From IMG/VR virus record IMGVR_UViG_2671180429_000014: 6,034 nt of DNA; one strand, written 5' to 3'. Both the position numbers and the translations under genes were made by a program. Source of the DNA: a virus. Lineage: Duplodnaviria > Heunggongvirae > Uroviricota > Caudoviricetes. The notes under the pieces are model-generated. The model ran no database searches. It had not been told where the DNA came from and was given only the letters and a program-made list of their open reading frames with translations. Shown one piece after another: positions 1-6,034 of this stretch (position 1 is its first letter; the number at the start of each line of letters is the position of its first letter).

Positions 1-289
1 TCGCAACCGCATCATTCACCGCCTGCTGCAGTACATCCGGATCATAATCACGACCATCACGCGGTACCGGAATGGTCCCCACAGCGTCATCCACCATCGC
101 CTGCAGAACCGGATGTACCTCATCCACCGTCACATGCTTCTGTAATACCGCCGACAGGGAAGCCAGTTTCTCTTCAAACGCTTGTGCCTGCGCGGCCATC
201 TTCCCCTCAAATGTGCGCTGTAAATCCGCCAGCACCGTGGAGAATTCTTCGCCCAGTGCACGAATAATGGACAGTTCCCGTTCCGTCAT
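1..289 (-). CDS. Hypothetical phage protein, N-terminal 96 codons only (continues past window start); function unknown
   Basis: Manual translation of the reverse complement from ATG at 289..287 is open for 96 codons to the window edge (MTERELSIIRALGEEFSTVLADLQRTFEGKMAAQAQAFEEKLASLSAVLQKHVTVDEVHPVLQAMVDDAVGTIPVPRDGRDYDPDVLQQAVNDAVA...). Its ATG overlaps the portal stop as ATGA (plus 286..289 = tcat). Not in the ORF track, presumably because it has no stop inside the window. I do not recognise the sequence. Confidence 0.5.
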   Translation of the reverse strand, partial: MTERELSIIRALGEEFSTVLADLQRTFEGKMAAQAQAFEEKLASLSAVLQKHVTVDEVHPVLQAMVDDAVGTIPVPRDGRDYDPDVLQQAVNDAVA

Positions 290-1503
290 TTTCTCAGTAT
301 CCCCCTGAACATCGCTTTCACTGCATCATGCTCTGTTTCACTGATTGCCTTATTACCGTCAGATGCGCCGTCAGGCAGTTGTGCTGAAACTGTTTTCCCG
401 GCCGACGCGAACGGGTCCTCACGGGCATCACGACGGGACAGCGCCTCCAGACTGTAGTTCTGCTGCTGAAGATACAGTGCATCACCACCGGCAAGGGGCG
501 GCAGGTTCTCACGTTTACGGGCCTCATTGGGCGTGAGAAGCGTATTTTTCACTGATTCACCCAGTGTTTTCATGCGCCGTTCGCTGTCCATTCTCAGCAG
601 CGTGGTGACGTCAAACTCCGTGCTCTCGTTTTCCCCCGTTTCCAGCGCCTCATCCAGTAACAGCTCAATGGACTCAATCAGCGTCTGCAGACACTGGGAA
701 TAATACTGCTGCTCCAGCGCCTCCACGTTGTCACTGGAAGGCGGGTGGCCAACGCCAATCTTGTAGGCCGGGACACGGAACACCGAACAGACAATTTCAG
801 CNNNNNNNNNNNNNNNNNNNNNNNNNNNNNNNNNNNNNNNNNNNNNNCCGCCATTTCTGAAAAAATACGTCGAATTTGCCTGAATATGATGCCCCTGCAT
901 GGCGGCCAGTCCTGCGGCATACACCGGCGGCAGCCCCACAAGCGGATGAAAAAAACAGTTAAAACGGTCGTGGATCACCTCCCGGGCAGGCACCGTCACC
1001 GACTCTGTGATCCCACAGTTCCGGTCCGGCGTGATGCGGTAGAACACGTCGCCGTCATCCGCCACCAGAGGTTCAACCCGGTTCCAGTCCAGAATACGCA
1101 GTTCTTTGATCTGCCCCCGGGGGTTGCGGATTTTCAGCACCACCGTATTGCCGTGACGCAATTTGGAATTCAGCCACAGTTCAAAAAACTGGATGCGATT
1201 CTGCTGCGCATTAGGACGACGACAGAGACGGGCAGTATCTCCCTGCCGCTTTTCCCGGCGTATTCCCTGTACATCAGTCTGCATCAGGCGAAGCCGCATT
1301 TTGGCGATATCCTGGGATATCAGCGAAATGCATGAAAACACCGCGTGAAAGGACAAAACGGTTTCCGGATCGGCTTTCACACCCTGCTGCCAGGCACCGG
1401 CAAAAGGCTCAGCCACCGCCTGAAACAGGGACCGCCAGCCCACTTCTCTTACGTCACGTCCTGATTTCTGGTTTTTTCGGGTTCGCCGCAAAAGGTTCCA
1501 CAT
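286..1503 (-). CDS. Phage portal protein, HK97-like family; reading frame interrupted by a 46-nt N run
   Basis: 405-codon ORF with ATG start at 1503 and an in-frame stop 5 codons upstream, so no longer N-terminus is possible. GGAG sits 8 nt upstream of the ATG. Motifs typical of HK97-type portals: SFHAVFSCISLISQ near the N-terminus, EIVCSVFRVPAYKIG, and C-terminal LTPNEARKRENLPPLAGGD. Recognition is from memory of the family. Confidence 0.85.
   Translation of the reverse strand: MWNLLRRTRKNQKSGRDVREVGWRSLFQAVAEPFAGAWQQGVKADPETVLSFHAVFSCISLISQDIAKMRLRLMQTDVQGIRREKRQGDTARLCRRPNAQQNRIQFFELWLNSKLRHGNTVVLKIRNPRGQIKELRILDWNRVEPLVADDGDVFYRITPDRNCGITESVTVPAREVIHDRFNCFFHPLVGLPPVYAAGLAAMQGHHIQANSTYFFRNGXXXXXXXXXXXXXXXXAEIVCSVFRVPAYKIGVGHPPSSDNVEALEQQYYSQCLQTLIESIELLLDEALETGENESTEFDVTTLLRMDSERRMKTLGESVKNTLLTPNEARKRENLPPLAGGDALYLQQQNYSLEALSRRDAREDPFASAGKTVSAQLPDGASDGNKAISETEHDAVKAMFRGILRK
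802..847. other. Run of 46 N (assembly gap or masked bases) inside the portal gene
   Basis: Directly visible: c at 801, n at 802..847, ccg at 848..850. The X residues in the ORF track come from this run. Confidence 0.99.
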
Positions 1504-1678
1504 TCGCCATGCTCCGCATCACGTTTCTTTTTCTGACCTGCCGGACGTCGCGCTGTGATGTACTCCGCCTTCCCCAGGCGAACCAGCACCTCCGCACACG
1601 GCTGTGCCACATCACGGATATCCCCGGCCCGGGCATCATGCGTGCCCTGCAGATACTGGATTTTTGCCATCTGTTACT

Positions 1679-1700
1679 GCGGGAAGCTCGCGCCTCCCGC
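1679..1700 (-). other. RNA stem-loop in the capsid-portal spacer (9-bp stem including one G-U pair, GNRA-type loop GCGA); no U-tract follows
   Basis: Minus-sense sequence 5'-GCGGGAGGC GCGA GCUUCCCGC-3' (reverse complement of plus 1679..1700), beginning 15 nt after the capsid-gene stop TGA (1717..1715). Followed by AGUAACAG, so it is not a canonical intrinsic terminator. Confidence 0.4.
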
Positions 1701-1714
1701 CCTCCTCATCAGAC

Positions 1715-3652
1715 TCAGCCACCGGACGCAGTTCCGTAGTTCACACCGGTGATCACCGCCACTGCCGCGGTACGGCGACGACGCCAGTTGATCCAGCGCT
1801 CCGCACGGATGGCCACGCTGCCGGTCTGAAACATGGAGACCAGTTCCACCGGTGACGGTGTGCTGCTGTCGCTGGTCGGTTCAGACTGCATCTCCAGTGA
1901 CGCTTCACGGGACATATCCACCGCCACACCGCCGTCATCAGCCAGATAAATATCCGGTGCATTCACCAGTACCAGCTGGTCACCCACATACTGGGAGACA
2001 ATCACCGGCAGCCCCTGGAAGGTCCCGCCCAGCAAGGTCATGTCCGGATATTCCTTCTGACCCAGCGCATTTTTACGCATGGACAGCGCCAGGGCATTGG
2101 TGCTGGACATCAGCCAGACCGCACCGGTGGGCTGCAGATTTGCCGTCACAAACTGGCCAAACGCGGCCTCGGCATCCGCATCCGGGTTACCGGTTGATGC
2201 CGTGCCCTTCACATCATGGGTGATGGACGCCGGGGAGACATCCGCCACCGCCGCTTTTTTCGGGTCCACAAAGTCTGTGTCCAGACGCGCCACCACCGCT
2301 TCCGCCAGCGCATTACGGACCAGTGCATCAGCAGCCGGACTGGAAAAACGGATCAATTCTTCCGTCAGTACCGCAATGGCCGACACTTTCGCATGACTGA
2401 AGGTGATGGATTCAAAATCAAACTTCGTCAGGGGTCTGGCCTTACCCTCACCCACCCAGCCGGCAGCACCACCGGACACCTGGGCATGCACGCGGATATT
2501 GAACGGCACCTGACGAAGTGCAGGGATCCCGCCCTGACCAAATCGCCCGATAATGGTCTGCGGACGCAGGTAATCAATAAAGTCCTGCGCATATTCCTGG
2601 TATTCAGACAGGCTGCCTGCCCACTGCGGGTCCGTGGTGGTCCCTGCCCCCACCGCCGATTTCAGGACATGATGCAGACGGCTGTCATCCGGATACTGAC
2701 GACGGGCCACTTCCAGGGCTTCAGAGCGGACACCTTTAGCCGCGGCCAGTGATTTGGCAAAGCGGGCGAAACCAATCCCCTTCTCCAGTTTCTGCTCAAC
2801 ACGGATCACCGGCGCTGAAGCCACCGTGGCCACATTCCCGTTACCGGCCTGTTTCACCGGCTGTGCCGTGGCGGCCTTACTGGTTTCCAGTTCACGCAGA
2901 CGCTTCAGGTGCGCATCCACCTGACGGATTTCCGCTGCGGTGTTGTCGTAGTGCTCTTCCTCTTCCACATCCAGTGTGCGGCCTTCCTCTGCGGCTTTGT
3001 TCATGATCTCCTCAAGGGAGGCTGCCAGCGCCGCACGCTTGTTTTCAAAACTTTTAATCTGTTCACCAGTATTCATTGCTGACTTTTCCTTATGAAAAGA
3101 GGTTATTGACTGTGCCGAAGCGCCGGCAGAAGATGCGATTTTCACCACCGGTTTCCGGTTGCCGGACGCGGCAGAAAACGGGCGGTCGAAATATTTAATG
3201 GTCCGGATGGTGCATTCCGCATTCGCGGGCACGGTGACGGCAGACACCTCCATCAGCTCCCAGCGCAGAAAATGCAGTCCGCCTCCGTCCAGATAAGTGT
3301 ATTCATGGGGCCGGAAGCCCACAGAAAGCCCCCTGACCAGCCCGGTCTTAATGGCAGCCCAGGCCTCATCCAGCCGGGCTGCCATCTGGGAGGGCATCCC
3401 CGGCTCCGGCTTCACCAGCATTGCCGTGATTTCCAGCCCTTCCCTGACCCGACGCACCGTACACTGGCCTACAGGGCGGGAATGGTCATGCTGCCAGAGA
3501 AACGGGATCGTACTGCCAAACTCCGCCCCCTCCGGCTCCAGGATGTCACCATCCCGATCCGGAGAAGGCGTTGACGCAATCCCGGTGATCACCCGTTCAT
3601 CCTCACTGAAGGATTTCACCGTCAGCAGGGAACAGGCCCGTTTAAGAGTCAC
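1715..3652 (-). CDS. Fusion ORF: HK97-type prohead protease domain (about residues 1-157), Ala/Ser-rich linker, coiled-coil scaffold-like segment, major capsid domain (about residues 260-645)
   Basis: 645-codon ORF starting at GTG (3652..3650) with AGGAGG (3663..3658) 5 nt upstream. The N-terminal region carries the His and Ser motifs I associate with HK97 gp4-type proteases (LWQHDHSRPVG and RGLSVGFRP) and the PANAECT segment. Residues about 193-260 are Glu/Lys/Ala-rich and predicted coiled-coil (EQIKSFENKRAALAASLEEIMNKAAEEG...LKRLRELE), resembling a capsid delta domain. The C-terminal 385 residues are assigned as major capsid by size, position and context; this part is inference (about 0.7). 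Confidence 0.82.
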   Translation of the reverse strand: MTLKRACSLLTVKSFSEDERVITGIASTPSPDRDGDILEPEGAEFGSTIPFLWQHDHSRPVGQCTVRRVREGLEITAMLVKPEPGMPSQMAARLDEAWAAIKTGLVRGLSVGFRPHEYTYLDGGGLHFLRWELMEVSAVTVPANAECTIRTIKYFDRPFSAASGNRKPVVKIASSAGASAQSITSFHKEKSAMNTGEQIKSFENKRAALAASLEEIMNKAAEEGRTLDVEEEEHYDNTAAEIRQVDAHLKRLRELETSKAATAQPVKQAGNGNVATVASAPVIRVEQKLEKGIGFARFAKSLAAAKGVRSEALEVARRQYPDDSRLHHVLKSAVGAGTTTDPQWAGSLSEYQEYAQDFIDYLRPQTIIGRFGQGGIPALRQVPFNIRVHAQVSGGAAGWVGEGKARPLTKFDFESITFSHAKVSAIAVLTEELIRFSSPAADALVRNALAEAVVARLDTDFVDPKKAAVADVSPASITHDVKGTASTGNPDADAEAAFGQFVTANLQPTGAVWLMSSTNALALSMRKNALGQKEYPDMTLLGGTFQGLPVIVSQYVGDQLVLVNAPDIYLADDGGVAVDMSREASLEMQSEPTSDSSTPSPVELVSMFQTGSVAIRAERWINWRRRRTAAVAVITGVNYGTASGG

Positions 3653-3657
3653 ATCAG

Positions 3658-3663
3658 CCTCCT
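3658..3663 (-). promoter_or_regulatory. Shine-Dalgarno AGGAGG for the protease-capsid ORF
   Basis: Minus-sense ...UUUUUUUAUUUUC AGGAGG CUGAU GUG; 5-nt spacer to the GTG start, immediately preceded by a U-rich tract. Confidence 0.6.
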
Positions 3664-3664
3664 G

Positions 3665-3690
3665 AAAATAAAAAAACCGCCGCAGCGGTT
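3665..3690 (-). terminator. Candidate rho-independent terminator (weak) between large terminase and capsid gene, minus orientation only
   Basis: Minus-sense 5'-AACCGC UGCG GCGGUU-3' (plus 3675..3690; 6-bp stem with 4 G-C pairs, 4-nt loop) running into UUUUUUUAUUUU (plus 3665..3676). Lies 25 nt after the terL stop (3718..3716). On the plus strand the hairpin is followed by catgatgg, not a T-tract. Confidence 0.45.
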
Positions 3691-3715
3691 CATGATGGTT
3701 ACAGGGTGAGCAGGG

Positions 3716-5377
3716 TTATATGAAAAAAACCTCATACGCTTTCTTTTTCGGTTCCGGATTCAGGGACATCAGGGACACCGCATTGAAGAGCGCCATCAGC
3801 GGGTCAATTTTTCCCCGTCCGCTGGCCTGTTTGGTGATAAGAATGGCGTTACCTTTAGGCTCCACCCGGGCATTACCGACACACCAGGCCATCAGGGGCT
3901 GATCACCGTGAATCAGCACCCCTTCAGCCAGTTTGCGCTCGGTGGTTTTGATGGCCCCGCCCAGCTTCCAGCCCTGGCTTATCCCCACCACACTCTCATC
4001 GGGGATCCCGGCTTCCGCCAGTGAATCCAGAATCTGCCCCACACCTGACGGGTCAATACCGATATGATCCAGTAACTCAGCCTCATGAATACGACGCACA
4101 TACTCCGCCACTTCCGCCGTGTCATCCCCGACCCGACGGACAATCGTCATGTCTCCACAGGCCACAAAATCCTGAAACCGGGATGCCTCACTCTTCCGTC
4201 TGACCACCGCGGTTTCATGCACCCAGGCATGGCCCCAGCCCAGCCATTCGCGGGTTTCCCTGTCACGGCCAGTCACGTACATTCCCAGCAGATCATCCAG
4301 GCCCCCGCCGTCAATCCCCACCGTCACCACATCAGCGCGCTGCAGGATATCGTCCAGGCTGACGCGCCTGCCCTGCTGCTCCCAGAAATCCGCGCCCGCC
4401 CAGCGGTCAGAACGCAGGGCAAGACCGATTTCCACATTGGCGTGTTTTGACATGAAGCCACGAAATGCTTCCTCACCAGCCTCCCGGGCTTTACGGTACT
4501 CCCGGTACAGAAAGGCCTCATCCACCGAATAACCGAGATTCGGGTTAACCATGGCGAGGTTTTCCATCAGCAGGTGAGCCCCGCTTTCCACCATTTCAGG
4601 AGGATGCTCAAAAATCACCGGCAGAAAGTGCGGATCATGAATTTTGCCGTCACGGACATCCCGGGCATACTGCAGTTTCTGTCTGAACACCCCGGCGGGC
4701 GGTTCATTCGACTGGGTGGTCGTATACACCACAAACCCTTCCGGACGGGAGGCAAGCCCGCCGATGGCTTCACGTAGCATGTCTTCCGCCTTGTACTGCT
4801 TGCCAAACAGCCACAGTTCATCAATCAGTGTCCCCACGGACTTGATACCGGACACCGTATTCGGATCGGCTGCCACCACCTTCAGGGTGGTGTCCGTCAC
4901 CCGATGGGTGATGGTCCGGATATGTGTCTGCACCTGACAGAGGTCATCCAGATCATCGTCCCGTCGTACCATATCCCTGGCAGGGTTGAAGGCGTTAGCC
5001 GCCACCTCCACGGTCGGGGCCAGAATGGTGTAGCCCGCCGCCTGCCGCCAGTTCAGTAACAGCGCCGTCATCATGATCCCCGCAGCCAGCGTGGACTTAC
5101 TGTTTTTCTTGGGGATAAGGATAAACACTTCCTTGATATGGCGAACACCGGTCTGCGCATCGTAGGAGCCAAACAGGGCCGCCACCAGGTCAAACACCCA
5201 CGGTGCACAGGACTCCCCGAATGTCGGGCTACCCGGTGCATCCACAATTCGCAGTTGTTTAAAAATCGCCAGTGCATGTGCAGCCTGGTCCGGATAAATC
5301 GGAGCCGGAATAATCGACAGCCCCTTTTTCAGGCGCTCTGCCCAGTCCGGGCAGGCCGTGCTCCACACAGGTATCAT
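3716..5377 (-). CDS. terL: Terminase large subunit (lambda/HK97-like Terminase_1-type ATPase-nuclease)
   Basis: 553-codon ORF with ATG at 5377 and GAGG 7 nt upstream. Walker A-like ILIPKKNSKSTLAAG near residues 85-100, LKVVAADPNTVSG and DELWLFGK segments, and C-terminal nuclease-region motif GKIDPLMALFNAVSLM, all typical of this terminase family as I recall it. Start overlaps the terS stop as ATGA (plus 5374..5377 = tcat). Confidence 0.9.
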   Translation of the reverse strand: MIPVWSTACPDWAERLKKGLSIIPAPIYPDQAAHALAIFKQLRIVDAPGSPTFGESCAPWVFDLVAALFGSYDAQTGVRHIKEVFILIPKKNSKSTLAAGIMMTALLLNWRQAAGYTILAPTVEVAANAFNPARDMVRRDDDLDDLCQVQTHIRTITHRVTDTTLKVVAADPNTVSGIKSVGTLIDELWLFGKQYKAEDMLREAIGGLASRPEGFVVYTTTQSNEPPAGVFRQKLQYARDVRDGKIHDPHFLPVIFEHPPEMVESGAHLLMENLAMVNPNLGYSVDEAFLYREYRKAREAGEEAFRGFMSKHANVEIGLALRSDRWAGADFWEQQGRRVSLDDILQRADVVTVGIDGGGLDDLLGMYVTGRDRETREWLGWGHAWVHETAVVRRKSEASRFQDFVACGDMTIVRRVGDDTAEVAEYVRRIHEAELLDHIGIDPSGVGQILDSLAEAGIPDESVVGISQGWKLGGAIKTTERKLAEGVLIHGDQPLMAWCVGNARVEPKGNAILITKQASGRGKIDPLMALFNAVSLMSLNPEPKKKAYEVFFI

Positions 5378-5937
5378 CCGTTGCCCTCATTATCATTATT
5401 CACCACCAGGCGGGGTGGTGGTGGCACCGCAAAACGGTTAGCCGCTTTTTTCGCCGCGTCACCTTTTGCCGATTTTTTACCGGCATCCCCTTTTTTATGG
5501 TGCGTGAACTGCGCCAGCTTATAAGCCGCATCCAGCGCCAGCCTGGGGTCGGTATTAATGTTCTCCACCAGAAGACGCCCCATCGCTTTCACCGGATCGG
5601 GAAGACCATCCTCCATATATTCAATACCAGGAGACATCACCGCGGACGGTGGCATCTCCGGATTGTTTTCGTCCGGCTGTGGTATTGCAGCCGCCTCACG
5701 GCGACGGGGTTTATCCTCCTGCTCTGATTTTTTCTGCCGGTAAACAGGAACCTCATCCACCTCCACCGTCTCGCATTGTTTACGGGCTATAAACGCAAGC
5801 ACCTCCGGATCTTTTGCCAGCTGCGAGCCTTTAACCCTGGCGGTCTTCGCCGAATAACCAGCGGCAATGGCTGACGCTGTTTTGTTTTTCCCGGACATGA
5901 GCGCCAGCGCAAATTTTCGTTTTTGCGTTGTCAGCAC
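5374..5937 (-). CDS. terS: Terminase small subunit (Terminase_2/P27-like, N-terminal helix-turn-helix)
   Basis: 187-codon ORF starting at GTG (5937..5935) with GGGAGGAGG immediately upstream and an in-frame TGA 21 codons further up with no ATG between. N-terminus MLTTQKRKFALALMSGKNKTASAIAAGYSAKTARVKGSQL matches the HTH pattern of small terminases of this type. Lys/Ala-rich, low-complexity C-terminus. Sits directly upstream of terL and is translationally coupled to it. Confidence 0.75.
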   Translation of the reverse strand: MLTTQKRKFALALMSGKNKTASAIAAGYSAKTARVKGSQLAKDPEVLAFIARKQCETVEVDEVPVYRQKKSEQEDKPRRREAAAIPQPDENNPEMPPSAVMSPGIEYMEDGLPDPVKAMGRLLVENINTDPRLALDAAYKLAQFTHHKKGDAGKKSAKGDAAKKAANRFAVPPPPRLVVNNDNEGNG

Positions 5938-6034
5938 AGCCTCCTCCCGGGTCCAGAACGCACTCAGCCGGGTATGGTTCAGCCCATTTTTCCCGGCCTC
6001 TCATGCCGCAAATGTTAACTGCTGCCTGGTTAAC

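Follow-up and report, generated by a model that had tools for sequence, protein, structure and literature searches.

In HK97-type head modules, the canonical gene order is terL, portal, protease, capsid, whereas in the stretch of viral DNA analysed here (6,034 nt, hereafter the window) the order is terL, protease-capsid, small ORF, portal. This arrangement raises the question of whether the portal gene reached its place through a recent rearrangement or inherited it. The displacement of the portal behind the capsid gene relative to HK97 and lambda was confirmed by checking the orders in both records; the rearranged or mosaic head module that the original prediction had suggested on this basis was not. 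The window is very probably the packaging and head block found in long-tailed lambdoid prophages of E. coli, both Stx-converting ones and their relatives (among them the genera Sawaravirus and Pankowvirus, and the phages BP-4795, 2851, 1717 and YYZ-2008), in which the portal position is inherited and lineage-wide.

Gene content and occurrence of the block

The predicted identities and order of terS, terL, protease/capsid and portal were observed directly in Pfam, phrog and TIGR profile matches (Table 1), the minus strand encoding all four genes. The portal-like ORF is a portal by profile search as well: it matched PF04860, and in a relative without a sequence gap PF04860 was matched over its full length (E = 2.9e-80) and TIGR01537 (portal_HK97) with E = 2.5e-108 and 362 bits against a cutoff of 112. 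The terS gene is named terminase small subunit in the annotation of NC_049941 and NZ_AP038987, and its stop overlaps the start of terL in an ATGA, through which the two genes may be coupled in translation.

Table 1. Features located in the 6,034-nt window
Feature	Coordinates	Strand	Evidence or remark
terS, small terminase subunit, 187 aa, GTG start	5937..5374	-	PF03592 E = 1.5e-8; phrog_641 E = 2.6e-68
terL, large terminase subunit, 553 aa, ATPase and nuclease domains	5377..3716	-	PF03354 E = 1.6e-11; PF20441 E = 6.3e-10; phrog_9 E = 4.4e-147
Terminator-like hairpin GAACCGC-TGCG-GCGGTTT + T7	3664..3691	-	hairpin scan; stem-loop itself 3691..3674
Prohead protease / delta (scaffold) / HK97-fold major capsid, single 645-aa ORF, GTG start	3652..1715	-	phrog_617 E = 3.8e-259
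Peptidase_S78 (PF04586), prohead serine protease domain, fusion aa 48-153	3194..3511	-	match aa 48-151, 32.7 bits vs cutoff 21
Candidate nested gene, putative 453-aa delta-domain + capsid product	1715..3091	-	AAGGA 3091..3087, in-frame ATG 3076..3074 (codon 193)
Small gene, 73 aa, conserved ~40-aa N-terminal segment, basic tail	1670..1449	-	phrog_829 E = 8.3e-39
HK97-family portal protein	1503..286	-	PF04860
Run of 46 N, assembly or masking gap within the portal ORF	802..847	.	replaces 193 real bases
Next gene, 5' part, running off the window (407 aa in relatives)	1..289	-	matches phrog_2271 positions 455-859

In nucleotide sequence, known Stx1a, Stx2a and Stx2c prophages match the window at 99-100% identity, and 92 phage records do so at 93-100% over 99% of the query. 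Of 5426 complete E. coli genomes, 1255 carry it, at a median of 2 and a maximum of 10 copies. The annotated surroundings in relatives comprise Q, stx, lysis genes, HNH, terS, terL, capsid, small ORF, portal, adaptor and tail, with the HNH nuclease just upstream of the block and gp6/gp7/gp10-type neck genes just downstream.

The hairpin and U-tract predicted after terL were found and are conserved in relatives. The hairpin scan of the window by itself was not above chance (6 sites vs 6.0 expected); an equivalent ACCCGC-loop-GCGGGT followed by T6 is kept in Enterobacterales and Marinobacter relatives, with one compensatory pair. The capsid gene's GGAGG ribosome-binding site follows about 10 nt downstream of the hairpin and T7. 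Because the HK97 record annotates putative terminators between its head genes, hairpins can be regarded as normal in head operons. The block would be transcribed within a Q-antiterminated late operon that reads through this hairpin and T-tract.

The protease-capsid fusion gene

The C-terminal part of the fusion carries Phage_capsid PF05065 (aa 386-635, E = 7.5e-15), and TIGR01554 covers aa 204-584 (model positions 3-355, E = 1e-22). The protease domain is 29% identical to HK97 gp4 over 146 aa, and the histidine of its WQHD motif and the serine of its GLSVGF motif align with H65 and S114 of gp4, which we take to be the catalytic dyad. The fusion protease scored below the cutoff of TIGR01543 (44 vs 59 bits). 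In annotated relatives, a separate scaffold gene is absent between terL and the adaptor.

At the N-terminus of the delta domain, an SD-like motif followed by ATG, GTG or TTG was observed directly in 25 of 25 divergent homologues, against a background of 9.5-10.8%. The linker residues at this point differ (KEK, KGN, QEG, REG, TEG), whereas AGGA/GGAG and the start codon stay in all 25, down to 38% identity. Since the linker amino acids vary while the motif and the start persist, this pattern points to selection at the nucleotide level. Furthermore, in Moraxella phage Mcat2 and in Snodgrassella, protease and capsid are split into separate genes exactly at the internal start point. Judged from the nucleotide sequence, the conserved internal ribosome-binding site and start codon suggest that two products are made from the fusion gene.

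The SD-like motif overlaps Lys/Glu-Gly codons, and its conservation could partly reflect a linker or cleavage site rather than a ribosome-binding site.

It may tentatively be proposed, with a chance that we put slightly short of even, that the fusion is a conserved two-product gene, with the full-length chain as the minor and the internally started delta-capsid as the bulk product, and that together with the gene order it represents an unrecognised ancient HK97-type head design in Alpha-, Beta- and Gammaproteobacteria. The capsid ORF would be translated into the full-length protease-delta-capsid chain and, from the conserved ribosome-binding site and the ATG at codon 193, probably also into a more abundant delta-capsid chain. 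Both chains would co-assemble on the portal, and the tethered protease, ending inside the procapsid, would remove itself and the delta domains.

It is also possible, if somewhat doubtful, that the order is typical of the clade and only one product is made, every capsid subunit being made with a protease of its own that autoproteolysis then removes. The internal Met and the purine-rich stretch would in that case be left over from an ancestor in which the capsid gene stood apart, or would serve as a linker or cleavage motif. This explanation accords with the ORF being uninterrupted in nearly all homologues, with the existence of an NCBIfam protease/capsid fusion model (NF045541) and with the conserved-type Lys/Glu-Gly codons that encode the SD-like motif, but it is opposed by the persistence of motif and start codon across the variable linkers described above and by the analogous nested C/Nu3 annotated in the lambda record. 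There, an in-frame internal start within the protease gene yields a second, scaffold-type product. The likeness is one of arrangement, as the sequences are unrelated, and in lambda the protease is S49, the portal lambda-type and the capsid encoded separately by gene E; two products are established for C/Nu3, whereas for the window fusion we infer them.

Genes between capsid and portal and beyond the portal

The spacer of 211 nt that had been predicted between capsid and portal is exact in length from the capsid stop to the portal start (1504..1714), but it is not empty, because the conserved small gene begins there. With a dN/dS of about 0.16, this gene is under purifying selection, and it sits between capsid and portal in nearly all relatives. 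DUF7210 was matched by 3 of its 17 homologues. Comparison of the small-ORF profile with lambda gpW by hhalign gave a probability of 0.06%.

The size of the N gap in the portal ORF was determined by alignment to a 100%-identical copy in E. coli O103:H2 PV16-126. Since 46 N replace 193 bases, the true portal has 454 aa and not 405. The portal stop and the start of the next gene overlap in an ATGA at 289, and these two genes may likewise be coupled in translation. In many annotations the gene after the portal appears as a second 'portal protein' or as fused to the portal, and the fused and split alleles differ by one G within a G-run. It consists of a coiled coil, 54-aa tandem repeats (162 nt x 3.3) and a C-terminal beta domain, and the portal Pfam domain was not found in it. 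This gene encodes a separate repeat protein, not a portal.

Conservation of the gene order

Conservation of the order was observed directly in relatives collected by two seeds. The informative capsid-seeded loci, 27 in number and drawn from Gamma-, Alpha- and Betaproteobacteria (Enterobacterales, Hydrocarboniphaga, Marinobacter, Hyphomicrobiales, Caulobacteraceae and Snodgrassella; capsid identity 31-77%), shared it without exception, as did 70 of 70 portal-seeded IMG/VR viral contigs; because the loci were gathered by capsid or portal homology, this invariance applies inside the lineage and not to its boundary with canonical-order phages. Among 80 portal-seeded loci, 47 ran complete from HNH through to the adaptor (Ad1), and the others showed truncated stretches of this order. 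Named phages from three host genera carry their head genes in this order as well, namely BP-4795, 2851, 1717, YYZ-2008, phi330, Pseudomonas PAJU2 and Moraxella Mcat2. The original prediction had called for a synteny comparison, in which a conserved family norm would speak against rearrangement, and such a norm is what the relatives displayed.

Co-inheritance of capsid and portal was also observed directly: their distances were correlated with a Mantel r of 0.87, and those of terL with either gene at 0.54-0.78. The comparison of composition that the original prediction had asked for, between 3716..5937 and 286..3652, showed GC, GC3 and codon usage to be no different (GC 0.569 vs 0.580; RSCU r = 0.95), and GC3 was 0.62-0.66 across the block.

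It follows from the fixation of the order across the lineage that the portal position is an inherited trait and not a recent rearrangement or mosaic joint. This distinct, ancient lineage has the fixed order terS, terL, hairpin, protease-capsid (usually fused), small gene, portal, repeat protein, adaptor. That recombination recently placed a foreign portal after this element's capsid gene, or that its capsid block was recently transposed, is therefore highly improbable. Such an event would be in keeping with an order unlike that of HK97 and lambda, with the non-overlapping capsid-portal interval, with the hairpin after terL and with independent exchange of terL in some relatives, but it disagrees with the identical order in 97 of 97 informative related loci, the capsid-portal correlation, the uniform composition and the conserved gene that fills the interval. 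The sole recombination joint detected lies at the boundary of the terL and capsid genes, at the conserved hairpin and T-tract, and some lineages swap terL independently of the capsid-portal block. Neither this exchange nor the join to HK97-like neck and tail genes accounts for the portal position. There is practically no chance that the 46-N run in the portal ORF marks a scaffold misjoin that created the apparent order, since both flanks of the gap are collinear at 100% with a closed E. coli chromosome, the gap corresponds to 193 portal bases and the same order occurs in many complete phage genomes.

Relation to known head modules

The closest systems, Stx2a_WGPS2 (Sawaravirus), WGPS6 and phi330 (Pankowvirus), BP-4795, 2851, 1717 and YYZ-2008, are 93-100% identical to the window in nucleotide sequence over its length, and by this identity and by gene order the window has a Sawaravirus/Pankowvirus-type head module. 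These long-tailed Stx-type phages share the order, the fused protease-capsid, the small ORF, the portal, the repeat protein and Ad1, and differ only in the G-run allele of the portal and next ORF and in repeat copy number, nothing substantial. Phage phi330, whose order is the same and whose capsid is 95% identical to that of the window, is a plaque-forming siphovirus with a 55-nm head, for which a virion LC-MS/MS dataset (PXD061229) exists (PMC12502783).

In Pseudomonas phage PAJU2 (NC_011373, Detrevirus), terS, terL, a 'prohead protease fused capsid protein', small ORFs, the portal, a 334-aa ORF, Ad1 and Hc1 follow one another. Its capsid is 48% identical to that of the window over the full length, whereas the host genus is another, two small ORFs lie between capsid and portal, and portal identity is about 35%. 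Moraxella phage Mcat2 (KR093626) and Snodgrassella prophages share the order protease, capsid, small ORF, portal, but encode protease and capsid in two genes that overlap or adjoin, the capsid gene starting where the fused forms have the internal ATG.

The head parts are of the HK97 type: a terminase, an S78 protease with its His/Ser pair, an HK97-fold capsid that bears its delta/scaffold domain at the N-terminus, with no scaffold gene apart from it, and an HK97-family portal, all families shared with HK97 gp1-gp5. Identity to the window is 23% for gp2 (terL) and 28% for gp3 (portal), while the neck and tail genes that follow the window share 44-75% identity with their HK97 counterparts, so that the head module is joined to an HK97-like neck and tail. 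HK97 differs in having the portal between terL and protease and separate protease and capsid genes, and it lacks a small ORF or repeat protein beside the portal.

A lambda-type head module (gpW, portal gpB, S49 gpC/Nu3, gpD, gpE) was considered and rejected, as lambda head proteins had no significant BLAST or phmmer match in the window.

Implications for annotation and procapsid assembly

Both the sequence and the arrangement have been present in public annotated phage genomes for about two decades. It is annotated genome deposits and ICTV genera, not a published study of the order, that make this lineage a well-described family, and a literature search found no paper explicitly discussing the portal-after-capsid order. 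As about one complete E. coli genome in four has the block, the discovery value is small. For annotation, the capsid-portal 'spacer' is a gene and the ORF after the portal is not a portal, and for the split allele PGAP probably errs in calling a 'frameshifted portal' pseudogene at this locus. The order terL, portal, protease, capsid is not universal in HK97-type phages, and order-based annotation rules should allow the variant. That protease dosage in procapsid assembly may be set through the conserved internal start of the protease-capsid fusion is a hypothesis that could be tested cheaply; if true, the two-product fusion would attach protease molecules in controlled number to the subunit from which the shell itself is built.

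Gene content of the window and identity of the element

The window was found to be 99-100% identical to Stx1a-, Stx2a- and Stx2c-converting prophages (94 phage records). Matches occurred in 1255 of 5426 complete E. coli genomes, which carried a median of two copies and ten at most, and the copy in E. coli O103:H2 PV16-126 was 100% identical to it. In annotated relatives, the genes were arranged in the order antiterminator Q, stx, lysis genes, HNH endonuclease, terS, terL, capsid, small ORF, portal, a second "portal" ORF, gp6-like adaptor, head closure, gp10-like protein, tail terminator and tail genes. The capsid-portal block was present at 93-95% identity in the named phages BP-4795, 2851, 1717, YYZ-2008, JLK-2012, Lys8385Vzw, WGPS2/6/8 and phi330. 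Phage phi330 forms plaques and is a siphovirus, its head measuring 55 nm and its tail 145 nm (PMC12502783). Its gene order is the same as that of the window, and the module is therefore functional.

Every long ORF of the window that matched known families lay on the minus strand. The gene calls confirmed the order terS - terL - protease/capsid - portal, with the portal after the capsid gene, as well as a capsid-to-portal interval of exactly 211 nt. When the window was aligned to a closed chromosome of 100% identity, the run of N in the portal ORF proved to replace 193 bases, corresponding to 49 codons in addition to the 46 masked positions; the true length of the portal is 454 aa, and the window ORF, which contains the run, is artificially 405 aa. 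No Rfam family was detected in the window at threshold. A promoter scan of the window revealed no sigma-70-like sites, as would fit a stretch from inside a long late operon.

Features of the window (L001 is a compared locus whose positions cover genes beyond the window)
Feature	Position	Strand	Evidence or remark
terS	5937..5374	-	PF03592, phrog_641
terL	5377..3716	-	PF03354 ATPase and PF20441 nuclease
Terminator-like hairpin	3691..3664	-	7-bp GC-rich stem, then T7; between terL and capsid gene
Protease-capsid ORF, 645 aa	3652..1715	-	Peptidase_S78 aa 48-151; PF05065 aa 386-635; TIGR01554 aa 204-584
In-frame ATG, codon 193	3076..3074	-	preceded by AAGGA (motif and ATG together, 3074..3091)
Small ORF, 73 aa	1670..1449	-	phrog_829; overlaps portal start
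HK97-family portal	1503..286	-	PF04860; TIGR01537, E = 2.5e-108 on ungapped relative
N run, 46 N	802..847		inside portal ORF
Post-portal ORF	begins at 289, exits window (window 1..289; L001 14893..16116)	-	ATGA overlap with portal stop
G-run	window 286..310; L001 14870..14900		minus strand; G5 or G6

Conservation of the gene order

A capsid-seeded scan with one genome per bacterial species yielded 29 loci, among which capsid identity was 77% in Atlantibacter and Enterobacter and approximately 50% in Hydrocarboniphaga and Marinobacter; more distant capsids were found in Chelativorans, Mesorhizobium, Hyphomicrobiales and Caulobacteraceae (38-45%) and in Snodgrassella (31%). Two loci, one at a contig edge and one with a partial match only, were left out of the order count. 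The remaining 27 loci had sufficient sequence, and in every one of them terL, the protease-capsid gene, usually the small ORF and then the portal followed one another on one strand. An independent portal-seeded scan of IMG/VR yielded 80 loci, and the order was scored where at least 2.3 kb was available upstream; in 70 of these 70 loci, the protease-capsid gene stood immediately before the portal. The deposited annotations of Pseudomonas phage PAJU2 and Moraxella phage Mcat2 also had the same order as the window.

The records of HK97 and lambda bore out the canonical orders of these phages, and the window differs from them in having the portal after the capsid gene. The original prediction took this difference to suggest a rearranged or mosaic head module, a reading that is contradicted by the fixed order in both scans: within a large and old lineage, which has already been sequenced and classified, the portal-after-capsid order is the norm without exception. 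A literature search for an explicit statement on this order or on a protease-capsid fusion in the family returned nothing relevant; in publications describing these phages, the genes are listed and their order passes without remark.

Tests for mosaicism and exchange of terL

The GC contents of 3716..5937 and 286..3652 were 0.569 and 0.580, respectively, GC3 was 0.62-0.66 for terL, capsid and portal, and the RSCU correlation between the two halves of the block was 0.95, exceeding that between the halves of a single gene. These figures showed no compositional difference that would mark either half as foreign in origin.

Discordant ancestry, for which a test had been suggested, was found for terL only. 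In a pairwise comparison of 23 loci, the protein distances of the capsid were correlated with those of the portal at r = 0.87, both overall and within Enterobacterales, whereas the correlation of terL distances with those of capsid or portal was lower (0.54-0.78). All discordances between genes involved terL. In two loci, terL was 83-84% identical, compared with 66% in their sister loci, and in Hydrocarboniphaga, the identity was 68% for terL versus 50% for the capsid. Snodgrassella, Marinobacter and a Caulobacteraceae MAG carried a different terL family (22-26%), and their portals were still 43-52% identical. Therefore, the recombination joint of this lineage is the terL/capsid boundary and not the capsid/portal boundary.

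The head proteins of the window were only 23-29% identical to those of HK97, whereas the head closure, gp10, tail terminator and major tail proteins encoded downstream of the window (L001 16450..18359) were 44-75% identical to their HK97 counterparts. This indicates a module boundary near the adaptor or head-closure genes. The phage as a whole is mosaic in the usual lambdoid way.

The predicted hairpin and U-tract between terL and the capsid gene were also found. A consensus scan detected 6 terminator-like sites versus 6.0 in shuffled sequence, so the scan alone proves nothing about the hairpin. The arrangement ACCCGC, 4-nt loop, GCGGGT, T6 was conserved at the equivalent positions in the Enterobacterales relatives and Marinobacter, approximately 10 nt upstream of the GGAGG of the capsid gene, with variable loops and with one compensatory change from C-G to A-U in E. 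coli. The hairpin coincides with the joint where terL exchanges independently of the capsid-portal block. Putative terminators are likewise annotated between the head genes of HK97. In a late operon antiterminated by Q, terminator-like sites are expected to be read through.

Protease-capsid gene and its putative internal start

The match of phrog_617 to the 645-aa ORF spanned it from end to end (E = 3.8e-259). The His and Ser of the protease domain aligned with HK97 gp4 positions 65 and 114, which in HK97 are the catalytic residues. At the start of the delta domain, codon 193 is an in-frame ATG preceded by an SD-like motif; the residues after it read MNTGEQIKSFENKRAALAASLEE..., and the match to the HK97-type capsid model begins 11 residues later. 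In Moraxella phage Mcat2 and in Snodgrassella, unlike in the window, the protease has a gene of its own, and the capsid gene begins exactly at the point corresponding to codon 193 of the fusion.

At the delta-domain start, 25 of 25 fused homologues, down to 38% identity, had a start codon preceded at a distance of 5-16 nt by an SD-like motif, and the linker amino acids at this site differed among them. As background in the same ORFs, an SD-like motif was found at 9.5% of in-frame start codons and at 10.8% of all codon positions. The conservation of the nested start suggests a second product of the ORF, which may alternatively yield one product only. With two products, one chain would run the full length from protease through delta domain to capsid, and the other, initiated internally, would consist of delta domain and capsid; the number of proteases that enter the procapsid would thus be limited. 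Lambda C/Nu3, as annotated in the lambda record, would be an analogue of such a two-product gene.

Small ORF between capsid and portal

The capsid-to-portal interval is not a mere spacer, as had been assumed, since it holds the 73-aa ORF. Pairwise dN/dS of this ORF was approximately 0.16, and it may therefore be concluded that it is a real gene. Homologues were located at this site in Enterobacterales, Snodgrassella, Moraxella, Marinobacter, Hydrocarboniphaga and alphaproteobacterial relatives, and they had in common an N-terminal segment of approximately 40 aa and a basic tail. Wherever the gene occurs in this lineage, it stands directly before the portal. In Snodgrassella (L027/L028, about 10090..10455), the homologue contained a variable Ala/Asp/Gly dipeptide-repeat insertion and had lengths of 67 and 121 aa in the two strains.

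Distant matches to DUF7210 were obtained with 3 of 17 homologues, and the PDB search returned no hits. A word-based search found only close E. coli "hypothetical proteins", which left structure prediction without a deep alignment. An analogy with lambda gpW, also a small gene directly before the portal, was rejected at the sequence level (17-homologue profile versus gpW, hhalign probability 0.06%).

ORF following the portal

The post-portal ORF (protein P0131) is labelled a second "portal protein" in GenBank phage records, and RefSeq PGAP treats the portal and this ORF, in the split allele, as one "frameshifted" pseudogene. No portal domain was found in it. It is 407 aa long in relatives and is made up of a coiled coil, tandem repeats of 54 aa each (162 nt x 3.3, 98% identity), whose number differs from one relative to the next, and a beta-rich C-terminal part with a weak CBM5/12-like match. 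The single-sequence AlphaFold2 model was unusable (mean pLDDT 40.9, pTM 0.21), and the sole matches of a PDB sequence search, to designed helical repeat proteins (E = 0.0065), are not meaningful.

Fused portal/post-portal forms read ...FRGDTEKMTEREL, whereas the window allele reads ...FRGILRK* / MTEREL. The two are separated by one extra G in a G-run: G6 is fused in frame, and G5 is split at ATGA. Of the E. coli-type loci compared, 30 were split and 16 were fused. G6 occurred mainly in one sequence subgroup and G5 in all more divergent variants; a 1-nt insertion passed on by descent explains this more simply than phase variation or a programmed frameshift, which were set aside. The ORF following the portal is widely mislabelled "portal protein". 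Other genera and the isolated phage phi330 have two distinct genes here, and the split form is therefore likely ancestral and functional.

Follow-up and report, generated by a model that had tools for sequence, protein, structure and literature searches.

A packaging and head gene block with a protease–capsid fusion, very probably from a lambda-like Escherichia coli prophage of the Pankowvirus type

The stretch of tailed-phage DNA analysed here, 6,034 nucleotides in length and hereafter called the window, carries genes for DNA packaging and head formation, and therefore poses the question of whether it belongs to a complete prophage or to a satellite that makes its own capsid and borrows the tails of a helper phage. 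A sequence-only reading had held that the window by itself leaves this undecided, which is true, and it is the genomic context of its relatives that decides. We consider it very probable that the window comes from a long-tailed, lambda-like temperate phage of the Pankowvirus type that infects E. coli, and that it is the DNA-packaging and head block of this phage, which also has genes of its own for tail, lysis, regulation, replication and integration. The module is of an already known type, often carried by Shiga-toxin prophages.

Gene content and the protease/capsid fusion

Judging from the list of open reading frames and from Pfam, PHROG and NCBIfam scans, all genes of the window lie on the minus strand, in the order terS, terL, protease/capsid fusion, 73-aa ORF, portal and the start of a portal-adjacent gene (Table 1). 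The scans confirmed the terminase, protease, capsid and portal functions named by the sequence-only reading; its statement that the window contained only these held for the head and packaging genes and failed for two more, the 73-aa ORF and the portal-adjacent start. The compact, coupled arrangement that it described is borne out by 4-nt overlaps (ATGA) between the terS stop and the terL start and between the portal and the portal-adjacent gene, by a 55-nt overlap of the 73-aa ORF with the portal start, and by intergenic gaps of only 63 nt and 44 nt. All ORFs are intact except for a masked run of 46 N at positions 802-847, which replaces 193 bases of the portal gene and preserves its reading frame.

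Table 1 Features of the window and the evidence for each.
Feature	Position	Strand	Basis
Portal-adjacent gene, first 96 codons of 407 aa	1..289	-	Translation; phrog_1289, phrog_2271
HK97-family portal gene (454 aa in relatives)	286..1503	-	Phage_portal (Pfam), TIGR01537
G5 homopolymer, 13 nt before the portal stop	301..305	-	Allele comparison
73-aa ORF, function unknown, between capsid and portal	1449..1670	-	phrog_829 (8e-39)
Prohead protease/major capsid fusion, 645 aa, GTG start	1715..3652	-	Pfam, NCBIfam and PHROG matches
In-frame Met193, candidate internal start, AAGGA 10 nt upstream	3074..3076	-	Sequence
Catalytic His55 (codon 3490..3488) and Ser110 (codon 3325..3323)	3323..3490	-	Aligned with HK97 gp4 motifs FNH and GMSVGF
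GC-rich stem-loop followed by a T-run, terL–capsid gap	3674..3691	-	Terminator-like by consensus scan and sequence
terL, terminase large subunit, 553 aa	3716..5377	-	TerL_ATPase and TerL_nuclease (Pfam); phrog_9 (4e-147)
terS, terminase small subunit, 187 aa, GTG start	5374..5937	-	Terminase_2 (Pfam, 1.5e-8); phrog_641 (2.6e-68)
Non-coding leader upstream of terS	5938..6034	-	Last 97 nt of the ~289-nt HNH–terS intergenic region

The leader contains the ribosome-binding site GGAGGAGG for terS, and in relatives an HNH endonuclease gene lies directly upstream of it, beyond the window edge. The HK97-type arrangement of HNH and terminase genes, together with a note on cohesive ends in the phi330 record, points to a putative cos site in this HNH–terS region. 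The stem-loop in the terL–capsid gap precedes the AGGAGG and GTG start of the fusion gene; as the number of terminator-like sites in the window equals that expected by chance, it is a candidate terminator only. A promoter scan of the window returned zero sites and an Rfam scan of the window no family above threshold. The 73-aa ORF, which had no match in Pfam and NCBIfam scans, is kept at the equivalent position in most Enterobacterales loci, with 40-57% identity.

The protease–capsid fusion claimed from the sequence proved to be real, with S78 and Phage_capsid domains in a single gene. An S78 protease (residues ~1-160) is followed by a linker, a delta-like coiled coil and an HK97-fold capsid protein (residues 193-645). 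Peptidase_S78 (PF04586) matched residues 48-151 with 32.7 bits (cut-off 21), Phage_capsid (PF05065) residues 386-635 with 55.5 bits (cut-off 24.2) and TIGR01554 residues 204-584 with 80.9 bits (cut-off 27.5), TIGR01543 stayed below its cut-off (44.1 vs 59), and phrog_617 covered the full length. The fusion is 29% identical to HK97 gp4, and all 26 homologues compared (25 other-species loci and the window) have His55 and Ser110. BLASTP found no similarity between the capsid part and HK97 gp5, and a sequence search of the PDB with the fusion protein gave a single marginal capsid match (9d9w, E=0.003).

The residues that follow Met193 show a typical coiled-coil composition, and the TIGR01554 capsid model starts just after this residue, which is conserved in Enterobacterales and Marinobacter and not in alphaproteobacterial homologues. 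Initiation at Met193 would, speculatively, yield a stand-alone capsid protein with a delta domain. A literature search found no specific experimental work on this fusion, including its processing or internal start.

For the sequence-only reading, the fusion and the gene order had made the question of a satellite worth asking; they are no hints of one. Fusions of equal length were found across Enterobacterales, and the order HNH-terS-terL-fusion-orf73-portal-repeat protein-adaptor is conserved in GTDB species genomes. A scan of genome contigs returned 29 loci from other species and none from E. coli. In an Entomohabitans locus that lacks a tape-measure match, genes for a major tail protein and a tail chaperone are still present. 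The fusion and the position of the portal after the capsid gene are conserved traits of a broad phage lineage, in Enterobacterales and beyond, and not markers of satellites.

Relatives, genomic context and alternative origins

Outside the mask the window is 100% identical to the chromosome of E. coli O103:H2 PV16-126, and it is 99.9% identical to the Stx1a-converting phage Stx1_699. At least 80% of the window is covered by 92 phage records, including 2851, 1717, YYZ-2008, BP-4795 and phi330. Identities are 94.8% for 2851, 95.0% for 1717, 93.2% for YYZ-2008 and 95.6% for WGPS8, each over 99% of the window, and 93-95% for BP-4795, which is described as a siphovirus (PMC6986202). Phages 2851, 1717 and YYZ-2008 are, by taxonomy, species of the genus Pankowvirus, and the comparison with this genus covers the 6-kb module and not the whole genome. 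About one in four complete E. coli genomes (1255/5426) has the module, and in STEC genomes the number of matches to it has a median of 2 and reaches 10; this frequency, with multiple copies per genome, is relevant to recombination among Stx prophages.

The genomic context of the window is taken from its identical and near-identical copies. In both Stx1_699 and PV16-126, the module is followed downstream by genes for the head-tail connector, head closure, a gp10-like protein, the tail terminator, the major tail protein and chaperones, and further on by the tape measure, gpL/K/I-like proteins, gpJ, Lom and the tail fibre. Upstream of it are HNH, Rz, endolysin, holin, stx1AB, Q, O/P, cII, cro, cI and the integrase. 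In the relatives examined, the distance from terS upstream to the Rz, endolysin and holin genes is 1.3-5 kb. The same tail and lysis context is repeated in an O111 strain, in Sakai Sp10, in ST131 and in phi330, and among IMG/VR contigs that reach far enough, a major tail gene was found downstream in 23/23 and an endolysin upstream in 11/11. Flanking tail, tape-measure and lysis genes, which the sequence-only reading had named as the signature of a prophage, are therefore present in identical and near-identical relatives, with tail genes downstream and lysis genes upstream of the block.

The Stx1a prophage of PV16-126 spans torS to torT (~45.4 kb), and related phage records measure 48-62 kb. 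In Stx1_699 and PV16-126 the late region carries stx1AB; stx is absent from the ST131 copy, the module of which is 93.6% identical. Insertion sites of the element that bears the module differ among strains. A check for attL/attR repeats, which had also been proposed, found no direct repeat of at least 11 bp at the torS/torT borders of the PV16-126 copy. Stx1_699 has an annotated 21-bp duplication, which comes from a different insertion site. The PV16-126 copy has frameshift flags on its tape-measure gene and lom and an IS3 element next to its integrase, and this prophage may not make infectious particles.

A satellite of the cf-PICI kind, that is, an element of 10-15 kb which forms a small capsid from these genes and is completed by helper-phage tails, is suggested by the content of the window, which holds exactly the functions that cf-PICIs and phages have in common (terS, terL, portal, protease and capsid). 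The prototype, EcCIEDL933, encodes HNH, terS, terL, portal, protease, HK97-fold capsid, adaptor and connector (PMC10085698; bioRxiv 10.1101/2025.02.11.637232), all of which are present with the module; this set is shared with complete phages and does not discriminate. However, both tail genes and holin/lysis genes are contiguous with the module in every relative context examined, and the cf-PICI model of SatelliteFinder (PMC10085698) forbids both tail and holin genes. Elements of the cf-PICI class are ~15 kb long, lack tail and holin genes, have int-alpA-primase modules and form T=4 capsids, whereas the elements found here measure 45-58 kb and have their own tail and lysis genes and lambdoid control, with regulation by cI/cro/cII/Q, and replication of the O/P or helicase type; the two full-length contexts (Stx1_699 and PV16-126) contain nothing that is annotated as alpA or primase-replicase. 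Because tail and lysis genes are contiguous with the module in relatives, we reject a satellite origin, which we regard as highly improbable. Of the two origins posed by the sequence-only reading, the prophage stands and the satellite falls, a complete tail and lysis set being contiguous with the module in the relatives of 100% and 99.9% identity; in place of a nearby integrase, alpA and primase in a tailless element of 10-15 kb, these relatives have an integrase ~20 kb away from the block, in an element of ~45.4 kb with a tail.

The window could also stem from a cryptic, head-only fragment, left behind in the source genome after deletion or IS activity removed the tail and lysis part. STEC genomes do carry several matches, some of them partial (17% coverage in DEC5D), and phage 1717 and Stx2a_F349 each have an IS629 inside terL. 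Nevertheless, the mask aside, the ORFs here are intact, 1248 of the 1260 matching records have one place that covers at least 80% of the window, and the sampled IMG/VR contigs all run on into tail or lysis genes, so that we find such a remnant improbable. Sequence similarity of the portal to the solved Rhodobacter capsulatus portal Rcc01684 could be taken to indicate a domesticated head cluster, akin to a gene-transfer agent and retained for host use, but the module travels together with stx, the integrase and genes of lambdoid regulation, varies in insertion site by strain and is confined to the quarter of E. coli genomes mentioned above, which is the pattern of a mobile prophage and not of a vertically inherited host locus. 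We give this possibility practically no credence. In annotation, the module is best filed under complete lambdoid prophages, often Shiga-toxin-converting, and not under satellites.

In a lambda-like temperate phage of this type, the domain families suggest that late transcription would run from a Q-antiterminated promoter through HNH, terS and terL, and that terminase and the HNH nuclease would cut at a cos site and fill proheads with DNA in the manner of HK97. Nucleation of the prohead would, by homology, fall to the HK97-family portal. The protease would enter the shell as part of the fusion, ahead of linker, delta-like scaffold and HK97 fold, and after assembly would presumably remove itself and the scaffold portion; initiation at Met193 might, more speculatively, add protease-free capsid subunits. 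Connector genes directly downstream would then link the DNA-filled head with the tail that the phage itself encodes, as the gene content of the relatives indicates.

The portal, its G tract and the portal-adjacent gene

The portal matched Phage_portal (2.3e-79, 267 bits) and TIGR01537 (365 bits, cut-off 112), and its residues 43-420 matched solved portal chains, including 8cez and 9lbn. The window carries the G5 allele of a homopolymer near the end of the gene; in the G6 allele the portal is fused to the next gene, giving an 861-aa protein. Among 60 IMG/VR contigs, 37 had G6 and 23 had G5, and both occur on three haplotypes with identical 500-bp flanks. The AAAA-TGA context at the end of the portal had prompted us to consider a programmed ribosomal frameshift. 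We dropped this idea because the G5/G6 length change, 13 nt upstream, explains the split and fused alleles, and because 22/23 other-species loci have two ORFs. Two ORFs are the normal state in related phages, and the annotation of the G5 allele as a 'frameshifted portal' is probably a mis-call; as a widespread pseudogene label on STEC prophages, it probably understates how intact they are.

The portal-adjacent gene usually goes under the name of a second 'portal protein' or is taken for the end of a 'frameshifted portal'. Its product is predicted to consist of an N-terminal helix, helix-loop repeats of 27/54 aa and a C-terminal beta domain with a CBM5/12-like tip, and bases 1-64 of the window are the edge of a 162-bp tandem array (3.3 copies, 98% match). 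The protein has 5403 cluster representatives. An AlphaFold2 model was confident for the C-terminal domain, and fold matches of the model were chitin-binding domains and phage tail-fibre proteins; a model of the repeat protein made with a shallow alignment had a pLDDT of 39 and was unusable. A literature search found nothing specific, experimentally, on this protein. It might be a widespread, uncharacterised virion component, a fibre-like structure at the portal or neck with variable repeats and a carbohydrate-binding CBM5/12-like tip, for which G5/G6 would act as a heritable switch between free and portal-fused forms, a proposal that we ourselves think rather unlikely.

Comparison with known phage systems

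The closest known systems are the Pankowvirus phages (2851, 1717, YYZ-2008, WGPS6 and WGPS8), BP-4795 and the Stx1a, Stx2a and Stx2c prophages of STEC, which share the block over the whole window at 93-99.9% identity. Their gene order, fusion gene and flanking HNH, lysis, connector and tail genes are identical to the window type, and alleles within the group differ in the G5/G6 tract, in the copy number of the 162-bp repeat and in an occasional IS629, and otherwise in nothing of substance.

Curated fusion families (NF045541, phrog_4523 and the 'major capsid protease fusion protein' described in actinobacteriophages (PMC12760985)) show the same architecture, in which a protease precedes an HK97-type capsid protein. 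The window protein scores 52.7 against NF045541 ('prohead protease/major capsid protein fusion protein'), far below the cut-off of 525 bits, and belongs to another fusion family (phrog_617) than NF045541 or phrog_4523 ('major head and protease protein').

With HK97 (gp1-gp5 and the gp74 HNH), this type of module has in common an HNH-associated terminase, an HK97-family portal, the connector gene set, an S78 serine protease with the same His and Ser motifs, and a capsid protein with an N-terminal delta-like region. In HK97, however, protease and capsid are two genes and here they are one, and with the 73-aa ORF and the portal-adjacent repeat protein the window has two genes more. The order had rightly been called non-canonical: HK97 has terL, portal, protease and capsid, whereas the window has terL, protease and capsid in one gene, orf73 and then portal, and so departs from the canonical terS-terL-portal-protease-capsid series with its separate protease gene. 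The module of the window works like the head module of HK97, but is a distinct and conserved variant of it.

Genomic context of the module

Outside its mask the window matches the chromosome of E. coli O103:H2 strain PV16-126 at 100% identity, and it shares 99.9% identity with the Stx1a-converting phage Stx1_699. Named relatives are phages 2851, 1717, YYZ-2008, WGPS6 and WGPS8 (genus Pankowvirus), together with BP-4795, which has been cited as a siphovirus (PMC6986202). In both the Stx1_699 and PV16-126 copies, the low-coordinate side of the module is directly followed by genes for a head-tail connector, head closure, a gp10-like protein and a tail terminator, further along by those for the major tail protein, tail chaperones and tape measure, and then by those for gpL/K/I-like proteins, gpJ, Lom and a tail fibre. 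The high-coordinate side carries an HNH endonuclease, Rz, endolysin and holin, beyond which lie stx1AB, Q, replication genes, cII, cro and cI, with a tyrosine integrase at the far end. A matching layout was seen in an O111:H11 strain, Sakai prophage Sp10, an ST131 strain (in a copy without stx) and the isolated phage vB_EcoS_phi330. Judging from the context of these identical and near-identical copies, the module supplies the head genes of a lambdoid prophage of Pankowvirus type, usually Stx-converting: a well-known object.

The module is carried by 60 IMG/VR contigs: a major tail gene was present in 23/23 of those extending at least 4.2 kb downstream, and an endolysin in 11/11 of those extending at least 9.3 kb upstream. 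An anti-repressor/regulator gene block interrupts the row of tail genes in an Entomohabitans prophage (L084 17732-19927) and in phi330 (L067 2023-3190).

The PV16-126 element (NZ_AP038987.1 1227960-1274140), a Stx1a prophage, occupies the torS-torT interval; a search of its torS and torT borders for att repeats gave none of 11 bp or more. An IS3 element adjoins its integrase, and the tail-fibre end holds effector genes (EspJ and NleG). The genes for tape measure and Lom are flagged as frameshifted; a defective prophage, which this may be, would still not be a satellite.

Of 5426 complete E. coli genomes, 1255 carry the module, at up to 10 places each (median 2), so that lambdoid prophages sharing a genome have plenty of opportunity to recombine. 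The packaging module of phage 1717 (FJ188381/NC_011357) contains an IS629 insertion, and in Stx2a_F349 (AP012530) IS629 splits terL into two pseudogene parts, so that some module copies are inactivated. The records of three E. coli chromosomes (NZ_CM139231.1, NZ_CP107142.1 and NZ_CP123349.1) open precisely with the terL start codon of the prophage; our guess is that an assembly-rotation tool took the phage gene as the origin.

Genes of the window and the portal junction

All credible genes of the window in the ORF list lie on the minus strand. The sequence-only reading was right in describing a compact set of packaging and head genes, and its list missed two small ones, the 73-aa ORF and the start of the 407-aa gene.

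Genes on the minus strand of the window
Feature	Coordinates	Strand	Description
terS	5937..5374	-	187 aa; Terminase_2, phrog_641
terL	5377..3716	-	553 aa; ATPase and nuclease domains
Protease/capsid fusion	3652..1715	-	645 aa; Peptidase_S78 at residues 48-151
73-aa ORF	1670..1449	-	phrog_829; between capsid and portal genes
Portal	1503..286	-	HK97-family; TIGR01537, 365 bits (cut-off 112)
Start of portal-adjacent 407-aa gene	1-289	-	first 96 codons only

Four-letter ATGA overlaps join terS to terL and the portal to the 407-aa gene, 55 nt are shared between the 73-aa ORF and the portal start, and there are only two intergenic gaps, of 63 and 44 nt. The position of the 73-aa ORF is kept across Enterobacterales. 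A GC-rich hairpin followed by a T-run lies between terL and the capsid gene (3674-3691), just before the AGGAGG ribosome-binding site of the latter; the window has as many sites of this kind as chance would give. The masked 46 N at 802-847, in the portal gene, stand for 193 bases in all relatives, which shifts coordinates to the right of the mask by 147 relative to real copies; the portal reading frame is unchanged with either length.

The portal region has been annotated as one 2.58-kb frameshifted pseudogene in STEC prophages by RefSeq, and as two "portal" genes in phage records, while in the ST131 copy it forms one 861-aa ORF. The sole difference at the junction is a G tract 13 nt ahead of the stop codon of the 454-aa portal: with G5 (window 301-305, minus strand) the 454-aa portal is followed by a separate 407-aa gene, and with G6 (about 20296-20301 in the ST131 copy, L004) a single 861-aa fusion results. 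Among the IMG/VR contigs, 37 carry G6 and 23 carry G5. Both lengths occur within each of three haplotypes with identical 500-bp flanks, which indicates either recurrent mutation of the tract or homopolymer errors in some assemblies. As two separate ORFs are found in 22 of 23 loci from other species (fused in the remaining one) and the portal model is matched over its full length by the 454-aa product, the G5 allele of the window is the usual arrangement. The pseudogene or "frameshifted portal" label on this allele is therefore probably a mis-call; this clarification is a minor by-product.

The 407-aa gene (17265-18488 in Stx1_699, L001) owes its "portal protein" name to transferred annotation. 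Its product is one of a large protein family with 5403 cluster representatives, most of them stand-alone proteins of 250-550 aa; it has a long N-terminal helix followed by a variable number of 27/54-aa helix-loop repeats. The 54-aa repeats are encoded by a 162-bp tandem array (L001 17731-18263; window 1-64) of 3.3 copies with 98% match, whose copy number differs among prophages, some arrays being 324 bp longer; protein variants of 353 and 407 aa were found. The C-terminal beta domain was modelled confidently (pLDDT 94-98), and for its end fold matches to chitin-binding CBM5/12 domains were obtained, spanning 46-47 residues at 1.8-1.9 Å. Phage tail-fibre and receptor-binding proteins gave weak matches to the model as well, and the Pfam CBM_5_12 threshold is reached by one member of the family. 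A reasonable guess is that the protein may be portal- or neck-associated, carbohydrate-binding and fibre-like.

Putative route of head assembly

Homology identifies the terminase as HNH-associated and the portal as HK97-family, aligns His55 and Ser110 of the predicted S78 protease (both invariant in 26 homologues) with the HK97 gp4 motifs, and places a coiled-coil, delta-like segment before the HK97-family capsid protein, whose domain is matched by Pfam at residues 386-635 of the fusion and by TIGR01554 from residue 204. By analogy with HK97, terminase and HNH protein would cut a cos site that probably lies between HNH and terS; cohesive ends are mentioned in the phi330 record. The portal would nucleate the prohead, the fusion would bring the protease into the shell, where it would then excise itself and the scaffold segment, and connector proteins encoded just downstream would attach the head to the tail that the phage itself encodes.

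Within the fusion, an in-frame Met193 (3076..3074), with AAGGA 10 nt upstream (3081-3090 region), is placed where a stand-alone capsid gene would begin, just before the start of the HK97 capsid model. It is kept in Enterobacterales and Marinobacter and not in more distant homologues. Speculatively, it is a candidate internal start that would yield a protease-free capsid protein.

Comparison with capsid-forming satellites

A head-only module could also belong to a satellite that forms its own capsids, and the protease-capsid fusion and non-canonical gene order had been taken as reasons to ask. Neither points that way, as both recur across the phage lineage. Many genera, including Salmonella, Klebsiella, Enterobacter, Serratia, Pantoea and Kosakonia, have fusions of 644-650 aa in which both Pfam domains are present, a single E. 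coli cluster holding 9916 sequences, and protease-capsid fusions are curated elsewhere (NCBIfam NF045541, phrog_4523 and actinobacteriophage annotations). When one genome per species was scanned, 29 loci came up, and the order HNH-terS-terL-fusion-orf73 (the 73-aa ORF)-portal-repeat protein-adaptor was found throughout Enterobacterales. Marinobacter and alphaproteobacterial genomes have a reduced form, comprising fusion and portal and mostly also terL and the repeat protein. The Entomohabitans locus encodes head closure, neck, tail terminator, major tail protein and tail chaperone; no tape-measure match was found there. Fusion and gene order are thus lineage traits.

What decides between the two readings is the flanking sequence: in the relatives the module adjoins a full set of tail and lysis genes, which the sequence-only reading had itself named as evidence against a satellite. 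[quoted passage not shown] With contiguous tail and lysis genes and an element of ~45.4 kb in PV16-126, the satellite reading was dropped: the element, as seen in these relatives, differs from cf-PICIs on every discriminating criterion.

Follow-up and report, generated by a model that had tools for sequence, protein, structure and literature searches.

A post-capsid hairpin as a candidate split ribosome-binding site in Shiga-toxin-type prophages of Escherichia coli

Background

Stable hairpins mark the junctions between cistrons in several well-known operons: the malE-malF REP element and the puf operon provide intercistronic hairpins that stabilise parts of polycistronic mRNAs, and in phage T7 the terminator T-phi follows the capsid gene 10. 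Weak phage terminators have been described as a means of balancing expression (PMC9163698). A hairpin can also act in translation initiation, as in the split ("accommodated") ribosome-binding sites of phage T4 (Nivinskas et al. 1999; Malys & Nivinskas 2009, both as summarised in PMC3014915). According to that summary, the hairpin cuts the spacing between the Shine-Dalgarno (SD) sequence and the AUG from 22 nt to 5 in gene 38 and from 27 nt to 11 in gene 25, destabilising it lowers translation of both genes, and only close relatives share the arrangement (PMC3014915).

We describe here a junction directly downstream of the capsid gene of a lambdoid prophage that shares features with each of these systems. 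As in T4 genes 38 and 25, the linear distance from SD to AUG is too long (30 nt, versus 22 and 27 nt in T4), the whole of a stable hairpin falls inside it, and looping the hairpin out leaves a spacing in the 5-11 nt range, namely 8 nt. Like its T4 counterparts, the element lies between two cistrons of a late structural operon, and is kept in close relatives and absent from distant ones. Unlike them, it belongs to an unrelated lineage with an HK97-type head, its hairpin also fills the slot of a post-capsid terminator, with a U-tract in relatives, and the enhancement of translation known from experiment in T4 is a prediction here. The resemblance to post-capsid terminators such as T-phi lies in the position directly 3' of the most abundantly needed structural gene, in the GC-rich stem with an extra-stable tetraloop and in the U-tracts of relatives; the copy studied here differs in having no U-tract, so that it cannot be an intrinsic terminator, and in being embedded in the initiation region of the next gene. 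With the malE-malF and puf hairpins it shares the placement of a stable stem-loop, a potential barrier to 3' exonucleases, between a presumably highly expressed upstream cistron and less expressed downstream ones, although, unlike the malE-malF element, it is not a REP sequence. A search of the literature for a description of this junction element returned none, and it is best placed among known kinds, as a candidate split ribosome-binding site built on a post-capsid hairpin.

Genomic context of the junction

The window (the whole stretch of 6,034 nucleotides that was analysed) has all of its genes on the minus strand:

5937-5374, minus strand: small terminase
5377-3716, minus strand: large terminase
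1715..3652, minus strand: prohead protease-major capsid fusion of 645 aa (open reading frame list; Pfam Peptidase_S78 and Phage_capsid)
1717-1715, minus strand: TGA stop codon of the protease-capsid fusion
1449..1670, minus strand: small conserved gene of 73 aa, 51-58 aa in other genera (open reading frame list, RefSeq, phrog_829, coding signature)
1503-1501, minus strand: ATG start of the portal gene, with its own GGAG at 1515-1512, within the small open reading frame
286..1503, minus strand: portal, first open reading frame (Pfam Phage_portal, E = 1e-51; phrog_2271)
1-289, minus strand: second portal-like open reading frame, beginning at 289

The protease-capsid fusion matches phrog_617 (E = 4e-259), and database records name it major capsid protein. 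Positions 1300-1900 are 100% identical to prophages of EHEC O26 and O157 and equally to Stx1a-, Stx2a- and Stx2c-converting phages of the genus Sawaravirus; the source is an E. coli Shiga-toxin-type, lambdoid prophage with an HK97-type head. Of 5426 complete E. coli genomes, 1244 carry the junction, with as many as seven copies in one genome. Judging from the phage type, the operon is presumably under lambdoid late antitermination.

Several side observations concern the neighbouring genes. An HNH endonuclease gene, which is usual next to the small terminase of HK97-type cos phages, lies directly upstream of that gene in the parent prophages (9429-9601 in L001; 9427-9601 in L002). The portal is encoded by two open reading frames with an ATGA stop/start overlap at 286-289, annotated by RefSeq as a single "frameshifted" portal pseudogene and by phage records as two portal proteins at the ATGA overlap, and the phrog_2271 profile has 859 positions; this may represent either a genuine two-gene arrangement or a recoding site. 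The same region is found in the parent loci as follows:

L001, 2120-4704: portal region
L002, 2120-3343 and 3340-4704: portal as two parts

A run of Ns at 802-847 lies inside the first portal frame, which is 405 aa long in the window and 454 aa in an identical phage record, indicating that the masked stretch is not true to length. Further upstream in the operon, the junction between the large terminase and the capsid gene (3653-3715, minus strand) holds a terminator-like hairpin at 3691-3674 (GAACCGC-UGCG-GCGGUUU followed by a U-run), then AGGAGG, and then the GTG start of the capsid gene. Its order, hairpin then SD, is the opposite of that found downstream of the capsid gene in the same operon.

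A small conserved gene between capsid and portal

The first-pass annotation had read the region downstream of the capsid gene as an unusually long, 211-nt spacer with the portal as the next gene. Both statements have to be abandoned, since the ATG at 1670 opens the 73-aa frame listed above: a conserved small gene stands between capsid and portal, and the true non-coding gap is 44 nt (1671-1714). The frame is an annotated coding sequence in RefSeq and in phage records (WP_001063025.1, YP_009909089.1), matches phrog_829, annotated as hypothetical, with E = 8e-39, and has homologues, every one of them named hypothetical, both within many Enterobacterales and outside that order. Differences across genera fall on the three codon positions as 2566/1878/4309, and all 21 of the homologues compared keep the frame open, the other two frames holding 28 and 68 stops. 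It is thus a real, conserved gene that must be translated, and it would be wrong to regard the capsid-portal gap as non-coding.

In Salmonella, Enterobacter, Citrobacter and other Enterobacteriaceae outside E. coli, the stop codon of the small gene overlaps the portal ATG in the form T[AG]ATG. The ancestral stop (TAA or TGA) in this overlap reads GAA in E. coli (1505-1503, minus strand), by which the frame gains 18 codons that run into the portal gene in another frame; the overlap with the portal start amounts to 55 nt.

The conserved part of the small protein comprises about 38 N-terminal residues and is followed by a basic tail. Searches with it against Pfam, PDB sequences and profiles recovered no family. 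An AlphaFold model (pLDDT ~80 over residues 1-40) adopts a beta-beta-alpha-beta fold, whose best PDB matches are N-domains of the ribosomal protein bL9 (rmsd 1.0-1.5 Å over 39 residues), at weak Foldseek E-values of 0.06 and worse; its viral matches are uncharacterised or DUF7210 proteins. The tail varies among homologues: in Marinobacter an E3_binding (PSBD) domain stands in its place, and in Snodgrassella alvi (L110, ~4590-4950) it is expanded to a long (A/G)D-dipeptide repeat, the protein being 121 aa long versus 67 aa in a sister strain. An apparent 56% homologue (P0051) turned out to be a frameshifted E. coli copy and no distant relative.

Architecture of the 44-nt junction

In mRNA sense, with the hairpin in parentheses and the two flanking codons included, the junction reads UGA GUCUGAU GAGGAGG (GCGGGAGGC GCGA GCUUCCCGC) AGUAACAG AUG. 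Its elements are:

1701..1707, minus strand: SD sequence GAGGAGG, 7 nt past the capsid stop and abutting the 5' foot of the hairpin
1679..1700, minus strand: RNA hairpin, with 5' arm GCGGGAGGC (1700-1692), loop GCGA (1691-1688) and 3' arm GCUUCCCGC (1687-1679)
1671..1678, minus strand: 8-nt spacer AGUAACAG between hairpin and AUG, with neither an SD nor a U-tract

The hairpin had been recognised in the first-pass annotation as a 9-bp stem with a GCGA loop, beginning 15 nt past the capsid stop and lacking a U-tract, and both refolding and a terminator scan agree with this description. The stem, which includes one G·U pair and carries a GNRA loop, has an energy of about -17.6 kcal/mol and ranks second in stability among the 30-nt local folds of the minus strand of the window. 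It occupies the place expected of an intercistronic 3' stabiliser, on the 3' side of the cistron presumed to be more abundant. It is the core of the minimum-free-energy fold, with pair probabilities of ~1.0, and its 61-nt context folds at -24.7 kcal/mol (z = -3.35; none of 200 shuffles as stable). The G·U pairs form only on the minus strand, which points to a structure at the RNA level.

Several identities for the hairpin were considered and set aside. A DNA-level palindrome was rejected, as the G·U pairs favour sense-strand RNA. An intrinsic (Rho-independent) terminator has the required GC-rich hairpin in the window, but the sequence 3' of it reads AGUAACAG, with no U-tract, and the terminator scan made no call at the site. 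RNase III sites need about two helical turns (~20 bp), and with a stem of only 9 bp that has no conserved extension, processing of the RNase III type is unlikely. The boxB of lambdoid nut sites has a 5-bp stem with a GNRA-like pentaloop and an adjoining boxA in an early operon, against 9 bp, a variable tetraloop and a late structural operon here. A REP sequence and a plus-strand terminator were likewise rejected, and Rfam covariance models searched against 1449-1760 at E up to 1 gave no match.

The position of the hairpin relative to the start signals of the small gene points to a role that the first-pass annotation had left out of consideration, for it lies between the only SD of that gene and its AUG, which suggests a role in translation initiation. 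GAGGAGG forms an anti-SD duplex of -10.6 kcal/mol and is unpaired in the predicted ensemble (P = 0.9-0.99), versus an anti-SD energy of +0.6 kcal/mol for the spacer between hairpin and AUG, so that no SD is found in the canonical window of this start codon. An in-frame UAA in the spacer, two codons upstream, leaves the AUG at 1670 as the only possible start. A split site is expected to have an SD more than ~15 nt from the start codon, a stable hairpin wholly between the two whose removal leaves ~5-11 nt, no other SD in the canonical window and no other start, and an arrangement that is conserved with its helix maintained. Here the linear distance is 30 nt and falls to 8 nt with the 22-nt hairpin looped out, a second SD or start is lacking, and the arrangement recurs with its helix in 59 distinct junctions (see below).

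A further predicted pairing concerns GUCUG, just after the capsid stop (1710-1714), and CAGAU (1669-1673), both on the minus strand. This helix covers the A and U of the small-gene AUG (unpaired P = 0.02-0.13). In the fold model it would hinder initiation rather than help it, but ribosomes finishing the capsid gene would melt it. It was discarded as a feature of the element, being broken in a common E. coli variant and absent from other genera.

Variation within E. coli

A BLAST survey of the junction in E. coli gave 82 loci, which collapse to 20 sequence variants. The main alternative type has the form (A/G)AGGAGG (ACGGGAGGC GUGC GCCUCCCGU) AACAGGUU AUG, in which the closing pair changes from G-C to A-U and the seventh pair from G·U to G-C; two hybrid copies carry G·U intermediates at the closing pair. 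Besides GCGA, the loops GUGC, GUGU and GCUA occur, and a variant whose stem is interrupted carries GAGA. Among the variant types, one has a G·G or G·A mismatch inside the stem and one is two base pairs short. The order and spacing of SD, hairpin, 8 nt and AUG is constant across these variants. The GNRA cap emphasised in the first-pass annotation is accordingly present in the window as GCGA, but it is not a conserved feature within E. coli, where other copies carry other loops.

Two junction classes among relatives

Relatives were collected as 29 loci via the capsid protein, with one genome per species, and extended by 49 IMG/VR loci found via the small protein and by Salmonella phage FSL SP-016. 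All relatives with an intergenic gap behind the capsid gene, from E. coli to the alphaproteobacteria, have a GC-rich hairpin directly after the capsid stop. In the 22 loci of ~7 kb that were ranked, it takes rank 1 to 5 among all 30-nt windows of its locus, and rank 1 in 11 of them. The pairing of the stem-loop, whose absence from homologous regions had been named as grounds for refutation, is therefore conserved. Distant relatives have stems of unrelated sequence at the same position.

Upstream of homologous small open reading frames we found 68 distinct junction sequences, which fall into two classes. Class I, with 59 sequences, includes E. coli, Salmonella, Enterobacter, Buttiauxella, Kluyvera, Citrobacter, Phytobacter, Atlantibacter, Kosakonia, Entomohabitans, Pantoea, Erwinia and others, as well as related IMG/VR contigs. 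All 59 have an SD-like motif 5' of the hairpin (GGAG, GAGG or AGGA in 58, GGGG in one), situated 0-5 nt 5' of the conserved stem core; in Pantoea and Erwinia it often overlaps the capsid stop as UAAGGAG. The stretch from stem core to AUG is 7-12 nt (7-8 nt in Enterobacteriaceae) and holds no usable SD, and the linear distance from SD to AUG is 24-32 nt in 58 of these junctions. The sequence between capsid stop and SD is not conserved, but the abutment of SD and hairpin is. Several class I relatives keep a run of U5-U7 up to the AUG (e.g. L119 and L136).

Class II consists of eight distinct junctions (Rouxiella/Serratia, Snodgrassella and two IMG/VR types) and that of the Marinobacter homologue. 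These have no SD upstream of the hairpin, which often combines a UUCG loop with a U-tract. The SD lies instead between hairpin and AUG, in a spacer of 14-20 nt in those junctions for which its length was determined. Alphaproteobacterial loci, in which the downstream open reading frames are not homologous, have the same appearance, with spacers of 12-28 nt. The side on which the SD lies and the spacer length therefore co-vary, a 5' SD going with a short spacer in class I and a 3' SD with a long one in class II. The combination of hairpin and U-tract that marks a terminator occurs in the relatives L136, L119, L109 and L095, as would suit an element that acts where the capsid message ends.

Conservation and covariation of the helix

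Since a MAFFT alignment misplaced the 3' arm of E. coli, we used an anchor-based alignment and a covariance model instead. In the former, the anchored pairs all form in the 59 class I junctions, with the following compositions:

Pair 1: G-C 54, A-U 3, G·U 2 (59 class I junctions)
Pair 2: C-G 57, U-A 2 (59 class I junctions)
Pairs 3-5: invariant G-C (59 class I junctions)
Pair 6: G-C 49, A-U 10 (59 class I junctions)
Pair 7: A-U 23, G-C 7, G·U 7, C-G 1 (class I junctions)

Changes on both sides thus occur at pairs 1, 2, 6 and 7, and are few and phylogenetically clustered. The seed of the covariance model held two trimmed, non-native rows, included so as to tolerate A-U at pair 6, and only native hits were counted; at E up to 10 the search also returned reverse-strand matches of near-palindromic stems, which were left out of the counts. 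The only match of the model in 250 kb of loci is the junction hairpin. Among the 26 distinct rows of its alignment, five of seven pairs never vary, and one pair has a both-sided change in 5 cells, a value reached by none of 500 shuffles. More than 10 genera share a near-invariant GCGGGG/CCCCGC core, in contrast to its flanks and to third codon positions, which diverge. Extra-stable tetraloops predominate in the 59 class I junctions, with GAAA in 28, GCGA in 4, GAGA in 2 and UUCG in 4, counts that are not independent because the sequences are related. Of the earlier proposal that the stem-loop be examined for conservation with compensatory changes, the conservation of pairing is borne out, but compensatory changes are few: covariation in the alignable core is thin, with few independent events, even though none of the variants does away with the helix.

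Weighing the explanations

Our leading explanation, which we hold with evenly balanced confidence, places the hairpin in a split ribosome-binding site like those of T4 genes 38 and 25, the stem-loop itself being a present or former terminator or 3' stabiliser of the capsid message. GAGGAGG would serve as the SD of the small-gene AUG, and looping out of the folded 22-nt hairpin would bring it to a functional distance of ~8 nt. By position, the hairpin is equivalent to the terminator-like post-capsid hairpin of the relatives, but the window copy has lost the U-tract, so that termination is no longer possible there. It may still block 3' exonucleases, favouring the capsid message, which is plausible alongside a function in initiation. 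The reading frame of the small gene runs up to or into the portal start, and the hairpin may thereby also set portal translation indirectly. In Erwinia and Pantoea the fit is looser: removal of the GC core by itself leaves an SD-AUG spacing of 11-14 nt, unless weak outer pairs are counted, and there the SD, being rich in purines, could alternatively join the U-rich tail to form the lower stem of an ordinary terminator. AU-rich spacers could support initiation without an SD, and the small gene might instead be translated by re-initiation after termination on the capsid gene.

A possible but more doubtful alternative limits the hairpin to the protection of the capsid message. This is the stabiliser proposed in the first-pass annotation, an idea that is plausible but incomplete. 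As a decayed intrinsic terminator, the hairpin would block 3'-to-5' exonucleases after cleavage downstream. Capsid mRNA would thereby be kept above that of the small gene and the portal, and the upstream SD would be incidental or serve a re-initiation that does not depend on the hairpin. The presence of a post-capsid hairpin among the one to five most stable folds in every lineage with a gap, whichever side the SD is on, agrees with this, as do the canonical terminator features of many relatives (a UUCG or GAAA loop with a U5-U7 tract), the enrichment of extra-stable tetraloops and the precedent of T-phi. Processing of polycistronic mRNAs to uncouple the genes of an operon is, moreover, well established (PMC3997798). 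Such a role would nevertheless leave unexplained why an SD sits at the 5' foot of the hairpin in 59 junctions that have none near the AUG, and why spacer length tracks the position of the SD; without a U-tract in the window, termination is excluded there. The two roles, at the 3' end and in initiation, are not mutually exclusive.

The opposite effect on translation, in which the hairpin is a negative element that holds down the small gene, and with it the coupled portal, in comparison with the capsid, either as a roadblock or by holding the SD 30 nt from the AUG, strikes us as unlikely. Particles with HK97-type heads need 12 copies of the portal versus several hundred of the capsid protein, the hairpin is very stable (-17.6 kcal/mol), and the AUG is partly paired in the fold model of the window. 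A strong, accessible SD in a fixed and conserved geometry is, however, better explained by use than by avoidance, the portal has a GGAG of its own 8 nt 5' of its ATG, and the T4 precedents of like geometry enhance initiation. Least credible to us is that the hairpin is an operator bound by a protein, for instance the small basic protein encoded just downstream, in autogenous translational control. The near-invariant core and the resemblance of the AlphaFold model, with its basic C-terminal tail, to the rRNA-binding N-domain of bL9 would suit such an operator; the Foldseek E-values are nonetheless weak for a tiny fold, distant relatives with homologous proteins carry unrelated stems, and E. coli copies change stem and loop bases freely. 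The more elaborate version, in which the small protein binds the hairpin to switch the split site on or off and so controls both its own gene and, via the overlapping or abutting stop and start codons, the portal, seems to us similarly improbable.

Conclusions

The junction described here occurs in many Stx1- and Stx2-converting phages, and predictors of start sites and ribosome-binding sites whose search is limited to 5-15 nt ahead of the AUG will score its small gene as lacking an SD. Should the split site prove real, the solution known from T4 genes 38 and 25 would have been reached independently by a second phage lineage. The relatives would then provide a natural series, with the SD placed before a terminator-like hairpin in some members and after it in others, and such a series would be useful for understanding how terminators and initiation regions share the compact operons of phages.

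Follow-up and report, generated by a model that had tools for sequence, protein, structure and literature searches.

Tailed phages and herpesviruses face the same general question of how to get the maturation protease into the procapsid at the right, sub-stoichiometric amount. Known solutions are a C-terminal targeting tail, as in HK97, and N-terminal fusion of the protease to a scaffold of which a protease-free form is produced as well, as in lambda, HSV-1 and HFTV1. A head gene in a lambdoid, Stx-type E. coli prophage bears on this question: in the stretch of 6,034 nucleotides that we analysed (the window), a prohead protease and a major capsid protein (MCP) are encoded in one reading frame, with a Shine-Dalgarno-like (SD) sequence and an ATG where the two parts meet. 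Does such a gene give one protein or two?

The ORF list contained a single minus-strand ORF, 3652..1715, with no stop between the protease and capsid domains (Table 1), and phrog_617 matched it from end to end. A preliminary description of this DNA had placed both proteins in one frame, which the ORF and its Pfam domains bear out, and recomputing the products from the sequence gave the lengths stated there, 645 aa (from the GTG at 3652) and 453 aa (from the ATG at 3076), with masses of 69.4 and 48.4 kDa. The AGGAGG in front of the GTG forms an anti-SD duplex of -10.3 kcal/mol, and other Enterobacterales have GGAGG and ATG at this upstream site. The window also contains a run of N at 802-847, an assembly gap that lies away from the 645-aa ORF.

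Table 1. Coordinates of the head gene and its predicted parts in the window
Feature	Position	Strand	Basis or remark
Protease-linker-delta-capsid ORF	1715..3652	-	645 aa, 69.4 kDa; GTG start, TGA stop 1717..1715
SD of full-length product, AGGAGG	3658..3663	-	5 nt before GTG 3652..3650
S78 (HK97 gp4-type) prohead protease domain, aa 1-156	3185..3652	-	Pfam PF04586, BLASTP, AlphaFold
Putative catalytic His55	3490..3488	-	aligned with HK97 gp4 H65
Putative catalytic Ser110	3325..3323	-	aligned with HK97 gp4 S114
Protease C-terminal tail / linker, aa 157-192, predicted disordered	3077..3184	-	last codons overlap internal RBS
Conserved linker motif AASG	3172..3161	-	AA[ST]G at aa 161-164 in family
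Conserved linker motif AGASA	3127..3113	-	[AP]G[AV][ST][AG] at aa 176-180 in family
Internal SD-like AAGGA, codons Lys188-Glu189	3087..3091	-	10 nt upstream of internal ATG
Internal in-frame ATG, Met193	3074..3076	-	inferred start of 453-aa delta-MCP, 48.4 kDa
Delta (scaffolding) domain, ~aa 194-285	2798..3073	-	AlphaFold helices, TIGR01554; approximate C-terminal boundary
Predicted HK97-fold capsid shell domain, ~aa 286-645	1718..2797	-	PF05065, TIGR01554, PDB 9d9w

The N-terminal part of the protein matched Pfam PF04586 (Peptidase_S78) at aa 48-151 with 32.7 bits (cutoff 21), and BLASTP aligned it with HK97 gp4 at 29% identity (E=2e-7). His55 and Ser110 align with His65 and Ser114 of gp4, which we take to be its catalytic residues, and both are invariant in 124/124 fused ORFs, so that the protease part is predicted to be functional. 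Because the equivalog model TIGR01543 scored 44.1 bits, below its cutoff of 59, the domain is a member of the broad PF04586 family rather than a strict gp4 equivalog. AlphaFold, run on a 20-sequence alignment that was useful for the protease, linker and delta helices and poor for the shell (mean pLDDT 43.7), gave a pLDDT of 65-80 for the protease domain. Profile searches matched S78 as the sole protease family, with no homology to lambda gpC/Nu3 or herpesvirus assemblin, and no other head protease was recognisable by Pfam in the head module. A candidate for a second head protease after the portal, the 407-aa 'portal protein' of NC_049941, had no significant Pfam match and was set aside.

The remainder of the protein resembled an HK97-type capsid protein with its delta domain. 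TIGR01554 (major_cap_HK97) matched aa 204-584 with 80.9 bits (cutoff 27.5), residue 204 falling on profile position 3, and PF05065 (Phage_capsid) matched aa 386-635 with 55.5 bits (cutoff 24.2). AlphaFold predicted long helices at aa 195-222 and 229-261 (pLDDT 72-76); over aa 337-645, where the alignment was shallow, pLDDT was below 50. A PDB sequence search returned two weak capsid matches, in which residues 7-64 of a major head protein (9gyi_B) corresponded to aa 201-258 and a major capsid protein (9d9w) to the shell region. BLASTP against HK97 gp5 was not significant (E=0.33), and membership in the HK97-type capsid family rests on the profile matches. The stretch after Met193 had been likened to the N-terminus of a delta domain, a reading with which the TIGR01554 alignment and the predicted helices agree, as do capsid-only relatives, which begin at the residue aligned with Met193.

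Between these two parts lies an Ala/Ser-rich linker, RPFSAASGNRKPVVKIASSAGASAQSITSFHKEKSA, which runs directly into Met193. AlphaFold left aa 141-193 disordered, with the long helices starting at 195. The linker had been interpreted as a translated intergenic ribosome-binding site, which holds for about the last five codons (K-E/G-K...); the rest is the protease's own C-terminal tail and carries two motifs that are conserved in the family and that both also occur in a free-standing Acidovorax protease. A -1 frameshift on the A-runs of some Enterobacterales junctions (e.g. ccaaaaaaggaaac) was considered and rejected, as the window and most clades have no slippery heptamer.

Re-reading the junction confirmed cat AAGGAAaag tcagca ATG, with AAGGA at 3091..3087 and the ATG at 3076..3074 as codon 193. 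Its anti-SD pairing energy of -6.2 kcal/mol falls only at the 23rd percentile among all in-frame positions of the gene, where several further ATGs in frame have similar SD scores. From the window alone, the combination of SD and ATG is not above chance, and it gains significance only through relatives. As the pairing energy is ordinary for this GC-rich gene, we gave up statistics on the one sequence and turned to comparison.

We compared the junction across about 190 relatives. Of 178 fused loci, 169 had ATG and 8 had GTG at the position of Met193, and the last had an offset ATG displaced by the alignment; among 20 Enterobacterales proteins the Met was invariant. All seven unique cases of Val at the junction were encoded by GTG, which makes up 37% of Val codons elsewhere, and other conserved Met columns were replaced by CAG, CTG or GCN, never by GTG. 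An SD duplex of -5 kcal/mol or stronger preceded 92% of 128 unique fused junctions, compared with 15.5% of in-frame background positions and 17% of other internal ATG or GTG codons. Scored by Met column, the junction reached 93% and other conserved Met columns 2-40%, with one at 77%. The loci are phylogenetically related, so these counts overstate independence; 48 clusters remain at 70% identity, 43 of which passed the SD test, and among their 48 representatives the sole upstream information peak was GAGG at -12..-9.

Codon usage and RNA structure pointed in the same direction. Near the junction, GGA or GGG accounted for 68 of 98 Gly codons (69%), as opposed to 20% over the remainder of the gene (p=2e-25), and 72% of Glu codons were GAG, against 49%. 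The residues before the junction Met vary (KEK, KGN, TGN, QGK, QEV, PEEG, KEG, RKG and others), and the purine core is kept. The junction region has a GC content of 0.42 vs 0.59 for the whole gene, its 50-nt folding energy is -5.8 vs -13.0 kcal/mol, and in 71% of genes it falls among the 10% least structured windows. Codon choice at the junction appears to serve the SD. The homologues would have counted against the preliminary description had they kept one conserved domain across the junction and lacked an internal start; instead, their linker varies and closes with a conserved SD and ATG or GTG. Together, these data show that the junction carries an initiation-site signature under purifying selection.

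Relatives in which protease and capsid protein are separate genes, found in Snodgrassella, Acidovorax, L056, L059, L105, L111, L178 and SOVA965, place the start in the same position. In these loci the capsid gene starts at exactly the junction codon and the protease stop lies just before or inside the SD; the preliminary description had proposed looking for stops near the junction, and wherever one is present the capsid gene begins at the aligned codon. L056, L105 and L111 differ from the fused form by one in-frame TAA just upstream of the start codon. Fused genes make up at least 145 protein clusters when grouped at 50% identity; homology searches favour fused genes, which biases the fused-to-split proportion. 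Identities among fused homologues are 73-77% across Enterobacterales and 31-54% across the roughly 145 fused clusters. Of 5426 complete E. coli genomes, 1252 have the fusion, as do Stx phages, and intact fused ORFs occur in Enterobacterales, Pseudomonas and beta- and alpha-proteobacteria.

These observations bear on how else the locus might be explained. The fusion could be an artefact of a sequencing or assembly error in which a stop was lost, or the frame restored, between two genes; HK97 itself has separate gp4 and gp5 and the window does contain a gap. Against this, 1249 complete E. coli genomes gave matches over 80% or more of the gene, many genera have intact ORFs of 644-650 aa, the full-length protein has curated families of its own, and PAJU2 ORF003 is annotated 'prohead protease fused capsid protein'. 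The E. coli matches and the intact fused ORFs across many genera exclude a sequencing error, leaving this explanation with next to no credibility, and the fusion is both real and old. A less improbable though still unlikely explanation is that only the full-length polyprotein is made, at one protease per capsid subunit, and that the internal SD and ATG are a relic of a separate capsid gene. The stronger SD of the upstream site in the E. coli clade would fit this, and precedents exist: Gifsy-2 has a single-ORF protease-scaffold-capsid gene, according to the passage of PMC12315714 that cites Effantin et al. 2010, and P2 gpO has been described as one full-length protease-scaffold protein (bioRxiv 10.64898/2026.09.13.751334). 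A relic would be expected to decay, however; the linker has diverged in sequence and length, yet the SD core and the ATG or GTG are still there, as are the SD-compatible codons and the weak RNA structure, the signature holds over the 48 clusters down to about 31-50% identity, and Val at the junction is always GTG.

Selection could instead act on the protein: rather than a translation signal, the conserved Lys-Gly/Glu ... Met might mark an autoprocessing site or form the delta helix's first turn. The linker does contain conserved protein motifs (AA[ST]G and PG[AV][ST]G), Met193 lies exactly at the border between disordered linker and helix in the AlphaFold model, and selection on the protein could in principle keep a Met or Val at the head of the delta helix with Lys-Gly/Glu before it. 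Such selection is difficult to reconcile with residues that vary before the Met while the purine core stays, with synonymous codons biased to those that form an SD, or with replacement of the Met by GTG only, and a junction that is AT-rich and unstructured as RNA is not expected from it. We consider this explanation improbable, slightly more so than that of a relic.

We therefore favour a nested two-start head gene that encodes a protease-delta-MCP protein of 69 kDa and a delta-MCP protein of 48 kDa, a reading to which we assign a probability of about 0.8. Ribosomes starting at GTG 3652 would make a polyprotein of S78 protease, flexible tail, delta scaffolding domain and HK97-fold capsid protein, and those binding the internal AAGGA at 3091..3087 and starting at ATG 3076 would make delta-MCP alone. 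Since both products share the delta and shell domains, they would co-assemble into the procapsid; since the delta domains would face inward, a protease tethered at the N-terminus would be carried inside without a separate targeting signal. After assembly, the protease would cut away the delta domains together with the linker and its own domain; the AASG and AGASA motifs and the end of the delta domain are candidate cleavage sites. How much protease there is per capsid subunit would depend on how strong the two starts are relative to each other. Synthesis of both proteins, their ratio, their co-assembly and the cleavage sites are what we infer from the gene. In the E. coli clade the internal SD (AAGGA, 10 nt, ATG) is weaker than the upstream SD (AGGAGG, 5 nt, GTG); the product ratio is therefore not readable from sequence, and dominance of the short product in this clade is not evident because of the strength of that upstream SD (-10.3 kcal/mol). 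Comparing the two sites as a predictor of the ratio was uninformative across the family, with similar and clade-dependent mean strengths (-7.4 upstream vs -7.1 internal).

It is likely, if a little less so than the two-start reading itself, that a large, widespread family of HK97-like phages, including the long-tailed Stx1, Stx2c and Stx2a phages of E. coli O157, uses such a three-in-one nested gene, in which the protease rides on a minority of coat subunits, the two initiation sites set the stoichiometry and a single stop beside the SD switches between the fused and two-gene forms. The arrangement appears to be common: roughly one in four complete E. coli genomes has it, and so do many prophages of proteobacteria. 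If the reading is correct, the nested protease-scaffold principle of lambda and the herpesviruses also covers phages in which the coat protein includes the scaffold as a domain. Annotation pipelines give the gene a single name, 'prohead protease' or 'major capsid protein', and would overlook the 453-aa product; predictions for mass spectrometry and capsid size made from the 645-aa product would then be wrong, and both forms would have to be considered in work on Stx-phage particle production and on capsid-sensing defence systems. The gene also offers a natural and readily testable case of an internal in-frame initiation site that appears to be under clear purifying selection.

Protease-capsid fusions have already been catalogued, as PAJU2 ORF003, NF045541, PHROG 617/4523 and the 'major capsid and protease fusion protein' of SEA-PHAGES in actinophages. 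None of these annotations records an internal start, and a full-text literature search of limited coverage, which is no proof of novelty, found no description of one in protease-capsid fusions. ORF003 of Pseudomonas phage PAJU2 is a same-family homologue with the same terS-terL-fusion-portal order and an internal GGAGGG-7 nt-ATG. In contrast, NCBIfam NF045541 matched the 645-aa protein over aa 49-267 only, with 52.7 bits against a cutoff of 525, and is a different fusion lineage. The protease of the Salmonella phage Gifsy-2 is ClpP-like and not S78, so the fusion in that phage would be independent of the S78 fusion. The likeness is that of a tripartite single-ORF capsid gene, as described in the same secondary account of Effantin et al. 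2010 (PMC12315714).

A known two-gene counterpart is HK97, with the same protease family (29% identity, catalytic His and Ser aligned) and the same capsid family (TIGR01554). Its gp4 and gp5 are separate adjacent genes, as the preliminary description stated, with a TAA between them and different frames. The HK97 protease is free, unlike that of the 645-aa gene, and reportedly enters the particle by means of its C-terminal tail. A further difference is the gene order, terL-portal-protease-MCP in HK97 and terL-protease/MCP-portal here. As in our gene, the gp5 SD lies within the last gp4 codons and the scaffold is the N-terminal domain of the capsid protein (PMC10275583).

In lambda C/Nu3, herpesvirus UL26/UL26.5 and HFTV1 gp17/gp17.5, an N-terminal protease is followed by a C-terminal part for which an in-frame internal start gives a second, separate product; through this tether the protease enters the procapsid, and the stoichiometry follows from the two initiation sites (bioRxiv 10.64898/2026.09.13.751334). 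This nested architecture is conserved in Herpesvirales (PMC11565193), and the protease is attached to about 10% of the scaffold subunits of HSV-1 (PMC4611051). Like lambda C/Nu3, the 645-aa gene has an in-frame internal start with its own RBS (AAGGA-10 nt-ATG) at the border between protease and scaffold, known here from sequence. Unlike in lambda and the herpesviruses, the nested product would be a scaffold still fused to the capsid protein and not free scaffold, and the protease is S78 (HK97 gp4 type) rather than of the lambda gpC type or an assemblin. Herpesviruses have a separate transcript for the short form; in the 645-aa gene an internal SD would serve instead. The gene would thus work like the lambda arrangement without being a member of the gpC/Nu3 protein family. 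This suggests a third combination, in which the protease is fused to the coat protein itself and an internal start provides the plain coat protein, and the 645-aa gene is best read as an HK97-style version of lambda C/Nu3 and herpesvirus UL26/UL26.5.

The window carries a phage head module in which every large ORF lies on the minus strand (ORF listing and Pfam). Its 645-aa ORF contains Peptidase_S78 at aa 48-151 and Phage_capsid at aa 386-635 (Pfam) with no intervening stop, bearing out the claim of the preliminary description that protease and capsid share one frame. The junction reads cat AAGGAAaag tcagca ATG, the ATG being codon 193, and the RBS-like element, the start and the predicted products of 645 aa (69.4 kDa) and 453 aa (48.4 kDa) are exactly as first described. 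A capsid delta-like N-terminus had also been proposed after Met193; in agreement, the alignment to TIGR01554 (HK97 major capsid protein, delta domain included) begins at aa 204, and AlphaFold predicts long delta helices at aa 195-222 and 229-261. Between these helices and a moderately confident protease domain sits a linker predicted to be disordered (aa 141-193, pLDDT 24-35). The full-length start is a GTG with AGGAGG upstream at a 5-nt spacer. Across comparison loci L002-L018 this codon is GTG in the E. coli/Stx-phage clade and ATG in other Enterobacterales, with a similar GGAGG upstream, a difference that may tune the amount of fusion protein.

Positions in the window of the head genes and of the elements at the two starts and the linker
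Feature	Position	Strand
Small terminase gene (terS)	5937..5374	minus
terS/terL overlap, 4 nt	5374-5377	
Large terminase gene (terL)	5377..3716	minus
AGGAGG before full-length start	3663..3658	minus
Full-length start codon, GTG	3650-3652	minus
Protease/capsid ORF, 645 aa	3652..1715	minus
Linker motif AA[ST]G (aa 161-164), here AASG	3161-3172	minus
Linker motif [AP]G[AV][ST][AG] (aa 176-180), here AGASA	3113-3127	minus
Internal SD-like AAGGA	3091..3087	minus
Internal ATG (Met193)	3076..3074	minus
73-aa ORF	1670..1449	minus
Portal gene	1503..286	minus
46-N run	802-847	
Left-edge gene	1-289	minus

The fusion is genuine and ancient. The 645-aa ORF was matched in 1252 of 5426 complete E. coli genomes at 90-100% nucleotide identity and is also present in long-tailed Stx1a, Stx2a and Stx2c converting phages (e.g., Stx2a_WGPS2, 2851, BP-4795, YYZ-2008 and 1717), where it is variously labelled 'major capsid protein', 'phage prohead protease' or 'major head protein/prohead protease'. 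Relatives of full length (643-650 aa, 73-77% identity) are carried by Salmonella, Klebsiella, Enterobacter, Serratia, Pantoea, Kosakonia and others, and a scan of species-representative genomes recovered intact fused ORFs at 31-57% identity in Proteus, Candidimonas, a Burkholderiaceae MAG and the alphaproteobacterium Reyranella. When cluster representatives at 50% identity were searched exhaustively, 1174 proteins had E <= 1e-30, and about 145 of the best 150 were fused. In BLASTP alignments, His65 and Ser114, the catalytic pair of HK97 gp4, correspond to His55 and Ser110 of the 645-aa ORF; because both are invariant (124/124 fused ORFs), the protease part is under selection.

Several database entries depart from this pattern. 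An IS1 insertion breaks the fused gene in some O157-type genomes (matches H1-H4: NZ_CP027331, NZ_CP074874, NZ_CP074868 and NZ_CP074750), and the broken copies are annotated as two genes, 'HK97 family phage prohead protease' and 'phage major capsid protein'. The database proteins P0002, P0003, P0123 and P0132 include still longer fusions, of 1079 aa (with a TerL ATPase domain), 784 aa (with a portal domain) and about 1090 aa (extended N-terminally by 440 aa); they may reflect assembly errors or gene calls that read through, and not real proteins. The copy in an Arsenophonus endosymbiont (L020) has frameshifts and stops, with an open frame of only 72 codons near the protease start, as would fit a prophage decaying inside an endosymbiont; its junction SD and ATG remain recognisable.

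When the window is judged by itself, the internal SD and ATG are ordinary: the anti-SD pairing energy of -6.2 kcal/mol falls at the 23rd percentile among in-frame positions of the same gene, and several further in-frame ATGs score similarly. Relatives with separate genes include Snodgrassella (L025, L028), Acidovorax (L024), Stenotrophomonas phage SOVA965 and the metagenomic and viral-contig loci L056, L059, L105, L111 and L178. The preliminary description had suggested looking in relatives for a stop near the junction, and in each of these the protease gene is closed by a stop and the capsid gene begins, with an SD before it, at the codon aligned with Met193. The in-frame stop lies beside the SD in L056 (ctcTAAggaaacaccGTG), L105 (aagaggTAAatccagATG) and L111 (cacaagTAAATG), and this single codon is all that sets them apart from a fused arrangement. 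Capsid-only cluster representatives (P0193, P0233, P0258, P0260 and P0267) likewise start at the Met193-equivalent residue. In these split-gene phages, capsid synthesis has to begin at the junction site. HK97 shares their layout: a TAA and a frame change separate gp4 from gp5, and the gp5 SD sits inside the last gp4 codons.

Fused relatives were also compared for a continuous conserved domain across the junction lacking an internal start; the Enterobacterales instead have a variable linker, an invariant Met193 and an SD upstream. Among 20 of their proteins, aa 157-192 vary in sequence and length, and a conserved MN(I/T)(A/G)EQIKSFE begins at Met193. All fused enterobacterial loci carry AAGGA, AGGAA, AGGGA or GAGG 6-10 nt 5' of the ATG, and the residues encoded there vary by locus (KEK, KGN, KGK, TGN, QGK, QEV, KGF, KEH). 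With 160 metagenome and IMG/VR loci added, 188 were usable and 178 were fused; of the fused loci, 169 have ATG at the junction and 8 have GTG, and the sole remaining locus (L023) reads aaggaaacgct ATG, shifted by alignment.

Five tests agree in identifying the junction, on comparative grounds, as a putative translation initiation region under selection. The anti-SD duplex is <= -5 kcal/mol at 92% of 128 unique fused junctions, against 15.5% of all in-frame positions and 17% of other internal ATG/GTG codons in the same genes. An SD of this strength precedes most other conserved Met columns, used as controls, in 2-40% of sequences (one, behind a conserved Gly-Gly, reaches 77%), compared with 93% for the junction column. 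Non-Met replacements in control columns are CAG, CTG or GCN, whereas GTG is the sole recurrent non-ATG codon at the junction (5/124; a few others occur once each); Val-encoding unique junctions use GTG in 7/7 cases, against 37% of Val codons elsewhere, a chance of about 0.37^7 (roughly 1e-3). Within the five codons 6-18 nt upstream of the internal start, Gly is GGA or GGG in 68/98 cases versus 20% elsewhere in the gene (Fisher p=2e-25), and Glu is GAG in 72% versus 49%. A start-anchored nucleotide profile in which each of 48 clusters at 70% identity is represented once has a lone upstream peak, G-A-G-G at -12..-9 in 31-36/48, with nearly information-free flanks; the start codon is A/G-T-G in 48/48, and the median SD is <= -5 in 43/48 clusters. 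The 50 nt at the internal start have a GC of 0.42 versus 0.59 gene-wide and a folding energy of -5.8 versus -13.0 kcal/mol, and they rank within the 10% least structured of their own gene in 71% of cases.

The description of the junction as a translated RBS holds for its last few codons, which double as one; the rest is the protease's C-terminal tail rather than mere translated spacer, since 124 fused ORFs and 150 cluster representatives conserve both linker motifs, which the free-standing Acidovorax protease also has. The AASG and AGASA motifs are candidate autoprocessing sites or a candidate capsid-binding signal.

The initial observation is thus confirmed, and strong comparative evidence supports a nested two-start reading of a fused gene that is widespread. 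One mRNA with two initiation sites would yield protease-delta-MCP and delta-MCP, which share the assembly-competent part and would co-assemble; the inward-facing delta domain would bring the tethered protease into the procapsid, where it would then excise itself along with the tail and the delta domains. No second head protease was detectable with Pfam in the head module. The product ratio is not predictable: in the E. coli clade a stronger upstream SD is paired with a GTG start, and the internal SD (GGAGGG) is the stronger one for Pseudomonas phage PAJU2 and for several metagenomic lineages.

Elsewhere in the module, the terS/terL overlap is the usual mark of translational coupling. The 73-aa ORF separates the capsid gene from the portal gene and shares 55 nt with the start of the latter; its match is phrog_829 (unknown function, E=8e-39), and NC_049941 labels it hypothetical. 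Alignment with NC_049941 indicated that the 46 N within the portal gene replace 193 nt, so that 147 nt (49 codons) are missing; the 405-aa window portal ORF is therefore an assembly-gap artefact, the real protein having about 454 aa. The left-edge gene (9511-10734 in L001, the NC_049941 locus) begins some 4 nt ahead of the portal stop and exits the window; its 407-aa product had no significant Pfam match, Phage_portal included, and its 'portal protein' label in NC_049941 is probably a mis-annotation. The gene order across 286-5937 (minus strand), namely terS, terL, fusion, small ORF(s) and portal, is identical in Stx2a_WGPS2 and PAJU2. HK97 has the order terL, portal, protease, capsid, whereas portal after capsid appears typical of the fused-gene family.

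Catalogues already contain protease-capsid fusions: PAJU2 ORF003 is labelled 'prohead protease fused capsid protein', phrog_617 spans the entire 645-aa protein, 'major capsid and protease fusion protein' is a SEA-PHAGES label, and the NCBIfam 'prohead protease/major capsid protein fusion protein' is a separate model outside which the window protein falls. In the Gifsy-2 capsid gene, protease and coat are fused (PMC12315714). Nested in-frame protease/scaffold genes are established in lambda C/Nu3, HSV-1 UL26/UL26.5 and the archaeal virus HFTV1 (bioRxiv 10.64898/2026.09.13.751334; PMC4611051; PMC11565193), in the last by ribosome profiling (bioRxiv 10.64898/2026.09.13.751334). We found no description of an internal start giving scaffold domain plus coat from a protease-coat fusion, in a search outside which key older literature lies, so that an earlier mention is possible. 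The combination of both designs is apparently undescribed, and the arrangement is a variation on these known nested and fused genes.

What the first reader, a model, noticed from the sequence alone, without database searches (positions are those of the whole stretch)
3653..3715. Terminator-like hairpin and U-tract between terL and the capsid gene, abutting the capsid Shine-Dalgarno
A 6-bp stem / 4-nt loop followed by U7AU4 sits in the 63-nt spacer, and the U-tract runs straight into AGGAGG-N5-GTG. It could be (a) a partial terminator separating packaging from head transcription, (b) a site read through under phage antitermination, or (c) an A/U-rich translational enhancer for the capsid gene. 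In any case it marks a regulatory boundary inside what is usually one late operon.
Basis: seen in the sequence. Interest (0 to 1): 0.45.

Follow-up and report, generated by a model that had tools for sequence, protein, structure and literature searches.

The report
Conserved terminator hairpin before capsid gene
A short RNA hairpin followed by a run of U's sits between the DNA-packaging gene and the capsid gene of a Shiga-toxin prophage of E. coli; it is real and conserved, but it is the ordinary kind of stop signal that lambda-like phages scatter through their late operon and read through with their Q antiterminator.

Summary
On the minus (gene) strand the 63-nt terL-capsid spacer contains GAACCGC-UGCG-GCGGUUU (3691..3674, about -10 kcal/mol), a U-rich tail, then AGGAGG-N5-GTG. 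It is the only strict terminator-like site on the gene strand of the window; shuffles give 0.09 per 6 kb. The window is a lambdoid Stx prophage late operon with a Q-like antiterminator upstream. A hairpin plus U-tract occupies the same spot in eight non-E. coli lineages (terL 54-84% identical) with different stem sequences. Within E. coli, variants change only the loop, the flanks, one A-to-G that keeps pairing, or U-run length. The same hairpin-U-SD-start layout recurs before the major tail and tape-measure genes of this phage, before the head gene of portal-first relatives, and before lambda gene E. The HK97 GenBank record annotates 'putative terminators' at the analogous sites. Best reading: an intrinsic terminator that stops unmodified RNA polymerase and is bypassed by Q-modified polymerase, its U-tract doubling as the capsid leader. 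Attenuation is disfavoured, because capsid protein is needed in far larger amounts than terminase. RNA-stability or translation-enhancer roles remain possible. No 3'-end data were accessible. New member of a known kind; low to moderate interest.

The parts
3716..5377 (-). terL (terminase large subunit) coding sequence; stop codon TAA at 3718..3716, 24 nt upstream of the hairpin
   Evidence: ORF list. Pfam TerL_ATPase and TerL_nuclease. Annotated as terminase large subunit in a 98.9%-identical phage record (window-wide identity; annotation).
3653..3715 (-). 63-nt terL-capsid intergenic spacer
   Evidence: Sequence. Spacer length is 62-64 nt in 54 E. coli prophage copies.
3674..3691 (-). Terminator-type hairpin GAACCGC-UGCG-GCGGUUU (arms 3691..3685 and 3680..3674, loop 3684..3681)
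   Evidence: about -10.2 kcal/mol, pair probabilities 0.86-1.0. Structure is conserved with changed stems in relatives. No stem-breaking variant in 54 E. coli copies.
3664..3676 (-). U-rich tract U7-A-U4-C; its first 2-3 U's are the 3' end of the stem. Expected transcript 3' ends lie around 3670..3665. The tract is also the leader directly 5' of the capsid SD.
   Evidence: Sequence. Predicted about 0.89 unpaired. Only +/-1 U length variation in E. coli copies. A U-tract is present in 7 of 8 non-E. coli lineages that have the hairpin.
3658..3663 (-). Shine-Dalgarno AGGAGG of the capsid gene, 5 nt before the GTG
   Evidence: Sequence. Invariant in E. coli copies. GGAG-type SD at the same place in relatives.
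1715..3652 (-). Prohead protease-major capsid protein fusion gene (645 aa, GTG start at 3652..3650)
   Evidence: ORF list. Pfam Peptidase_S78 and Phage_capsid. The annotated CDS start in NC_049941 matches. Homologues align from residue 1.

Best explanation
The element is a Rho-independent (intrinsic) terminator embedded in the Q-antiterminated late operon of a lambdoid Stx prophage. RNA polymerase without the phage Q modification would form the GAACCGC/GCGGUUU hairpin behind a U-rich RNA-DNA hybrid and release the transcript around 3670..3665, just before the capsid ribosome-binding site. Such polymerases arise from spurious or moron promoters in the lysis-to-terminase region, or from leak-through in a lysogen. 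Polymerase that acquired Q at the late promoter about 14 kb upstream ignores the signal, so in lytic growth terL and the capsid gene are co-transcribed. The element is one of several such checkpoints in this operon (before capsid, major tail and tape-measure genes). Together they keep the structural genes silent unless Q is made. Because the phage genome is compact, the terminator's U-tract runs straight into the capsid SD and so also forms its unstructured, U-rich leader. Shown: the sequence and structure, statistical rarity, structural conservation, recurrence at analogous sites, and the presence of Q upstream. Inferred: actual termination, read-through by Q, and insulation as the selected benefit.
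For: It is a canonical hairpin plus U-tract on the transcribed strand and the only strict hit in the window, against 0.09 per shuffle. An approximate d'Aubenton-Carafa-type score is positive, 16-35, computed with modern energies. The hairpin begins 24 nt after the terL stop, so a terminating ribosome should not mask it. Structure rather than sequence is conserved in eight non-E. coli lineages. The stems are GCCCGC (Enterobacter), GACCCGC (Citrobacter), CCCCGC (Morganella), ACCGC (L065), GCCGC (Phlomobacter), GAACCCGCC (Proteus), AAAGCUCGC (Acinetobacter) and GGCCCCG (Metapseudomonas). On a raw MAFFT alignment 84.5% of cells pair, against 73% for shuffles and 39-55% for slid controls, and 4 of 7 pairs change on both sides. 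E. coli polymorphisms spare the stem. A Q-like antiterminator gene and an unbroken run of same-strand late genes are present in the 98.9%-identical phage. The same layout occurs before the major tail and tape-measure genes. HK97's record annotates putative terminators at the analogous places, with the same hairpin-U-SD-start layout. Published concept: internal terminators combined with processive antitermination suppress spurious transcription (PMC8955417). The phage L genome paper lists stopping non-antiterminated transcription as a possible role (PMC8022706). No sigma-70-like promoter is predicted in the window that could restart transcription (promoters).
Against: No transcript 3'-end, RNA-seq or reporter data were available, so neither termination nor read-through is demonstrated. 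The stem is short (4 G-C pairs, about -10 kcal/mol), so efficiency may be modest. In the Proteus, Morganella and Phlomobacter relatives the hairpin starts 0-5 nt from the terL stop codon, where a terminating ribosome could mask it. Three relatives with the same gene order have 12-24-nt spacers and no hairpin, so the element is dispensable. Its consistent placement 16-24 nt before a start codon, and its association with the head gene whatever lies upstream, would also fit a role in expression of the downstream gene.
Confidence: 0.6

Rival explanations
1. It is a post-transcriptional expression cassette. The hairpin acts in the read-through mRNA as a decay or processing barrier (3' protection of the upstream segment, or 5' protection of a processed capsid mRNA). 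The single-stranded U-tract acts as an S1-binding or standby translational enhancer for the capsid gene. Termination would then be incidental.
For: The hairpin end lies 16-24 nt before the start codon in most instances, with the U-tract abutting the SD. Modules precede the major capsid and major tail genes in several diverged phages. Lambda E also has one 19 nt upstream. In portal-first relatives the element stays with the head gene. In HK97, lambda and several relatives the capsid or tail gene is bracketed by hairpins on both sides. The U-tract is predicted about 0.89 unpaired.
Against: The same modules also precede low-copy genes: tape measure, portal, adaptor, and HK97 I and J. Association with high expression is therefore not specific. 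Mutating or deleting the hairpin in silico does not change predicted SD or start accessibility. An enhancer alone does not require a G+C hairpin followed immediately by U's, which is the terminator signature. This phage has no hairpin after the capsid gene.
Confidence: 0.22
2. It is a partial terminator (attenuator) that works even on Q-modified polymerase. It would set a fixed step-down in transcription between the packaging genes and the head genes.
For: Internal partial terminators are a known way to grade expression within operons. The phage L genome paper lists partial termination as one possible role of intra-late-operon terminators. A series of such sites would give a 5'-to-3' gradient.
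Against: Hundreds of capsid subunits are needed per virion while terminase acts catalytically (general knowledge of HK97-type capsids). A step-down here goes the wrong way. From memory and not re-read here, Sampson et al. 1988 PNAS found that relative expression of lambda late genes is set by translation initiation. Q-modified RNAP is generally terminator-resistant.
Confidence: 0.1
3. The terminator defines the 3' end of a small Hfq-binding RNA derived from the terL 3' end and spacer, with a regulatory role of its own.
For: A G+C hairpin plus a long U-tail is the Hfq-binding 3' module. In lambda the internal terminator tL2a of an antiterminated operon is the 3' end of the Hfq-dependent sRNA LPR1/PreS. 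EHEC prophage late regions encode sRNAs such as StxS and HnrS.
Against: No promoter-like site is predicted upstream in the window. There is no Rfam match. The 25 nt between the stop and the hairpin vary among E. coli copies and are unrelated in other lineages. None of the papers read places an sRNA at this site.
Confidence: 0.04
4. It is a chance hairpin with no function.
For: Loose terminator-like patterns are no more frequent in the window than in shuffles. Three relatives lack it.
Against: It is strictly rare in shuffles. It recurs independently with different stems at the same site in eight lineages and at analogous sites. Polymorphisms spare the stem.
Confidence: 0.03

Closest known systems
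Putative intra-late-operon terminators annotated in phage HK97 (GenBank NC_002167: 3309-3335 before the protease/capsid genes, 6692-6719 before the major tail gene, 8398-8422 before the tape measure gene, and others)
   Same: G+C hairpin, then U-tract, then SD, then start codon within about 12-20 nt. They lie inside a lambdoid late operon, at the same functional junctions (before head, major tail and tape-measure genes) and on the gene strand.
   Different: In HK97 the gene upstream of the head-gene terminator is portal, not terL, and protease and capsid are separate genes. The sequences are unrelated. The HK97 features are also only 'putative'. None of the 60 listed records (of 93 that match) carrying this window's spacer shows a terminator feature under the match.
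Lambda Q / tR' processive antitermination, and the unannotated hairpin before lambda gene E
   Same: Lambdoid late operon read by Q-modified, terminator-resistant RNAP. Lambda has GGCCGC-CUGU-GCGGCU followed by U7, 19 nt before the major capsid gene E.
   Different: [quoted passage not shown] The upstream gene in lambda is D, not terL.
Multi-terminator operons with processive antitermination (pLS20 conAn; P22/L intra-operon terminators)
   Same: Several intrinsic terminators lie inside a long operon. They are bypassed only by polymerase that loaded an antiterminator at the main promoter, and are proposed to kill spurious transcription.
   Different: The antiterminator is different (the conAn RNA-protein pair versus Q) and so are the hosts. 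In phage L the terminator discussed lies after the procapsid module rather than before the capsid gene.
A/U-rich leader enhancers and 5' hairpin leaders of highly expressed phage genes (for example the T7 gene 10 leader; recalled, not tested here)
   Same: A hairpin followed by an A/U-rich single-stranded stretch directly 5' of a strong SD of a major capsid gene.
   Different: The T7 leader is at a true transcript 5' end and is not followed by a terminator-type U-run directly after the stem. Enhancer activity of the present U-tract is untested.
Lambda tL2a / LPR1 (PreS) sRNA
   Same: An internal terminator of an antiterminated phage operon with a G+C hairpin and a poly-U tail.
   Different: LPR1 is a demonstrated Hfq-bound sRNA. 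There is no evidence for any stable RNA ending at the present site.

Membership tests
Intrinsic (Rho-independent) terminator | G+C-rich stem-loop on the transcribed strand | tested here: met
   7-pair stem with 4 G-C pairs and a 4-nt loop, -10.2 kcal/mol; pair probability 0.86-1.0 in context.
Intrinsic (Rho-independent) terminator | U-rich tract of about 7-9 nt immediately 3' of the stem | tested here: met
   U7-A-U4 follows the GC core. That is 8 U in the first 9 nt after the 7-pair stem, or 9 U in the first 10 nt after the 6-pair stem.
Intrinsic (Rho-independent) terminator | Located downstream of a stop codon, far enough not to be masked by the terminating ribosome | tested here: met
   24 nt between the terL TAA and the first stem base. 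In some relatives the distance is only 0-5 nt.
Intrinsic (Rho-independent) terminator | Transcript 3' ends map in the U-tract; termination in vitro without Rho | not testable with these tools
   Term-seq of strain Sakai exists (PMC7547250), but no data file is held.
Intrinsic (Rho-independent) terminator | Structure maintained in evolution (compensatory change) | tested here: met
   Different stems at the same site in 8 lineages. 84.5% of cells pair and 4 pairs change on both sides. Stem-sparing polymorphism within E. coli.
Terminator bypassed by Q-type processive antitermination | Lies in the same-strand transcription unit downstream of a Q gene and late promoter | tested here: met
   Q-like gene at 14720-15061 of NC_049941. 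stx, lysis, HNH, terS, terL and capsid genes all lie on the same strand downstream. This is outside the window, in a phage that is 100% identical over the 601-nt query and 98.9% identical over the window.
Terminator bypassed by Q-type processive antitermination | Read-through depends on Q | not testable with these tools
   Needs reporter or RNA measurements with and without Q.
A/U-rich (S1-dependent) translational enhancer | Single-stranded U/A-rich stretch directly 5' of the SD | tested here: met
   UUUUAUUUUC lies between the stem and AGGAGG and is predicted 0.89 unpaired.
A/U-rich (S1-dependent) translational enhancer | Raises translation of the downstream gene | not testable with these tools
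   Thermodynamic modelling shows no effect of the hairpin on SD or start accessibility. That does not test S1 binding.
Known RNA families (Rfam) | Covariance-model match at or above the gathering score | tested here: not met
   The only hit in the window is a sub-threshold snoRNA model elsewhere.

The most novel reading that the evidence does not exclude
Hairpin-U-tract-SD cassettes may be a conserved, portable expression module of HK97-like and lambdoid late operons, sitting before the head, major tail and tape-measure genes whatever gene lies upstream. On this reading their selected role is post-transcriptional. They would segment the roughly 25-kb late mRNA into differentially stable pieces and supply an S1/standby landing pad that helps set virion protein stoichiometry. 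Alternatively they would yield Hfq-bound 3'-end RNAs, as lambda tL2a does. Transcription termination would be secondary.
Probability: 0.15. Interest if true: 0.5.

Novelty: new member of a known kind. Interest (0 to 1): 0.22.

Why it matters
Roughly a quarter of complete E. coli genomes (1252 of 5426) carry this head module, including Stx1a, Stx2a and Stx2c phages. If the site works as inferred, it is one of the checkpoints that keep costly structural genes silent in lysogens, and possibly keep them from triggering host defence. Late expression would then depend strictly on Q, the same switch that controls Shiga toxin release. The role of intra-late-operon terminators is stated to be unknown in the literature (PMC8022706). 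This site and its two sister sites are conserved, compact and abundant, so they make a convenient test case. In itself the element is an expected feature of such phages.

Tried and rejected
(1) Rfam at a permissive E-value gave nothing at the site.

(2) The sigma-70 promoter scan found no site in the window, so a 'terminator plus restart promoter' reading has no support.

(3) Long-range pairing that encloses the hairpin and sequesters the SD appears in the window's MFE fold (CCUG with CAGG). It is lost in common E. coli variants (CACCCUG becomes CACACUG), so I do not treat it as a feature.

(4) The idea that the hairpin opens the RBS was tested. Partition-function unpaired probabilities of the SD and start barely change when the 5' arm is mutated or the hairpin is deleted.

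(5) A bidirectional terminator is ruled out. On the + strand the hairpin is followed by CATGATGG, with no U-tract.

(6) Identity with published EHEC or EPEC prophage sRNAs (Pas, HnrS, StxS) was checked. The papers place these near Q, the lysis genes or stx, or give no location, and none mentions terminase or capsid junctions.

(7) Term-seq supplementary data for strain Sakai are not held.

(8) The Liu et al. lambda ribosome-profiling paper is not held.

(9) 'Only before highly expressed genes' is rejected as a strict rule, because modules also precede tape-measure, portal and adaptor genes and HK97 I and J.

Full report
WHAT IS THERE. All genes in the window run on the minus strand: terS (5937..5374), terL (5377..3716), a prohead protease-major capsid fusion (3652..1715, GTG start) and portal (1503..286). 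Between the terL stop (TAA, 3718..3716) and the capsid GTG lies a 63-nt spacer. Its 5' part is 24 unremarkable nucleotides. Then comes GAACCGC-UGCG-GCGGUUU (3691..3674), the rest of a U7-A-U4 run, C, AGGAGG (3663..3658), five nucleotides and GTG. The isolated hairpin folds at about -10.2 kcal/mol. It forms with pair probabilities of 0.86-1.0 in a 291-nt mRNA context. An approximate d'Aubenton-Carafa-type score is clearly positive (modern energies, so indicative only).

IS IT MORE THAN CHANCE? With the loose consensus scan the window has as many terminator-like sites as shuffles do (6 against 6.0). Loose matches therefore mean little. With strict criteria (hairpin <= -9 kcal/mol, at least 6 U in the first 8) this is the only site on the gene strand. 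Dinucleotide shuffles give 0.09 per 6 kb, or about 0.001 (my arithmetic) for a hit inside this particular spacer.

CONTEXT. The window is 100% identical over the queried 601 nt to Stx1a- and Stx2a-converting phages (Sawaravirus-like), and close to phages BP-4795, 2851 and YYZ-2008. It is 98.9% identical over the window to Stx2a_WGPS2. The region occurs in 1252 of 5426 complete E. coli genomes, up to seven copies per genome. In the annotated phage the order is Q-like antiterminator, tRNAs, stx, lysis genes, ant, HNH, terS, terL, capsid, portal and tail genes, all on one strand. This is a classical lambdoid late operon. None of the 60 listed records (of 93 matching) shows any annotated feature in the spacer.

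COMPARATIVE EVIDENCE. I fetched 80 viral contigs and 80 species-representative genome loci encoding terL relatives and located the terL stop and the capsid start in each.

Among 54 E. coli-type copies the spacer varies only in six kinds of place: two upstream positions, the base before the stem, two loop positions, the U-run length (+/-1), and one stem position where A becomes G opposite U, which keeps pairing. The SD is invariant.

In relatives with the same gene order (terL 54-84% identical) the spacer is 36-58 nt and unalignable outside the motif. Even so, each carries a G+C hairpin plus U-tract directly 5' of the SD, and each has its own stem:
- Enterobacter: GCCCGC
- Citrobacter: GACCCGC
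- Morganella: CCCCGC
- unnamed contig L065: ACCGC
- Phlomobacter: GCCGC
- Proteus: GAACCCGCC
- Acinetobacter: AAAGCUCGC
- Metapseudomonas: GGCCCCG, with a weak U-tract

Even on an unrefined MAFFT alignment, 84.5% of stem cells pair. Column shuffles give 73% and slid partners give 39-55%. Four of the seven pairs show changes on both sides. Three relatives with 12-24-nt spacers (two Salinisphaera, one MAG) lack the element. Most Burkholderia and Pseudomonas relatives have portal after terL and no terminator after terL. In three of those portal-first relatives (L091, L115, L117) a hairpin-U-SD module sits directly before the protease/capsid gene instead. The element therefore goes with the 5' side of the head gene rather than with terL.

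IT IS ONE OF A SET. In the same phage, outside the window, the same layout appears before the major tail gene: AACCCGC-CGCG-UGCGGGUU, UUUUAUUAUC, AGGAGG, N4, ATG. A third module precedes the tape-measure gene. In relatives, modules precede the major tail gene in five loci, and also tape-measure, portal and adaptor genes (PHROGs assignments). The hairpin end lies 16-24 nt from the start codon in most cases.

The HK97 GenBank record annotates 'putative terminators' at the analogous junctions: before protease/capsid, after capsid, before and after the major tail gene, before tape measure, and before I and J. These sites have the same hairpin-U-SD-start layout. Lambda itself has GGCCGC-CUGU-GCGGCU followed by U7, 19 nt before gene E, and another hairpin just after E. 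Neither is annotated in the lambda record.

MECHANISM. The signature that is conserved is the one that makes E. coli RNAP terminate: a G+C hairpin immediately followed by U's, on the transcribed strand, after a stop codon. A Q-type antiterminator governs this operon. Q-modified polymerase is terminator-resistant (background). The simplest account is that the site stops polymerases that did not load Q and is invisible to those that did.

Multiple internal terminators combined with processive antitermination are an established way to suppress spurious transcription in long operons (PMC8955417). The phage L genome paper names this, together with partial termination, as a possible role of intra-late-operon terminators, while stating that their roles are not known (PMC8022706). 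I put about 0.8 on appreciable termination of unmodified RNAP. I put about 0.9 on Q read-through given that, and about 0.5 on insulation being the selected benefit. The combined statement is scored 0.6.

RIVALS. Attenuation of Q-modified transcription would reduce the gene needed in the largest amount, so I rate it low.

A post-transcriptional role (decay barrier and/or U-rich S1/standby enhancer) is the serious rival. The close, constant spacing to the start codon fits it. So do the association with capsid and tail genes across phages, and the bracketing of capsid or tail genes by hairpins in HK97, lambda and several relatives. Against it, the modules also precede low-copy genes. An enhancer does not need a G+C stem. 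Folding shows no effect of the hairpin on predicted SD or start accessibility.

An sRNA reading has a precedent in lambda tL2a/LPR1, but nothing supports it here: no predicted promoter, no Rfam match, and a variable upstream segment. Chance is excluded by the comparative data.

NOVELTY AND VERDICT. The element is real, under selection, and not annotated in the listed phage records that carry it. It belongs to a kind recognised at least since the HK97 genome annotation. It is a new member of a known kind. What it does beyond 'terminator read through by Q' is as open here as for its relatives, and it could be settled with existing Sakai Term-seq and RNA-seq data plus simple reporters. Interest is low to moderate (0.22).

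Noticed in passing
L001 18570-18588 and 20021-20040 (Stx2a_WGPS2, same phage type, outside the window): Two sister modules share the window's layout. AACCCGC-CGCG-UGCGGGUU, a U-tract and AGGAGG-N4-ATG precede the major tail gene. AAACCUGC-UGUG-GCAGGUUU plus U5 precedes the tape-measure gene; that one also reads as a hairpin with an A/T-rich tail on the opposite strand.
   Followed up: partly
L163 (lambda NC_001416) 6100-6115 and 7163-7180: Lambda has an unannotated hairpin GGCCGC-CUGU-GCGGCU followed by U7, 19 nt upstream of the major capsid gene E. A second hairpin lies directly after E, so E is bracketed by stem-loops.
   Followed up: partly
L084 11662, L145 11669, L083 about 6424 (Proteus, Morganella, Phlomobacter relatives): In these relatives the terminator hairpin begins 0-5 nt after, or overlaps, the terL stop codon. 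A ribosome terminating on terL would cover its 5' arm, so termination there might depend on whether terL is being translated.
   Followed up: no
window about 802-847 (minus-strand portal gene 1503..286): Relative to Stx2a_WGPS2 the portal gene carries a divergent segment that is 147 nt (49 codons) shorter: 405 aa here against 454 aa. The reference record annotates two consecutive 'portal protein' genes.
   Followed up: no
window 3729..3723 (minus strand, last codons of terL): A U7 run (GUU UUU UUC AUA UAA) forms a U UUU UUC slippery-type heptamer four codons before the terL stop. A -1 shift would add only about 8 residues, and no stimulatory structure lies at the usual distance. It is probably insignificant.
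   Followed up: no
window 5421-5445, + strand (antisense to the terS/terL junction): This is the only strict terminator-like hit on the non-coding strand (GUGGCACCGCAAAACGGUUAGCCGC followed by UUUUUUCGC). The stem is imperfect and lies inside coding sequence, so it is likely chance.
   Followed up: no
window 4398-4441, minus strand: A sub-threshold Rfam hit to the archaeal C/D-box snoRNA model sR44 (22.5 bits against a gathering score of 45), inside terL. I regard it as a chance match.
   Followed up: no
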